A DNA stretch of 64,000 bases, taken from assembly GCA_019358935.1 (NCBI GenBank), contig JAHHIK010000025.1, forward strand, positions 15,717-79,716. Direction: 5' to 3'. This stretch comes from Tolypothrix carrinoi HA7290-LM1 (lineage in GTDB: Bacteria > Cyanobacteriota > Cyanobacteriia > Cyanobacteriales > Nostocaceae). The translations under genes and the position numbers were made by a program. Positions 1-64,000 of the stretch are shown piece after piece. Numbering within the stretch: the first letter of the stretch is position 1; each line of letters opens with the position of its first letter. The notes beneath the pieces were generated by a model. The model searched no databases and was not told the origin of the DNA. It saw only the letters and a program-made list of their open reading frames with translations.

Positions 1-83
1 TACAATCGTCGTAGAGACGTTTTGTCACAAGTCTCTACAATATTAAAAATGAGCGCAAAAATAATTGTAAGGCACATTATACA

Positions 84-111
84 GTAGCGGTAATTCATGA
101 ATTACCGCTAC
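84..111. repeat. REP-like perfect palindrome GTAG...TTCATGAA...CTAC
   Basis: gtagcggtaattca|tgaattaccgctac is a perfect 28-bp palindrome; relatives at 768-797 and ~39318-39346. Confidence 0.8.
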
Positions 112-216
112 TTACGACACGGCGTTACTATATTCTCATTCCTGAATATGTGTAATAAGCCTGTCATGATATTAGTTATTAGTCATGAGCCATTTGCGTT
201 GCCGACTAATGACTAA

Positions 217-477
217 TTACTTTTCTAAACGAACTGCATACCACTGCAAATATTGACCAACACCAATATCTAACTCGCAACTAGTGTCAAGTAAATATTG
301 AGCTTGAGCTTCCACAGAATTAAATGAGCGTAAGTCTTGTGGCAAATCTTGAAAGTTGAAGTTTTGCAGAACTTTTTTCAGCTTTTCTAATAACTCAGAT
401 GCAGTCATAAATTGTTCTGGTTGGTTTGTTTCTAGGACGACAAAATCATCCTGCTGATACATTAATGAGTCTGGCAT
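217..477 (-). CDS. Chlororespiratory reduction 7 (CRR7)-like NDH-1 assembly protein
   Basis: 86 aa; N-terminal MPDSLMY..FVVLE, CELDIG and C-terminal QWYAVRLEK typical of cyanobacterial CRR7. Confidence 0.8.
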   Translation of the reverse strand: MPDSLMYQQDDFVVLETNQPEQFMTASELLEKLKKVLQNFNFQDLPQDLRSFNSVEAQAQYLLDTSCELDIGVGQYLQWYAVRLEK

Positions 478-741
478 TGAAGAAAATTGGTAACTTTATA
501 TCCAATTATTATAAAATTGTGCCAAGTCTGCCGATGCTTAATAAGTTGAAATCTGAGATCGGGATTTGGGGAAGAAGCGCGATCGCGCTTGACTTTTACT
601 TGCTACAAAGCGCAAAGTAACGTCATAATGAAGGTTTCAAGGTTTACAGTTGATGTTTTCAATAACATCGCAATTCCTATGAAGCAGTTGGGAAACATAA
701 ATAGTAACTCCTGCCATGTACCTGGCAAGACAAAAAAGTTA

Positions 742-838
742 TAGGACTTAGGCAAAACTAAAGTTTTGTAGGGGACCCTTCATGAAGGGTCCCCTACGTA
801 ACTTCAATGGTGACGACGAAGGAAGTGCGTAAGTCCTA
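742..838. mobile_element. MITE-like element with TAGGACTTA(C/G)GCA terminal inverted repeats and a nested 30-bp palindrome
   Basis: taggacttaggca (742-754) ... tgcgtaagtccta (826-838); internal perfect palindrome 768-797. Confidence 0.7.
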
Positions 839-1384
839 AGTTAAAAAAATTGCCTTTGCGTTTCAGATAGATTTTTTATGCAACTCAGTCATCTACCATT
901 TGCTTGGCTCAAAACAATTAGACTTTTTTCAGAAGTCGGGGAAAGTGAGGGGTCTATTGTCCGAAAACAGTTGATTGTAAAGCCGGATGCAGCCGGACGG
1001 CAATTTATGACAATGAGTGTGCGATCGCCTAAATACCCTTTTCCCCGATCGCTGGGATAACGCACCCTAACCACCCCAAAGTTACCCAGTCTGGGAAACA
1101 GACGGGAAAAAACTTGGTTGTTCTAGGTGCTATTTTGTCACAATCAGAGCGAAAAACCCAGACACAAAAAAATATTTACCACTACCACAGGGCGTAAGTT
1201 TTTGGCTTTTCCGGTAAATTGCAGACAGTCAATGCCTGTAAAATCAACATAACGCAAGAAAGCGCCAAAATTTCCCCATTTTATTCAATTAATATTACAG
1301 GCTCTGGTGGTTAAAATAGCAAAATCTTGAAATATAAATTAATAGCTTGCCTCCAGATGCCGTATTCTTTGTGGAACGCAACTC

Positions 1385-2422
1385 ATGTCAGGCACAAAAC
1401 CAACTTCTATTTCCAACAAACCTCCTCTAATTCTGCTGGCTGATGATGACAAACCCATCAGAGTGCTGTTGCGTGAATTTCTGGAAAAAGAAGGTTATCG
1501 AGTTCTGGAGGTAACAAATGGTAAGGAGTGTTTAGAAGCTTTCTTAAGTGTTAAACCGGATCTAGTTATTTTAGATGCGATTATGCCCGTAATGGATGGC
1601 TTTGCCTGCTGCAAGCAGCTGATCCAAATTGCTAGAAATAACTTGGTATTAGCTCTAGCCAATTTTGATACTGGTGGATCTTCTCTAGGTACTACTGTAA
1701 TCTCAAAGCTATGGGAGCGCACTCCCATATTGATGATTACAGGCTTGGAAGATCCAGAGTTAGTAGACCGTGCTTTTGAAGCCGGAGCGAGCGATTTTGT
1801 CACCAAACCAATTCACCTAGGGATATTGCGTCAACGAGTACGACGGTTGCTGCAACAAGCGCAACTATACAAACAACTAGAAGCTGCTAACAAGGCTCTA
1901 CAGCATCTTGCTAACGTAGATGGTTTAACTGGTGTGGCTAATCGTCGGCGTTTTAATGATTATCTAAATTCTCAGTGGTTGACTCTAGCATCAGAGCGAT
2001 CGCCTTTATCACTTATTCTCTGTGATATCGACTTTTTTAAACTTTATAACGATAAATATGGTCATCCGGCTGGAGATACGTGCTTGCAAAAGGTTGGTAC
2101 TGTCTTAAGCGAAACAGTACAAAACTCTCAGGATTTAGTTGCGCGTTACGGTGGCGAAGAATTTGCAGTAATTATGCCGAATACTCAGATGGGTGGAGCA
2201 GTTCATTTTGCCGCAGCAATGCAAGCTGGAGTCAGGGAGTTAGAAATTCTTCACGAACCATCAACTATTAGTCGCTACGTCACTCTTAGTTTGGGGGTAG
2301 CAACCACGATTCCTACTTTTGAATCTGAACCCTCATCTTTAATTCAAGAAGCAGATAAGGCTCTTTACAAAGCAAAAGCAGAAGGACGCAATCGCATTAT
2401 TCTTAAGCAAATGCTTGATTAA
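1385..2422 (+). CDS. PleD-type response regulator / diguanylate cyclase (REC + GGDEF)
   Basis: N-terminal receiver (LADDD, DAIMP, KP); DGLTGVANRR, DIDFFK, RYGGEEF, ADKALY. Confidence 0.93.
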   Translation: MSGTKPTSISNKPPLILLADDDKPIRVLLREFLEKEGYRVLEVTNGKECLEAFLSVKPDLVILDAIMPVMDGFACCKQLIQIARNNLVLALANFDTGGSSLGTTVISKLWERTPILMITGLEDPELVDRAFEAGASDFVTKPIHLGILRQRVRRLLQQAQLYKQLEAANKALQHLANVDGLTGVANRRRFNDYLNSQWLTLASERSPLSLILCDIDFFKLYNDKYGHPAGDTCLQKVGTVLSETVQNSQDLVARYGGEEFAVIMPNTQMGGAVHFAAAMQAGVRELEILHEPSTISRYVTLSLGVATTIPTFESEPSSLIQEADKALYKAKAEGRNRIILKQMLD

Positions 2423-2427
2423 AAATG

Positions 2428-2586
2428 TTGGGCAATGGGCAATGGGCAATTGTTTAATGGGCAATGGGCAATTGTTTAATGGGCAATGGGCAATTGTTTA
2501 ATGGGAATAAAAAGAAGTTTCCAAATTTCACTTGGACGATGCCCCATGCCCGATGCCCCATGCCCGATGCCCCATGCCCCATTCCC
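2428..2586. repeat. STRR heptamer tracts (GGGCAAT then TGCCCCA) between convergent genes
   Basis: tandem gggcaat and complementary tgcccc(a/g)a arrays. Confidence 0.85.
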
Positions 2587-3803
2587 TAAGAAGGATAAAC
2601 TGGCAAAGTGAAATGGAACCATGCTCCGCCGGTAGGGGCAGAATCTACCCAAATCTGACCGTAGTGTGCGCGGATGATGCGTTGGCACAAACATAGTCCA
2701 ATGCCATAACCTTCTGTGGCTTCATCGCGTTTTAGGCGGAAGTGATTTTCAAAGATGCGATCGCGGTTTTCTTCAGGAATACCAGGACCTGTGTCGCCAA
2801 TACTAAACTGTACTTTTTGAGTGGTGCGGTGCAGTCCACAAACGCTAATCTTACCGTTATCTGGGGTGTATTTAATGGCATTATCTAAAAGATTTACCAA
2901 CACTTGGCGGATGCGTTCTGGATCGGCATACACATAAGGCAAGTCTTTGGGGATATCTATTTCTACCTGTTGCGATTTGGCAATGTAGCGATCGCCTAAT
3001 TCCTCTAGTACATCTAAACAAAGTTTGCCAATGTTTGTCTTTTGTGGTATAATTGGCAATTCTGTTTCAGTTCCTCGACCAACTTGCAAAAGGTCAGCTA
3101 TCATCCGGTCAATTGTGCGAGTTTGACTGCGGGCTTGCTTTAATAAATGTACAGCCATAGCTGGTTTGAGGCGCTGGAATTGATTGATATCGGGATTGTA
3201 ATCAGATTGCAAAGTTTCTAAAGCGATCGCACAAGCAGTTAGCGGATTGCGGAGGTCATGAGCTAACATAGCGATTACTCGGTCTTTAAACTGTATTTGC
3301 TCTTGGAGTTTTTCTTTTTCCTGTTTTAAGCGAAAAATTTCATCCGAGAGTTGAATTAGTTCAGCCGAAGCAACAACTGAAGAAATAGAAGTTATGCTTG
3401 ATGCCACATGAGCGTTGTCATCAATGGTTTCTTGCAGCTCATTCTCTAATTTTAAATAAGCTTCGGTGATTACCGCTTGCCAGCGGGGCCACCAGGTTTT
3501 CAGTTGGGCGATGATATTACTGCCAGCGAGTATCTGCCTGGGGTCAGGACGGATTTTAATTAACGCTGGCGTTGCTACCAATTTAAAGTGTTCCGCCAAA
3601 TAGGGTTGTTGCCCAACATCGACAATTTGAAGTTCAAATTTATACTCAGCCTGTAATTCTTTGAGAAAGGCGCGTATTCGCAGTACTTGCTGTCGGGACT
3701 TTGGACGTCCATCGACAAATAGTAAGAGCTGGAGTGGAGCCTCAGAGTAAATAGGCTGATCCTGGGAAACTTGCATGTAATCGTGTTTCAGCACTGGTAA
3801 CAA
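2586..3803 (-). CDS. sasA: Adaptive-response sensory kinase SasA (KaiB-like domain + HisKA + HATPase)
   Basis: KaiB-like N-terminus ([23 protein letters not shown]), H-box [30 protein letters not shown]. Confidence 0.92.
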
Positions 3804-3920
3804 CCCGGCGACGCTTGAGAGAAATTAAAATAAACGGACAATTGTCGATGGTGGTTCGTTTTTCTCAATTTAATATCTATTTTAGATTTTTCATACTCCC
3901 ATTCGATCTGCGTTTTTAAG

Positions 3921-5426
3921 ATGAGACACATATTTTTCAGCTTTTTGCTTCTTTTTTGGCTAATTTCTGTTCCTAGAAACACGTTAGCTGCTGAATATAA
4001 GCCAGAATCTGCCCAAAGTCCAAATTCTGCATTACAGCCAGCGAGCGATCGCTTTTATAAATCTGCCAGTTTGTTAGTGCAGCAGCAGATCAACTTGATT
4101 GCTCGCATTGAGCAAGCATTATCTCAACCTGATGCCAATCGGATGCGAGCTGTTCGGGGGCAATTAACAATTCAAGTTAAGGCAACAGAAGGTTTTCTCA
4201 AATATCAGTACAATAGCCCGAAAGCTTTATGTACTCCAACGGATTCTTCTACGAGATTGCCGAAAACTTCGCAGTTAACGGTGGAACAAATACAAATATA
4301 TTGTTCTTTGTACGCTTCCAGCTCAAAATTGTCAAACCTTGCTCCATTATTAGATAGGTTATTATCTCGACGGGGAGAGTTGGCGTTAGTACGAGAGTTA
4401 CCACTAGTATCTTCTGAACGACAATCAGATCCAGTGCTTTCGATCGCACTCACGCAGTATCCCGACTTGGGAAAACCAGCGATACCTTTTTCCACATGGG
4501 AGCCGATACCACCAAATCCACCACAAATAATTGGTAGAACTGCGAAAACAGCCATAGCTGATTATGTACCGCCACGGCAACCAGCGATCGCACCTCCAGC
4601 AGAAGCGTTGACTACTTTAGAAACTGCTCTTCAGCTCTTAGCAACAGCACAAGCAGCATTTCCCCCAGACATAAAATTTAACAATCCGAGGGAAACTTTT
4701 ACTAAACTCGATCGTTTTGCCTACGATCTCGACCCTCAAGAGCCGCAGATTTACGCAAAGTTTCTCACTTCACCTAATACTGGTATTTTTCGCGTCTTGC
4801 CGCATACAGCTTACAATCGTCCCCTGAATACACTCCAGAATCGATTGCAACCTAGCGTCAGCGATCGCTATCCATTTCCGTCCTTGGGTGAGGCTAAAGG
4901 CGGATTTACCCCCAGTCTAGCACTTGTGATGGTTGGCGATAACTTTCAGTTAAAGCAACAAGGACTAGATTACAACTTTATGGTGAATGTCGGCGATATC
5001 CCCTTAGAAAAATTGGATGCAAAGTTGCAAGTTATTTCACCGCAAACGCGGAAATTTTTTCTTAACTATCAACCTCCCAAGCAATTAAAGACATTGGAAG
5101 TAGAGCAACGACGGTTTGTAACTGGGAAAAACCAACAATTTAATCATCAAGTAATTTTAGCGGGTGCGAAATCAGAATTGAACCGTACTTATTTAGTGCG
5201 ATCGCTACAGTTCCAATTACCAGAGATGATTGTAAGTGGTCAGCCTCTAACCCCAGCGCAGCGACGCCACCTAGACCAATTACAACAAATGCACAGCAGT
5301 GACATCATCTTCGCCTTCCGTCCAGTTCGTCGGCGTTCTGATGGCAGCTACACAGTTCTGTGGCGAGTTCTTAATCAATTACCCGCACCGCAAATTGAAG
5401 ATTTAGAGAACTACCTGAAATTTTAA
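3921..5426 (+). CDS. Exported hypothetical protein
   Basis: 501-aa ORF with N-terminal signal-like hydrophobic stretch; no family recognised. Confidence 0.75.
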   Translation: MRHIFFSFLLLFWLISVPRNTLAAEYKPESAQSPNSALQPASDRFYKSASLLVQQQINLIARIEQALSQPDANRMRAVRGQLTIQVKATEGFLKYQYNSPKALCTPTDSSTRLPKTSQLTVEQIQIYCSLYASSSKLSNLAPLLDRLLSRRGELALVRELPLVSSERQSDPVLSIALTQYPDLGKPAIPFSTWEPIPPNPPQIIGRTAKTAIADYVPPRQPAIAPPAEALTTLETALQLLATAQAAFPPDIKFNNPRETFTKLDRFAYDLDPQEPQIYAKFLTSPNTGIFRVLPHTAYNRPLNTLQNRLQPSVSDRYPFPSLGEAKGGFTPSLALVMVGDNFQLKQQGLDYNFMVNVGDIPLEKLDAKLQVISPQTRKFFLNYQPPKQLKTLEVEQRRFVTGKNQQFNHQVILAGAKSELNRTYLVRSLQFQLPEMIVSGQPLTPAQRRHLDQLQQMHSSDIIFAFRPVRRRSDGSYTVLWRVLNQLPAPQIEDLENYLKF

Positions 5427-5427
5427 C

Positions 5428-5735
5428 CTACAGGCGCGATCTGCCTGTGGCTATACGAACAAAGCCTACCTACGTAGGCTTTTTAATTTCAAGTCCGCGT
5501 AGTAGGCGGACGAGCGTTTGTTTAGCCGCGACTTCATGTGCGTACAAACCCTACCTACGTAGCCTTTTTGATTTTAAGTCCCCGTAGGCGGACGAGCGTT
5601 TGTTTAGCCGCGACTGAAGTCGTCGGGTCATAAGTTAAACATTTTGATGTTTTTTTCGCGAAAATGTTACTTTAGCAGCATTTCCGGTAACTGTATAACT
5701 AGAAACCCGGTTTCTCCCAGAAACCGGGTTTCTAG
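5428..5735. repeat. Cluster of REP-like palindromes and a duplicated unit
   Basis: gtaggcggacgagcgtttgtttagccgcgact twice; agcctacctacgtaggct; tagaaacccggtttct-ccc-agaaaccgggtttcta hairpin near 5700-5734. Confidence 0.65.
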
Positions 5736-5847
5736 GCATCGTGAGGGATATAGACACCAAGTTGATTTTGAGCAAAGTGAAACACTTGTTTCATAGTTCT
5801 GCTCATTCCCCAGTTACCATAAATACAAAATTTCCAATACCTGATGT

Positions 5848-6966
5848 ATGAAAATATTAATTCAACACCGTCATTATGAAAACGAAATCAGTGGTGTTTT
5901 AACTTATATTAATTCGATTATTCCCGAACTTGAAGCCAGAGCAATCGAAGTCAAAACTATATCTACAAAACAAGACAATATCGCCAAATGGTTTAGTTAT
6001 ATTGCTTGGGCAGATATAGTCCATATGAATTCAAATGACTTATCTTTTACCTTGCTCTGTAAAGCTTTGCAGAAAAAGATAATTATTAAATATCATTATT
6101 GTCTTTATCAATCTACTCATACTATTTACCAGCCGATGAAGTTGACACAACGGCTGAAAACCGAATTTAAACAGACATTACCCAAAGCTAACTATCCATT
6201 GAAGTGGAAATTACACACTTTTGTCAAATGGGCACGCCTATTAACTCGCCTTTCTACGGCATTATTAGCCGATTATCATACAGCTTGCAGCAATTTTTTG
6301 GGAGAATCTTCTGCCTTTCCTTGGTCAGTCGATACTATATATAATCCGATTGAAATCAAGTCAAAAAACCAACTGAAAACTAAAGAAAATTTATCTCATC
6401 CATATAAGTTTATTTTTGTCGGTAGATTAGCTAAAGATAAAGGCGTAGATATTTTATTAAAAGCAGCGCGGATTTTACAAGATGAAAATAAAGAATTTCA
6501 AATTACCATAATTGGCGATGGCGGACAATTTCAGGAATTAAAACAGCTAACGTCTGATTTAGAAATTGCCAACAAAGTTAATTTTTTAGGTAAACTTCCT
6601 CAAAAAGAAGTACTTCTACAAGTTCAAGATGCTTTAGCTTTAATTGCTCCTTCTCGTTGGCAAGATCCAGCACCTTATGTAGTGCAAGAAGCCTCTAGCG
6701 TTCAAACCTGTTCCATTGTCTCAAAAATGGGAGGATTGCCAGAAGTGGCAGGACCGCACGGAATATTTTTTGAAAATGAAGATGCAGAAGAATTAGCCAA
6801 ATGTATGCGATACTGCTTAGATAATCCGGATGAAGCAATTAACCGGGGTTTCCAGTCTAGCCAATACGTCGCGGAAAAGTTTTCGGCTGCGTGTGCAGTT
6901 ACTCGACTGCTGGAAATTTGCCGTGAACTTACTCCCAAAGCATTGGTAACAACATCTGATCCATAA
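5848..6966 (+). CDS. Glycosyltransferase family 4 (GT-B)
   Basis: FVGRLAKDKGVD, IIGDG, PSRWQDPAPYVVQEA, GGLPEV. Confidence 0.9.
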   Translation: MKILIQHRHYENEISGVLTYINSIIPELEARAIEVKTISTKQDNIAKWFSYIAWADIVHMNSNDLSFTLLCKALQKKIIIKYHYCLYQSTHTIYQPMKLTQRLKTEFKQTLPKANYPLKWKLHTFVKWARLLTRLSTALLADYHTACSNFLGESSAFPWSVDTIYNPIEIKSKNQLKTKENLSHPYKFIFVGRLAKDKGVDILLKAARILQDENKEFQITIIGDGGQFQELKQLTSDLEIANKVNFLGKLPQKEVLLQVQDALALIAPSRWQDPAPYVVQEASSVQTCSIVSKMGGLPEVAGPHGIFFENEDAEELAKCMRYCLDNPDEAINRGFQSSQYVAEKFSAACAVTRLLEICRELTPKALVTTSDP

Positions 6967-7098
6967 TTGAAGAATTCAGGAGACAGTAATTTTGTAGGGT
7001 GCGTTAGCCGCGAGAGTACGGCACCCTACGAGGCTTTGTTGATAAATTCTCGGCAGTCTGCGCTAGGGTAGGAATTGACACTTGTTTTGTGATTTCCT

Positions 7099-8463
7099 GT
7101 GGTGCTTTGTAAACGTCCAGCTGTATTTCTGAGTTTGGCTGTTTTACTCTCGTCGTTAACAGCTTGTGCTAACAGTCCTGTTGCCAAAAATCTTGAGGAC
7201 TCTTTGGCAGCAGATCCCAGACTGGAAAACAACTCTGTTATTTTTGACAAAGCCAAGCAAACCGAAGCGCAACAACTTCCCCAATCTACAGTTCAGTTAC
7301 CTGCTGATTTTCCCTCGGATATTCCGCTTTATGCAAATGCCCAATTACAAGAAGTTACACCCTCAAGCAATGGTGTATCAACTCGTTGGCTGAGTTCTGA
7401 CCCCAGTAATATAATTGAAGACTTTTATCGCAATCAGTTTCAAGCGAATAACTGGCAGATTTTACAACAACCCACAGACCAACAATCTAATGTTATTGCA
7501 GCGCGACGCAATGATTTACAGCTTAAAGTTTCCATACAGCCAAAATCTGTCACCAACCCAGCACCGAATCAACCGCAGACAGCAACTGAATTGTTAATTG
7601 AGTATGGAGGTAATGTTACTGCAACAACACAACCTACGCCAACAACAAACAACAGCGAAATTAATAATAACATTCCGCAAGCTGGCGATCCGCAGTTTAT
7701 TGGACCTGTGCCACCTGTAAATGTAGCATCATCAGCAAATACGCCAGATAATAATAAAACAACATCGGAATTTAGCGATTTAAATAAAGTATCGCCAGAA
7801 TTGCGCCAACACATCGAAGATTTGGCTGCATTGGGCGTTTTGTCTGTAGAATCAAATGCAGCTAAAAGCAATACGGCGACAAATCAGTTTGAACCGAATA
7901 AAATTATTACTCGTCGGGAATATGCTCGTTGGTTAGTGGCAGCGAACAATGCGATGTATGCTAATAATCCGGCAAAACAGATTCGCTTGGCATCGGAAAG
8001 CGGACAATCAGCTTTTAGTGATGTGGCGAAAAATAATCCTGATTTTGGACAAATTCAAGGTTTAGCGGAAGCTGGTTTGATTCCGAGTCCTTTGTCTGGA
8101 GATTCTACAGAAGTTTTATTCCGTCCTGATGCACCTTTGACGCGGGAACAGTTGATTTTGTGGAAATTACCCCTAGATACCCGTCAAGCTTTACCTGGGG
8201 CAAATTTAGACGCGGTGAAGCAAACTTGGGGTTTTCAAGATGTGGGGAAAATTGACCCGAAAGCTTTACGCGCTGTGTTGGCAGATTTCCAAAGTGGCGA
8301 ACAATCGAATATTCGGCGGGTGTTTGGTTATACAACGCTATTTCAGCCTAAAAAGCCAGTAACGCGGGCTGAAGCGGCGGCGGCTTTGTGGTATTTTGGT
8401 ACTCAGGGCGATGGGGTATCGGCTGCTGATGCGTTGAAGTTAAAGCGATCGCCTCAACAATAA
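7099..8463 (+). CDS. S-layer homology (SLH) domain lipoprotein
   Basis: lipobox-like LTAC; SLH motifs FEPNKIITRREYA, FRPDAPLTRE, FQPKKPVTRAEAAA. Confidence 0.88.
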   Translation: MVLCKRPAVFLSLAVLLSSLTACANSPVAKNLEDSLAADPRLENNSVIFDKAKQTEAQQLPQSTVQLPADFPSDIPLYANAQLQEVTPSSNGVSTRWLSSDPSNIIEDFYRNQFQANNWQILQQPTDQQSNVIAARRNDLQLKVSIQPKSVTNPAPNQPQTATELLIEYGGNVTATTQPTPTTNNSEINNNIPQAGDPQFIGPVPPVNVASSANTPDNNKTTSEFSDLNKVSPELRQHIEDLAALGVLSVESNAAKSNTATNQFEPNKIITRREYARWLVAANNAMYANNPAKQIRLASESGQSAFSDVAKNNPDFGQIQGLAEAGLIPSPLSGDSTEVLFRPDAPLTREQLILWKLPLDTRQALPGANLDAVKQTWGFQDVGKIDPKALRAVLADFQSGEQSNIRRVFGYTTLFQPKKPVTRAEAAAALWYFGTQGDGVSAADALKLKRSPQQ

Positions 8464-8513
8464 CAAAATTTGGCGGTGCGCGTCTAAGTTAATAATTTCA
8501 TCGAATCAGCGCC

Positions 8514-9890
8514 TTGCGATCGGACAATATTAAGAGACTTCATCTCAAAAATTGCCCCCATACATTTGTGATGCAACTTTGGACACCAAATCAACCACTG
8601 CAAAACAAAAGATTCATAATTAAACAAGTCCTCGCAAGTGGAGGTTTTGGTGTCACCTATAGCGCACAAGAAAAGCAAACTGGCAAAATATTTGTCATCA
8701 AAACCCTCAACCAGCAGCAACAAACTCAAGTTGATTTTCAACAACGACAGGTAAAGTTTGTCAATGAAGCGTTGCGGTTAGCACAATGTACTCATCCCCA
8801 TATTGTCAAAGTTCATGAAGTCATCCAGGAAGATGAACTTTGGGGTATAGTGATGGAATATATTGATGGGCTTTCTTTAGAGGTTTATGTTGATGAGCGC
8901 GGGCAGTTGCCAGAAAATGAGGCATTACGCTACATTGACCAGGTAGGAAAAGCCCTAGAATATGTCCACCAACAAGGATTTTTACATCGAGATATCAAGC
9001 CGAATAATATTTTACTACGCCGTGATACACAAGAAGCTGTATTAATTGATTTCGGTTTGGCACGAGAATTTACTATTGGTCAAATAAAAAGCATGACCAA
9101 TGCCAGAACCGAAGGTTATGCACCGATTGAACAGTATGAAAGACGAGGTAATGGTACTTATACAGATGTTTATGCTTTAGCCGCAACACTGTATACTTTA
9201 CTTACTGGTGTTGTGCCAATACCTGCTTTTTTCCGGAAGTATGCACAATTACCACAGCCATTGCAGCATAATGACAAAATTAGCAACTTCGTAAATGATG
9301 CGATTGTCAAGGGGATGGCATTAGAACCTCAAGAGCGTACTCAGACAATACGCGAGTTTAGAGAATTGCTTGGCATTGCCACTATTGAATTATCAGATAA
9401 AATTCAACCAACTCAATTAGATATATTACCTTCAAACGTTGATTTCGCTCAACTAGAGGACTTGTTAAAAGCTAATCAGTGGAAACAAGCAGATCGTCAA
9501 ACCTATTTAGTGATGCTGCAAGCAGTTGATCGTCACAAGCAAGGTTGGATGAAAGCGCAGGAATTATCTAACTTTCCCTGTGCTGTTCTTCGCAAGATTG
9601 ACCAACTCTGGAAGGTGTACAGCGATGGTAAATTTGGTTTAAGTATTCAACAGCAAATCTGGCGTAAAATTAGCAATTCCTCTGTAAATTTCGATATTGC
9701 TACCTTCTGTGAGTTTGGCAACTGCGTGGGCTGGCGTAAAAATGACGAATGGTTAAAATATGATAACTTTACCTTTAGCTTAGAGTCTCAAAAAGGACAC
9801 CTTCCATCATTTGGATATGGTGTCCAGCGTTGGGATGAATGGCAAAGCAGTTGTTGGCATTTGTTGCCTCGCATTAATAATTGTCTGTAG
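8514..9890 (+). CDS. Ser/Thr protein kinase with C-terminal GUN4-like domain (true start may be the ATG at 8571)
   Basis: GGFGVTY, HRDIKPNN, DFG, GYAPIEQ; C-terminal LKANQWKQAD..T, IDQLW..YSDGKFGLSIQQQIW, GHLP. Confidence 0.9.
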   Translation: MRSDNIKRLHLKNCPHTFVMQLWTPNQPLQNKRFIIKQVLASGGFGVTYSAQEKQTGKIFVIKTLNQQQQTQVDFQQRQVKFVNEALRLAQCTHPHIVKVHEVIQEDELWGIVMEYIDGLSLEVYVDERGQLPENEALRYIDQVGKALEYVHQQGFLHRDIKPNNILLRRDTQEAVLIDFGLAREFTIGQIKSMTNARTEGYAPIEQYERRGNGTYTDVYALAATLYTLLTGVVPIPAFFRKYAQLPQPLQHNDKISNFVNDAIVKGMALEPQERTQTIREFRELLGIATIELSDKIQPTQLDILPSNVDFAQLEDLLKANQWKQADRQTYLVMLQAVDRHKQGWMKAQELSNFPCAVLRKIDQLWKVYSDGKFGLSIQQQIWRKISNSSVNFDIATFCEFGNCVGWRKNDEWLKYDNFTFSLESQKGHLPSFGYGVQRWDEWQSSCWHLLPRINNCL

Positions 9891-10082
9891 CAAGAAGTTT
9901 CAAATTCTAATTTTATTTTATAAATAAAAAATTAATCGACTTACAAACATAAATTGGCGTTTTTGTCAATTAGGTGTGCGTATTAAATTTAAATGTGTTT
10001 GCCCTGTTTAAAATTCTGGAATTGTAGATTTAGAAGATGTAGTTGGTATTAATTTTTTGTTACCCGTAAGGATAGCGTCATT

Positions 10083-12425
10083 ATGACAACGAAGCTATTT
10101 ATCAGCAAGCTAGTGAAGAGTTCAGTAGCTCTAGGTAGCATTGCTATTATTAGTCAGTCTATTGATTCGTTGAATCCTCGATTAACAACTGCTTCAGCAG
10201 AAAACCCTCCACATCTGTCTAGTCATTCAACTACGATATCACTACAAACCAACTTAACCAAGCCAATCGATCAATCGGTGACAACTGCGGGGATATCTTT
10301 AGGTTGGGTGGGTGGTCTTTTCTTGGGATTGGGAGTTATTGGGTTGAGTGCGATCGCGCTTAAAGGAATTGTGGTAATTGGTAATAATGAAGTTGGGATT
10401 GTAATTAAGAAATTTAACTACAATCCCTTTTTTCCTAAACTCCCTGCTGGTCAACTGATAGCCTTAAAAGGAGAAGCTGGTCCCCAAGCAAAAATTCTTA
10501 CCCCCGGTTTGCATTGGGGTTACTTTCCTCGGATGTATATCATTCGCAAGGAAGCGATAATTACTATTTCTTCGGAAGAAATTGGACTAGTTGTTGCCAA
10601 AGATGGTGCTAATATGCAGCCAGGACAACATTTTGGTAAGTTTGTTGAATGTAATAACTTTCAAGATGCCGATGCGTTTATTGAAAATGGGGGTCAGAAG
10701 GGTAAACAGCTAGCAATTTTAACTCCTGGCACTTACCGAATTAACACTGAACTGTTTGAGATTACCAAGAAGTCAGTAATTTATATTCCCCAAGGAGAAA
10801 TTGGGTTAGTTGTTGCCAAAGATGGTGCTGACATGCCACCAGAACAACTGTTAGGTAAAGTTGTCGATTGCAGTAACTTCCAAAATGCATCTGCGTTTAT
10901 GACAAATGGTGGTCAAAAGGGCAGACAACTAGCAATTCTCACTACTGGAACTCATCAAATTAACACTGATTTATTTACGGTAATTACTGCCGATAATGCC
11001 ACCAAATATGGCATGAAACCCAAAGATTTACAAGTATATACAGTAGAAGCTGGCAAGATTGGTATTGTCACCACTTACGATGGTGTCCCAATTAAACCAG
11101 ATGAGATAGCTGGTTCACCGACTGCGGATCATGGCAACTTCCAAAACGGGCAAAAATTTATTGATGGAGGTGGACGCAAAGGTCTGCAAGAAGAGATTGT
11201 GCCACCTGGTTCTTGGAATCTAAATCCTTGGTTTGTCAAAGTTGAGCAAGTAGAACTGACTGATGTTCCTGTTGGAACAGTTGGAGTTGTTATCTCCCAC
11301 GTTGGCAAGCTGACTGAAAATAACACTGGTGTGGTTGAACCAGGATACAAGGGTGTTTGGAATACTCCTCTTCCTCCTGGGAAGCACGTCATCAACACAA
11401 AAGTTACAAATGTGGAGATAGTTCCTACTCTTCCAATTGCGCTGGATTGGTCAAACAAAAAAAAGCCACCGACAAACTACGACGCAAACCTTCATGCTAT
11501 ACAATTGCGCTCTAAAGATGGATTTTGTTTTGATATCGAGGTAACGCAAGTTATTCGCGTCACTGAAGAAAACGCCCCGACAATGATTTATCGTGTTGGT
11601 AGCACTGTTGGTGGTTCTGCTAGTAATTCTATAAAAGCTCTCATCGTCAAAGTACTACAGCCAGCTGTTAGCAATTACTTCTGCAATTCTGCTCAAAATT
11701 CGGAAGCGCTAGACTTTCTTGACAAACGCAGCGACCAACAAAGACAAGCAAAAGATTATATCAAATCAGCACTCAATGATTTTGCTGTTGAAGCGCTTGA
11801 TACGTTAATTGGAGAGATTGACTTACCCGATCAACTGGAAAAGATTTTAACCGATCGCAAAATCGCACAGGAACAGCGCAAAACCATAGAAGCTGAACGA
11901 GAAACAGAAAAAGAACGCCAAAAATTTGCCTATGAAGTAGCGGTAACTGAAAATCAAGCAAATTTAGCTAAGTTTGAACAAGGTGTGAAAATCGCCGAAC
12001 TACGAGCTTTAGCAGAAAGATACGTAATAGAGACTCAAACAGAACTAGCTCGCGAACAAGGTAAAGTCCAAGCTGAAATTCTCGGTTCAATTGTTGATAT
12101 CCTTGGTCGTGAAGATTATGTGGATATCGAAAAACTAAAAGAGTTAGTCAAACTTAAACTTCCAGAAGTTTGGGTGAGTAATTCTAATGGCAACGGTTCT
12201 GGATTAACAGATGCAATTATGGCTCCGATGTTAAGGAATATCATGAGCAGTAGCATTGCTTCAAATAATAATTTATCAGCAACACACCAGGCAAATAAAA
12301 CATTAGAAACTTCATCTGCATCAACGGCACTTCCTCAAAGTTATGTTATCTGTACTAATTGCGAGACAAAGAATCTATTGGGCAACAATTTCTGCTCAAA
12401 GTGTGGTAATTCCCTAACTAGTTGA
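10083..12425 (+). CDS. SPFH/band-7 (flotillin-like) membrane protein with tandem N-terminal repeats, coiled coil and C-terminal zinc ribbon
   Basis: TM segment; repeated EIGLVVAKDG..NFQ.A.AF..NGGQKG.Q..ILT.G units; LRSKDGF SPFH core; E/Q/K-rich coil; CTNC..CSKCG. Confidence 0.85.
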   Translation: MTTKLFISKLVKSSVALGSIAIISQSIDSLNPRLTTASAENPPHLSSHSTTISLQTNLTKPIDQSVTTAGISLGWVGGLFLGLGVIGLSAIALKGIVVIGNNEVGIVIKKFNYNPFFPKLPAGQLIALKGEAGPQAKILTPGLHWGYFPRMYIIRKEAIITISSEEIGLVVAKDGANMQPGQHFGKFVECNNFQDADAFIENGGQKGKQLAILTPGTYRINTELFEITKKSVIYIPQGEIGLVVAKDGADMPPEQLLGKVVDCSNFQNASAFMTNGGQKGRQLAILTTGTHQINTDLFTVITADNATKYGMKPKDLQVYTVEAGKIGIVTTYDGVPIKPDEIAGSPTADHGNFQNGQKFIDGGGRKGLQEEIVPPGSWNLNPWFVKVEQVELTDVPVGTVGVVISHVGKLTENNTGVVEPGYKGVWNTPLPPGKHVINTKVTNVEIVPTLPIALDWSNKKKPPTNYDANLHAIQLRSKDGFCFDIEVTQVIRVTEENAPTMIYRVGSTVGGSASNSIKALIVKVLQPAVSNYFCNSAQNSEALDFLDKRSDQQRQAKDYIKSALNDFAVEALDTLIGEIDLPDQLEKILTDRKIAQEQRKTIEAERETEKERQKFAYEVAVTENQANLAKFEQGVKIAELRALAERYVIETQTELAREQGKVQAEILGSIVDILGREDYVDIEKLKELVKLKLPEVWVSNSNGNGSGLTDAIMAPMLRNIMSSSIASNNNLSATHQANKTLETSSASTALPQSYVICTNCETKNLLGNNFCSKCGNSLTS

Positions 12426-12535
12426 TAAAATCTACAATCACCTTCCGAAGCGGGTAGTACAACGTCCGCAGCAAGTAGAAATAAGTCAAAGTTCACTCGC
12501 TACGGACGAACAATATCAAAGCCTATTATTATCTT

Positions 12536-13903
12536 ATGCCAGCCAAAATCACCCTCACTGTCACCCAAGGTAAACTCCAAGGACAACAATTTATCTTTGA
12601 CTCCCGCACTACCTGTATCCTTGGCAGAAATGCAGATTGCAATCCTCAATTGCCTGATGATCAAGACCATCGCACCATCTCCCGCTATCATTGCTTGCTA
12701 GATATAAACCCTCCTGCTATCCGTGTGCGAGACTTTGGTAGTAAAAATGGTACTTACGTCAATGACAAAAAAATCGGACAGCGCCAAGCCGACCAAACCC
12801 CAGAAGAAGGCGCAAAAATGCAATTTCCAGAGTATGATTTGCAGAATGGAGACGAAATAAAACTAGATAATACTGTTTTGAAAATTGGTATCGAAGTTGA
12901 CCCACAGGAGATAAATATTTCCAGCTTTTTTCCTAGCACTATTTATGTGAACAACGACCCAACACAACCGCCAAATTTTTTGGCAATGATTAAACGCTTG
13001 TTGGGGTTAGCTGAAGGTGGTGATAAGAATTTAATTGCAATTCGCGGTTATCAAATTGTTAAATTGCTAGGAAAAGGTGGATTCGGCGAAGTTTATTTAG
13101 CACAACACAATCAATCGGGAAAAATGGTAGCACTAAAGATGATGTTACCAGCAGTGGTGAAAAGCGATCGCGCTGTGCAGATGTTTCTCAGAGAGACAGA
13201 AAATACTAAGGTTTTACAACATCCCAATGTCGTGCAACTAATAGATTATGGATACTCCGAAAACGTTTTCTTCTTTACAATGGAGTATTGCGAAGGTGGC
13301 ACTGTATCTGATTTAATGCGTCTTTCTGGTGGACGATTATCTATTCATATAGCAGTACCGATTGTTCTACAAGTTCTCGACGGTTTGCAATACACCCACA
13401 ATGCCGAAATTCCCTATGTCAAACTCAGTGATGGTCGCTTTGGCAAAGGTAAGGGTTTAGTTCACCGCGACCTCAAACCTAGTAATATCTTTCTTGCTTG
13501 GATTGAGGAAAAACTTGTTGCTAAAATCGGCGATTATGGTTTATCTAAGGCATTTGACATAGCCGGTTTAAGCGGTCAAACTCTCACTGGTACTAAAGCA
13601 GGTACTCCCGTTTTTATGCCTCGACAGCAGGTGCTGAACTTCAAATATGCCCAACCAGATGTAGATATTTGGGCTACTGCTGCTTGTCTCTATTATATGC
13701 TCACGGGAACTTTTCCCCGCAACTTTACAAACGGCGATCCGTTTCTTGCAGTGTTGCAAAATGACCCCGTGCCAATCAAAGCGCGAAATCCACTAATTCC
13801 CCCACATTTGGCAGAGGTTATTGATTTGGCATTGGTGGAAAAGCCAGAACTTTACTTTAAGAATGCAGTCGAATTTAAGCAGGCGTTGTTGAATGTATTA
13901 TAA
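12536..13903 (+). CDS. FHA-domain Ser/Thr protein kinase
   Basis: FHA motifs GR..ISRYHC..DFGSKNGTYVN; kinase LGKGGFGEV, HRDLKPSN, DYG. Confidence 0.92.
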   Translation: MPAKITLTVTQGKLQGQQFIFDSRTTCILGRNADCNPQLPDDQDHRTISRYHCLLDINPPAIRVRDFGSKNGTYVNDKKIGQRQADQTPEEGAKMQFPEYDLQNGDEIKLDNTVLKIGIEVDPQEINISSFFPSTIYVNNDPTQPPNFLAMIKRLLGLAEGGDKNLIAIRGYQIVKLLGKGGFGEVYLAQHNQSGKMVALKMMLPAVVKSDRAVQMFLRETENTKVLQHPNVVQLIDYGYSENVFFFTMEYCEGGTVSDLMRLSGGRLSIHIAVPIVLQVLDGLQYTHNAEIPYVKLSDGRFGKGKGLVHRDLKPSNIFLAWIEEKLVAKIGDYGLSKAFDIAGLSGQTLTGTKAGTPVFMPRQQVLNFKYAQPDVDIWATAACLYYMLTGTFPRNFTNGDPFLAVLQNDPVPIKARNPLIPPHLAEVIDLALVEKPELYFKNAVEFKQALLNVL

Positions 13904-14193
13904 TGTCAGATTATTTTTAAATGCATGTTTTCTGATTGTTTTGTAGATGCGTTTCCCTTAGATTGTATATTGCCGGCTTTACAATTCCTTTGCAAAATAG
14001 CGCTAATTATAAAAAACTCTTGAAATCAACTTGGGTAGTAATTGTATTTGCTATGCTATGAGGTATTCTATAAAGCGATAGTGAGCGTGACATTACGCAA
14101 AAGAATCTGATGAAGAAATACAAGCCTTAATTTCATCCTTGTTTTTCTCTGGTTATTTCCAGTTACAAAATAATATAAAATATTAAATAAGCC

Positions 14194-15258
14194 ATGAAAA
14201 AAGAACTTGTAGCTACAGGATTTATTGTTTTCTGTTTCACCTTACCGCAAAGAGCGATCGCTGCCAAGTTTGATGCGCTTTATGTATTCGGTGATAGCCT
14301 CTCTGATACGGGTAATACTTTCGCAGCTACCCAAGGAACAATACCCGTCCCTAGAGTCAATAATTCAAACCGTCCAGCTTATTTTCAGGGACGTTTTTCT
14401 AACGGTCAAAATTGGGTAGATTATTTCGGTTCTCAGATAAATCAACCAGGATTAAAACCTACACCTTTTGTTACTCTCCTAGCCAATCCGAATATTGTTC
14501 CTACAGATGGGGTTAATTTCGCTTTAGGTGGTGCTCAAACAGGTATAGTTAGCTCTTTTCCCGGTTTTCAAGATAATATACCCGGAGTGCTGGGGCAAGT
14601 TGGTTTGTTGAGGCAAAATTTGCCAGTTGATCCAAATGCTCTTTACTCTGTGTTTGGTGGCGCAAATGATTATTTCAATGGGAATACAAACGTTAATCAA
14701 GTAGTCCAAAATTTAACTAATTCAATCAGCTCTCTCGCTCAAGAAAAAGCGAAAAATTTCCTAGTATTTAACCTACCAAAATTGGGCGATAGTCCTTTTG
14801 GAAAAAGATCAGGCTTTTCCGATCAATTAAATCAATTGACACAAGCCCATAATAGACAATTAGCATCAGCTATCAGCAGTCTTCGCACCAGCAATCCTGA
14901 TTTAAATATCTATTCTGTTGACATTAATACTCTCTTTAATACAATAAGAGCTACTCCAGCTAAATTTGGTTTCAAGGATGTAACAAATGCTTGTGTAACA
15001 GGTAACTTTCAGCAAGTCACAAACATCTGTGATAAGCCAGATGATTTCTTGTTCTTTGATAGCGTCCATCCCTCCTCGCGGACACATAACTTAATCGCAA
15101 AAGCAGCACTGGCAGCGGTTAATGGTAAAACCATTCCCGAACCTTCGGCAGCGTTAGGGATGTTAGCGCTTGGTGCTTTGGGTGCAGCGGGAGTGTTGAA
15201 GCGGAAAGTAACTTCAGCAAATCGGGTTGTTGAGGCAGAACCGTCTAAAATCAGATAA
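14194..15258 (+). CDS. SGNH/GDSL lipase-esterase with PEP-CTERM sorting signal
   Basis: FGDSLSDTGN, GRFSNG, GANDY, FFDSVHP; IPEPS + TM + KRK. Confidence 0.92.
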   Translation: MKKELVATGFIVFCFTLPQRAIAAKFDALYVFGDSLSDTGNTFAATQGTIPVPRVNNSNRPAYFQGRFSNGQNWVDYFGSQINQPGLKPTPFVTLLANPNIVPTDGVNFALGGAQTGIVSSFPGFQDNIPGVLGQVGLLRQNLPVDPNALYSVFGGANDYFNGNTNVNQVVQNLTNSISSLAQEKAKNFLVFNLPKLGDSPFGKRSGFSDQLNQLTQAHNRQLASAISSLRTSNPDLNIYSVDINTLFNTIRATPAKFGFKDVTNACVTGNFQQVTNICDKPDDFLFFDSVHPSSRTHNLIAKAALAAVNGKTIPEPSAALGMLALGALGAAGVLKRKVTSANRVVEAEPSKIR

Positions 15259-15294
15259 ATACTTGATTTTTAGGATTGCATAACCGTGATTAAT

Positions 15295-15326
15295 CGTAGA
15301 GACGTTCGGTGTGGAACGTCTCTACA
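15295..15326. repeat. REP-like inverted repeat GTAGAGACG...CGTCTCTAC
   Basis: cgtagagacgttc-ggtgtg-gaacgtctctaca; relative at ~10-39. Confidence 0.7.
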
Positions 15327-15449
15327 ATATGTTCAATTTTTTCAATTTTTGACGTATAATGCAAAATCATCCCATAAAGCAATGCAACGCCTCATTTTTT
15401 CGGTTTGCGTTGATGTTAGGATAAAGCGCAAATCTAAATTAAATTCTCG

Positions 15450-16493
15450 ATGTCGGATTACGACAATTTATTTAAAATAATTGAAGAATTGGTAATGCAC
15501 CATTCCCCTAGTGGTGTAGAAGCCGAAATTAACCAGTTTTTGATGCAGAGATTTGCCGCGCTGGGTGTGGAAGTTTGGGGCGATCGCGCCGATAATATTA
15601 TTGCCAAAATTCCGGGGAAAAATTCAGAGCGAGCGATCGCAATCACCGGACACAAAGATGAAATTGGCGCAATTGTCAAGACTATCGGCGATGAAGGTCG
15701 CGTGGAAGTCCGCAGGTTAGGCGGTTCTTTTCCGTGGGTTTACGGCGAAGGTGTTGTCGATTTACTCGGAGACACGCAAACTATTAGCGGTATTCTCAGC
15801 TTTGGTTCTCGCCATGTTTCCCACGAGTCGCCGCAAAAAGTCCAGCAAGAAGATACACCTGTAAAATGGGAAAATGCCTGGATTGAAACGAAATGCAGTG
15901 CTGAGGAACTAGAAGCGGCGGGTATTCGACCGGGAACGAGAATGGTTGTCGGCAAGCATCGCAAGCATCCAGTGCGTTTAAAAAATCACATTGCTAGTTA
16001 CACTTTAGATAACAAAGCCTCTGTAGCGATTTTGCTAGCTTTGGCGGAAAGAGTCAAACAGCCAGCCGTCGATGTATATTTGGTAGCATCAGCAAAAGAA
16101 GAAGTCGGGGCAATTGGGGCATTATTTTTCAGTCAAAACCAGCAATTAGATGCAATGATTGCTTTAGAAATTTGTCCGCTATCGAAAGAATACCCAATTG
16201 AAGACGGTGAAAGTCCTGTGATACTTTCTCAGGATGCGTATGGCATCTATGATGAAACGCTGAATGGGCAACTGCGTCATAGTGCCAAGCAACTAGATAT
16301 GTCGGTGCAGCTAGCGACACTGAGTCAGTTTGGCAGCGATGCTTCGATTGCGATGAAATTTGGTCATGTCGGACGTGCAGCTTGTTTGGCGTTTCCGACC
16401 CAAAATACACACGGCTATGAAATTGCTCATTTGGGAGCGATCGCTAATTGTATCGATTTATTACAAGCCTTTTGCGAATCAGAATTTGAGTGA
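15450..16493 (+). CDS. M42 family metallopeptidase
   Basis: SPSGVE, GHKDEIG, LDNKAS, KEEVG, GSDA, NTHGYE. Confidence 0.9.
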   Translation: MSDYDNLFKIIEELVMHHSPSGVEAEINQFLMQRFAALGVEVWGDRADNIIAKIPGKNSERAIAITGHKDEIGAIVKTIGDEGRVEVRRLGGSFPWVYGEGVVDLLGDTQTISGILSFGSRHVSHESPQKVQQEDTPVKWENAWIETKCSAEELEAAGIRPGTRMVVGKHRKHPVRLKNHIASYTLDNKASVAILLALAERVKQPAVDVYLVASAKEEVGAIGALFFSQNQQLDAMIALEICPLSKEYPIEDGESPVILSQDAYGIYDETLNGQLRHSAKQLDMSVQLATLSQFGSDASIAMKFGHVGRAACLAFPTQNTHGYEIAHLGAIANCIDLLQAFCESEFE

Positions 16494-16574
16494 AGAGTTA
16501 CGAACCCCGTCCGGTTGATACCCGTAATTTTCTACAATGAACCAAAGAGGTTGAAAAAAGGTTAACAAGCGCAA

Positions 16575-17039
16575 ATGCCGAAAACCGTTGCCGATGTGAT
16601 GAGCCGTGACCCGATTGTCGTCCGGTCAGAAACTTCCTTAAATGAAGCGATCCAAATTCTGGCAGAACGTCGCATCAGTGGATTACCTGTTGTAGATGAT
16701 ACAGGTAAGTTGGTGGGTATTATCTCGGAAACGGATTTGATGTGGCAAGAAACTGGTGTAACTCCACCGGCATACATCATGTTTCTTGATAGCGTCATCT
16801 ATTTACAAAATCCTGCCACCTACGAACGTGACCTGCATAAAGCACTGGGACAAACTGTTGGGGAAGTTATGAGCAAAGACCCCATCACTACTTCCCCAGA
16901 AAAAACTTTAACAGAAGCAGCCAGAGTTATGCACGATAAGAACGTTCACCGCTTGCCAGTGCTTGACGAATCAGGTCAAGTAATTGGTATCCTTACTCGT
17001 GGTGACATTGTTCGCGCAATGGCTGCAAGTCAAGATTAG
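16575..17039 (+). CDS. CBS-domain pair protein
   Basis: two CBS motifs ([30 protein letters not shown]). Confidence 0.92.
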
Positions 17040-17049
17040 TTGTTGGTTG

Positions 17050-17366
17050 TTGGGCAATGGGCAATGGGCAATGGGCAATGGGCAATGGGCAATGGGCAAT
17101 GGGCAATGGGCAATGGGCAATGGGCAATGGGCAATGGGCAATGGGCAATGGGAATAAAGCCAAATTTCGATCAATGCCCACTTGGACGCTTGCCCCATGA
17201 CGGCAGATGCTTCAAGCCGGGAAACCCGTCCAACGCACTGCCTCCCCCATGCCCCATGACGGCAGATGCTTCAAGTCGGCAGAGCCGCCCAACGCACTGC
17301 CTCCCCCATGCCCCACTATCCACTATCCACCATCCACCATCCACCATCCACCATCCACCATCCACT
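17050..17366. repeat. STRR tracts (GGCAATG)n and (CCATCCA)n with two small dispersed repeats
   Basis: long gggcaat array 17051-17152; ~46-bp structured repeats at 17200-17245 and 17259-17304; ccatcca array to ~17365. Confidence 0.88.
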
Positions 17367-17415
17367 TACTAATTACCGTTGTTTTTTAAATAGCATTGAA
17401 AAGTAGGATAAATAA

Positions 17416-18081
17416 ATGAGTATTACTCCTGAGTCTGTTAAGGAAATGCTTAGTTCTGAGGATTTGGGCGATCGCTTGCGTGCAGTTAATCAAATCCGCG
17501 ATTTGGAACCTGCGGTTGGTTTTGAGTTGGCTGAAAGTGCGGTTACTGACAGTAATTCCCGCGTGCGCTATAGTGCGGTGAGTCTGTTTGATACTTTGGG
17601 CAAACAGAATTTAGACGCATCCTTGAATATATTGCGCGATCGCTTGCTCAACGATCCTGAACCTGATGTCCAAGCTGCCGCTGCTGACTGTTTAGGTGCT
17701 TTAAAATTACATGCAGCTTTTGAAGACATGCAGCAGGTTTACCGCACAACCCCGGAATGGCTGGTAAAATTTAGCATCGTTGCCACATTAGGAGAGTTAG
17801 GCGATCCGCGAGCGTTTGAACTACTCAAAGAAGCCCTTTCCTCAGACAACGACTTAGTAAAAACCGCTGCCATTAGTTCTTTTGGCGAATTGGGAGACGC
17901 ACAAGCGATTCCCTTATTAGCCCCCTATGCGAGCAATCCAGATTGGCAAGTGCGCTATAGACTAGTGCAATCTTTGAATCTTCTGGGTGGTGCAGATGCC
18001 AAATCTATATTAGAAACTTTGGCTGACGATGAAGTAGAGGCGATCGCTACTGAAGCGAAAAAATCTTTGCAGTCAGCTTAA
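17416..18081 (+). CDS. nblB: Phycobilisome degradation HEAT-repeat protein NblB
   Basis: PBS-lyase HEAT repeats (RVRYSAV, DVQAAAAD, WLVKFSIVATLGELGD, WQVR). Confidence 0.82.
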   Translation: MSITPESVKEMLSSEDLGDRLRAVNQIRDLEPAVGFELAESAVTDSNSRVRYSAVSLFDTLGKQNLDASLNILRDRLLNDPEPDVQAAAADCLGALKLHAAFEDMQQVYRTTPEWLVKFSIVATLGELGDPRAFELLKEALSSDNDLVKTAAISSFGELGDAQAIPLLAPYASNPDWQVRYRLVQSLNLLGGADAKSILETLADDEVEAIATEAKKSLQSA

Positions 18082-18123
18082 GACTGCCGTTTAGATAATC
18101 AATTGTTAATACAGCACTTTCAA

Positions 18124-18152
18124 GTCCCCGTCTAAATAGATGGGGATTTTTT
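18124..18152 (+). terminator. Intrinsic terminator after nblB
   Basis: tccccgtcta-aa-tagatgggga stem followed by T run. Confidence 0.7.
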
Positions 18153-18598
18153 GTAGTAAGCGTTTTAACGCTTGTATTCGGGAGGGCACTCTTGTTGCCC
18201 ACTACGTTCGTGTGAGTCCTGAAATACTGAAAATTAGTTCAAATGCGCTTTTGTAATAGCTTACAGGGAATGTTTGCTTGAGGCTTAATGTTGGAGTGCC
18301 AATTTTTCATGAAAAGCTTTTGATTTATTTGTAAAGAGTCTGCAAAAAGCTGCAAACTATCATGCATAATTTTTACCCGACAACCGTATATTAATGTAAT
18401 TGTTTTTTGTTTGATAACAGTATTTCTTCTATCAGGGTTTACATAAGTAAATTGACTAATAAAGTTTAGATGAATGTGTCAGTCTACCAGATGACACCTC
18501 GGTGAATGCGGACTAACATACGAATATACACGCAGAAGAGGCACAATAAATCAGTTACCTCAAGCATTAAAAAGCACCACTAATTAAGAGACACAATC

Positions 18599-19432
18599 AT
18601 GAAATTAAACAAACAATTTACCGCGACAGCTATTTCACTAACAGTATCCAACCTCGCCAAAGAAATGATGAATTACAAAAAATCCTTCGCTTTTATCGGT
18701 TTAATCACAAGCAGCGCTCTGGCTCTCTCTTCTAATCCCGCTCAAGCTTTTAATTTCAACACAAGTACTGATTTGGGAAGCTGCTCTGCTCTCGCGGGTC
18801 CTTTTACCAGCAGCGGGTTAAGTTCCACCACTATCAAGCCAAACTGCAAAACTGCTGACGGTTTCACCATCACACCTAATCCTGAAGGTAAAGAACTTCA
18901 AGGTAAAAAAGTTGGTGGAATCGTTGGTGTAGGTGTATCCGGTAAAAAACCTGTTCGCGATGTTGTTGGTGGTGAAATTGACTACGGTGAGTCGATTGTA
19001 TTAACTCTTCCGAATCCTGGAGATGTTCTCAAAAATATCGGTTTAAGCTTTTTATACCGCCCCGGTGTGTTTGCAGACCAAGTGTGGGAGGCTGCGAGAA
19101 TCACAACTAATACTGGGCTTGAGGGCATTCTTAAAGTAACAGGTAAAGACACTGCTAGCTGGAGTCTAGGTGGTACAGTTACAAATCTCAGCCCTTCTAA
19201 GGGTAATGGTGGCGGTTATTACGATATTACAAATCCTTTCGCAAATGCCAGATTTGATTTCCTAACCCTCACTCCTGTTACCTATGATTCAGTGGCGCAA
19301 AATAGTAGTGCTAACAGTGACTTTGCTTTAACTCATGCAACAGCAGTTCCCGAACCAACTGCGATCGCTGGTCTAGGTTTAGTTGGTGGATTGCTGCTAG
19401 CAACTCGTCGTCGTAAAGCTATCCAATCTTAA
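18599..19432 (+). CDS. PEP-CTERM sorting domain surface protein
   Basis: signal peptide ending PAQA; VPEPT + TM + RRRK. Confidence 0.88.
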   Translation: MKLNKQFTATAISLTVSNLAKEMMNYKKSFAFIGLITSSALALSSNPAQAFNFNTSTDLGSCSALAGPFTSSGLSSTTIKPNCKTADGFTITPNPEGKELQGKKVGGIVGVGVSGKKPVRDVVGGEIDYGESIVLTLPNPGDVLKNIGLSFLYRPGVFADQVWEAARITTNTGLEGILKVTGKDTASWSLGGTVTNLSPSKGNGGGYYDITNPFANARFDFLTLTPVTYDSVAQNSSANSDFALTHATAVPEPTAIAGLGLVGGLLLATRRRKAIQS

Positions 19433-19768
19433 TTACCAATTGTGTGAGTTTGGGTGCTTTGGCTGTAGCTGGCATGTTTGACTTGCGCCAACGCAATAAA
19501 TCATGCCTTACAGCTTTCAATTACCAGTTTTAGCTTTTTCATTTTATCTACAAGTGAGGCGACAATATTAAAATACATTAGTTACATGATTTTCTAACAA
19601 AGTTATCAGGGTCTTGCATTTTTATTTTATTCAAACAAGTCGTTTTCCAATGTCTTTTAAATGAGTATAAGAAATAATTACAGCAATTAATTACTCTCGT
19701 ATACTCATTTTTTCTTGATAAGCAAATCAATTTTTCTCAGTCCCCAGTCCCCAGTCCCCAGTTGAATT

Positions 19769-20287
19769 CTACGCACCAAAGACCTGCGACCAAGTTGTGA
19801 ATAAAAAAACGGCAACCGCAGCGATCGCTAATACTCCCTGAATCAAATTTCCAATTAACGTTCCTGCTACAATCCCTACACCAGCTTTCACCGCTAATTC
19901 AAAGTTACGTTGGTATATATACTCGCCGATAATTGCACCTAACAACGGTCCTAATAATATCCCTAACAACGGACCTCCAAAAGGCAAAGTCGGCAATAAT
20001 CCAAAAAATCCCAGCAATAAACCAACTACCGCTCCAATTTGCCCCCATTTACTAGCACCTGCTTGTTTTGCGCCTAAATAGCCAGCTAAAAAATCAACTC
20101 CGATACTCAAAAGCAAAACAAAAACTGTCACAATTAGTGGTATCTTAATCGCAGCGAAGGAACCGCTAACAAATCCCCAGATGATAATTGCCGTTAAAAT
20201 TAAGCTACTTCCAGGAATGGCAGGAACCACAGCACCGATAATACCCACAACCATCAAGGCAACCAATAGCCAATAAATAATTTGCAT
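19769..20287 (-). CDS. DUF456 family membrane protein
   Basis: VVPAIPG, GAKQAGASKWG, GPLLGAIIGE; fully hydrophobic. Confidence 0.88.
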   Translation of the reverse strand: MQIIYWLLVALMVVGIIGAVVPAIPGSSLILTAIIIWGFVSGSFAAIKIPLIVTVFVLLLSIGVDFLAGYLGAKQAGASKWGQIGAVVGLLLGFFGLLPTLPFGGPLLGILLGPLLGAIIGEYIYQRNFELAVKAGVGIVAGTLIGNLIQGVLAIAAVAVFLFTTWSQVFGA

Positions 20288-20436
20288 AAAGTTTTCAACT
20301 GATTTATAACGTATTTATTCGTGGAGAAGAAGAAAAATACTCCGGGAATTGAATCCCCCGGATTTATCAGTGGGGTTTCCCCGTGTCCTCTTCAAGGGGT
20401 GACAAAATCCTCGATATTTTGGGGAATTTCCCAAAA

Positions 20437-21372
20437 TCAAGATTGCACATTGGCTTGGGCAGCTTCTTTAGATTCCTTTGGTGGTTTCCCCTGAAAGCAC
20501 TGAGCAGAAGCGTTGAGCAATTCAAATCCGTCATCTGTATCTGGTCCCATTCCACCAGCGATCGCGATGACGAAGTAATGCATTGATTTGGCAGTGGTCA
20601 CGATTTTGTTCCAAGTCTTTTGCTTGACACTGAAACTGACGACGCGATTCTCGTAATGAATCTTAAAAAACTGCATTCCGTCCTTTGTTACTTCAGGGTT
20701 AGGAATTTGATTGATTTTGAGGGTGACTTCTAGCCTGGTAGCGCTGTTCATGGTAGTTTTCTTTTGTACGGTACTTTGTACCACATTACTAGCAACGGGA
20801 ACGAAGGTTGGGACAAAGTGCTGTTTCTTTGACTTGGGCTTTAACGGCGGTTTAATGACTTCAGCCAGTATTGCTGACAACCTTCCTTGCTCAAAGCGGC
20901 ACTCAAAATAACAGAAGTGATTCTGCCAACTAGGATCGACCTTGTTGTAGTAAATACGCACCGGAAACCCCTTCCACAAAAAGCTGTTCTCTTGCCCACT
21001 TGGTGGTTTTTCGTTGCGATAAACGAGCACTAGGCAAGAATCCTCCTCAACGTGTCGCACCACCCCAGACACATAGGCTGTTGCTGCTGGGCAATAGGAG
21101 GACGGGCGATTAAGGCGAACATAATAGTACGGAGGTTTTCGTGATGAGCGAGGGTAACAATTAAAGCACCTGATTTCTTCCTCTTTCCATTTGCCGATTG
21201 CGCGTAGCGCGATCGCTTGTTTATCCAAATAAGCAGGTAATATACTGCCGTCAGCCAGTACCAGGATTCCCTTTCCTAGGTTATCGGCACTGGGCAGATA
21301 CGAACCTTCTAAAAAGGCGATACATTGGAATTTGTCTTTGAGTGGCTGAAACTCGAACTCTAACCGGGACAT
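20437..21372 (-). CDS. Hypothetical protein; C-terminus resembles cyanobacterial 'fertility inhibition FinO-like' proteins
   Basis: 311-aa ORF; C-terminal LEVTLKINQIP..K.KTWNK..VIAIAG.MG....GF.L pattern recognised from memory, not searched. Confidence 0.6.
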   Translation of the reverse strand: MSRLEFEFQPLKDKFQCIAFLEGSYLPSADNLGKGILVLADGSILPAYLDKQAIALRAIGKWKEEEIRCFNCYPRSSRKPPYYYVRLNRPSSYCPAATAYVSGVVRHVEEDSCLVLVYRNEKPPSGQENSFLWKGFPVRIYYNKVDPSWQNHFCYFECRFEQGRLSAILAEVIKPPLKPKSKKQHFVPTFVPVASNVVQSTVQKKTTMNSATRLEVTLKINQIPNPEVTKDGMQFFKIHYENRVVSFSVKQKTWNKIVTTAKSMHYFVIAIAGGMGPDTDDGFELLNASAQCFQGKPPKESKEAAQANVQS

Positions 21373-21633
21373 TGCTGTATCATCTTACTGCTGTATCAAT
21401 GGTACAAATAATATCCTGATTATTTGAACGATCGGTCATGCCTAAGGCAATAAACTTATTTAACCTAAGACTGATTTACAAATAATTCTTATCTCAATGA
21501 GTTGGAAGGGCTTGGGTTTAAGCCCCTTTTAGATAAAGTCAATAATGCATTTCCTAAAATAGAGGATAAATTCTAACTTATATTCGTCTCGTAACTGAAA
21601 TTCCCAAACACTCTTGCTGAAAGCTCAAAATCC

Positions 21634-22515
21634 ATGACGAGAAAAATATTAACTGGACTGAAATCGCAAACCTATGAACACCCCTTCGATCGCAAAGCCT
21701 TGGCTTCTTTGAAAAGTATGCCTGGTGTCTCTCTGCTGCTCAAAAAAATTAACGAGTACGGCATTGACCGCTTACTTAGGCTGCAATGTCTTGGCAGTGA
21801 AATAAGAATCACACCCCGTAATTTTCCCCATTTGCATCAGTCACTTGTAGAAACTTGCCAAATTATTGATGTTGCTCTACTTCCTGAACTGTATCTGTTT
21901 CGAGGCACAGGTCACATTCAAACCTACATTGTTGGAGTGGAAAAACCGATTATCGGTATCAATATAGATGCAATGGAGTGGCTTAATGAGGATGAGTTGC
22001 TTTACATTTTGGGACACGAAGTCGCTCGCATCAAGAGTCAGCATATGGTTTATCACCAAATGGCAATTGTTATGCCAACTTTGAAAAATTTGTTGAGCAG
22101 TACGACATTAGGGGTCGGGGGCTTGGTAGCTGGTGGAATGGAACTGGCTTTGTATAATTGGCGAATGATGGCTAGGTTTACTGCCGATCGCGCTGGTTTG
22201 CTTGCTTGTCAGGATATTGAGGTGGCAACCACTGCACTGATGAAACTTGCGGGTTTGCCTTCGGAGTACTTGAGTGCTACTGTAATCGAAGAGTTCCTCG
22301 CCCAAGCTCGCGAGTTTGCATCCACTAGCTTTGATAGTGTGGATCAGGTAACAAAAATATTAAGCTATTCAGAAAACGGGCTTTCTTGGATAGTTATGCG
22401 GACTGGCGAATTATTGAAATGGGTAGATTCAGGTGAATATGATAATTTAATTCAAGAGAAAAGTGTAAAGACACCAGAAGAAATCGAAGGGTGGAATTTT
22501 TTGACTTCTTGGTGA
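21634..22515 (+). CDS. M48 family metallopeptidase-like protein
   Basis: YEHPFDR, ILGHEVARIKSQH (HExxH degenerate to HExxR), TADRAGLL. Confidence 0.8.
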   Translation: MTRKILTGLKSQTYEHPFDRKALASLKSMPGVSLLLKKINEYGIDRLLRLQCLGSEIRITPRNFPHLHQSLVETCQIIDVALLPELYLFRGTGHIQTYIVGVEKPIIGINIDAMEWLNEDELLYILGHEVARIKSQHMVYHQMAIVMPTLKNLLSSTTLGVGGLVAGGMELALYNWRMMARFTADRAGLLACQDIEVATTALMKLAGLPSEYLSATVIEEFLAQAREFASTSFDSVDQVTKILSYSENGLSWIVMRTGELLKWVDSGEYDNLIQEKSVKTPEEIEGWNFLTSW

Positions 22516-22575
22516 CTTCCTCTCTCGGCAAGCAACCTAATAAGGCTTAACTCCAAAGGTATGCAAAAAACGCTT

Positions 22576-22690
22576 ATACCAATTCTACGTGAGGTTGCGT
22601 TTGATTGCCCTCAGGCTGGAAGCCTGGGGCTACACAAACAAAGCCCACCTTCGTGGGCTAATTAGGCGCATCTTCATATAGAAACGGTAT
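22576..22690. mobile_element. MITE-like element with imperfect ~24-bp terminal inverted repeats
   Basis: ataccaattctacgtgaggttgcg ... cgcatcttcatatagaaacggtat; second family member at ~39284-39406. Confidence 0.65.
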
Positions 22691-22705
22691 TATCAAAGAT
22701 TTATT

Positions 22706-23347
22706 TTATAAATTAGAGCTTATTGTAACAGCTAATTTATCTGCAATACCGGCAATCCATTTTTCATCTTGTTTGGTATAACTGCGAGGAGCATTCGCTG
22801 CTAAAATCAAAACTCCTTGATTGCCGATTGGTTGACAAATTACACCTTGAGTGTTTTCTGGCAAATAATCAAATTCAACTTTTCCTGGGTATACTTTTAG
22901 AGCCACTAAATAAACTGCTTTTTGCGTTTCGAGTACTCGCTTTAAAATTGGTCCTGGTGTAACTGACGATTTCGTAGCGAGAATGCCGCGACGCAACAAA
23001 ACTTTACCTTGAAAGAAAACTATAAGCGATCGCGTGACTGTATTAGTCAACAATAAATGAGATGCCCAAGCTAATTCAGTTTTTACAGCTTCAGGTAAAT
23101 CGGGCGCAAGTATAAAACCTTCTTCGCCGATTAATTCTACAGTATCAGGCGATCGCGGCTGTACCTGCTGCCAAATTAAACCCGTTAAAATCAAAACCGC
23201 ACTCAAAATCACACCCAGCACATCCCCACGCGATTGAGACTGAGTTAGTTCTGGTGTCAACAAACGGTTAATCAACAAAAGTACAGCGCCTAATCCACCA
23301 ACAACGATGGGTAGACGCCGCAGAACTCGATTCGGATCGGTGGTCAT
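22706..23347 (-). CDS. Cofactor assembly of complex C subunit B (CCB2/CCB4 family)
   Basis: LLLINR..SQSRGDVLG; ELAWASHLLLTNT; LPENTQGVICQP; PRSYTKQDEKW. Confidence 0.85.
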   Translation of the reverse strand: MTTDPNRVLRRLPIVVGGLGAVLLLINRLLTPELTQSQSRGDVLGVILSAVLILTGLIWQQVQPRSPDTVELIGEEGFILAPDLPEAVKTELAWASHLLLTNTVTRSLIVFFQGKVLLRRGILATKSSVTPGPILKRVLETQKAVYLVALKVYPGKVEFDYLPENTQGVICQPIGNQGVLILAANAPRSYTKQDEKWIAGIADKLAVTISSNL

Positions 23348-23379
23348 TAGTCAAAAAGTCAAAAAGTCAAAATTTAGCT

Positions 23380-23475
23380 TCCTTGTCCCCCTTGTCCCCC
23401 CTGTCTCCCTTGTCCCCCTTGTCCCCCTTGTCCCCCTTGTCCCCCTTGTCCCCCCATCCCCCCATCCCCCCATCT
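23380..23475. repeat. Tandem CCCCTTGTC nonamer repeats
   Basis: direct inspection. Confidence 0.85.
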
Positions 23476-24203
23476 CACTCCTCTCCCGGTTCAATTATCC
23501 GTTGAAACAAATAACCAGTACCTCGTGCGGTGAGAATCAACTCTGGGTTACTGGGGTCATCTTCCAATTTTGCCCGCAAACGTGATATATGCACATCAAC
23601 CACACGAGTATCTACATGACGTTCTGGTGTATAACCCCACACTTCCTGTAAAATTTCTGAACGAGAAAAAGCTTCTCCAGAGCGGCTGACTAACAACTCT
23701 AGTAAGCTAAACTCCATACCTGTCAAGCGAATGCGCTCATCGCCTTTGTATACTTGTCGCTTGTTAGTATCGATTCTGATATTGGCAACATGTATCACCC
23801 CAGAACTGGGAATTCCCGAAGCACCTGTTTTGTCTACTCGTCGCAGCACTGAGCGAATGCGAGCTTCTAGTTCTTTGGGGGAAAATGGTTTAACTACATA
23901 GTCGTCTGCACCCAACTCTAAGCCGGTGATGCGATCGGCAACATCGCCCAAAGCTGTTAGCATAATAATGGGTACATCAGATTCTTTACGTAATTCTTGA
24001 CATACACCGTAGCCATCCAGCTTTGGCATCATCACATCCAAAACAACCAAGTCAGGTTCTGCTTTGCGAAAAGTATCCAAAGCTTCTTCACCGTCGCCTG
24101 CTGTCACCACATCGTAGCCAATCATCGAAAGGCGCGTTTCCAAAATTCGGCGAATACTAGCTTCATCGTCTACTACTAGAATTTTTTCTTTATGACTTTC
24201 CAA
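23475..24203 (-). CDS. rpaB: OmpR-family response regulator RpaB (Ycf27)
   Basis: ILVVDDEASIRRILETRLSMIGY; TPERHVDTRVVDVHISRLR; LILTARGTGY. Confidence 0.95.
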   Translation of the reverse strand: MESHKEKILVVDDEASIRRILETRLSMIGYDVVTAGDGEEALDTFRKAEPDLVVLDVMMPKLDGYGVCQELRKESDVPIIMLTALGDVADRITGLELGADDYVVKPFSPKELEARIRSVLRRVDKTGASGIPSSGVIHVANIRIDTNKRQVYKGDERIRLTGMEFSLLELLVSRSGEAFSRSEILQEVWGYTPERHVDTRVVDVHISRLRAKLEDDPSNPELILTARGTGYLFQRIIEPGEE

Positions 24204-24371
24204 GTTTCTCGACGCTCCTTAACTAAAATTTTTCAGATTAATTTTTAATACCATAATATTAAGATATCATTCTATGAATTCATTGGGAAAAAGCTGTAAC
24301 TACTACTTTTCTGGGACTTTAATCGGGTAAAAAATTAATAAATAATTAAGATTAATTAATAATATATAAGA

Positions 24372-25904
24372 ATGCCTAAGCCAAAAACCTTTTTTGTTTG
24401 TAACGAATGTGGGTCAGAATCACCTCAGTGGTTTGGTAAGTGTCCAGCTTGCGGTACTTACAACTCTTTGGAGGAGGAGATTATTAAACAATCTTCGGTG
24501 GATGTACCCAGTCGTGGGGGAGTCAGTGGTTGGCAAGCCAGTCAGAACAATGGTAAGTCTGGTGTTAAAACACCAAAAGCACGAGCATCTTTAACTTTTA
24601 ACCAAATTAGCGATCGCCAAGTAACGCGCTGGGAATCCGGTTACGGAGAACTAGATCGAGTGCTTGGTGGTGGTGTAGTTCCCGGTTCGATGGTGTTAAT
24701 TGGCGGCGATCCGGGCATCGGTAAATCTACGCTATTGCTGCAAGTATCAAATGCTTTAGCGCAGAGATATCGCATTCTCTACATTTCTGGGGAAGAATCA
24801 GGACAGCAGATTAAATTAAGAGCTTCTCGCTTAGGTGTATCAAAAGAATTAGGTGAAGTTGTAGATGAAAATGGCAAAGTCGTAGAAGAAGCACCACAAC
24901 CAAAAAACTCAGAAAGTATCGGTGCTGATTTATATGTTTTGCCAGAAACAGATTTAGAAGAAATTTTGCGGGAGATAGACTCGCTAAAACCAAATTTAGC
25001 AGTAATTGATAGTATTCAAACAATATTTTTTCCAGCGCTAACTTCCGCACCAGGTTCAGTAGCGCAAGTACGGGAATGTACTGCCGCATTGATGAAAGTG
25101 GCGAAACACGAAGATATTACCATGTTAATTGTGGGACACGTCACCAAAGAAGGAGCGATCGCAGGTCCAAAAGTATTAGAACACTTAGTAGATACAGTAT
25201 TGTACTTTGAAGGCGATCGCTTTGCCTCCCATCGATTGTTAAGAACAGTCAAAAACCGCTTTGGTGCAACTCACGAAATCGGCATCTTTGAAATGGTGTC
25301 ACACGGACTGCGGGAAGTCCCCAACCCCTCAGAATTATTTTTAGGTAATCGCGACGATCCAGCACCTGGTACAGCAATTGTCGTTGCTTGCGAAGGAACT
25401 CGCCCAATTGTGGTAGAATTACAAGCTTTGGTAAGTCCTACTAGCTATTCTTCACCGCGTCGTTCCACCACCGGCATAGATTACAATCGCTTAGTACAAA
25501 TACTTGCGGTGTTAGAAAAACGGGTGGGGATTCCCATGTCGAAGTTGGATTCTTACGTCGCTTCTGCGGGTGGGTTGAATGTGGAAGAACCGGCGGTAGA
25601 TTTGGGAGTAGCGATCGCTATTGTTGCCAGTTTCCGCGATCGCATAGTCGATCCGGGTACAGTGTTGATTGGAGAAGTGGGTTTAGGGGGACAAGTGCGA
25701 TCGGTTTCGCAAATGGAACTGCGTTTAAAAGAAGCTGCTAAATTGGGGTTTAAAAGAGCGATCGTTCCCAAAGGACAAAAATTTCCCGATTTAAATATTG
25801 AGATTTTACCAGTTGCCAAAGTAATAGATGCAATTATTGCCGCCATTCCCCAACAAGGGCTGACAGAAGAAGATTTGATGCCAGACGAGGATGAGGAGGA
25901 TTGA
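24372..25904 (+). CDS. radA: DNA repair protein RadA/Sms
   Basis: CNECG..CPAC zinc finger, GDPGIGKST, KNRFG, Lon-like C-terminus. Confidence 0.97.
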   Translation: MPKPKTFFVCNECGSESPQWFGKCPACGTYNSLEEEIIKQSSVDVPSRGGVSGWQASQNNGKSGVKTPKARASLTFNQISDRQVTRWESGYGELDRVLGGGVVPGSMVLIGGDPGIGKSTLLLQVSNALAQRYRILYISGEESGQQIKLRASRLGVSKELGEVVDENGKVVEEAPQPKNSESIGADLYVLPETDLEEILREIDSLKPNLAVIDSIQTIFFPALTSAPGSVAQVRECTAALMKVAKHEDITMLIVGHVTKEGAIAGPKVLEHLVDTVLYFEGDRFASHRLLRTVKNRFGATHEIGIFEMVSHGLREVPNPSELFLGNRDDPAPGTAIVVACEGTRPIVVELQALVSPTSYSSPRRSTTGIDYNRLVQILAVLEKRVGIPMSKLDSYVASAGGLNVEEPAVDLGVAIAIVASFRDRIVDPGTVLIGEVGLGGQVRSVSQMELRLKEAAKLGFKRAIVPKGQKFPDLNIEILPVAKVIDAIIAAIPQQGLTEEDLMPDEDEED

Positions 25905-26088
25905 CCTCTCCCCAACCCCTCCCCTGGCAGGGGAGGGGCTTTTACTGGTTGCCACAAGCGAGGTGGGAATGCATTGTGGCAGGCTCTGCCTTTTTCTAAA
26001 TGAGGTGTGAGCCTGATTGTAAAATTGATAACACCCAATCCCCACTTTGAAATATTCAACACTTGTTGGGTGCGATCGCTTTTAATTT

Positions 26089-26293
26089 AACGTGAGTTCG
26101 ATGAACCTCTCCCCAACCCCTCTCCGATGCGGAGAGGGGCAGACATCTTCCTAGTTTTGAACGCAAAAATCAAGGTTTCAAAGGCTCTCCAGTAATAAAA
26201 GCTGCTCCTCTTCCCTCCCCTTGTAGGGGAGGGTTAGGGAGAGGTGGGGGAGAGGTTTGGAGAGGGGTTTTTTACATTCGTCGAACTCACGTT
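26089..26293. mobile_element. MITE with AACGTGAGTTCG terminal inverted repeats and target duplication
   Basis: aacgtgagttcgatgaa ... ttcgtcgaactcacgtt; flanks read as AATTT x2 (or TTAATTTAA x2 if ends are drawn 2 bp inward); interior filled with cctctcccc/ggagagggg hairpins. Confidence 0.8.
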
Positions 26294-26377
26294 AATTTAA
26301 TACATCAAACTAGAGATAATCAAATTGACACAGCGATACGCGGTATGGCTGTTAAATTATCATTTGGTTAAAAAACT

Positions 26378-27271
26378 ATGCTTTTGCGCCGTTTTCTGCT
26401 ATTACAGATAGTGCTAATTCTGCTACTTACGGTAGGATGTAGTTTAGAACAAGAAACTTTCATTCCCAAAAAACTGACCATTGGCGTGGTCAGCTATGAA
26501 CAAGGAACGGTTTCTCTAGATAAGTACAATCGCTTCAAAGAGTACATAGCACAACAAACTCATTCACTTGTAGAGCTAGAACCTACATACAACGAATTGC
26601 AGGCAATTGAGCAAATTCAACGCAAACAGTGGGATATTGTATTTGCCCCTCCCGGTTTAGTAGCGATCGCAATCAACAAAGAACTTTACATTCCTTTATT
26701 TTCAATGGGGGGAGTCAGTAGCCGACAACGTTCCTTACTCGTAGTCTTAGATAATAAACCAATTAAAAAGATAGCCGACTTAGCTTATAAGACCATTGCC
26801 TTAGGACAAAAAGGTTCCGCAGCTGGTTACTACGTTCCTTTGTATGACCTTTATGGTTTAACCCTCGCGCAAATCCGTTTTGCCCCTACTCCGAAAACAA
26901 TATTACAATGGCTTAGTGAAGACAGCGTTGATGCTGGTGCTTTATCAGAAATGGATTTCGAGCTTTATCGCCGTGAATTTCCCACAATAAAATTTAGAAT
27001 TTTACACACAAGTAGGTGGATTCCTTCAGGTGTTGTGCTGTTAGGATCAACTGTAGAACGTAATTTACAACACCAAATTCAAAAAGCGATGAGTGAAGCA
27101 CCAGCAGATATTACAGCAGATGCTGGTTATGTTCCTACTGCTAAAATACCTAACTACCAGCAGTTCATTAAATTAGTTGAAAAAGTTATACCACTCGAAG
27201 AGCGAGTCAAGCAAACACCCGCAGTTCTACGTCTTGAAGAACAATCTGAAAAATCAAAGGTTAGTCAGTAA
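26378..27271 (+). CDS. Phosphate/phosphonate-type periplasmic binding protein-like lipoprotein (no ABC partners adjacent)
   Basis: lipobox-like TVGC; DIVFAPP, IALGQKGSAAGYYVP, VDAGALS. Confidence 0.8.
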   Translation: MLLRRFLLLQIVLILLLTVGCSLEQETFIPKKLTIGVVSYEQGTVSLDKYNRFKEYIAQQTHSLVELEPTYNELQAIEQIQRKQWDIVFAPPGLVAIAINKELYIPLFSMGGVSSRQRSLLVVLDNKPIKKIADLAYKTIALGQKGSAAGYYVPLYDLYGLTLAQIRFAPTPKTILQWLSEDSVDAGALSEMDFELYRREFPTIKFRILHTSRWIPSGVVLLGSTVERNLQHQIQKAMSEAPADITADAGYVPTAKIPNYQQFIKLVEKVIPLEERVKQTPAVLRLEEQSEKSKVSQ

Positions 27272-27743
27272 TCAAGTCAACTAATTGAGCGTCATAAAAA
27301 TTAACAATTTATTTGCATTTTTTCTCAAAATTATTTTGATAAATATTTAGTAGGAAGATATGAATAAACAACTTTATGTCAATAAAAATTAATATATTTA
27401 AATAGTCTTTCCTTTTGCCTTACTTCAACGGGTCGCACCCTTTCCGCGCATCGACAAAGAGCGCACTTAGGAACGGTTTTCTCTCTGGGGACTGGGGACT
27501 GGGGAAGAAATTATGAGTAAGATTTGGTTGGGGTAACGAACATGACCCAACGGGAGAGCCAGTCCCCCATCGATCGCTCGCTTACCGCCTTCTGGTGCGT
27601 CGGCTTCCGCCAACGCTTTTAGCGTCTCCCCGAACCCTTGAAGACGGGGGCTGGTCTCACCGCGCTGGACTCACCAATCCCCAGTTCAACAACAAATATT
27701 TATATATATCTATTTTCCCAAAAATCGCTAGGAGTGTGATGAG

Positions 27744-29045
27744 ATGACATCTCCTTTAACAAAACCAGAAATAAGTTCTGGAACTTTAATTGATAACCGC
27801 TATACGATCCAAAAACTTCTTGGACAAGGGGGATTAGGGCGAACGTACTTAGCGTTTGATACTCGTCGCTTTAACGAACCTTGTGTGCTGAAAGAATTTG
27901 CACCCATTGGTACAGGAGAGAGTGGGCTAGAAAAATGTCGCGATTTATTCAAAAAAGAGGCAAAAATTCTTCATCAGCTACAACACCCTCAAATTCCTAA
28001 ATTCTTGGCTTGTTTTGAAGGAGATGGGCGGCTGTTTTTGGTACAAGAATATATTGATGGTCAAACATATTCAAACCTGCTGCAAAAACTTCAACAACAG
28101 GGACAAAATTTTTCCCAATCCGAGGTTATAAACTGGTTAAAAAACCTATTGCTTGTTTTGGAATATATTCACGAACATAACATTATCCATCGAGATATTT
28201 CTCCTGACAACGTTATGTTACCTGACAACAAAAATCTGCCAGTGCTGATTGATTTCGGCGTAGGAAAGCAAATTGCTGCGGAACTGAACGATACTAGAAA
28301 TTCAGACCAGGCGACCTTTGTTGGTAAAATGTCTCTTGTAGGAAAAGTCGGATATGCTCCCCGCGAACAAATTAGCTTGGGGTTGTGTTCTCCCAGTAGC
28401 GACCTTTATGCTTTGGGAGTAACAGCTGTTGTACTGCTAACAGGTCGAGATCCATCTCTACTAATGGATCGGTATTCTCTAGAATGGAAATGGCGTCTCT
28501 ACAGCCACGTCAGCGATGCTTTTGCTCAAGTACTTGATAAGATGTTGGCAGATACGCCTCAGAAGCGATACCAAACAGCAAAGGAAGTTCTCACCGATTT
28601 GCAGTGTTTGGAACCTGAAGAGTTACAAGGAACAATGAATAATTTACCTTCTGCGGAATTTGTTACTGAACTTTACTCTTCTGAGTTAAAAACCCCAGAT
28701 ACCGTCAGCCAATTAGAAGTAAATTTTGATATGCCTAAACTTCACTCTTCTGAGTTAAAAACCCCGGATACCATCGACCAATCAGCAGTAAATTTTGATA
28801 GTTTGCTTATTACTCCAAAAAATTCCCAAACTCAACCAGTAAATTCATTCAAACATGGATTCATTATGCGTTGTCAGGAACAGCTAGCTTACCACATCGG
28901 ACCAATAGCAAGTTTGATTATAGAAGAGACATTAGCTGAAAATCCTGACATTTTGCCCGATGAATTTGTTAAATTGTTGGCTAGAGAAATTCCTGATTTG
29001 CAAGTAGCATTTGAATTTAAACAATCCTTTTTTTTGGATTATTAA
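27744..29045 (+). CDS. Ser/Thr protein kinase with C-terminal helical domain
   Basis: LGQGGLGRTY, HRDISPDN, DFG, GYAPREQ; C-terminal CQEQLAYHIGPIASLII. Confidence 0.9.
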   Translation: MTSPLTKPEISSGTLIDNRYTIQKLLGQGGLGRTYLAFDTRRFNEPCVLKEFAPIGTGESGLEKCRDLFKKEAKILHQLQHPQIPKFLACFEGDGRLFLVQEYIDGQTYSNLLQKLQQQGQNFSQSEVINWLKNLLLVLEYIHEHNIIHRDISPDNVMLPDNKNLPVLIDFGVGKQIAAELNDTRNSDQATFVGKMSLVGKVGYAPREQISLGLCSPSSDLYALGVTAVVLLTGRDPSLLMDRYSLEWKWRLYSHVSDAFAQVLDKMLADTPQKRYQTAKEVLTDLQCLEPEELQGTMNNLPSAEFVTELYSSELKTPDTVSQLEVNFDMPKLHSSELKTPDTIDQSAVNFDSLLITPKNSQTQPVNSFKHGFIMRCQEQLAYHIGPIASLIIEETLAENPDILPDEFVKLLAREIPDLQVAFEFKQSFFLDY

Positions 29046-29103
29046 TAATCAATTCCCAAAGAGCTAATACACTACAATTCAGAAATTATTTCGAGTTGCT
29101 ATA

Positions 29104-30012
29104 TTAACTACCTGTATTTTCCGAACGACGTTTAATTCTTTTCATTGCCATTTCCAAACTTAACTGCATCCGTCTGAATGCTCTGGCAAGTTGACCGATT
29201 TCATCATTAGATAATTGCTCAAATTCTACATCCATATGCCCCGTACTGACTTCTTCCGCTACGCGAGTTATCCGTTTGAGAGGACGAACAACTTTTTTAT
29301 TCAAAAAGAGGTTGACTAAAAAGATAACAGCAATAAAAACAGTTGATATAATTACGAGAATGACAAAAGAAGATTGATTAGCTTTGCTAATTACTTTACT
29401 TGCTGGTATTGAGATAATTTGAGAGCCAATAATTTCATTCAGATGCCAGCCAAATCCATTAGCTGTGCCATAACGCTCAATCATACTTTTAGGTGCAATA
29501 TCCGCGCTAGTATGACACTTGAGGCAGCTTTCTTCAGTAATCGTCAGCGGACGAGCCATATAGAAGATATCCCCACCTGGCATTGAGCGAAATCCGCTTA
29601 ATTGTTTGAGATCGCGTTTATTTTTGAAATTGTTTATAATTTTAGTTTCAAAATTATCAGCTTTATCTCGAAGATTAGTGGGATTAAGCGTGGCTTCTTT
29701 ATAGAAAAAGTCCCTGTACTTCGGATTTATTCGCAGATGATCAAAAATTTCTCGTGCAGAGTACGCAGGCACACTTTGCGGCAAAAACTCTATTTCTAGT
29801 TGATTTTCCAAAAGTGGCTTAACTTGAGTATTAGTGTACTCACGTACAGAAGTCATCGTTTCCATAAGCATGAGAGCGGTTGAAGTAATATCATGCCTCG
29901 CATTCTGCTTCAGCACAGAAGACAGAGCAAATCCACTTAAACTCAGACCTAATGCAAGAATTACAATAAGCAGAACTGTAAATTGTTGTTTCAAATTGAG
30001 ATTTTTTAACAT
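29104..30012 (-). CDS. Membrane c-type heme sensor (DUF3365/Tll0287-like) + HAMP, without output domain
   Basis: two TMs; YKEATLNPTN..DKAD, ARPL, CLKCH heme motif; HAMP VVRPL..DEIGQLARAF. Confidence 0.85.
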   Translation of the reverse strand: MLKNLNLKQQFTVLLIVILALGLSLSGFALSSVLKQNARHDITSTALMLMETMTSVREYTNTQVKPLLENQLEIEFLPQSVPAYSAREIFDHLRINPKYRDFFYKEATLNPTNLRDKADNFETKIINNFKNKRDLKQLSGFRSMPGGDIFYMARPLTITEESCLKCHTSADIAPKSMIERYGTANGFGWHLNEIIGSQIISIPASKVISKANQSSFVILVIISTVFIAVIFLVNLFLNKKVVRPLKRITRVAEEVSTGHMDVEFEQLSNDEIGQLARAFRRMQLSLEMAMKRIKRRSENTGS

Positions 30013-30347
30013 GATTCTGGCTCACTTGCAATTTAAATTTCTCTTACCAAAGGTGGTTGAAGTTACAGTCCGTTACATCTTACTTTTGTAGTAATTTATG
30101 TAGCTACAAAAGCGAAATGCAGGATTCCGGACTATGCCTCGATAAGTCGCTAACTAAGATTGGGGGAAAAGTTAATATAATTTAAGATTTTGGATGTGTG
30201 GATTTTCCACTCTAAAATCCTTATCTTCAAAGAGATTGAATAATTTAAGTATTGTAAGCCGAAAGTGAAATGGTATCAAAAAAGTGAAAAATTATCTACC
30301 CTTCTACCCTACGATATATTGCAAAAATAAATAGCAGCATTTGGTAA

Positions 30348-32165
30348 TTGTTAACAATGGTGTGGAAACCGGGGCAGCCTTTATTTGGAGGGCGCTACAT
30401 TATCGAAAGCAAACTAGGCGAAGGTGGAATTGGCATTACCTATCTTGCCAGAAACCAACGGAATGAACTACGAGTAATTAAAACCCTCAAAGAAGAAATT
30501 CTTAATCACCCGGTTTGGAAACAGCACCGCGATAAATTACGGCAAGACTTTCGCGATGAAGCTGTTCGCCTAGCTGTGTGTCGCCATCCTCATATAGTGG
30601 AGGTGGAAACTATCTTCGATGAGGGCAAATTTCCTTGCATGGTAATGGAGTATATCAAAGGAGAAGATTTAGGCAAGCGTTTGGGGCGGATGAGGTTGTT
30701 ATCAGAAGCAGAAGCCGTACTATATATTCGACAAATTGGTGATGCGTTGACGGTAATTCATAATAAAGGCTTGCTGCATCGTGACCTCAAGCCGCGTAAC
30801 ATTATGCTTCGTTCTGGCAAATCAGAAGCAGTGTTGATTGACTTTGGTATTGCTAGAGATTTTATCCCTAATGTTGTCCAAAAACATACAGTGTATCGCA
30901 CTCCTGGTTTTGCCCCTCCAGAACAGTATGATTTAGTTGCACCACGGGGAGAATTTATTGATATCTACGCCCTCGCCGCCACTTTATATAACTTATTAAC
31001 CGGAGTTGTGCCCACGAGTGCAGAAGACAGATGCAACAATATTCCCCTGCAACCACCGCAACGCTTCAATTCTAATATTAGTGACAGAGTAAATCAGGCA
31101 ATTATGCAGGGTATGGATTTGCAGGCAAATTATCGCCCCCAATCCGTGCAGGAGTGGTTGAATTTATTGGCTGCTGATGTTGGAGAAGATGTACCATCAA
31201 CACTTAAGAGCCAACCGATCGCACCTAATCCACAAATCCCAAAACCTGCTGTAGTAGCTTCACTAGAGTGGCAATGCGTACATACCCTCAAAGGTCATAC
31301 CAGTATGGTTCAGGCGATCGCTATTAGTCCTGATGGGCAACTAATTGCCAGTGGTAGTAATGACAATAATATCAAGCTATGGCAACTAACAACCGGCAAA
31401 CTATTACGTAACTTCAATCGTTGGTTTTCCGGTCATTCCAGCATGGTTGATTCCCTCGCCTTTAGCCCAGACGGAAAGCTTCTTGCCAGCGGCAGTTGGG
31501 ATGACACTATTAAATTATGGCAAGTAAATACAGGCAAACAAATCTCTACTTTCACAGGTCATTCTAACTGGGTTAATTCCGTCGCCTTTAGTCCAGAGGG
31601 ACAGATGCTTGCAAGTGGTAGTGCTGACAACAGCATTAAATTATGGCAAATAAAGACAGGCAGACAAATCTCTACTCTCACAGGTCATTTGGACTTAGTT
31701 GGGTCAGTCGCCTTTAGCCAAGATGGAGAAATTCTCGCAAGTGGCAGTGCTGACTGCACTGTTAAACTTTGGCAAGTACACACAGCTAGAGAAATTTCCA
31801 CTTTTACAAGTCATTCTTTCTACGTTAACTCTGTCGCCTTTAGTCCAGATGGACAATTGCTTGCTAGTGGTAGTGCTGACAACACAATCAAATTCTGGCA
31901 AGTAAGTACAGGTAAAGAACTTCGCACTCTCACTGGGCATTTGGACTCAGTTTGGTCAGTCGCCTTTAGTCCAGATGGGCAACTTCTTGCTAGTGGTAGT
32001 TGGGACAAAACTATCAAAATTTGGCACGCAAGCACAACAGCTAAAGAAATCTGCACTCTCACTGGTCATCTCAACTATGTCAGAACCGTTGCCTTCAGTC
32101 CCGATGGGCGAACCCTAGTTAGCGGTAGTGATGACGACACCATCAAGATTTGGCGACGAAAATAA
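30348..32165 (+). CDS. Ser/Thr protein kinase with seven WD40 repeats
   Basis: LGEGGIG, HRDLKPRN, DFG; repeated GH..V.SVAFSPDG..LASGS.D.TIK.W. Confidence 0.94.
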   Translation: MLTMVWKPGQPLFGGRYIIESKLGEGGIGITYLARNQRNELRVIKTLKEEILNHPVWKQHRDKLRQDFRDEAVRLAVCRHPHIVEVETIFDEGKFPCMVMEYIKGEDLGKRLGRMRLLSEAEAVLYIRQIGDALTVIHNKGLLHRDLKPRNIMLRSGKSEAVLIDFGIARDFIPNVVQKHTVYRTPGFAPPEQYDLVAPRGEFIDIYALAATLYNLLTGVVPTSAEDRCNNIPLQPPQRFNSNISDRVNQAIMQGMDLQANYRPQSVQEWLNLLAADVGEDVPSTLKSQPIAPNPQIPKPAVVASLEWQCVHTLKGHTSMVQAIAISPDGQLIASGSNDNNIKLWQLTTGKLLRNFNRWFSGHSSMVDSLAFSPDGKLLASGSWDDTIKLWQVNTGKQISTFTGHSNWVNSVAFSPEGQMLASGSADNSIKLWQIKTGRQISTLTGHLDLVGSVAFSQDGEILASGSADCTVKLWQVHTAREISTFTSHSFYVNSVAFSPDGQLLASGSADNTIKFWQVSTGKELRTLTGHLDSVWSVAFSPDGQLLASGSWDKTIKIWHASTTAKEICTLTGHLNYVRTVAFSPDGRTLVSGSDDDTIKIWRRK

Positions 32166-32287
32166 TATTGACACACAGATTTGACACTCTCCCGATTATT
32201 CTGACAAATTTTTTAAACCTTCAGGTAGACTCGGCATTTACAAAATATTGTCACAATAATGACGACAACGCTTATTTTTGCAGTCAA

Positions 32288-32509
32288 TAGATTTGGGAGT
32301 AGCGATCGCGCTTTGTAGCCAGTTTTCGCGATCGCTACGAAGTGGGTTTAGGGGGACAAGTGCGTTCAGTTTCACAAATGGAACTGCGTTTGAAAGAAGC
32401 TGCTAAATTAAGGTTTAAAAGAGCGATCGTTGCCAAAGGGCAAAAATTTCCCGATCTTGATATTGAGATTTTACCAGCGGCTGGCAAATCGGAGGCTGTG
32501 CTGATTGAC
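32288..32509 (+). pseudogene. Fragment of radA 3' end fused to a fragment of the WD40-kinase gene
   Basis: 32288-32477 aligns to radA 25597-25812 with an internal deletion; 32481-32509 aligns to 30814-30842. Confidence 0.85.
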
Positions 32510-32589
32510 CGCAGTAGGGTGCGTTATGCTAACGCACCCTACGCGGCTGATGGGGAGATGATAGTATTCAAAATATAGGAGATAGGAAA

Positions 32590-32742
32590 ATGCTAGAAAT
32601 TAACAAAAATTATCTAATGGATGAAAATCAGCAACCTATCGCGGTACAAATTCCAATTGCTGAGTTTGAAAAAATTGAAGAAATCCTGGAAAACTACGGT
32701 TTGGTACAGTTAATGCAAGAAGCAGAAGGTAAGGGAAAATAA
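32590..32742 (+). pseudogene. Truncated small antitoxin-like gene
   Basis: AGGA RBS then MLEINKNYLMDENQQPIAVQIPIAEFEKIEEILENYGLVQLMQEAEGKGK*, resembling cyanobacterial type II antitoxins; runs into the HicA fragment. Confidence 0.55.
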
Positions 32743-32868
32743 TGATGGAACACGAACTCCATTAACAATGCCTAACCACTCCCAAATTAAAGGTTCGACG
32801 TTGAGATCCATTTGTACTCAGGCAGGTATCTCGCGAGAATAATTTTTAGCAGCTTATGAGCAAAGTTG
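32732..32868 (+). pseudogene. HicA-family toxin C-terminal fragment
   Basis: RENNDGTRTPLTMPNHSQIKGSTLRSICTQAGISRE*FLAAYEQS*; no start codon, internal stop. Confidence 0.65.
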
Positions 32869-33190
32869 AACAAACGTATCAAATATTGCCATCGCACTCT
32901 AAAATTACTTGCATTCTTCAGCAGATATTTTCGGATATCTTGATGGTCAACTAATTGCCAGTATTAAAAATCACAATTATTCTAAATAATTTTTGACTTT
33001 GGGCGATCGCCCTCCAACAGCTTTTAACCCTTCAGATAGACTCGCGATTTGCAAAATATTGTCAGAATAATGACGACAACGCCTATTTTTGCAGTCAATC
33101 CTTAGCTGACACGTTTTTACTTGCATAAAGTAAGCAGCTGGAATGTCTGCCAAGATTGTGCTGTAAATTTTGAAATTGAAAATTTGAATT

Positions 33191-34084
33191 ATGGGCTTTG
33201 GTATCGGAGATTTATTCTGGATTTTCCTGCTTTTGTCTTCCCTGCAACCTATCTGGCAAAGACGTCAGATTGAATATCGTCGCGTGAGTTCTCTACAACA
33301 ATTCCAGCAAGAACGCAAAAGCCGAGTGATATTGCTGATTCACCGTCAAGAGTCTATCAGCTTATTGGGAATTCCTATTTCGCGCTACATTACCATCGAA
33401 GACTCAGAACAGATACTGCGGGCAATTCGTCTCACCCCCCCAGATGTCCCCATTGACTTAATTTTGCACACTCCAGGCGGTTTGGTTTTAGCAACCGAAC
33501 AAATCGCTAGAGCCTTAATTCGTCATCCGGCAAAAGTAACTGTTTTTGTACCTCATTATGCCATGAGTGGCGGTACAATGCTTGCTCTGGCTGCTGATGA
33601 AATCGTTATGGATGCTAACGCTGTCTTGGGACCAGTCGATCCGCAATTAGGTAACTTTCCGGCTGCGAGTATCATCAAAGTTGTGGAAGATAAACCCATC
33701 GGTGAAATTGACGACCAAACCCTGATTATGGCGGATTTGTCACGCAAAGCAATCCAGCAAGTGCAGCGATTTGTCAGGACTCTACTGAAAGACAATATTC
33801 CCACACAGAAAGTTCAGCCAGAAAATATCGAATCTATCATTGATGCCTTGACTACTGGGCGCGTTACCCACGACTATCCGATCACAGTTGAGGAAGCTAC
33901 AGAAATGGGGCTGCCCATAACAGTCGGACTGCCCCGCTCAATTTACGATCTCATGGATATGTATCCGCAACCACAAGGCGGACGCCCCAGCGTGCAATAC
34001 ATACCCATGCCTTACAGCGATCGCCGCCCAATTCTACCCGTGCCTAAAGGCAGACCCTTAGAAGAACCCACTCAGATGAAATGA
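33191..34084 (+). CDS. SDH family Clp-fold serine proteinase
   Basis: LILHTPGG, AMSGGT, LGPVDPQ, THDYPI. Confidence 0.9.
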   Translation: MGFGIGDLFWIFLLLSSLQPIWQRRQIEYRRVSSLQQFQQERKSRVILLIHRQESISLLGIPISRYITIEDSEQILRAIRLTPPDVPIDLILHTPGGLVLATEQIARALIRHPAKVTVFVPHYAMSGGTMLALAADEIVMDANAVLGPVDPQLGNFPAASIIKVVEDKPIGEIDDQTLIMADLSRKAIQQVQRFVRTLLKDNIPTQKVQPENIESIIDALTTGRVTHDYPITVEEATEMGLPITVGLPRSIYDLMDMYPQPQGGRPSVQYIPMPYSDRRPILPVPKGRPLEEPTQMK

Positions 34085-34114
34085 GCTAATAATGTCATCA
34101 TTTTTTGCTTGTAC

Positions 34115-34822
34115 CTAAGGTGTTGGTGAAGCTGTTGGTGAAGGCACCACCTCAGGTAAAGTTGTCGGTGTCGCCGTTGGTGTCGCCGTTGGTGTCGCCG
34201 TTGGTGTCGCCGTTGGTATTGGCGTAGTTCTTGTTCTTGGTCTGGTTGTCGGTCTGGTTGTCGGTCTGGTTGTCGGTCTGGTTGTCGGTGTCGCTGTTGG
34301 GGTTGGTGAAGATGTCGGCGCAGGACTTGGCTGAGTACTCGGCTGACCTCCGCTTGTCTTTGCTTCTTCGTTCAATCTCTGGCGAAATGCTAGATCGGCA
34401 ATTCCAGTTTCTTGTAACTGAAATCTTTTTTGAGCTTCTTTAACCGCTGCTTCCGTCTGCGAACCATAAAACTGATCGCGGGGTAGAGGATTTTTAGGCT
34501 TCAATACTGCATTCAAATTTGCCTGTAAAATTTGAATTATATTCGCGGCAAAATCTTGAGTTTTTGGTCCTGCTATGCCATCAGCAGGTGTTAATTTGTA
34601 CCCTGTTTGAAATTCACGAATTGCTTTTTTAGTTTTTGCATCCGTTAAGGGTGTATTTGTTAAGTCAACGCTATAGCCCAATCCCCGCAATACTGCACGG
34701 AATTGTTGTGGGCTATAATTACGTTGGCGAGCAGCACTAGCTGTATTTGAAATTACTACACTAGCTGTTATCAGGCAGACAACAGCAACAGGAATGCTTG
34801 ATTTTCCAAACCCACACCACAT
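34115..34822 (-). CDS. Peptidoglycan-binding domain protein with Pro/Thr-rich repeat tail
   Basis: TKKAIREFQ..DGIAGPKT; YGSQTEAAVK..Q..L.ETGIAD; 12-bp tandem repeats encoding PTTR/PTAT. Confidence 0.85.
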   Translation of the reverse strand: MWCGFGKSSIPVAVVCLITASVVISNTASAARQRNYSPQQFRAVLRGLGYSVDLTNTPLTDAKTKKAIREFQTGYKLTPADGIAGPKTQDFAANIIQILQANLNAVLKPKNPLPRDQFYGSQTEAAVKEAQKRFQLQETGIADLAFRQRLNEEAKTSGGQPSTQPSPAPTSSPTPTATPTTRPTTRPTTRPTTRPRTRTTPIPTATPTATPTATPTATPTTLPEVVPSPTASPTP

Positions 34823-35078
34823 GGTTGAAACTCCTTTTGATTAAATCAGCTATATATTCGGGTCAATAGCTGATCTTTAGTTTATTTAACCTCATTATTA
34901 ATTATTTTTGATTAAATTAAGTTATATCTAAATAAAATTAGGTGGATACTATAAATAAATTTTTGTCATCTTTCTGTAGACGGATTTTAAATTACAAGTG
35001 GATATATACTGAAAACAGCATAAACCACATAAATTAGAGATGTCATAAGGAACATTTCTAAAATCCACTTATCAGCGA

Positions 35079-36539
35079 ATGGCTCAAATAAACTCGGACA
35101 AGCGGCGAAACCTATGGTTTGAGCGCTTAATGGCAATTATTGCTACAGTAAATTTATGCATTTGTTTGTTTGATTTAAGTTATATTCCTTGGCGGGATTT
35201 CTACTTGCGAAAAGTTCCCCAAATTACCAACGTTTATGACAAAGTAAAAGGTATTGAACCGCATCGAGAAACAGAAAACTATCTAGCAAATGTCAAGTTA
35301 CTAGAAGAACAGGTAAGCCAAACAGGGTTAAAATCCTCAGAAAGTGCAACCCAACTTGAAGAATTGCGCCGTCTTAGCACTGAGATGATTGACGGTAATC
35401 CTTTTGCGGCAGTAAATAAGGGTGGGACGCTGGAAAAAATCAAAAATAGAATGCGCGATCGCACATCTGTAAAATCTGCGAAACGAGCGTTTGACACTTT
35501 TTGGAGTCAAGCTTATTTAACTGAAAATGGGTGGAATCAAGAAATTGCTTTTTTCAACCAGAAAATTCAACCTTTAATCGCTACAGACTACTACCGCACA
35601 ATTGGCGAAAACGGTGAATTTACTGATAATTTTTGGCGAATAGATTTACCCTTTGTTATTTTATTTGCTTTAGAGTTACTGACGCGGACTTTTTACATCA
35701 GACGGCGCAATCCAAGTTTTAGCTGGTTAGATGCAGTTTTGTGGCGCTGGTATGATTTATTTTTGCTGCTTCCATTTTGGCGATGGTTGCGAATAATACC
35801 TGTATTAGTTCGCCTCGATAAAGCGCATTTATTGAATCTGCAACCAGTAAGAAAGCAAATTAATCAAGGAGTTGTCGCCAATTTTGCCGAAGAACTCACA
35901 GAAATTGTCATAGTCAGGCTAATTAACCAGATTCAAGGATCGATAAAGCAGGGAGAGTTAACGCGCTGGCTATTGCAAAAAGAGAATCACTCTGAATATG
36001 TAGATATTAATAATATTAATGAAGTGGAAGCGATCGCAGGTATCTTTATCAAAGCGATCGTTTATCAAGTGCTACCCAAAATTCAACCAGAGATAGTTGC
36101 CATATTGCATCACAATATAGATGGTGCCTTCAATCAATCCCCCATCTATCGCAACCTGCACAACCTCCCCGGAGTAGCACAGATGCAGGCTCAACTGAGC
36201 GAACAATTATCAACTCAAATCGCCACAAACCTTTACAACGCCATAGTTAACGCCGTTGAAGATCCAGTAGCCGCAAAACTTTCGAGTCAATTACTGGAAC
36301 GCTTTAGCGAAGCCTTGGGAGTGGAAATGCAGAAAAAACAAGTACTTTCAGAAATTCAAAGCTTAGTGTTTGACTTTTTGGAAGAAGTCAAAATCAACTA
36401 CGTCCAACGCTTGTCCCGCGAGGATATAGCGCAAATTATCCAACAAACTCGACAATTGCGATCGCAAGCATCTGTCACCACAGTAGTCAGTAAAAGCTCT
36501 GCTTTACTACAAACCAGGAATAAGGCAAGTGGTGAGTAG
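35079..36539 (+). CDS. Conserved cyanobacterial membrane protein
   Basis: 486-aa ORF; FDLSYIPWRDFY, GIEPHRET, WRWYD..LLLPFWRWLR. Confidence 0.8.
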   Translation: MAQINSDKRRNLWFERLMAIIATVNLCICLFDLSYIPWRDFYLRKVPQITNVYDKVKGIEPHRETENYLANVKLLEEQVSQTGLKSSESATQLEELRRLSTEMIDGNPFAAVNKGGTLEKIKNRMRDRTSVKSAKRAFDTFWSQAYLTENGWNQEIAFFNQKIQPLIATDYYRTIGENGEFTDNFWRIDLPFVILFALELLTRTFYIRRRNPSFSWLDAVLWRWYDLFLLLPFWRWLRIIPVLVRLDKAHLLNLQPVRKQINQGVVANFAEELTEIVIVRLINQIQGSIKQGELTRWLLQKENHSEYVDINNINEVEAIAGIFIKAIVYQVLPKIQPEIVAILHHNIDGAFNQSPIYRNLHNLPGVAQMQAQLSEQLSTQIATNLYNAIVNAVEDPVAAKLSSQLLERFSEALGVEMQKKQVLSEIQSLVFDFLEEVKINYVQRLSREDIAQIIQQTRQLRSQASVTTVVSKSSALLQTRNKASGE

Positions 36540-36544
36540 ACGAT

Positions 36545-36740
36545 GAGGGAGAGGGGGAGACAAGGAGGACAAGGGGACAAGGAGACAAGGAGGACAAGGA
36601 GGACAAAAAATACCCATTACCCATTACCCATTCCCCATTACCCATTACCCATTCCCCATTCCCCATTCCCCATTCCCCATTCCCAATGCCCAATGACGGC
36701 AGATGCTCCACTTGGGGAGACCCCAAGACCGCACAGCCAA
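36545..36740. repeat. GACAAGGAG and CCCATT(A/C) STRR tracts plus a small dispersed repeat
   Basis: direct inspection; structured repeat 36696-36738. Confidence 0.8.
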
Positions 36741-36859
36741 ACCTATGCCCCATTATTAATTTCTCACTTCTCCCCCCAAAAGAAATGCGCTAAACTCAAT
36801 TTAGGTCGAACCATTTTTGGTTCGGCACAATACTTCTTGGAAGATATCCTTATCGCAGG

Positions 36860-36884
36860 AAGTGGGTCAATGCCCACTTTTTTT
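36860..36884 (+). promoter_or_regulatory. rimP-leader-like terminator hairpin upstream of rimP-nusA-infB
   Basis: aagtggg-tcaatg-cccactt followed by a T run, 13 bp before the rimP ATG. Confidence 0.65.
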
Positions 36885-36897
36885 ATTGAATTATTGC

Positions 36898-37359
36898 ATG
36901 ACTCATCCCTTAGTCCCACAAATTATTGATTTGGCGACACCAGTAGCAGAAGAACTGGGATTGGAAGTCGTTGGGGTAGTTTTTCATACTAACCAACGTC
37001 CGCCAGTGTTGCGGGTAGATATCCGCAATCCCCAACAGGACACTGGATTGAATGATTGTGAGCGGATGAGCCGTGCTTTAGAAGCCTCCTTAGATGGATC
37101 GGATATCATTCCAGATGCTTACGTTTTAGAGGTGTCAAGTCCTGGTATTTCGCGGCAACTGACAACCGACAGGGAATACCTGTCCTTCAAAGGATTTCCT
37201 GTAATTGTCTTTACTTCCCAACCCTACGACGGACAGCAAGAGTGGATTGGTCAGTTGATTCGCCGGGATGAAATATCAGTTTACTTAAACCAAAAAGGTC
37301 GTGTAATCGAAATTCCTCGCACTCTCATAAGTAGGGTGCAGTTGAATGAGAGCAGATAA
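36898..37359 (+). CDS. rimP: Ribosome maturation factor RimP
   Basis: MTHPLVPQI start; [24 protein letters not shown]. Confidence 0.93.
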
Positions 37360-37526
37360 AAGTTAGGAGTTAAAAGTTAGGAGGCGCGGAGTTAGGAGGC
37401 GCGGAGTTAGGAGTTAAGAGTTAAGTTTTGAGTTCTTTTAAAACTCCTAACTCATAACTTACAACTCCTAACTTCTGCTTTTAACTTCTGCTGGGTGTCT
37501 GCATAATAATTAAAGGAGATAAATCT

Positions 37527-39152
37527 ATGTCTACAGTTAAATTAACGGGATTAAAAGATTTAATCGAAAATATCAGTCGCGAACGGAATTTACCGCGTCT
37601 GGCAGTTCAATCAGCTATCAGAGAAGCACTACTAAAAGGTTACGAACGTTATCGCCGTGCCCAAAATTTAGAGCGAAGACAATTTGATGAAGAGTACTTT
37701 AATAATTTTGAAGTAGAACTTGATGTTGACGAACAAGGATTTCGCGTTCTTTCCACTAAAAGCATTGTTGAACAAGTTAGCAATTCCGATCATCAAATTT
37801 CTTTAAAAGAAGTTCAAGAAGTAGCTCCGGAAGCACAATTAGGTGACTCTGTGGTGCTAGATGTTACCCCTGATAAAGAAGAATTTGGTCGCATGGCGGC
37901 GATGCAAACCAAGCAAGTTTTAGCGCAAAAATTGCGAGATCAGCAGCGCCAGTTGGTGCAAGAAGAATTTCAAGACTTAGAAGGAACTGTGCTGCAAGCA
38001 AGAGTACTGCGCTTTGAAAGACAGTCAGTGATTATGGCAGTTGTCAGTGGCTTCGGTCAACCAGAGGTAGAAGCTGAATTACCCAAGCGCGAACAATTGC
38101 CCAACGATAATTACCGAGCAAATGCTACATTTAAGGTATATCTGAAAAAGGTTTCTCAAGGACAGCAACGCGGACCGCAGTTACTAGTTTCCAGAGCAGA
38201 TGCTGGTTTAGTAGTATATTTGTTTGCTAACGAAGTGCCGGAAATTGAAGATGAAGTTGTGCGAATTGTTGCTGTAGCCAGAGAAGCTAATCCGCCTTCG
38301 CGTTACGTCGGACCGCGAACTAAAATTGCTGTTGATACCTTAGATCGCGATGTCGATCCAGTTGGTGCTTGTATTGGAGCGCGAGGATCGCGAATTCAAG
38401 TGGTGGTCAATGAATTGCGCGGGGAAAAAATCGATGTGATTCGTTGGTCGCCAGATCCCGCAACTTACATTGCTAACGGCTTGAGTCCCGCACGAGTCGA
38501 TGAAGTACGCCTCATGGACCCCGAAAGTCGCCAAACTCACGTTTTAGTAGCTGAAGATCAACTTAGTTTAGCTATTGGTAAAGAAGGACAAAACGTCCGT
38601 TTAGCTGCTCGTCTGACTGGCTGGAAAATTGACATCAAAGACAAAGCGAAGTATGACCCCGCAGCAGAAGATGCAAAATTTGTCGCCGTCCGAGCAAAAC
38701 ATCAACAAGAAGAAGATGAAAGGGAGTTTGAGGAACTCGAAAAAATAGAGCAACTACAGCTAGACCAAGCACTGGAGTACGAGGAATTAGAAACATACGA
38801 CGAGTATCAAGATGAGCAAGATGAGCAAGATGAGCAAGATGAGCAAGATGAGCAAGATGAAGAAATAGAAGCATGTCAAAACAAGTTAGAAACAGTTATG
38901 AAGTCAGTTGAGAATTTTCCATCTGACTTAAAAGTAGCTTTGCAAAATTTCATAGAAGAAAGATCGCAATTAGCAGACGATTTTAGACAATTGTTGCTGA
39001 AAAGTTCTTTAAGTTCACTAAAACAGCTTTTAGAACGCCTAGCCGATTTAGCTGTGGCTTCTGATACACCTTTTGCTATAACCAAACTTACTAACGCTTT
39101 AGGAATAAAAGGTGCTACATTTCAAAGCATCTTGTCTTTATTGGTAGTTTGA
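37527..39152 (+). CDS. nusA: Transcription termination/antitermination factor NusA with atypical C-terminal extension
   Basis: FGRMAAMQTKQV, S1 and KH domains, AIGKEGQNVRLAARLTGWKIDI; followed by acidic DEQ repeat and ~95 extra aa. Confidence 0.95.
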   Translation: MSTVKLTGLKDLIENISRERNLPRLAVQSAIREALLKGYERYRRAQNLERRQFDEEYFNNFEVELDVDEQGFRVLSTKSIVEQVSNSDHQISLKEVQEVAPEAQLGDSVVLDVTPDKEEFGRMAAMQTKQVLAQKLRDQQRQLVQEEFQDLEGTVLQARVLRFERQSVIMAVVSGFGQPEVEAELPKREQLPNDNYRANATFKVYLKKVSQGQQRGPQLLVSRADAGLVVYLFANEVPEIEDEVVRIVAVAREANPPSRYVGPRTKIAVDTLDRDVDPVGACIGARGSRIQVVVNELRGEKIDVIRWSPDPATYIANGLSPARVDEVRLMDPESRQTHVLVAEDQLSLAIGKEGQNVRLAARLTGWKIDIKDKAKYDPAAEDAKFVAVRAKHQQEEDEREFEELEKIEQLQLDQALEYEELETYDEYQDEQDEQDEQDEQDEQDEEIEACQNKLETVMKSVENFPSDLKVALQNFIEERSQLADDFRQLLLKSSLSSLKQLLERLADLAVASDTPFAITKLTNALGIKGATFQSILSLLVV

Positions 39153-39283
39153 GTATTCCAAAAATATTCACTCGCTTTTTCAGAAATGTAGCGCGATCGC
39201 ACACAAAGCATATCTTTTCATTCATAGGATTACCCGATCGCCAACCTGTTTCTGGTACAAAATTTAATCGTTTGTTGGCTTGA

Positions 39284-39406
39284 TACCAATTCTATGTGAG
39301 GTTGCGCTTTATTCTGTGTAGGGGCAATTCATGAAGGGTTCCCTACTGAGTGCGTAAGCGCGTGCGTGCTTAATTCCGCGCTTACGCATCTTCAAGCCAG
39401 AATTGG
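39284..39406. mobile_element. MITE-like element (same family as 22576-22690) with nested palindromes
   Basis: ataccaattctatgtgaggttgcg ... gcatcttcaagccagaattgg; nested gtagggg..ttcatgaa..ccctac and tgcgtaagcgcg..cgcgcttacgca. Confidence 0.6.
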
Positions 39407-39666
39407 CTTGAGCAATAGCCAAACCCAACAAACGAGCTTTTTGAAAAATAAAAAAGCGATGCCGAGTACGGCAACGCTTCTCTTCGAGAGGCTCCGCCAA
39501 CGCGAACGCGCTTTGATCGTAAATCGTTGCATCGGTTGACCTTGGCATCCGCAACTCGCTATAAATATTCTTAAATGTTGCAAAACAGCAATAAACCGGG
39601 TAAAAATACAAATAACTTAACAAACCTTAATTTATCATGAAGCCAGTTGATAAAGGTTTAAGGAAG

Positions 39667-39684
39667 AATGTAACAAAATGTAAA
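39667..39684 (-). promoter_or_regulatory. HLR1 (RpaB-binding) direct repeat
   Basis: minus strand TTTACATT-TT-GTTACATT fits (G/T)TTACA(T/A)(T/A)-N2-(G/T)TTACA(T/A)(T/A) exactly. Confidence 0.55.
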
Positions 39685-39742
39685 AATTAGTACTGAGGAG
39701 TTATTTCACAAAAAATACTGCCTTGAAAGAAAGAGAAACAAG

Positions 39743-39988
39743 ATGAAAAAGAATTACCGACGTTGTATCAGTTGCCGCCAAGTCAAATTAAAAGAAGAGT
39801 TTTGGCGGATTGTCCGCGTCTTTCCATCTAGACAGGTACAATTAAATGAGGGCATGGGGCGTTCTGCCTACATTTGTCCGCAAGCGAGCTGCCTTTGTGC
39901 TGCTAAAAAAAAAAATAGATTAGGGCGATCGCTACATGCATCAGTGCCAGAAGCACTGTATCAAACATTGTGGCAACGTTTAGCCTAA
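39743..39988 (+). CDS. ylxR: YlxR (DUF448) RNA-binding protein
   Basis: RRCISCR, GRSAYIC, position between nusA and infB. Confidence 0.9.
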   Translation: MKKNYRRCISCRQVKLKEEFWRIVRVFPSRQVQLNEGMGRSAYICPQASCLCAAKKKNRLGRSLHASVPEALYQTLWQRLA

Positions 39989-40436
39989 AGCCATACCTAC
40001 TAATATTCGGGGTTTGGGGGTAATCACTCAGACAATTGTACTGACAGCCGTACTAATACGCTATCATCACATTCTGACTTGATTGCTTGGGTTAATGCCA
40101 AAATAGTAAATGGGTGTAGGCAGGGCAGCTTGCTCGCTTCTCAACTTTATTGCAGAGCGGCGAAGCAACATTCCCAAAAGTTTTACTCGATTGTGTTGTG
40201 GAATCAGAATCAGCAAAACAAAAAAAAACAATATGGCAACCTGGTAGCGCGATCGCGTGGCATCAACCATCCTTGGGTGGAAAGATGCCAACAGTAAACC
40301 GAAACATCTCTCTTTCCTGATTGGAGGCACCGGCAAAATCGTATCTGGGCAACCTAAACACAGCAGTCAAAGGATGGAGATGTCGCACTTTCAGGCAGCC
40401 ATCCGCTAAAACTGTAATCTTATTGGGGAAGAGTGG

Positions 40437-43400
40437 ATGAACAACGGCAAAGTGAGAATTTACGAATTATCAAAGGAATTGAATTTGGATAACAAAGAGC
40501 TACTAGCAATTTGCGACCAGCTCGATATTGCGGTCAAAAGCCATAGCAGTACAATTTCGGAAACAGAGGCAGAACAAATCCGGACAGCAGCGGAAAAACT
40601 CGCAGCTACGAATGTAATGCCAAAAAAAGAACTTACAACCAGTCATAAAGCAAATTCACCACAAATTGGTGGACCTTCCCGACCAACCGCACCCCACAAA
40701 CAACAAATTTTGGAAATTCGCAAACCCAAAATATTGAGAAACACTACCTCCAACGCCCAAGAGGCGTCAGTTGCTATTAGTACTGAATTTGCTTCTTCTG
40801 AGGCTAATCCTCCTTCACCTCCACGACCCTTCGCCACACCAGTCTCATCATCAATGAAGCCGACGGCACCAACTCGACCAATACCCAAAAATCAGTCTGA
40901 GACCCCACAAAAACCTTTTGTGACTGAAGCCGAGCAAACGCTCGATCGTACTCCAACACCAGAAAAAACAGCCGCAGAAAAACCGGAAAAACCGCCGAGA
41001 CCAAAACCGGAAAAACCGCCGAGACCGCAACTAGCAGCGCCACCCGCAAGACCACTTGCGGAAACAGCGACTTCTACAGATGGACAGCCTCTGGTGGAAG
41101 TGGGAGAGCCGATTGAAGCGCCATCGCTGACGACGACACAAAAACCGATCCTGAAGCGCGATCGCGATCAGGTAAAACCGAAAATCGCCAGACCAACAAG
41201 CGACCAGCCCGCACCAGATGCACCCCGTCCAGCAGGACGACCCACTCCCGCACCAGCCAGACCCGAGCAAAAAGGTAATAGACAAGGCGCGCCAACACCC
41301 TCAGGAGATCCGCAACGACCCACAAGACCGGTACGTCCAAGTGAAAAGCCAGTCGCAGCCTCACTGCCAGTGGCAACTCCACCAAGAGGGCTTGCAGGCG
41401 TTTCCGCAAAACAAGACCTTCCGGATGACGATCCCGTAGCACCCGATTTGCTCGACCTCAAACGCCCCACACCACCTCGCCTACTCAAAGGTGGTAAAAA
41501 GTGGCAGGAAGAGGAAATTATTGACGAAGTTAAAGAAAAAGCAGGCAAGGGAGTCACCAAAGGCAAACGAGTTAAGCCAATCCTGGATGATGAATTTGAA
41601 GAAGACTTGCTTGATGATGAAGATCCAGATTCACTTCTCACCGTTCAAGTCAGCCTTTCGATCGCTCGTCCTCCCAAACCCAAAGCAAGCCGACCTTCCT
41701 CACCTACTGTAGCTCCAACAACCAGCATCCCAACTGCTAAAGGTAGTAAAAAATCCAGCAGCCGCGATCGCGATCGCGACCGCGATCAAAAAGGCGGACG
41801 GCAGCAAGAGCAAAAGCGCGATCGTCCAGAAAAACTGGTAGTAACCGGTCCCATGACCGTGCAAGAACTGTCTGAAGCCTTAGCAATTGCCGATACAGAG
41901 ATTGTGAAAATCCTGTTCATGAAAGGCATGGCGGTAAGCATCACCCAAAACCTGGATATTCCCACCATTACCCTAATCGCAACCGAGCTAGAAGTACCAG
42001 TCGAAACCGCCGAACTAGAATCCGAGGCAATCAAAGTCACGGAAATGATCGAAGCGGCAGACTTGGAAAACCTCGTGCGCCGTCCGCCAGTTGTGACAAT
42101 TATGGGTCACGTAGACCACGGCAAAACTACCCTGCTCGACTCGATTCGCAAAACCAAAGTGGCAGCCGGCGAAGCTGGTGGTATTACCCAACACATCGGT
42201 GCTTACCACGTCGATGTCGAACATGAAGGCAAGATGCAGCAAATCGTCTTCCTTGACACCCCCGGTCACGAAGCTTTTACAGCTATGCGGGCACGAGGAG
42301 CGCGGGTGACAGACATTGCTGTGTTAGTAGTAGCAGCAGATGATGGCGTTCGTCCCCAAACCATTGAAGCTATTAGACATGCCCAAGCCGCTGAAGTGCC
42401 AATTGTCGTAGCAATTAACAAAATTGACAAAGAAGGGGCACAGCCAGAGCGGGTGAAACAAGAACTCACCCAGTATGGTTTAACCGCAGAAGATTGGGGC
42501 GGTGACACAATCATGGTTCCCGTCAGCGCCATTAAGGGCGAAAACCTAGATACGCTCTTAGAAATGATTTTGATTGTCGATGAGGTAGGCGAACTCTCTG
42601 CCAATCCAAATCGGACTGCAAAAGGAACTGTGATTGAAGCTCACCTGGATAAAGCAAAGGGAGCAGTTGCGACTTTGTTAATTCAGAATGGTACTCTCCA
42701 CGTCGGCGATATGCTCGTAGCTGGCTCTGCCTTTGGTAAAGTTAGAGCAATGGTCGATGACAGAGGAGCCAGAGTTGAAGCTGCAAGTCCAAGTTTTGCC
42801 GTCGAGGTGTTGGGTCTAAGTGATGTGCCAGCAGCAGGCGACGAGTTCGAGGTTTTCGAGAACGAAAAACAAGCACGCGCACTCGCCTCAGACAGAGCAG
42901 ACAAACAACGCGCCTCCCGTCTATTACAGGGACGCGTTACCCTGACAACCCTTTCCGCTCAGGCACAAGAAGGCGAGTTGAAAGAACTCAACTTGATTCT
43001 CAAAGGAGACGTACAAGGTTCTGTAGAAGCGATTGTCGGATCGCTCAAACAAATCCCGCAAAACGAAGTGCAAATTCGCATGTTATTGGCTACTGCTGGG
43101 GAAATCACCGAGACAGATATCGACTTGGCTGCCGCCAGTAACGCCGTAATCATTGGCTTCAATACCACCTTCGCCAGTGGTGCCAGACAAGCCGCCGATG
43201 AAGCTGGTGTGGATGTAAGAGAATACAACATCATCTACAAACTTCTAGAAGACATCCAGGCAGCCCTGGAAGGTCTATTAGAGCCAGAATTGGTGGAAGA
43301 ACATCTGGGGATCACCGAAGTGCGTGCCGTCTTCCCAGTGGGACGCGGTGCGGTTGCTGGTTGCTACGTGCAATCTGGCAAGCTAGTTCGCAACTGCAAA

Positions 43401-43601
43401 ATCCGAGTGCGTCGTAATAACAAAGTCATTTATGAAGGTGTTCTTGACTCCCTGAAACGGATGAAAGATGACGTTAAGGAAGTGAATGCTGGCTATGAAT
43501 GCGGTATCGGCGTTGATAAATTCAACGACTGGGCTGAAAGTGACAGCATCGAATCCTACCAAATGGTGACGAAACGCCGCACTTTGACTCCGACAAGATA
43601 A
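40437..43601 (+). CDS. infB: Translation initiation factor IF-2
   Basis: [41 protein letters not shown]. Confidence 0.98.
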
Positions 43602-43692
43602 GGCACAAGTGCAAAATAGCTATGAGTTAGGAGTTATGAGTTATGAGTTTTTAACTCCTAACTCTCAACTCATAACTCCTAATTCTTCTACT

Positions 43693-44304
43693 ATGTCCTC
43701 ATTTCGCTCTGAACCTATTTTGTGGATTCACATCGCTGGATTGGCAACGCTGCCGATTTTTTTGCCGCTGTGTTTATTGTTTTTGGCAGTAGGCGATCGC
43801 TCACTACCAACCTGGCTAGAACTACTTATAGTTGCGGCAATTGGCATTCTACCGCTGTTGTGGATGCAGTTACGCCGCCCTTTTTATACATTTGCCCTTC
43901 TGGGAGTAGCCCTCAAGCCAGAAATCCTCTCAGAACCCCAGCGTAAAATTCTCTGTTTAGTTAATACAAAATTAAATCGCCTGCTAGCAGTTTTCGGAGC
44001 TGTATTATCAGTTTTGATATTGGTGCTGCTTTACCAAGCAACTCCCTTGGTAGCAAACATTGCTCGGCTTTTACCTCAATGGAGAGGTTTAGCATTGCTG
44101 CTTGCTGGTTTATTTTTTTTAGCGAGTAATTTATTTTTGCAAATTCCCCTGAGTGTCGCAGGAGTTTTGGTGACGAAGGAAACAGAATTTGCAGCTTTAG
44201 AACCGTTATCTTTAGAAAAGATTAAGCAGGATTTTACAATTTTAGGGGTGCGGGTTAATCAAATCTTGCCCCAGTTGACTGGCAAAGTTAAAACTGAGGA
44301 ATGA
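43693..44304 (+). CDS. Low-complexity-tail membrane protein (cyanobacterial)
   Basis: MSSFRSEPILWIH..LMQ..RPF..NLFLQIP; the upstream ORF extension is an STRR. Confidence 0.8.
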   Translation: MSSFRSEPILWIHIAGLATLPIFLPLCLLFLAVGDRSLPTWLELLIVAAIGILPLLWMQLRRPFYTFALLGVALKPEILSEPQRKILCLVNTKLNRLLAVFGAVLSVLILVLLYQATPLVANIARLLPQWRGLALLLAGLFFLASNLFLQIPLSVAGVLVTKETEFAALEPLSLEKIKQDFTILGVRVNQILPQLTGKVKTEE

Positions 44305-44310
44305 GTAATT

Positions 44311-44490
44311 ATGGCGCGAATTCAAAATAAAAGTGATGCGGAAATTTGGAATAATCTGATATCGGCGATCGCCGCTAGTTCAGGCTTCCAAAGCTGGCAA
44401 CTAGAACACGATGCTCAATTACAAGGGCTTAGGCTCGAGCAACAAGTACAGCGCTATTTGCGGGAAACTTTAGAAACTTTAGCTTACTAA
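44311..44490 (+). CDS. Small conserved cyanobacterial protein (59 aa), absent from ORF track
   Basis: MARIQNKSDAEIWNNLISAIAASSGFQSWQLEHDAQLQGLRLEQQVQRYLRETLETLAY*; GAGGA upstream; 6 bp after previous stop. Confidence 0.75.
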   Translation: MARIQNKSDAEIWNNLISAIAASSGFQSWQLEHDAQLQGLRLEQQVQRYLRETLETLAY

Positions 44491-44609
44491 GTAGCTAAGT
44501 ATAAATGAGGAGAAAAAATAATCCCAATAGCTGATTGCTAATATTACAAAGGCAATTGGCTATTTTGCGCGTGCGAAAATATATGTTAGTTTTCTAACGA
44601 AAAAAGTAC

Positions 44610-45164
44610 TTAAAAACGGAGAAAATCTGGTAGATTTTCTTGCAAGCGACGCAGTTGACGGTAGGCACTTTCTAGGCGATCACCTTCAACTTCCACCTCC
44701 GGAGTGGGATAATTTTGGATGACTTCTATAAGTGTAATTTGCCTATCTTTACTGGCAGAAACTACCAAAGCAGGCCGTAAAGCTTGTTTGTCTGCCTGAC
44801 GCGATCGCGTATGAATAACCTGAGTAAGTTGATCTAAAATCACATTACCAATCCGGCTATTTAGTACCTTATCTAAAATCACCGGGTTAATTTTCACAGG
44901 TTCAGTTAAGTACTGACGAATTGCTTGAGGGTTTTGTCTAGCCAAAGCTAAATTCACTCTTAAGGAAGTTGACAGTTTACCAGTTTGGGCAAAAGTAGAC
45001 AACTCCTCTACCGAAACTGATTCTCGGAAGATGCGATACTTCAACACCACCGATTCCGCAGCTAAAGCAGGAACACCGGAAAGTATAAAATAAATACTTA
45101 TTACTAAAACTAACCCACGATACACAGACAAAAACTGGCAACGCATTTCCCCACATTTCCCCAA
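44610..45164 (-). CDS. DUF1400 (alpha/beta hydrolase-associated) domain protein
   Basis: ALAAESVVLKY..SVSVEELSTFAQTG; LR.ALV.SA..D..ITLIEVIQNYPT. Confidence 0.8.
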   Translation of the reverse strand: MGKCGEMRCQFLSVYRGLVLVISIYFILSGVPALAAESVVLKYRIFRESVSVEELSTFAQTGKLSTSLRVNLALARQNPQAIRQYLTEPVKINPVILDKVLNSRIGNVILDQLTQVIHTRSRQADKQALRPALVVSASKDRQITLIEVIQNYPTPEVEVEGDRLESAYRQLRRLQENLPDFLRF

Positions 45165-45594
45165 GCTTGGCTGTGCTTTTAACGATAATTGCTTTTTATT
45201 AGTTGCAACATCTTCCTCACGTCATACCATTTGACTTTAGATTTGCAACAAATCGACAGCAGACGTATATTTTTATTAAAAAATATTAAGTTATTACCTT
45301 TTTAGATAATAAACTTAAACATTAAAACCTCAATAAAAGTATTGTCAAATACAATAGCTTTGAATCACAGCCCAAAAACACTACTGTAAGAGGTTTTTTG
45401 GTCAAACTTCAATTCAGCTTGACAGTTTTCAAAGTGTAACATACAACAAGATTAGCGTTGATTTTTATTCAAGAATTTGGCTGATAAGGTGCTGTTATTC
45501 CGGTATAGTTTTGCATGGGTTTTACAGCTACATGGCTGCTATCGATACCTCTTTCAACTTACCTTAATTCACTCAAATCACAGATATAAAAAAG

Positions 45595-47310
45595 ATGAAA
45601 CGTCAGGGTTTTCACAAGCCTCAATCGAAAACTTTTCGCCTTCTTTCTAGCAGTCACCCTAGATATACTCTACCCTTGCGAGCAGGACTAAGCGCCTTGA
45701 TACTGGTTTGTGCTGGGTCAATGCGATCGCCTGGTCAAGTAAATGCTAGTGCTACCCTCTTTGAAGGTATTACTCCAACTCTAACCGCGCAAGTTCCTGC
45801 AACAGCAACAGCAACAGCAATTTACGTTAACCCAGCGACCGGTGCAGACAGCGCTGCTAGCAATTCTGAAGCAACACCCTATAAAACTATCACCTTCGCC
45901 CTCAGCAAGGCTCAACCAGGTACCGTCATTCAACTCGCTGGTGGTACTTATAACAGTGAAAGTGGCGAAAAATTTCCACTATTCATTCAACAAGGTGTGA
46001 CACTACGCGGTGATGATGCCAGCAAAGGTCAGGCGATATTAATTACAGGTAGTGGTTCATATACTAGTCGCACCTTTGCCGCGCAAAACATGACAATTCG
46101 CGCTGACAAAGATTCTACCATCACTGGCGTTACAGTCACCAACCCCAATCAACGCGGTACTGGTGTGTGGGTTGAATCGACTAATCCCACAATTACAAAC
46201 AGTACATTTGTCAACAGTGGAAGAGAAGGTATTTTCGTTACGGGTACAGGTAATCCTAAAATTGAAAATAACGTCTTTACTGAAAACAAGGGCAATGGGG
46301 TTTCCGTCGCTAAATCTGCCACAGGTGAAATTCGCAATAACTTGTTTCAATCAACTGGTTTTGGTATTGCAGTTAGCGATTTGGCAACTCCTTTAATTAC
46401 TGATAATCAAATTATCCAAAACTATGGCGGCATTGTTGTCACTGGTAGCGCAAAACCCGTGCTGCGTAACAACGTAATTCAAGATAACCGAGATCACGGA
46501 TTAGTTGCACTTCAGAAATCTTCACCAGACTTGGGAACTCAGGAAAATCCTGGTAAAAACCTGATTCGCAATAACGGTAAAAAAGACCCAAAAAAGCTTT
46601 TTGACGTATTAAATGCGACCACTCAGAATACAATAGTCGCTGTTGGTAATGATATTGACCCTACCCGAATTTCTGGCAAGGTAGATTTTGTTGCTGCCAG
46701 CGTTGAACCCCCCGCAGGTGGTCAAACTGCTTTCAAAGATGTACCTGCGGGTTATTGGGCAAAAGGATACATTGAAGCTTTAGCCTCTGCGAATATTATT
46801 GCGGGCTTCCCCGATGGCAGTTTTAGACCGAATGAACCTGTAACACGCGCTCAATTTGCTACTATCGTCAATAAAGCTTTATCGCCAGCAAGCAAACGCC
46901 CAGGTATTGATTTTAAGGATCTGCAAAGCAATTTCTGGGCTTACGCAGCAATTCAATCTGCTTACCAGGGTCAATATGTGTCTGGCTATCCCGACGGTAC
47001 GTTTAAACCACAGCAGCAAATTCCTAGAGTGCAGGTGTTAGTATCCTTAGCCAACGGTCTGGGTTTAAATGCTGAGACTCAAAATGCTCTGGGTTTCTAT
47101 ACTGATGCGGCACAGATTCCCAAATATGCTACAGGTTCTGTTGCTGCGGCAACTTCCAGGCAATTAGTAATTAATTATCCTACCGTTAAGCAACTAAATC
47201 CAAATCGTGAGGCAACTAGGGCAGAAGTTGCTGCTTTTGTTTACCAAGCGCTAGTTAGTGCTGGACGCGCTCAAGCAATTCCCTCACCTTATTTGGTACA
47301 AACTCCGTAA
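45595..47310 (+). CDS. DUF1565 beta-helix protein with SLH domains
   Basis: YVNPATG.D..PYKTITFAL, GEKFP; parallel beta-helix; FPDGSFRPNEPVTRAQ, ATRAEVAA. Confidence 0.88.
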   Translation: MKRQGFHKPQSKTFRLLSSSHPRYTLPLRAGLSALILVCAGSMRSPGQVNASATLFEGITPTLTAQVPATATATAIYVNPATGADSAASNSEATPYKTITFALSKAQPGTVIQLAGGTYNSESGEKFPLFIQQGVTLRGDDASKGQAILITGSGSYTSRTFAAQNMTIRADKDSTITGVTVTNPNQRGTGVWVESTNPTITNSTFVNSGREGIFVTGTGNPKIENNVFTENKGNGVSVAKSATGEIRNNLFQSTGFGIAVSDLATPLITDNQIIQNYGGIVVTGSAKPVLRNNVIQDNRDHGLVALQKSSPDLGTQENPGKNLIRNNGKKDPKKLFDVLNATTQNTIVAVGNDIDPTRISGKVDFVAASVEPPAGGQTAFKDVPAGYWAKGYIEALASANIIAGFPDGSFRPNEPVTRAQFATIVNKALSPASKRPGIDFKDLQSNFWAYAAIQSAYQGQYVSGYPDGTFKPQQQIPRVQVLVSLANGLGLNAETQNALGFYTDAAQIPKYATGSVAAATSRQLVINYPTVKQLNPNREATRAEVAAFVYQALVSAGRAQAIPSPYLVQTP

Positions 47311-47311
47311 T

Positions 47312-47512
47312 GGGGGACAAGGGGACAAGGGGACTAGGGGACAGGGGGGACAGGGGGGACAAGGGGGACAAGGGGGACTAGGGGGAGTTTGTCTCCTCGT
47401 CTTCCTTGTCTCCACGCCAGTCGCTACAACGGAGGGAACCTCCGCAACGCGCTGGCTCCCCCTCTCCCTTGTCTCCCTTGTCTTCCTTGTCTCCCCCCTC
47501 TCCCCATCCCCC
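47312..47512. repeat. GGGGACAAG / CTTGTCTCC inverted STRR tracts with a small dispersed repeat (47414-47458)
   Basis: direct inspection. Confidence 0.8.
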
Positions 47513-47864
47513 TTGCATAAATCAAAGCGCCAAGGCTTAACAATTGTTAGGTCTTGGCGCTTTAAATATCTTGAGTTTTTTTAACTTTGGGGTCTTTAAA
47601 ATTTGGTTGACCCCATTGAAATTTATGGTTTGATATTCAGGGTCTTTATATTGGCTGACCCCGTTTGAAGTATTATTAGTTTCTACTGAAAATCTCAAGT
47701 TTTCAGATTTCCTAATAATTTCTTAATTTTTTCTGTATATATGTTTCTGATTATAGAATTATGTTAAATTAGTTAACTAAATAAGACATCTGTCACCAGA
47801 TATAAAAGGTAAATCTTGCAAAAAGGGAGAATTTCTCCCCTAAGAAGCTATTCGTTCTACTTAT

Positions 47865-48134
47865 TTATGAGCGCTTTTGCCTACGCTGTTCCCATCGCCA
47901 AAGGAATACCATTAAGGTAACGACTCCTACCTGAAGTGCTAAGTTAGGCAAAGCGCTATCAACATCGCGTCCAGCAAGCAGTTGGGAAAAAAAGACGATC
48001 GCGCCGATGAAACCAGAAGCACCACAAGCAATATATATAAATTGCCGCAAGCCGCGATAGGGGGCTGCCATTTCTGCTTTGAGACGGGCGTATTGTTCTG
48101 AGTTAACGCGATTTTTGGGATTTTGTTGTACCAT
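47865..48134 (-). CDS. DUF3493 (LPA1-like) small membrane protein
   Basis: RLKAEMAAPYRGLRQFIY..SG.IG; LPNLALQVG. Confidence 0.82.
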   Translation of the reverse strand: MVQQNPKNRVNSEQYARLKAEMAAPYRGLRQFIYIACGASGFIGAIVFFSQLLAGRDVDSALPNLALQVGVVTLMVFLWRWEQRRQKRS

Positions 48135-48168
48135 GACTTTATTAGTGTTATAATTTAGAATGGCTTTT

Positions 48169-48240
48169 GCCGATGTGGCTCAGTGGTAGAGCACTCGATT
48201 CGTAATCGAGCGGTCACGGGTTCAAATCCCGTCATCGGCT
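48169..48240 (+). tRNA. tRNA-Thr(CGT)
   Basis: GCCGATG acceptor / CATCGGC, D arm GCTCAGTGGTAGAGC, anticodon arm CTCGA-TTCGTAA-TCGAG, T arm ACGGGTTCAAATCCCGT. Confidence 0.97.
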
Positions 48241-48287
48241 TTAATAAAAGTATTGTTGAATAGTTAAAGTTTTACACATATTGTACA

Positions 48288-49703
48288 GTAAACTACCTAC
48301 ACCGACCTGAGTACAGGTACGGTGTAGGCTTTTAGTAGCCCAGAAGAGTCTGTGCTGAGATTACAGTACAAACCGTTCGAGCCTCCAGGCTGGTTTACAG
48401 ACAGCCCCAATAATGCAATCATCTTTGCTCCGTTCAAATCCGCGTCACAAGATAATTCACAATTGCCGCACTTGAACAACTTTTGCGACCGTAACCCAAT
48501 GTGTAGACATTGATGGCACGTTTGACTCGTGTAGGCAGGGGGGACGGCAACAACTTCTACGCCGTCCCTCAACCCTTTGTATTCCAAAAACATCCGCAAC
48601 TGGTAGAACGCCCACGAGTTACTTCTACGGCGCTCTGTCTTGTTTCGTGGTTTTTGATTTGTCCTTTCACGAATACCAGTTAAGTTCTCAATGGCTACAA
48701 GAGCCTGCTCGTGCTTGGCTTGCTGAATGATTGTCTTAGAAATATTGTGGTTTACCCACGATTGAAATCGTCTCTCGCGCACGGCAGTCGCTTCAAGTCG
48801 GCAAAGCCGCCCAACGCGCTGCCTCCCCGATAGCCGTACCAAGACTTGCCGACATCTACGCCGACTAGAAATGAGTGCGTGTGGAAGCTTTTTTTTGGAG
48901 AGAGGCTCTTGTCTTGCTATATTTATCTCTGGTTTCGGTTAACTGTTTCCCGCTCCACGAGTTTCCATTGCTGGTTACGGCAATGTCGCGCCGCCCAAAA
49001 TCAACCCCAATAACTTTATTGGTTGGTTGCGGATCAGGAACTTCATCTTTTAATTGAATGTGGATGTAGTACTGACCATCGCGGTGTTTACATAATTGAG
49101 CAGAAGTCGGTTTTCTGCCCTTGAGTTTGCCACGTTGATAGTTACCAGCATCTATCTTGACGTGTTCCCGACCTTCTAATGTGGTCAGGCTAACCGTCCA
49201 ATCTTTTTCCCTGAATGCAAAAATTCTGGCATCATAATCGGCAGATGTTGGCTTAAACGCCTTAACGGGTTTTCCTGCTCGTTTAGCTCTAACAGCTAGG
49301 TTGGCGCTCAACCCAAATTTGGCTCTCAAGTCTTCGTAAACAACGTTTTGAATAGTTGTCTTACTGGTTATCTGCGGCTTGATAACTTCGTTTGTGTAGT
49401 TACAAGCAGCAGCAAAAGCATGAAGAACTTTTTCTAGCTTTTCCGACTGCATTGGCATAGGGTTGAGTTTGCTTTCCTAGCGTCAGTACTTGTTCCATGA
49501 GTTCGACCTACTCACTTGTGACTATAATTATAGACTACAATTCTTCGTTTTGTGTTTCCGGAGATTGTTAAAAACTTAACTATCCCCACTCCCTCAACAA
49601 CCTACGGTTGTTATTGGTCGAGGGATGTTGCGTTTTTAACCCGCAATACAAGCTCGCCACTGAACGGAGTACCGTTACAGTGGGAGCCTCCTTGCGGAAA
49701 TAG
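48288..49703 (-). mobile_element. tnpB-only IS200/IS605-family element inserted within the Tn7-like left end
   Basis: removing it restores TGTACA|GTGACTAATT; no TSD; subterminal hairpins with TACT loops at both ends; boundaries ambiguous by 2 bp. Confidence 0.82.
48297..49498 (-). pseudogene. tnpB: RNA-guided endonuclease TnpB, frameshifted
   Basis: MEQVLTL start; VIGVDFG (RuvC-I), AIENL (RuvC-II), CHQC/CGNC zinc finger, DADLNGA (RuvC-III); frameshifts near 49475 and 48870; 45-bp repeat insertion. Confidence 0.88.
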
Positions 49704-50291
49704 GTGACTAATTATTTGTCGTCGGTAACAGATTAATGTCGTTGTGACAAATTATTGTCATAAAACTAGTAATTCGTTTCCATATGTATTGGTGACAAAT
49801 TATTGTCATCTTTTGTGAAAAGCAACAATTTTATATAGAGCTTAGATAGATTTAAATCCCTATTATAAGCTTTTGAATTCAAAAAACTCTTTAAAGCAAT
49901 CATGCAAATTTAAATATATATTGTCATTGCGAGTGTAGCGTTCGCACATGAAGGAGCCGGATAGTAGAGAAGCGTCCCGAAGGAAAGCGATCGGAAGTTC
50001 CTCAAACGTTTGTTCGATGGCTACGCGAAAGCGATCGCGCTTTAACAGCGCCAACACCAGCAAAAGTCTGTACAATTTGATTATCTAACACGGGCGCGAT
50101 GGCGAAACGCCCGCTGGAAGCGATCGCTCACAATCACAAAGGTAAAACTACGCGGTAGCAAGCGGTGAACTTTGCGGGTGAGAAACGCCATTGAGTAAGA
50201 TTTACCGCTACCTTGAGTATGCCAGAAAACTGTGTTACAGACAGCAAGAACGGGGTAGTATTATTTGTATGGATTTTTGGGGTTTGTGAAA

Positions 50292-50753
50292 ATGACAGCA
50301 CCTCAACCAATAAAATCTCTGAATTCTCCTCTTTACGACCAAGATTTTTATCTGTGGATAGAGACGACTGCAAAACAATTAAAAGAAGGCAATTTTGCTG
50401 AAGTTGATTTAGCAAATTTGATTGAAGAGATTGAATGCATGGGGAGAAGTGAAAAAAGAGCGTTAAAGAGTAATTTAGTAGTTGTTTTAATGCATTTATT
50501 GAAATATAAATATCAGCCATCTCAACGTACTAATAGTTGGTTATCTACTATATTTTAACATCGGCAGAGACTTGAAGAATGTTTAACGGAGAGTCCTAGT
50601 TTAAACAACTATTTGCCGGAAGTATTTATAAATTGTTATCAAAATGCTAGAAAACAAGCAGCTATAGAAGCTGGTTTGTCCCTTCCTACTTTTCCGGTTG
50701 AGTCTCCTTTTACTATTGATGAATGTCTGGATGAAGATTTTTTGCCAGAGTAA
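50292..50753 (+). pseudogene. DUF29 family protein with a single nonsense codon
   Basis: LYDQDFYLW, DLANLIEEIE.MGRSEKR, HLLKYKYQP; TAA at 50556-50558; the frame continues HRQRL..SPSL..FPVESPF..FLPE*. Confidence 0.85.
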
Positions 50754-50952
50754 TTCAATGTTATTTGCCAGAAGCGCGGGAGGAGTAAGTCACGGGCTTC
50801 ATTAAGGCTATTATTATATTTTTTTAAACATTCAAGCCGGACAACAATTTGTCACAATGACAAATAATGTGTCACTGTACACATATTGTCGCGCTCAGTT
50901 GCGCCGTCAGATTAAAAGGGGTTATAAGAACGAAGCCGCAATTAAGCAGGCT

Positions 50953-51378
50953 TTAAAGATGAGAGCGATCGCTTTCACGTAAAGCTGCGATAATTTGAAT
51001 ATTTGCCTGAGGAAAAGCAAAGCGATCGAGTTCATCCAAATTCACCCAGCGAATTTCATCGCACTCCAGCGGTTGAGGAACACCCTTAAGATGGCGGCAA
51101 TGATGTACAGTCAGGGTGACGCGCAAGTGGGTATAGGTATAATCAATAGTGATCAGATGTTTTCCTACTTCAATAAGTATTCCCAATTCTTCGTTAATTT
51201 CCCGTTTGATACACTCTTCCACGGTTTCACCTTTCTCGATTTTACCTCCAGGAAATTCCCACAAACCGCCCATTGCGCCTTCAGGACGACGGCGATCGAT
51301 TAATATTTGTCCTCGATCGTTTGATATTACGGCAACACCAATGATTTTGTGAGGTGGTGGGGAAATAGTTTCACTCAT
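50953..51378 (-). CDS. mutT: 8-oxo-dGTP diphosphatase MutT (Nudix)
   Basis: WEFPGGKIEKGETVEECIKREINEELG Nudix box; FPQAN. Confidence 0.9.
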   Translation of the reverse strand: MSETISPPPHKIIGVAVISNDRGQILIDRRRPEGAMGGLWEFPGGKIEKGETVEECIKREINEELGILIEVGKHLITIDYTYTHLRVTLTVHHCRHLKGVPQPLECDEIRWVNLDELDRFAFPQANIQIIAALRESDRSHL

Positions 51379-51383
51379 GGTTT

Positions 51384-51518
51384 TTAGTTAGTAGTTAGTA
51401 GTTAGTAGTTAGTAGAAGCGTGGAACAACCAACTAACTAGTAAGCATTGTTTTTGGTTAGTAGTTAGTAGTTAGTAGTTAGTAGAAGCGTGGAACAACCA
51501 ACTAACTACTAAGCATTA
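51384..51518. repeat. Tandem ~69-bp duplication containing TAGTTAG STRR
   Basis: tagttagtagttagtagaagcgtggaacaaccaactaacta(g/c)taagcatt twice. Confidence 0.8.
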
Positions 51519-51792
51519 AAAAAACTCGGCAGATTAACTTGATTTCTGCCGAGTTTGTATTTTAGGTACAAATTTTAAGTTTGTTTGAATTTGTCTACGC
51601 ACCTGTATCAAAATTAAATTAATCAAGTAATTTTCAATTTCGTATTTTGAGTTATTTTCTCAAGCTGGTAAAAATTACCATTCCCTTCTAGGAGTTAAGG
51701 GTAGAAGGGAGGCAGCTTGGAAAGATTTAGCACTCCTTGAGATTTTTGATTTGTATCACCGTGACGTTAACTAAAATGAAAACTTTAAATTT

Positions 51793-52137
51793 TTAGTCAT
51801 TCTCGGTGTTGTTAGTTTCAGTTCCTTGCAATGCCATTTCAAAGTTCATTCTTTGTTCGGCATTACGCAAGAAATAACCACTGATCATAGCAGAGGCAAG
51901 AAGCCTACCCAAACTTTCCCGGCTGGTAGTAATAGTCACATTAAAGTGTTCCGCAGGCAGGTTTCCCAACAGCCCGACAATATTGCGCTCCATTACTTGA
52001 AATACTTCTGGAGAATTGGGTTTGGATAGCTGGGTAATTGTCTCTGGACTCAAGGCTTTAACGTACTGCCACAGCACTTCGCTCGTTTCTGGCTCACTGT
52101 TAAAAAATTCTGATACTTGATTGGATGGGTTACTCAC
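51793..52137 (-). CDS. DUF760 domain protein
   Basis: LWQYV..LSPE; NIVGLLGNLP; LASAMISGYFLRNAEQR. Confidence 0.88.
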   Translation of the reverse strand: MSNPSNQVSEFFNSEPETSEVLWQYVKALSPETITQLSKPNSPEVFQVMERNIVGLLGNLPAEHFNVTITTSRESLGRLLASAMISGYFLRNAEQRMNFEMALQGTETNNTEND

Positions 52138-52440
52138 GTTTTGCCTCCTTTACTACCACAGCTATGTGCGGTGTTTGTAAATTAAATAGTAAAAGCTCGT
52201 ATTATATTTGACTAAGCAGCCTGTTGTCTGTTCTTGTCAACTAATGTAACAAGTTACTCCTCATCTGGGAGTCGGTGTAACCGTACCAAAAGCAGCGTAG
52301 TTTCTCACCTCGTTGGTTAGTTGGTGGTGGATAGTGGGGCAATGGGCATGGGGCATGGGGCATGGGGCATGGGACATGGAAAGCATCTTTTATTACCAAT
52401 GCCCATTGCCCATTGCCCAATGCCCAATGCCCACTAACAA

Positions 52441-53397
52441 CTAACTCGCCAAATATTCACCCATGTTTGCTTTAGATTTGCGAAGTTTAGTTAGAGCTTC
52501 GCGTTCGATTTGCCGTACTCGTTCGCGACTGATGTTCAAAAGTTCACCGATTCTGGCAAGAGTAAGCGCTTGTCCATCGGTTAATCCAAAGCGGAGGGTG
52601 AGAACTTCTCTCTGTTGTGGGGTAAGGTCTGCCATGAGACGATCTAAGTCAAAGGATAGAGAAGATTGCATGACGAACTCTTCTGGAGAAGCTCCTGGAT
52701 CTTCTAACATTTCTCCGAGTTCGGTATCGTAATTATCTCCTAACCGCAAATCGAGTGATAGGGGCAGACGAGCTTTTTCTAGATACTCTCGGACTTGCTT
52801 GGGGGTTAATTCTAATTCTTGTGCTAGTTCAGCAGCGGATGGAGCGCGTCCTAGTCTTTGCGATAAATGCCGCTGTGCTTTTTTAATTTTATTCAGTTTT
52901 TCGGTAATGTGGATCGGTAGGCGGATGGTGCGAGCTTTTTCGGCGATCGCTCGCGTGATGGCTTGGCGAATCCACCAATAAGCATAGGTGGAAAATCTAT
53001 AACCTTTGGTGGGGTCAAATTTTTCTACACCCCGTTGCATCCCAATGCTACCTTCTTGGATTAAATCGAGTAAATCGACGTTGCGCTTGATGTACTTTTT
53101 GGCAACGGATACGACTAGTCGCAAATTGGCTTCTACCATTTTGCGTTTGGCTATTTCACCAAGGGCGATCGCTTCGTTCAACTCTTCTGGTTCTAACTCT
53201 GTCGCTTTTGCCCACTCTTCTAAAGTCGGTTCATGACCTAACTTCATCAAAAGCGACTCCCTTACCTCATACAAAGCAGTTGCACGTTGCACCTGTTTGC
53301 CATAACATATCTCCTCCTCGTGGCTTAAGAGTGGCACGCGGCCAATCTCACGCAGGTAAGTCCGCACTAGGTCTGTGGCTGTCTGAGCGGTCTTCAT
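52441..53397 (-). CDS. sigD: Group 2 RNA polymerase sigma factor (probably SigD)
   Basis: [46 protein letters not shown]; short N-terminus; SigD assignment rests on recalled sequence type and carB/mutT neighbourhood. Confidence 0.78.
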
Positions 53398-54132
53398 GGC
53401 GCTACTCTTTGGTAATGGTGGGTTTTACGGTAGGGTGGAATGATAAATGCATGTATTGTCGGCGTTACTCAGTATCTTTGAGAATCCCAGAAACTAATTT
53501 ACAACTTATACGCCTGGAGCAACACTGGTAATAATATTCATATTTAGTTGTTTACTGCAACGAAGGTACAATTGTTTTTCCTTGGTTGCAAGTGTCTAGA
53601 GTTAGATAAAAGGTAGCCAATACAACATATTTACTATCTTTTGGGTATTAATAATTGTAACATTTATGAGAATATTTTGACTAGATGGCACGATAAAATT
53701 TCCTTATTCTTTCCTTTAGTGAAAGACTAATATTTCCCTAAGGCTTTCTAGAGGCTCATTTAATAAATCTATCTATGACAAAGAGAAGTCCCTCAGATTG
53801 GTTTAAAAAAATTAACAATCGATTTTGGGGTGGGGAGTGGGGGAGTGGGGGAGTGGGGAGTAGGGACTAACTAGGATAAATTTCACTTTCGAGGCAGGTT
53901 TATTACCCGTTGAGGCAAGCAGAAAAAGAAGATAGGACATCTTCTAAGCCAATAGCAGCAAAATGTTGCATCAAGTTGATTTTTTGAATAAATCGGCTTG
54001 ATGACTAGGTATTTATCAACAAATATTATCACCTTGCGTTTAAGTAGAAAACCCGGTTTATTGTAATTTTAGCGATCGCGCATCAAAAATTTCCGAAAAC
54101 TACTTAAGGGCATTGGGGAGGCAGATACCGAA

Positions 54133-57100
54133 ATGACTAAAAGTTGCAAATACTTAGGACTAGCGGTAATTTTAGCTGTGGGTGGGACGTTCGCTACTGC
54201 AAGTAGCGTATTCGCACAGAGTATCACCATAGATGGCACGCTGAGTCCGGCACAAACTTTAACTGGTCCGGTATACACAATTCCCCAGTCAGCCGGTCAA
54301 ACAGTAGGGAATAATTTGTTTCAGAGCTTTGGTAGGTTTAACCTGAATATGGGCGAGATAGCCAACTTTGAGAGTGCTGGGAATATTAGAAATATATTAT
54401 CTCGTGTCACAGGCGGCTCTGCTTCAATGATTGATGGTTTAATTTTTACCAACAGTGCTAACGTCAATTTGTTTTTGATTAATCCCAGTGGAATAGTCTT
54501 TGGTCCAAATGCGCGTTTGGATGTGGGTGGAAGTACTAGAGGTTCATTTGTCGCTACTACTATGGATGCACTGGTGTGGTCTAACGGTAGCCAATTTAGT
54601 GCGACAAATCCCGGTGGTGCGAGTAGCTTGTTAACAATTGTCGGCGATCCGAGTGGGTTTTTATCTACATTGAGAACACCCCCACCCATAGAGGTTAACC
54701 GTAGTATTTTGAGAGTTTCTGAAGGTCAAAGCTTGCTGTTACTCGGAGGTAATGTCAATTTAGACCGCAGCAACTTGTCTGTCGATTTTACAGAGGGTGG
54801 AAGAATTGAACTAGGAGGAGTGGCAGAACCGGGAACTGTCGGGCTGAATACCAACGGTAATATTCTCAGTTTGAACTTCCCTGAGAATTTAGCGCGGGGT
54901 GATGTGTCGCTTGCTAATACAGCTACTTTAGATACTCGTGCTGGGAATGGAGGTAGTATTGCAATCAATGCCAGAAATATAGATATTCTCTCAGGGAGTC
55001 GGTTGCTAGCGGGGATAGGCTCAGGTAGTGGTACTGTTGATAGTCAAGCTGGAGATGTAACGCTTAATGCTACCGGAGAAATCAAAGTTGCTGGTAGAAG
55101 CAATATTGTCAATTCTGTAGGAGAAGGAGCAAAAGGAAGTGGGGGTAATATTATCATTGATTCTGGGTCTTTCTCATTCCCAGATGACGCTCAAATTTCT
55201 GCCTCAACTTTGGGACGGGGAAATGCGGGGAATGTGACAGTGCGTGCTTTATATGCTGTTTCCCTTGTAGAGGGTAACATTTTCAGCACGGTGGAAGCAG
55301 GGGGTGTAGGTAAGGGTGGCAATATTGATATTAATACTGCAACGCTTTCACTAACTGATGGTGCTCAACTGCTAACTTTTACTCGTGAAGCATCTGATAC
55401 CCAACCAGCAGGACAAGGGGATGCAGGCAATGTCAATGTTAAAGTTACTGGCGCTGTTAATATTGCTGGAGAGAAAAACGGTTTTGGTAGTGGGATTCGT
55501 AGCTCTGTGGCTATAGGGACAGTAGGGAATGGGGGTAACATTATCATCGATTCTGGTTCATTCTCGTTACGAGATGGCGCTCGATTTAGTGCTTCAACTT
55601 CTGGACAGGGTAATGCGGGGAATATCAATATTAATGTAACTGGTACGGCGACAATCTCTGGAAGCAAAGACGGAAGTATTAGTGCAATTTTCAGCAGTGT
55701 GGAACCAGGATCAAAAGGCAATGGGGGTAATATTACCATCGATTCTGGTTCATTCTCATTACGAGATAACGCTCAACTTACTGCCTCAACTTCTGGACAG
55801 GGGAATGCGGGCAATGTGACAGTGCGTGCAAAAGAAACTGTTTCTCTTGTACGTGGTAGCATCCTCAGCACGGTGGAAGCAGGGGGTGTAGGTAAGGGTG
55901 GCAATATTGATATTAATGCTGCAACGCTTTCACTAACTGATGGTGCTCAACTGCTAACTTTTACTCGTGAAGCATCTGATACCCAACCAGCAGGACAAGG
56001 GGATGCAGGCAATGTCAATGTTAAAGTTACTGGCGCTGTTAATATTGCTGGAGAGAAAAACGGTTTTCTTAGTGCGATTGGCAGCTTCGTGGATACGGGT
56101 ACAGTAGGCAATGGGGGTAATATTACTATCGATTCTGGTTCTTTCTCGTTACGCGATAACGCTCGACTTCAAGCCTCAACATTTCGACAAGGGAATGCGG
56201 GAAATGTGACAGTGAGTGCACTCGATGCTGTTTCTCTTGCAGATGCTAGCATCTTCAGCACGGTGGAAGCAGGGGGTGTAGGTAAGGGTGGCAATATCGA
56301 CATTAATGCTGCAACATTATCACTAACTGATGGCGCTCAACTCCTAACTGCTACTCGTGGTGCATCTGATACCGGTCCAGTAGGACAGGGGGAGGCGGGG
56401 AATGTCAATGTTAAAGTTACTGGCGCTGTTGATATTATTGGCGAGAAAAACGGTTTTCCCAGTGGGATTCGCAGCAATGTGGAAACGGGGACAGTTGGCA
56501 ATGGTGGTAATATTACTATTGACTCTGGCTCATTCTCGTTACAAAATGGCGCTCTACTTACTGCCGAAACCCTTGGACAAGGAAATGCAGGCACAATTAC
56601 AGTTAATGCTGCTGATTTTTTCACCATTTCTGGCAAAAGTTCTAACCTTAACAGTAGTGGCTTGTTCGTTAACTCCCAAAGTACGACGGGTACTGCTGAA
56701 GATATTATCGTCACCTCACCTAGAGTTACCCTAGACAACGGTGGCAGACTCAACGCCGAATCTACATCGGGTAATGGTGGTGACATCAACTTACAAACTG
56801 ATTTACTTCTTCTGCGTCGTGGCGGTCAAATTACCACCACCGCAGGCACGGCACAAAAAAATGGTAATGGGGGCAATATTAATATTGATGCAGGCTTTAT
56901 TGTTGCTGTGCCACAAGAGAATAGCGACATTAGAGCTAACGCTTTCTCAGGTAATGGAGGCAATGTCACAATCAACGCTCAAGGTATTTTTGGCATCCAG
57001 TCACGGCAACAACCAACCTCACAAAGTGATATTACAGCATCTTCAACAGGTGGGGGAATTAATGGGGTTATCGATATAAATACACTTGAGATTGACCCCA

Positions 57101-57462
57101 GTCGTGGGTTTATTGACTTACCAACAAATGTAGTTGATACGTTTAGGTTAGTGGCTCAAAGCTGTTCGGCATTTGGTAAAGGGGGTAGCGAGTTTACTGT
57201 TACTGGACGCGGTGGTTTACCTCCCGGTCCTGATGACTTTCTCAGTAGTGATGTGGTGTGGTCAGATACTCGGTTGACGGCGTTACCTGTTTCACCCAGT
57301 CCCGGTGTTACGCGTAAGGTTCGCAAAACTGCTGATGGTGTGGCGATCGTACCTGCTACTGGGTGGGTGTTTGATGAGAAAAAAGGGGAAGTTACGCTGA
57401 TTGCTGCTAATGCAAGTTCTGAAGGTGTGGGTTCTAATCAGGGTGGGTGTATTGTGCCGTAA
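54133..57462 (+). CDS. Filamentous hemagglutinin-like (TpsA-type) exoprotein
   Basis: NLFQSFGRF, SRVTGG, LFLINPSGIVFGPNA; repeated GNGGNI.I units; GRGGLP and ATGW C-terminal motifs. Confidence 0.9.
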   Translation: MTKSCKYLGLAVILAVGGTFATASSVFAQSITIDGTLSPAQTLTGPVYTIPQSAGQTVGNNLFQSFGRFNLNMGEIANFESAGNIRNILSRVTGGSASMIDGLIFTNSANVNLFLINPSGIVFGPNARLDVGGSTRGSFVATTMDALVWSNGSQFSATNPGGASSLLTIVGDPSGFLSTLRTPPPIEVNRSILRVSEGQSLLLLGGNVNLDRSNLSVDFTEGGRIELGGVAEPGTVGLNTNGNILSLNFPENLARGDVSLANTATLDTRAGNGGSIAINARNIDILSGSRLLAGIGSGSGTVDSQAGDVTLNATGEIKVAGRSNIVNSVGEGAKGSGGNIIIDSGSFSFPDDAQISASTLGRGNAGNVTVRALYAVSLVEGNIFSTVEAGGVGKGGNIDINTATLSLTDGAQLLTFTREASDTQPAGQGDAGNVNVKVTGAVNIAGEKNGFGSGIRSSVAIGTVGNGGNIIIDSGSFSLRDGARFSASTSGQGNAGNININVTGTATISGSKDGSISAIFSSVEPGSKGNGGNITIDSGSFSLRDNAQLTASTSGQGNAGNVTVRAKETVSLVRGSILSTVEAGGVGKGGNIDINAATLSLTDGAQLLTFTREASDTQPAGQGDAGNVNVKVTGAVNIAGEKNGFLSAIGSFVDTGTVGNGGNITIDSGSFSLRDNARLQASTFRQGNAGNVTVSALDAVSLADASIFSTVEAGGVGKGGNIDINAATLSLTDGAQLLTATRGASDTGPVGQGEAGNVNVKVTGAVDIIGEKNGFPSGIRSNVETGTVGNGGNITIDSGSFSLQNGALLTAETLGQGNAGTITVNAADFFTISGKSSNLNSSGLFVNSQSTTGTAEDIIVTSPRVTLDNGGRLNAESTSGNGGDINLQTDLLLLRRGGQITTTAGTAQKNGNGGNINIDAGFIVAVPQENSDIRANAFSGNGGNVTINAQGIFGIQSRQQPTSQSDITASSTGGGINGVIDINTLEIDPSRGFIDLPTNVVDTFRLVAQSCSAFGKGGSEFTVTGRGGLPPGPDDFLSSDVVWSDTRLTALPVSPSPGVTRKVRKTADGVAIVPATGWVFDEKKGEVTLIAANASSEGVGSNQGGCIVP

Positions 57463-57520
57463 GAGTGTCTCACGCAAAGGCGCAAAGGCGCAAAGGGGGA
57501 GAGGGAAGTAATTTGGCTTC

Positions 57521-57782
57521 CCTCACTATTGTTAGACCTCTCTCCAAACCTCTCTCCTAGGAGGAGAGAGGCTTTGATTCTCCCCCTTCCCTAGTAGGGA
57601 AGGGGGTTGGGGGGTTAGGTCTGCGTCTGGTCTACTCAACTGAAAATCGCTCCTCACTATTGTTAGACCTCTCTCCAAACCTCTCTCCTAGGAGGAGAGA
57701 GGCTTTGATTCTCCCCCTTCCCTAGTAGGGAAGGGGGCTGGGGGGTTAGGTCTGCGTGTGGTCTACTCAACTGAAAATCGCT
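57521..57782. repeat. Near-perfect tandem duplication of a 131-bp hairpin-rich repeat
   Basis: units start at 57521 and 57652 and differ at about 2 positions. Confidence 0.9.
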
Positions 57783-57789
57783 GTAACCG

Positions 57790-60700
57790 CTAACTAACTG
57801 CGTTGTACTCTTGGATGACTTTCACATCTAAGGTTGTAGTTTGTAACGAACGGATGGCAGCGACGGTGGCTTTGGCACCGGCGATGGTGGTGATGATGGG
57901 GATTTTGTAACCTAAGGCTGTGCGACGAATTAATCTGGCATCAGTTTGGGCTTCTTCCCCGGAAGGTGTGTTGATGATAATCTGGATTTTCTGGTTTTTG
58001 ATCGCATCTACGACGTGAGGACGACCTTCATGGAGTTTCAAAACTAACTCAACGTTTAACTTATGATCTTGCAGGACTTTACGTGTACCTTGTGTAGCCA
58101 TGACGGTAAAGCCTAATTCGATAAATTCCCTGACGACATCAACTGCGAGGGATTTGTCGCGATCGCTCATCGAAACAAACACGGTTCCTGTTAATGGTAA
58201 ACGTTCGCCAGCACCAATTTCTGCTTTGGCATAGGCGCGTCCAAAGTCGCTGTCAATTCCCATCACTTCACCGGTAGAACGCATTTCTGGTCCCAAAATT
58301 GTGTCTGTACCAGGAAATTTATTAAACGGTAATACTGCTTCTTTCACGGCAATGTGTTTTGGTATCACTTCTTGAGTAAAACCTAATTCCTCTAAAGTTT
58401 TACCGGACATAACTAAGGATGCTAATTTAGCAAGTTGTACCCCAGTAGCTTTAGAAACAAATGGTACAGTACGCGAGGCGCGGGGGTTTGCCTCTAAAAT
58501 GTAAACTTGCGGAGAATAGCCTTGAGCGCCAACCACGGCAAATTGAATATTCATCAGCCCGACTACTGATAAAGCCTGCGCTAGTTGCACCGTCCAAGTG
58601 CGGATTTGCTCAAGAACTGCTGGTGCTAAGGATATCGACGGTAAAGAACAAGCTGAGTCTCCTGAGTGAATCCCTGCTTGTTCAATGTGTTCCATAATAC
58701 CGCCAATTACTACTTTTCCGGTATGGTCGGCGATCGCATCCACATCAACTTCAATCGCATTTTCTAAAAATTTATCAATCAAAATCGGATGTTCCGGTTC
58801 CACCAGCACCGCAAATGTCATGTAGCGTTCTAATTCTGTATCAGAATAGACGATTTCCATCGCTCGTCCCCCCAACACGTAGCTAGGACGCACTACTACC
58901 GGATAACCAATTCGTTTAGCGACAATCAGCGCATCTTCATAACTGCGAGCCATACCATTCGGCGGTTGAGCTATATTTAACTCGTTGAGAATCTTCTCAA
59001 ACCGCTCTCGGTTTTCCGCCATGTCGATAGAATCTGGGGAAGTACCCCAAATTTGGGTAATTGGGAATTGGGAATTGGTAATTGGTAATTGGTTAGATTC
59101 CTCGCTATTACCAACTTTGTTTAAATACTCCTGTAATGGGACGGCAAGTTTTAAGGGGGTTTGTCCGCCAAATTGAACAATTACCCCAACCGGGTTTTCG
59201 GCTTCGATGATGTTGAGAACATCTTCTTTGGTCAATGGCTCAAAGTAAAGGCGATCGCTTGTATCATAATCTGTGGAAACTGTCTCCGGGTTGGAGTTAA
59301 CCATAATTGTCTCATAACCTGCGCCCTTTAAAGCATAGGCAGCGTGACAACAACAATAGTCAAACTCAATTCCCTGTCCAATGCGGTTGGGACCACCACC
59401 CAAAATCATCACCTTGGGCTTGGTGGTTGGCGTTATCTCGCTTTCGTCTTCGTAGGTGGAATAATGGTAAGGAGTAAACGCTTCAAATTCGGCGGCGCAG
59501 GTGTCCACTGTTTTGTAAACTGGAATTACGCCTAGTTGTTGGCGATATGTCCGAACTTCATCTTCGTTCTTTTTCGTCGCATAGGCAATCTGGCGATCGC
59601 TAAATCCCTCTCGCTTTACTGCATACATCTGCTCTTTTGTCAACTGTTGCAATGGTGTGCGCTTGAGGAATTTTTCAGTTTCCAGCAGTTGCTGCATTTT
59701 ATCCAGGAACCAAGGGTCAATCCCAGTTAATTCGTAGATTTCCTCAAGAGTTATTCCCAATAGCATCGCATGACGCACAGAGAAAATGCGCTCCGGGTTG
59801 GGAGTCCGCAATTGAGCGCGTATTTGTTCGCCACTGGGTAATTTTTCTTTAATGTCGCAACCCCAACCAGCGCGACCGGTTTCAAGCGATCGCAGTGCTT
59901 TTTGGAAGGATTCGTTAAAGGTGCGTCCGATCGCCATTGCTTCCCCTACCGATTTCATCTGGGTAGTCAGCACAGGTTCGGAACCTGGGAACTTTTCAAA
60001 GGCGAAGCGGGGAATTTTTGTTACTACATAGTCAATTGTCGGCTCAAAGGAGGCGGGTGTTTTCTTGGTGATGTCATTTTTGATTTCGTCCAAGGTGTAG
60101 CCTACAGCAAGCTTTGCTGCCATTTTAGCGATGGGAAAGCCTGTAGCTTTAGAAGACAAAGCCGAACTGCGGGAAACACGGGGGTTCATCTCAATGACAA
60201 CTACATCCCCATTTACCGGATTGACGGCAAACTGGATGTTAGAACCGCCAGTTTCTACCCCTATTTCGCGGATGATTTTGATTGCCATATCCCGCAGCCG
60301 CTGATATTCTTTATCAGTGAGGGTTTGTGCCGGAGCGACGGTAATTGAGTCGCCGGTGTGGATACCCATTGGGTCAATGTTTTCGATTGAGCAGATAATG
60401 ACGACGTTATCTGCTAAATCGCGCATGACTTCGAGTTCGTATTCTTTCCAGCCGAGTAAGGATTGATCGATGAGAATTTGGGAAACGGGACTAGCATCGA
60501 TACCCGTTTGTGCCATTTCTTCAAATTCTTCTTGATTATAGGCGATACCGCCACCGGTGCCACCCATCGTAAAGGCTGGACGGATAATTAAAGGATAGGA
60601 GCCAATTTTACGAGCGATCGCTTTTGATTCTTCTAAGGTTTCGGCTGTACCACTGGGACAGACTTTCACGCCGATTTTATCCATCGCTTCGTTAAACAGC

Positions 60701-61089
60701 TTTCTGTCTTCGGCTTTTTCGATTGCCGGAAGTTTAGCGCCGATTAACTCAACATTGTACTTCTCCAACGCACCATTTTTCGCCAGAGCTACAGCGATGT
60801 TGAGAGCGGTTTGTCCTCCCATCGTTGGTAATAAGGCGTCGGGACGTTCTTTAGCGATTACTTTTTCGACTAACTCTGGGGTTAGCGGTTCGATGTACGT
60901 GCGATCGGCTGTTTCCGGATCGGTCATGATTGTCGCTGGGTTAGAATTTACCAGCACCACTTCATAGCCTTCTTCTCGCAGCGCTTTACAAGCTTGCGTA
61001 CCAGAGTAGTCAAACTCACAAGCTTGTCCAATCACGATAGGACCAGAGCCTAACAGTAGAATTTTCCTGAGATCATCACGGCGGGGCAT
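57790..61089 (-). CDS. carB: Carbamoyl-phosphate synthase large subunit
   Basis: [45 protein letters not shown]. Confidence 0.98.
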
Positions 61090-61194
61090 AATTGTTGCTT
61101 TGCAGTATAAGAATAGAAATCCTGATTATTTTAAGGTTCTTTACCCCTAACTCATGTTGTTTATTATCAACTTCTCCAGGTTTCATGACATGAG

Positions 61195-61372
61195 GGGAGG
61201 GGACAAGGAGACAAGGAGACAAGGGAGACAAGGGAGACAAGGGAGACAAGCAGACAAGCAGACAAGCAGACAAGCAGACAAGGAGAATAATTCTTTCCCC
61301 CTGTCTCCCCCTCTCCCCATCCCCCCTTCTCCCCATTCCCCCCATTCCCCATTCCCCATTCCCCATTCCCCT
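61195..61372. repeat. GACAAGG / AGACAAGC / CCCCATT STRR tracts
   Basis: direct inspection. Confidence 0.85.
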
Positions 61373-61711
61373 TTTTGTGTATCTAAATTTATTTAATTAT
61401 GATGCTAAAATTTGTCAGTTTCTTGCAAATTATTTTTGTTGAAAGTAGTAATTTTTCTCAAGATAAAGGAATTTTTTTCTAAAAGATTTAATTTTCTATT
61501 TTAGAATAAGGCTTCGACTTAAATGAAAATATTTATTAATTAGTTTAAGGAAAACTTTTTTAAGTTAAATATTGTGTTTTAATATTTACTTAAATTAAAA
61601 ATGGCAGAGAGTTATATATTTGGCTCTCTGCCATGTTTTATATTTTTTTAAGAAGAAGTGCTGACAACTTTTTGTTCAATCTAGGCTAGATGACTCTAGC
61701 TGATGAGCGTG

Positions 61712-62266
61712 TTAGTTGTGAGCAGGTTGGACAAAGCCTAAAGTTAAGCTATCTTTGGCTAAGAAGTGAGCCAAATGATAAGCTCTTTCTTCAGTTTTTA
61801 ACAGAATTGTTTCGTACAAATACCGTGTGGCACGGTCGCCTAAACTCTCTGCTTGAGCGGCTTGGCGGCGAATTAAGCTAATCATAGCTTGTTCTGCTGC
61901 TAAGTCATGTTCTACCATTTGGCGGCAAGAATATACGCCATCAGACTCAGGTTCAAAACAGCATAATTCTGCTAGTTTGCTGAAGGTAGCAACTGGCACG
62001 CCGCCCAATCCATCTAAGCGTTCTCCAACATCATGAACGTGTCCTTGAACTTGTTCGTAGCTTTCGCTAAAAAACTCATGTAGTGAGTAGAATTCTGCGC
62101 CTTCTACTACAAAATGATGTTTTTGGTACTGCAAGTACAGTGCCTGGAAACTAGCTAAGACAACGTTAAATCCTTCGCAGACTGGTGCGGTTACACTGCG
62201 ATCCAGTAATACGGGATTGTCATAAACCTGACCAAAATTTCGTAATATAGTTTGCGTTTCTGACAT
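61712..62266 (-). CDS. dpsA: Dps-family DNA-protecting ferritin-like protein
   Basis: [32 protein letters not shown]. Confidence 0.9.
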
Positions 62267-62733
62267 TGTTACCCTCGCTTTTAGGCAGTTATAGATGCAA
62301 GCTGCTTTTGTCCCTACATATTAACATCTAAGAAATAAAAGTAAACCGATCAATTTAGTCAGCAAAGATGCATTCGGTTTTATTAATTTTCGGCGCGATC
62401 GCTCTCGCCATTCAATGAATGTTTCTAATTATATATAGACATAATAGGCAAAATATAGTATGTAAGTTTCGATAAAAACGTCTCGTTCGAGAAATCAGGT
62501 ATTTCATACTAATATTCCCCAAGCCAAAATCCTACAACCCCAGTCGTTAGGCGCTCAAACTAGCGCTGTGCATCCTTTATGATAAATATTTAATTTTTTT
62601 TTAGATTTTTGATGAGAATTATTTGCACTTGGGTTATTCTTATCTAAGAGGCTAAACTTTCAAAATTTTCAATAACAAAATAGTACAGTCGCATAATTAG
62701 TGCGATTGTTGTAGCACTTGGAGGGCAATTATC

Positions 62734-62982
62734 TTGAAATCGTTCAGTTCAGAAGTCGAAGGACAGCACACTGTTGAGGTAAATTGGGTAGATCGCTGGC
62801 AAGTTTATCAACGCTTGCAAGAGCTAGATATTCGTTGTTGGTGTGAGACTAATCAGCCATTGAAAGTTGAAATTAGCAATCCAAGCGCAGCTATTCAACT
62901 CTGGAGTGTCATCCGACAATTCACAATCTCTCGCCAAGAGATGATTTACACTCTTGAGGATTGTTGGCAGAATAAAGCTTGA
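62734..62982 (+). CDS. Asr1405/Asl0597 family small protein
   Basis: DRWQVYQRLQELDI.C, QLWSV.RQ, LE.CW. Confidence 0.82.
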   Translation: MKSFSSEVEGQHTVEVNWVDRWQVYQRLQELDIRCWCETNQPLKVEISNPSAAIQLWSVIRQFTISRQEMIYTLEDCWQNKA

Positions 62983-63008
62983 TATTATATGTCAATTAAA
63001 AATAGGTT

Positions 63009-63701
63009 ATGAAAATCATGAGTAAATTTGATAAAAACCAGGTATCAGAATTTTGCCTTGAAGGACGATTTCTCGATTTTGCAATCAAAGATGGCTATAA
63101 GCTCAAAGGCTTGTTGCTGGCAACTGCTGAGGGTGAATGTTATGTAAAATTAGCTAAAGATTTAAGGGCTGCTTTTAACTTGCAGTTACCAAAAGGCACT
63201 TGGCTGCAAGTCGTGGGTGAGAAAACTTTAGATTTGAAAACCGGCGAAGTTAAGTTAAAAGCCTCGCGGGTGATGGCTGCGGGGGGAGATGGGGGACAGG
63301 GGGGACAAGGGGGACAAGGGGGACGACTTGGGGACAAGGGAGACAGGGGGGAAGGTGTTGGTGTGTCTTCTTTGGCTGAGAGTAAAGGAAAAAGTGCGAA
63401 AGCTACTATATTAGTGTGTCAAAAGTCGGATTGTATGAAACGCGGTGGTGATGGAGTTTGTCGAGCGTTGGAATCAGCTTTAAGCGATCGCTCTTTATCA
63501 AACGAAGTTACCATCAAAGGCACTGGCTGCATGAAAAATTGTAAAGCAGGTCCAAATTTAGTTATGCCAGATAAAACTCGTTACAGTCGCATTCAAGAAA
63601 AGCAAGTTCCCGCACTTATCGACAAGCATTTTGCTGACAAGATTGTAGAAAAGTCAGAGAATCATAGGAAAATTGTCATATCCACAGTCAGCGATCGCTA
63701 A
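63009..63701 (+). CDS. Thioredoxin-like (2Fe-2S) ferredoxin domain protein
   Basis: VCQKSDC..G; TGCMKNCKAGPN; N-terminal LEGRFL..KLK; in-frame STRR in the linker. Confidence 0.85.
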   Translation: MKIMSKFDKNQVSEFCLEGRFLDFAIKDGYKLKGLLLATAEGECYVKLAKDLRAAFNLQLPKGTWLQVVGEKTLDLKTGEVKLKASRVMAAGGDGGQGGQGGQGGRLGDKGDRGEGVGVSSLAESKGKSAKATILVCQKSDCMKRGGDGVCRALESALSDRSLSNEVTIKGTGCMKNCKAGPNLVMPDKTRYSRIQEKQVPALIDKHFADKIVEKSENHRKIVISTVSDR

Positions 63702-63890
63702 CAATGCTTGTTTAATTTGCTGCCTATCAATTTATAATCGGGCAATTAATCGTGTAAAGTATGGGACGATTCAAAGATGCGTCTCTAAAAAGAAACACCC
63801 AACCGGTGTTTGAGGATGGGTTGGGTGTTTAGTGCTTAACTTGATGTATTGACTCTACGGTATCAATATAAAAAATTTTTACAAAAAGGT

Positions 63891-64000
63891 AGGTTGAAAG
63901 CCCCGCGCATTCATGCCGGGGATGAAAACCACGTCGTGGGGTTTACCCCACAGTGGTGCTTTTTGTGCTATTATTACGCTATAGAGTTGAGCGTAAAGAT
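63891..64000 (+). mobile_element. Probable left end of an IS200/IS605-type element continuing past the window
   Basis: ggttgaaagccccg-cgcattcatgc-cggggatgaaaacc hairpin, second hairpin gtggggtttaccccac, TG-CTATTA promoter-like motif. Confidence 0.5.

What the first reader, a model, noticed from the sequence alone, without database searches (positions are those of the whole stretch)
48277..50886. Miniature non-autonomous CAST V-K-type transposon at tRNA-Thr, with exact ends and TSD
Seen: both ends carry TGTACA(GTGAC) and are flanked by an exact CATAT duplication. The tRNA-proximal end has three tandem plus one distal GTGACAAATTATTGTC-like sites; the other end keeps only two. The element starts 41 bp after the tRNA, with 59 bp between the GTT in the tRNA T-arm and the first element base (66 bp from an alternative GTC). 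Exactly 17 nt lie between that GTT and the end of the acceptor stem. Known: Cas12k CASTs use GTN PAMs, insert about 60-66 bp downstream left end first, make 5-bp TSDs, and home to tRNAs with short delocalized spacers. Inference: this is an RNA-guided homing insertion that has since lost tnsB/tnsC/tniQ, cas12k, tracrRNA and array, leaving about 1.2 kb without the nested IS. It could be a deletion relic or a MITE-like CAST parasite mobilised in trans.
Basis: partly seen in the sequence, partly recalled or inferred. Interest (0 to 1): 0.85.

Follow-up and report, generated by a model that had tools for sequence, protein, structure and literature searches.

The report
Dead CRISPR-guided transposon stump at tRNA-Thr
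This is the collapsed, probably immobile remnant of a CRISPR-guided (Cas12k) transposon that once inserted behind a threonine tRNA gene in a cyanobacterium; such remnants are an ordinary fate of these elements.

Summary
A Tn7-like element with an exact 5-bp CATAT duplication starts 59 bp behind a GTT PAM in tRNA-Thr(CGT), and relatives show the empty site. The RNA-guided origin is well supported. Its left end is 87-88% identical over about 250 bp to cas12k-bearing type V-K CASTs at the same tRNA, and three of these carry the predicted 17-nt homing spacer, one as an exact match. The 'MITE-like parasite' reading is poorly supported. The element is single-copy, and its right end keeps 2 of 5 TnsB sites. 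An IS200/IS605 element splits the left terminus from all its TnsB sites. The genome has no cas12k or V-K tns genes. The interior is scraps of an hsdR gene, found as cargo behind cas12k in related CASTs, plus a DUF29 pseudogene. Similar left-end stumps are common at this tRNA across the family. Verdict: a deletion relic of a V-K CAST; ordinary. One side observation may deserve its own look: 31- and 51-bp end-only CAST scars, stacked in one genome behind repeated copies of the target duplication.

The parts
48169..48240 (+). tRNA-Thr(CGT), attachment-site gene
   Evidence: ARAGORN
48220..48222 (+). GTT PAM (T-arm), 59 bp before the element
   Evidence: same 59 bp in the intact CAST of G384
48223..48239 (+). 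17-nt anchor protospacer
   Evidence: exact match to the anchor spacer of the G384 CAST; 1 and 2 mismatches to those of G183 and G230
48277..48281 (+). left copy of the 5-bp target-site duplication CATAT
   Evidence: single TATAT in empty sites of G001, G007, G010
48282..48287 (+). left-end terminus TGTACA, cut off from its TnsB sites by the IS
48288..49703 (-). IS200/IS605-family element (1416 bp), tnpB only, inserted 3' of TCAC on the minus strand, no duplication
   Evidence: PF01385 and PF07282, NF040570; flank GTGA shared with copies on C34 and C24
48865..49458 (-). tnpB 5' part (frame broken)
   Evidence: same break in the C34 copy
48297..48842 (-). tnpB 3' part (zinc-ribbon region)
49704..49808 (+). 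rest of the V-K left end: four TnsB-type sites (about 49704-49720, 49725-49740, 49744-49760, 49792-49808)
   Evidence: same positions 7/28/47/95-96 as intact left ends of G183 and G230
49809..49947 (+). left-end interior homologous to intact CASTs; homology stops inside a short palindromic repeat, before the anchor spacer
   Evidence: 87-88% over element positions 1-244 (G183) and 1-249 (G230)
49996..50027 (-). hsdR scrap, about aa 933-942 of a 1070-aa HsdR
50040..50230 (-). hsdR scrap, aa 296-350 (helicase motif I), interrupted by a short insertion
   Evidence: tblastn 89-94% identity; TIGR00348 for the full homolog
50292..50753 (+). DUF29 pseudogene, in-frame stop at 50556-50558
   Evidence: PF01724 on both halves
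50840..50881 (-). truncated right end: terminus plus two TnsB-type sites (positions 7 and 27); the three internal sites are gone
50882..50886 (+). right copy of CATAT

Best explanation
A full type V-K CAST (Cas12k, tracrRNA, TnsB, TnsC, TniQ, with type I restriction-modification cargo) homed to tRNA-Thr(CGT) with a 17-nt anchor crRNA. It read the GTT PAM in the T-arm, inserted left end first 59 bp downstream, and duplicated CATAT. The geometry, the duplication and the empty site are shown; that this ancestor carried that guide is inferred from its closest intact relatives. Internal deletions then removed the anchor spacer, array, tracrRNA, cas12k, cvkR, most cargo, tniQ/tnsC/tnsB and the inner three right-end sites, leaving about 1.18 kb (shown by comparison; order of events not shown). 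An IS200/IS605 element landed on the TCAC motif that the first TnsB site presents on the minus strand, separating the terminal TGTACA from all left-end sites (shown). It is now inherited vertically and is most likely immobile (inferred).
For: Of the 29 best non-self left-end matches examined (99 of 389 family genomes matched), 27 have a tRNA-Thr(CGT) called in the locus. Three of the 18 extended (G183, G230, G384) carry cas12k (NF038191 973-982 bits) and a truncated repeat plus the spacer; G384 also has TniQ, TnsC, TnsB and a MerR regulator. The spacer pattern occurs in 4 of 389 genomes, all at such left ends. PAM-to-end distances are 55-66 bp in 34 of 36 loci, inside the published 46-82 nt (PMC9938897 section 6). 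The same hsdR lies directly behind cvkR-cas12k, pointing to the cas12k/left-end side as here, in G307, G282 and same-genus G005. No cas12k, V-K tns genes or array/tracrRNA in the own assembly, 99.65% complete. A second study (run X2) holds 49249-50916 with 3 differences, including 35 bases of the same right flank.
Against: The element keeps no anchor spacer, so its own guide is not seen. A genome-contig scan for the spacer returned 0, although genome search later found it exactly in G384, so the two collections disagree. The assembly is in 184 contigs, so a helper could be unassembled. No intact element with this exact right end was found: matches cover only its first 39-50 nt in 13 of 300 genomes. 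DUF29 was not seen inside any intact CAST examined; it is common at this locus in relics.
Confidence: 0.87

Rival explanations
1. MITE-like non-autonomous CAST: the 1.18-kb element arrived already minimal, mobilised in trans by a V-K CAST that supplied Cas12k, the tRNA-Thr guide and TnsBCQ; the IS came later.
For: Both termini and the duplication are intact; the left end is complete once the IS is removed. ShCAST strand-transfer complexes were assembled in vitro on designed DNA with only the first two sites of each end (10.1101/2022.10.12.511933, passages). 7 of 10 same-genus genomes hold cas12k matches. IS200/IS605 elements excise precisely (recalled), and the genome has 7 Y1 tnpA loci, so the left end could be restored.
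Against: One copy only. No match spanning the internal junctions in 300 genomes or 72,556 plasmids. The right end has 2 of 5 sites. No V-K helper. The interior is broken cargo. Of 18 same-site left ends extended, 15 showed no cas12k-like ORF, so decay in place is the norm.
Confidence: 0.08
2. Same V-K origin, but the insertion was not directed by the GTT-PAM anchor: it used the GTC PAM (66 bp) or the RNA-independent TnsC pathway into AT-rich DNA.
For: A GTC PAM sits 66 bp upstream. ShCAST has an RNA-independent, AT-biased pathway (10.1101/2023.07.14.548620, passages). The DNA behind the tRNA is AT-rich.
Against: All three anchors read in intact same-site CASTs start right after the GTT PAM. 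34 of 36 loci cluster at 55-66 bp.
Confidence: 0.03
3. A non-CRISPR or type I, TnsAB/TnsD-type tRNA-targeting Tn7-like element.
For: Such elements target cyanobacterial tRNAs (PMC9881144, passages). The genome holds another Tn7-like end behind tRNA-Pro.
Against: The left end matches cas12k-bearing elements at 87-88% over about 250 bp with identical site spacing. TnsD-guided McCAST inserts 29 +/- 1 bp after its tRNA, against 41 here.
Confidence: 0.02
4. The relic is kept because its TnsB sites give target immunity and plug the attachment site against new CASTs (an add-on to the relic reading, not an alternative origin).
For: An immobilised mini-Tn6022 with mutated termini strongly blocked new insertions (PMC11014353, passages). 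V-K systems seem to have immunity (PMC11406308, passages). Left-end stumps persist in many genomes.
Against: In 23 relic left ends, TnsB-site positions differ from consensus as often as inter-site positions (0.091 vs 0.093 per cell); several have mutated termini or lost sites. A count by variable columns gave P 0.02-0.03 but is confounded by truncations. G230 and G384 show newer CASTs inserted next to older end stubs.
Confidence: 0.1

Closest known systems
[quoted passage not shown]
   Same: TGT-ended Tn7-like termini, 5-bp duplication, left end next to the tRNA, GTN PAM, 17-nt protospacer in the tRNA 3' end, PAM distance 59 bp, left-end site array, restriction-modification cargo
   Different: No cas12k, tracrRNA, array, anchor, cvkR or tns genes; right end cut to two sites; left terminus split by an IS
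Degraded V-K CASTs (Hsieh and Peters, bioRxiv 2021.02.06.429022: 282 cas12k genes, 152 with a proximal tnsBCQ operon, loss ascribed to inactivation and degradation)
   Same: Decay in place at a tRNA attachment site with ends still recognisable
   Different: That survey started from cas12k, so fully cas12k-less stumps like this one fall outside it; this one keeps both termini and the duplication
IS200/IS605 family (TnpB-only, non-autonomous member)
   Same: tnpB, insertion 3' of a short motif (TCAC) without duplication
   Different: tnpB frame broken, no tnpA; it is a passenger here
TnsAB/TnsD tRNA-targeting Tn7-like elements of cyanobacteria (PmcCAST, McCAST group)
   Same: Tn7-like element behind a tRNA
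   Different: Different insertion distance (29 +/- 1 bp for McCAST); the end here matches cas12k-bearing elements

Membership tests
Type V-K CAST (ancestry) | TGT...ACA termini with 5-bp target-site duplication | tested here: met
Type V-K CAST (ancestry) | Left end homologous to cas12k-bearing elements, with their TnsB-site array | tested here: met
   87-88% over 244-249 bp; sites at 7/28/47/95
Type V-K CAST (ancestry) | Left end faces a tRNA, GTN PAM 46-82 nt away, 17-nt protospacer | tested here: met
   59 bp, GTT, 17 nt
Type V-K CAST (functional element) | Complete right end | tested here: not met
   2 sites against 5 in 4 of 4 intact right ends scanned (those ends trained the matrix; papers count 4 sites for ShCAST)
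Type V-K CAST (functional element) | cas12k, tracrRNA, CRISPR array, anchor spacer | tested here: not met
   none in element or assembly
Type V-K CAST (functional element) | tnsB, tnsC, tniQ next to the right end | tested here: not met
   only an unrelated Tn7-like operon on C24, 28% identical to V-K TnsB
Type V-K CAST (functional element) | RNA-guided transposition activity | not testable with these tools
   needs an assay
MITE / non-autonomous parasite | Several copies at different sites with their own duplications | tested here: not met
   single copy; none in 300 genomes or plasmids
MITE / non-autonomous parasite | Intact transposase-binding termini | tested here: not met
   left terminus split by the IS, right end truncated
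MITE / non-autonomous parasite | Autonomous partner in the genome | tested here: not met
   assembly 99.65% complete, 184 contigs
MITE / non-autonomous parasite | Mobilisable in trans | not testable with these tools
   needs an assay
IS200/IS605 (nested element) | tnpB gene; insertion next to a fixed short motif without duplication | tested here: met
   (same flank motif at 3 of 3 left-end copies)
IS200/IS605 (nested element) | Y1 tnpA in the element | tested here: not met
   no such ORF in 48288-49703; 7 loci elsewhere

The most novel reading that the evidence does not exclude
The IS-free 1.18-kb element is a natural non-autonomous V-K donor: a two-site right end suffices, so it was delivered or can be moved in trans. 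It would be the large end of a series of end-only CAST derivatives down to the 31- and 51-bp fusions seen behind tRNAs in relatives. These would be made by a TnsB-dependent collapse that frees the attachment site for the next homing event, leaving a stacked record of serial insertions.
Probability: 0.1. Interest if true: 0.6.

Novelty: new member of a known kind. Interest (0 to 1): 0.24.

Why it matters
As a relic it matters little. It adds a clean case of how V-K CASTs die at their tRNA landing sites, and it shows that cas12k-based surveys miss many past insertions (left-end stumps recur at tRNA-Thr(CGT) across the family). If the two-site right end were mobilisable, it would define a shorter donor end for CAST engineering and the first natural CAST-derived MITE that my searches could find. 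The fixed-size end-only scars would bear on the open question of how TnsA-less, resolvase-less V-K elements are resolved or removed in their native hosts (stated as unknown in PMC11406308).

Tried and rejected
Further mini-copies in the genome: none. Own-genome anchor spacer: with up to 2 mismatches only the tRNA itself and one unrelated site on C29. Spacer scan of genome contigs: 0 hits, not a reliable negative given. The tRNA-plus-TGTAYA pattern (13 of 389) missed genomes whose tRNA differs by one base. Of its 12 non-self hits I judge 7 real end stubs (G008, G009, G064, G077, G081, G142, G394), 2 unclear (G060, G333) and 3 chance (G041, G124, G377). Selection on relic TnsB sites: no clear support. 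HIP1-driven deletion: three CGATCG cores lie within 139 bp at the hsdR junctions (P about 0.0009 against the genome mean). But the homologous hsdR genes have no HIP1 at those places, and small repeats are known to insert into HIP1 (PMC4390886, passages), so this stays a lead. Metagenome scan for end-only scars: 22 hits, only 1 (L190, 52 bp) of CAST type. No RNA holder listed. No IS-free or empty allele was seen in contigs of X1 (possible source) or X2; the joints across the IS in X4 come from other, diverged left ends. Searches of the Ziemann supplements for 'Thr' and for the spacer gave nothing (two files unreadable). Strecker 2019 was not held, so published end-truncation data for ShCAST were not seen.

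Full report
1. Observation. tRNA-Thr(CGT) spans 48169-48240. TGTACA starts at 48282 and ends at 50881, and CATAT flanks both sides. A 1416-bp IS200/IS605 element (48288-49703; tnpB halves hit PF01385, PF07282 and NF040570) sits exactly between the terminal TGTACA and the first TnsB site. It inserted 3' of TCAC on the minus strand, the flank also seen at its left-end copies on C34 and C24. Without it the element is 1184 bp. The boundaries are confirmed by empty sites: of 10 same-genus genomes, G001, G007 and G010 read straight through with one TATAT, and the reconstructed empty site agrees with G010 at 103 of 115 bases without gaps. G008 and G009 carry a different, degenerate end 4 bp further out.

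2. What the ends are. The left end matched 99 of 389 family genomes (only 2 candidates were scored per genome). I examined the 29 best non-self loci; 27 contain a called tRNA-Thr(CGT). I extended 18 of them. Three hold cas12k, a CRISPR array and a truncated repeat followed by the 17-nt tRNA-Thr spacer: G384 (exact match to this window's protospacer; also TniQ, TnsC, TnsB, MerR regulator and restriction-modification cargo), G183 (1 mismatch) and G230 (2 mismatches). The other 15 showed no cas12k-like ORF in the first 12 kb or up to the contig end, judged from ORF lists by eye (five contigs ended within 10 kb). The spacer pattern is found in 4 of 389 genomes: those three and G247. Our left end is 87-88% identical to G183 and G230 over its first 244-249 bp and then breaks inside a short palindromic repeat, before the anchor. 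A site matrix trained on 30 sites from intact ends only gives positions 7, 28, 47, 95 here, as in the intact left ends. The right end has 7 and 27 only, against five sites in 4 of 4 intact right ends. PAM-to-end distance is 59 bp here and in G384, and 55-66 bp in 34 of 36 same-site loci. Ziemann et al. give 46-82 nt, a GTN PAM, a 17-nt anchor and the left end next to the tRNA (PMC9938897, section 6 and passages); Hsieh and Peters describe the same units (bioRxiv 2021.02.06.429022, parts 1-2 of 4).

3. The interior. It holds two scraps of an hsdR gene on the minus strand (aa 296-350 and about aa 933-942 of a 1070-aa protein; 84-89% DNA identity to the best homologs) and a DUF29 gene with an internal stop. 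Of six hsdR regions extended, three (G307, G282, same-genus G005) have this hsdR directly behind cvkR and cas12k in the same orientation. A fourth (G013) has it behind a V-K-like left end at tRNA-Val without cas12k. Restriction-modification modules are the commonest defence cargo of Tn7-like elements (PMC8649781, passages). The interior is therefore the crushed cargo of a full CAST, not a purpose-built minimal core. Three CGATCG cores lie at the hsdR junctions, but the homologs lack them there, so HIP1-linked deletion is only a lead.

4. Is there a helper or a second copy? No cas12k, no match to V-K TnsC, TniQ, Cas12k, CvkR, array or tracrRNA, and only a 28% match of V-K TnsB to an unrelated Tn7-like operon on plasmid-like contig C24. 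The assembly is 99.65% complete in 184 contigs. No second copy or site cluster exists. No genome of 300 sampled matched across the internal junctions or beyond the first 50 nt of the right end; plasmids gave 3 partial gene hits among 72,556 records. One independent study (run X2, depth 2) holds 49249-50916 with 3 differences, including 35 bases of the same right flank, with other sequence before 49249. That fits inheritance in place with further decay of the IS.

5. Mechanism. Shown: position, orientation, duplication, empty site, kinship of the left end with cas12k CASTs that carry the matching guide, loss of genes and of three right-end sites, and the IS in the terminus. Inferred: homing by the GTT-PAM anchor; decay by deletion after insertion; present immobility. 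The last rests on the structure paper placing the 8-bp terminus and adjacent first site in the catalytic core (PMC9371665, passages); the IS separates these. Against full certainty: two sites per end sufficed to assemble ShCAST complexes on designed DNA (10.1101/2022.10.12.511933, passages), the IS could in principle excise (recalled; 7 tnpA loci), cas12k matches occur in 7 of 10 same-genus genomes, and I could not see published end-truncation data.

6. Relation to what is known. It descends from a type V-K CAST but fails the tests for a functional one, and fails three of the testable MITE criteria. Degradation of V-K elements at tRNA sites is in print. Two earlier notes of this scan describe similar fossils in other genomes (unchecked). 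Searches for natural CAST-derived MITEs or end-only scars (listings only) showed no paper on them; the library lacks most subscription journals, and bioRxiv supplements were closed.

7. Side observation. Fusions of the first left-end site to the first right-end site, exactly 31 or 51 bp long, occur in 4 of 166 genomes searched: three just behind tRNAs (one of these read by eye as an intron-type tRNA-Leu) and one inside another CAST, none with matching flanks. In G384 two 31-bp units follow the right end, each after TCTTG, the duplication of the resident CAST. This reads like serial homing with collapse of earlier residents (inference). G064 has an imperfect 51-bp version at tRNA-Thr.

8. Verdict. 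A real, well-bounded deletion relic of a V-K CAST at tRNA-Thr(CGT): confidence 0.87, interest 0.24, new member of a known kind.

Noticed in passing
L100:1583-1649 (G384); L173-L176 (G061, G014, G131, G199); L024 (G064); L190: End-only CAST scars of 31 or 51 bp (52 in one metagenome locus): first left-end site fused to first right-end site. Two are stacked in G384, each after the resident CAST's duplication; isolated ones lack matching flanks.
   Followed up: partly
L064-L092: Left-end stumps 55-66 bp behind the tRNA-Thr(CGT) PAM in many genomes of genus g66 and others, often followed by the same unknown 145-aa gene; site positions are not better conserved than inter-site DNA.
   Followed up: partly
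L103 (G230), behind the right end: An older left-end stub directly follows the right end of the intact CAST, suggesting re-insertion in front of a relic; the flanks fit a 7-bp rather than a 5-bp duplication.
   Followed up: no
L099 (G384), left end: The left end of this otherwise near-complete CAST is also interrupted by an insertion sequence, about 0.9 kb, inside its first TnsB site.
   Followed up: no
window 48288-49703 and own genome C34:5832-7277: Both IS copies (84.5% identical) share the same tnpB frame break and the same inserted short repeat, so a tnpB-dead, tnpA-less lineage seems to have kept moving.
   Followed up: partly
own genome C6:70660-70705: A Tn7-like end a few bases behind tRNA-Pro(CGG), followed by type I restriction-modification genes; no far end found.
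   Followed up: partly
own genome C24:35213-39949: Tn7-like operon (915-aa transposase, TnsC, TniQ) on a plasmid-like contig, unrelated to V-K.
   Followed up: no
L020/L038 (G012): A different Tn7-like end 5 bp behind tRNA-Thr(CGT) with type I restriction-modification cargo.
   Followed up: no
L154:8531-9677 (G075): A similar hsdR motif-I scrap near a DUF29 gene behind gcvP, with different breakpoints.
   Followed up: partly
own genome C183:6577-9684: Array of 23 called tRNA genes.
   Followed up: no

What the first reader, a model, noticed from the sequence alone, without database searches (positions are those of the whole stretch)
48282..49722. TnpB IS inserted 6 bp inside the transposon terminus; its guide would begin with the conserved end motif TGTACA
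Seen: the IS separates TGTACA from GTGACTAATT, breaking the left end. On the IS strand the 5' flank is ..GTCAC and the 3' flank is TGTACAATATGTG. The intact right end also reads GTCAC-TGTACA. Known: IS200/IS605 elements insert 3' of a short motif without TSD, and the TnpB guide comes from the 3' flank. Inference: TCAC is the target motif, so CAST termini could be recurrent landing sites. Insertion immobilises the CAST, and a TnpB guided from here would have a 6-nt seed matching any similar end. That suggests an IS-versus-CAST conflict and possibly a reason the tnpB was inactivated.
Basis: partly seen in the sequence, partly recalled or inferred. Interest (0 to 1): 0.72.

Follow-up and report, generated by a model that had tools for sequence, protein, structure and literature searches.

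The report
Broken TnpB element inside transposon end
A small jumping gene landed at its usual four-letter target, which here lies in the tip of a leftover larger transposon; it looks like a one-off accident rather than a fight between the two elements.

Summary
The junction is real. A 1416-bp tnpB-only IS200/IS605-type element (48288-49703, minus strand) splits TGTACA from GTGACTAATT with no target duplication, and run contigs bridge both joints. TCAC is the family target: 11 of 13 other left junctions. The conflict reading is not supported. The host element is a 1184-bp V-K-type CAST remnant with no tns, cas12k or array, and the genome has no Cas12k or V-K TnsB. No second insertion at this position was found: 0 of 7 other altered ends among 166 terminal sites in 389 genomes, 0 of 40 other IS ends followed by TGT, 0 of 120 GTDB ends, 0 in metagenomes. 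TCAC+TGTACA occurs 12 times in the genome, 11 in ordinary host DNA; the right end matches 6 of the first 12 guide bases, while a tested TnpB needs about 12. All three shared tnpB lesions also occur in a second copy at an unrelated site, one also in another genus. The guide would match the restored left junction: the known donor-joint role. Moderate enrichment is not excluded. Side oddity: identical frameshifts recur in copies only 81-86% alike.

The parts
48169..48240 (+). tRNA-Thr(CGT), attachment locus of the remnant; a GTT at 48220-48222 lies 59 bases before the left end (possible Cas12k PAM, inferred)
   Evidence: PAM-to-end range 46-82 nt in PMC9938897 passages
48277..48281 (+). left copy of 5-bp target duplication CATAT
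48282..48287 (+). TGTACA, outer 6 bp of the transposon left end; on the IS strand the first 6 bases of the predicted guide (16-mer from 48287 down to 48272)
48288..49703 (-). tnpB-only IS200/IS605-type insertion sequence, 1416 bp
48288..48332 (-). IS right end: guide tetramer AAAG (48329-48332), hairpin (48296-48328), terminal TTAC
   Evidence: AAAG/TTAC is the IS608 guide/cleavage pair (PMC3201880 passages)
48297..49498 (-). tnpB pseudogene; RuvC D, E, D motifs retained (near 49000, 48687, 48440); +1 replacements at 49473-49477 and 48870-48874, 45-bp in-frame repeat insertion 48781-48825, 33-bp in-frame deletion near 49288
49653..49703 (-). IS left end: hairpin 49653-49686 with GAGG (49687-49690) at its foot
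49704..49807 (+). inner left end of the V-K-type transposon: four TnsB-site-like repeats at 49704, 49725, 49744, 49792; its first bases are the TCAC target on the minus strand
   Evidence: 88-92% identical to intact left ends at tRNA-Thr(CGT), two with CRISPR repeat-end motifs
50292..50753 (+). DUF29 cargo pseudogene, premature TAA at 50556-50558
   Evidence: a relative reads GAG there
50840..50881 (-). transposon right end, two TnsB-site-like repeats, intact TGTACA terminus
50882..50886 (+). right copy of target duplication CATAT

Best explanation
Ordinary nested insertion. A V-K-type CAST homed behind tRNA-Thr(CGT) (shown: ends, duplication, empty alleles; homing inferred) and is now a 1.2-kb remnant. 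A non-autonomous tnpB-only IS200/IS605 element, moved by a TnpA in trans (inferred), inserted 3' of its normal TCAC target; the terminal TnsB site of these transposons contains TCAC six bases from the tip, so the right-end RNA guide would start with TGTACA (target shown; RNA not shown). The guide's only full match is the IS-free left junction itself, so an intact TnpB would have done its known job: cut the empty allele and keep or spread the IS at this one site (inferred from published mechanism). The tnpB later decayed by processes that also hit copies at unrelated sites (shown). Today neither element can act from this locus.
For: TCAC at 11 of 13 other left junctions. No second insertion at this position:+28+29 (166 terminal sites, 389 genomes), 30+33 (0 of 120), 42+43+44 (0 of 40 others), 37 (0). 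No Cas12k, no V-K TnsB, only one TniQ, in another Tn7-like element. Lesions shared with G000:C34 and, for one, G151:C53. Remnants without this IS at the same tRNA in G008 and G009 and at another tRNA in this genome. Donor-joint targeting: 10.1101/2023.03.14.532601 passages. IS nesting in Tn7-like elements is common: PMC8649781 passages.
Against: Under a uniform model only about 0.003 such hits (0.02 if 15% of TCAC sites are tolerated, an assumed figure) are expected in 389 genomes, so even one case is a rare event; it is the discovery case, picked after the fact. 0 further cases in 165 sites still allows up to about 1.8% of ends (95% bound, my arithmetic), far above the null. The 158 A-preceded sites were counted, not read one by one. 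The order of IS arrival and CAST decay is unknown.
Confidence: 0.85

Rival explanations
1. The IS was the killing blow at this one locus: it entered a complete CAST, broke the left end, an intact TnpB drove the broken allele through the chromosome copies, and the core genes were deleted afterwards. A local cause, with no general preference for ends. This overlaps with the best explanation and differs only in the order of events.
For: The guide perfectly matches the intact left junction by construction. dN/dS about 0.09 against all relatives means the tnpB lineage was functional until recently. The inner left end is still 88-92% like intact ends.
Against: Remnants arise without this IS (G008, G009, G000:C6, L052/L053, L060). 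No allele shows the order.
Confidence: 0.3
2. One reading: TCAC-family elements land on CAST termini more often than chance and use a TGTACA guide to bind or cut other ends; self-damage selected for loss of tnpB.
For: Low chance expectation. Dead TnpB binds TAM sites with little seed requirement (passages), so binding to the right end is possible. The IS sits in the strand whose 3' end is transferred during transposition (inference from recalled Tn7 chemistry).
Against: No second case. TAM-driven binding gives no preference for ends among 46,148 TCAC sites, and 11 of 12 seed-matched sites are host DNA. Right end mismatches guide positions 7-11. Lesions are not specific to this site. No CAST machinery left in the genome to oppose.
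Confidence: 0.06
3. The element is moved by an IS607-type serine recombinase, with AC as the shared 2-bp core, rather than by a Y1 TnpA.
For: AC closes both the target motif and the right end. No tnpA is carried by any full-length copy examined.
Against: Both ends carry hairpins. The tetramer at the hairpin foot covaries with the terminal motif: AAAG with TTAC, GAAG with TCAC. An end with the same stem lies in a Y1 tnpA-tnpB locus of this genome (L008).
Confidence: 0.07

Closest known systems
IS200/IS605 family, tnpB-only (IS1341-group label recalled); IS608, ISDra2, ISGst elements
   Same: Subterminal hairpins, insertion 3' of a short motif, no target duplication, tnpB running into the right end, guide from the 3' flank (PMC3201880, PMC8612924, 10.1101/2023.03.14.532601; passages).
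   Different: Target is TCAC, which in ISGst2 is the element-encoded right motif (TTCAC), not the target; here the right end is TTAC, which is the IS608 target. tnpB is broken. No ISfinder comparison could be run.
Type V-K CAST (ShCAST/AnCAST kind)
   Same: TGTACA termini, TnsB-site arrays, 5-bp duplication, left end behind a tRNA at a PAM-compatible distance (PMC9938897 passages), DUF29 cargo.
   Different: No tnsB/tnsC/tniQ, cas12k, tracrRNA, array or recognisable anchor spacer; 1184 bp; left end split.
TldR (nuclease-dead TnpB repressors)
   Same: Shows that TnpB folds can act by binding alone (search listing only).
   Different: Here the catalytic D, E, D motifs are kept but the frame is broken twice, so no full-length protein; IS ends are intact.
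IS elements nested in Tn7-like transposons
   Same: About 30% of Tn7-like elements carry ISs (PMC8649781 passages).
   Different: Those are described as cargo insertions, mostly IS3; an insertion within the terminal bases was not seen in the passages read.

Membership tests
IS200/IS605 (tnpB-only) | tnpB homolog | tested here: met
   PF07282 above cut-off; NF040570 guided_TnpB 111 bits on the C-terminal piece; intact 400-aa relatives
IS200/IS605 (tnpB-only) | subterminal hairpins at both ends | tested here: met
   DNA folds of -15.6 and -15.3 kcal/mol; no shuffle control was run
IS200/IS605 (tnpB-only) | insertion 3' of a fixed 4-5 nt motif, no target duplication | tested here: met
   TCAC at 11 of 13 other left junctions; twin copies L014/L042 diverge right after TTTAC; removing the IS leaves the consensus end seen in 101 of 120 ends
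IS200/IS605 (tnpB-only) | guide tetramer at hairpin foot matches the cleavage motif | tested here: met
   right end AAAG/TTAC equals the IS608 pair; GAAG/TCAC in sister ends; the base-by-base rule for left-end GAGG is recalled
IS200/IS605 (tnpB-only) | mobilised by a Y1 TnpA | not testable with these tools
   none in cis; 7 PF01797 matches in the genome; cross-activity unknown
IS200/IS605 (tnpB-only) | right-end RNA expressed, TnpB TAM equal to the insertion motif | not testable with these tools
Type V-K CAST | Tn7-like ends with TnsB-site arrays and 5-bp duplication | tested here: met
Type V-K CAST | left end behind a tRNA, related to V-K left ends | tested here: met
   88-92% to 8 ends, 7 at tRNA-Thr(CGT), 2 with repeat-end motifs (repeat motif recalled)
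Type V-K CAST | tnsB, tnsC, tniQ | tested here: not met
   none between the ends; best genome hit to V-K TnsB is 24-29%
Type V-K CAST | cas12k, CRISPR array, anchor spacer | tested here: not met
   NF038191 no match; no repeat-end motif and no 9-mer shared with 48206-48260; tracrRNA not searched with a dedicated model
TldR | intact frame with inactivated RuvC | tested here: not met
   two frameshifts, catalytic motifs retained
IS607 | serine-recombinase tnpA | tested here: inconclusive
   no transposase in any copy examined; NF038280 far below cut-off on a half protein

The most novel reading that the evidence does not exclude
TCAC-targeting TnpB elements are terminus parasites of V-K CASTs: the invariant TCAC six bases from the transferred 3' end is exposed as single strand during CAST transposition, the IS inserts there preferentially, its guide then perfectly matches the intact junction, and TnpB drives the immobilised allele through all chromosome copies of a polyploid cyanobacterium, while TAM-plus-TGTACA binding occludes other ends.
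Probability: 0.06. Interest if true: 0.62.

Novelty: new member of a known kind. Interest (0 to 1): 0.2.

Why it matters
As it stands it is a tidy natural proof that TCAC is the target of a widespread cyanobacterial tnpB-only family (352 right-end motif matches in 208 of 389 genomes, some by chance), which predicts the TAM of its intact TnpBs, and an example of how CAST remnants decay at tRNA sites. If enrichment at termini were shown, it would be a route by which an RNA-guided IS disables RNA-guided transposons. The side observation, identical frameshifting replacements in tnpB copies 81-86% alike, points to an unexplained site-specific mutation or short-patch conversion process and may deserve its own look.

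Tried and rejected
Alternative boundary with TATTT as target: rejected, related copies keep CTATT inside the left end. G016:C1 and G071:C1, where a right-end motif lies 2.4 and 11 kb from a CAST-end motif: G016 is a chance match inside a gene; the G071 stretch showed only host-type ORFs and was not studied further. L058 has a 14-bp end duplication, not an IS. Viral contigs hold no such ends. Other TGTACAGTGAC sites in the genome: 5 of 6 lack TnsB arrays. Lesion word as a dispersed repeat: not over-represented here (2 seen, 2.1 expected), 2-6 copies in five other genomes, none of 12 fetched loci matched the TnpB query. Excised (IS-free) joint: none in four runs, but these are contigs, which drop rare forms. 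X2 has no cover of 48268-49203, so its IS right joint is unknown. Earlier notes of this scan: three look-ups, nothing. Literature: searches listed no paper on IS insertion into CAST termini (listings only); PMC11656645 passages did not mention it; the 2008 small-dispersed-repeat paper is not in the library and is recalled only. Supplements were not read; the CAST table of PMC9938897 could bear on recurrence. No structure, complex or protein-database search was run, as the protein family was clear.

Full report
Observation. The plus strand reads TGTACA (48282-48287), then 1416 bp of IS, then GTGACTAATT from 49704. The other end reads GTCAC-TGTACA at 50871-50881. CATAT flanks the whole unit on both sides, and three congeners show the empty site (G001, G010, G007). 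The joint can slide by two bases because GT lies on both sides. One contig of run X1, possibly the source of this DNA, spans 47800-48488 and another 49480-49967; a low-depth contig of run X2, another study, spans 49249-50916 with 3 differences and then runs into 1891 other bases inside tnpB. So the allele is real and seen in a second sample, which is the same event, not a second one.

The IS. Both pieces of the reading frame are TnpB. Each end folds into a hairpin. The right end has AAAG at the hairpin foot and ends in TTAC, the guide/cleavage pair of IS608 (PMC3201880, passages); sister ends with GAAG end in TCAC. Left junctions were found for 13 other copies: TCAC in 11 (C34, C24, C180, L013, L014, L042, L026, L027, L189, L209, L262), TTAC in C114 and ATAC in C91. 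Copies whose left end was not found (6 of 11 loci, 27 of 30) are not counted. The 3' flanks vary freely. There is no tnpA in cis; the genome has 7 Y1 transposase matches, one in a locus with an end of the same stem type (L008).

The host element. Without the IS it is 1184 bp, with four TnsB-site-like repeats on the left, two on the right and a DUF29 gene broken by a stop. The left end is 88-92% identical to eight intact ends, seven at tRNA-Thr(CGT), two with CRISPR repeat-end motifs. A GTT in the tRNA lies 59 bases from the end, inside the 46-82 nt range of PMC9938897 (passages). But there are no tns genes, array or anchor spacer here; Cas12k is absent from the 99.65%-complete, 184-contig genome, V-K TnsB finds only a 24-29% hit, and the single TniQ belongs to another Tn7-like element. 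It is a remnant of V-K type, not a working CAST. Remnants without this IS exist at the same tRNA in G008 and G009 and behind another tRNA in this genome. Whether the IS came before or after the loss of the core cannot be told.

Recurrence. In 389 genomes of the family the terminal-site pattern matched 158 times after A (counted, not read singly) and 9 times after another base. Of the 9, one is this IS, one an internal site and seven are point variants or one-base losses of TGTACA. From the IS side, 41 right-end-like motifs are followed by TGT (all 41 read); only this one continues TGTACA or has TnsB sites upstream. The joint pattern found nothing in metagenome contigs. Against this: with 352 right-end matches (chance matches included) a uniform model expects only 0.003-0.02 hits. 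One after-the-fact case cannot show enrichment, and zero in 165 cannot exclude a moderate one.

The guide. TnpB guides are about 16 nt of 3' flank (PMC8612924, passages) and target the empty donor joint, which keeps the IS in place (10.1101/2023.03.14.532601, passages). Here the only full match is the IS-free left junction. The right end matches positions 1-6 and 12-14. For ISDra2, double mismatches in positions 1-12 abolish cleavage (review PMC13639567, passages); this family's TnpB is untested. The genome has 46,148 TCAC sites; 12 continue TGTACA, 11 of them host DNA, 6 with 7-8 matched bases. Binding with little seed is documented for dead TnpB, but it is TAM-driven and would not single out transposon ends.

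Why tnpB is broken. Against intact relatives the gene has two +1 replacements, a 45-bp repeat insertion and a 33-bp deletion. The first three are identical in the copy on contig C34, whose guide is unrelated. The two copies are as far apart as copies from other genera (dS 0.69, dN/dS 0.09), so they diverged while functional and acquired the same lesions later, in parallel or by short-patch conversion. The first lesion also occurs in a third lineage, G151:C53, identical to three metagenome contigs, 81% alike, at an ordinary site and without the other two; 2 of 389 genomes carry it. No uninterrupted copy of this subfamily is assembled in the genome, though two copies are split by a group II intron at contig ends and could be spliced. 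Conversion starting from this copy is not excluded, but nothing ties the lesions to the CAST site.

Verdict. A real, neatly placed but apparently single insertion of a known kind of element at its normal target, inside a dead transposon remnant. Shown: boundaries, target motif, remnant state, lack of further cases in the sets searched, shared lesions. Inferred: TnpA in trans, TAM, guide RNA, donor-joint targeting, loss of left-end function. Searches listed no report of such an insertion (listings only). Interest 0.2.

Noticed in passing
window 49473-49477, 48870-48874, 48781-48825; G000:C34:5832-7277; L262 (G151:C53), L258-L260: Identical frameshifting replacements, each next to a CTAG, and an identical repeat insertion in tnpB copies with dS 0.69; the first recurs in another genus. 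The lesion word is not a genomic repeat. Unexplained.
   Followed up: partly
L276 793-870 and L277 49-126 (G000:C70, C125): Two diverged tnpB copies carry a group II intron 3' end at the same codon, close to where the second frameshift lies in the window copy.
   Followed up: partly
window 49447-49458: Two ATG codons private to this copy just after the first frameshift (Thr in relatives) open a 197-aa frame that ends at the second frameshift.
   Followed up: no
G000:C24:75120-75179 and G000:C91 near 8971: 60-bp and shorter mini-elements made of just the IS left start, one hairpin and the right terminus.
   Followed up: no
window 48296-48328 versus G000:C34: The loop region of the right-end hairpin is inverted between the two copies.
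   Followed up: no
L015, L016, L017: TnpBs about as similar as the rest of the family but with a different right-end hairpin and different left ends, suggesting end swapping.
   Followed up: no
L278 (G000:C6:70300-71000): A second CAST-like left-end remnant, with TnsB sites but no terminus, right behind a tRNA.
   Followed up: no
L001/L002 (G000:C24:36400-40000): A separate Tn7-like element with TnsB, TnsC-like ATPase and a 301-aa TniQ.
   Followed up: no
window 49249, run X2 record 12: In a second sample the same tnpB is interrupted or replaced at this point by at least 1891 other bases.
   Followed up: no
L058 (G351:C422): A CAST left end with a 14-bp tandem duplication of its terminus.
   Followed up: no
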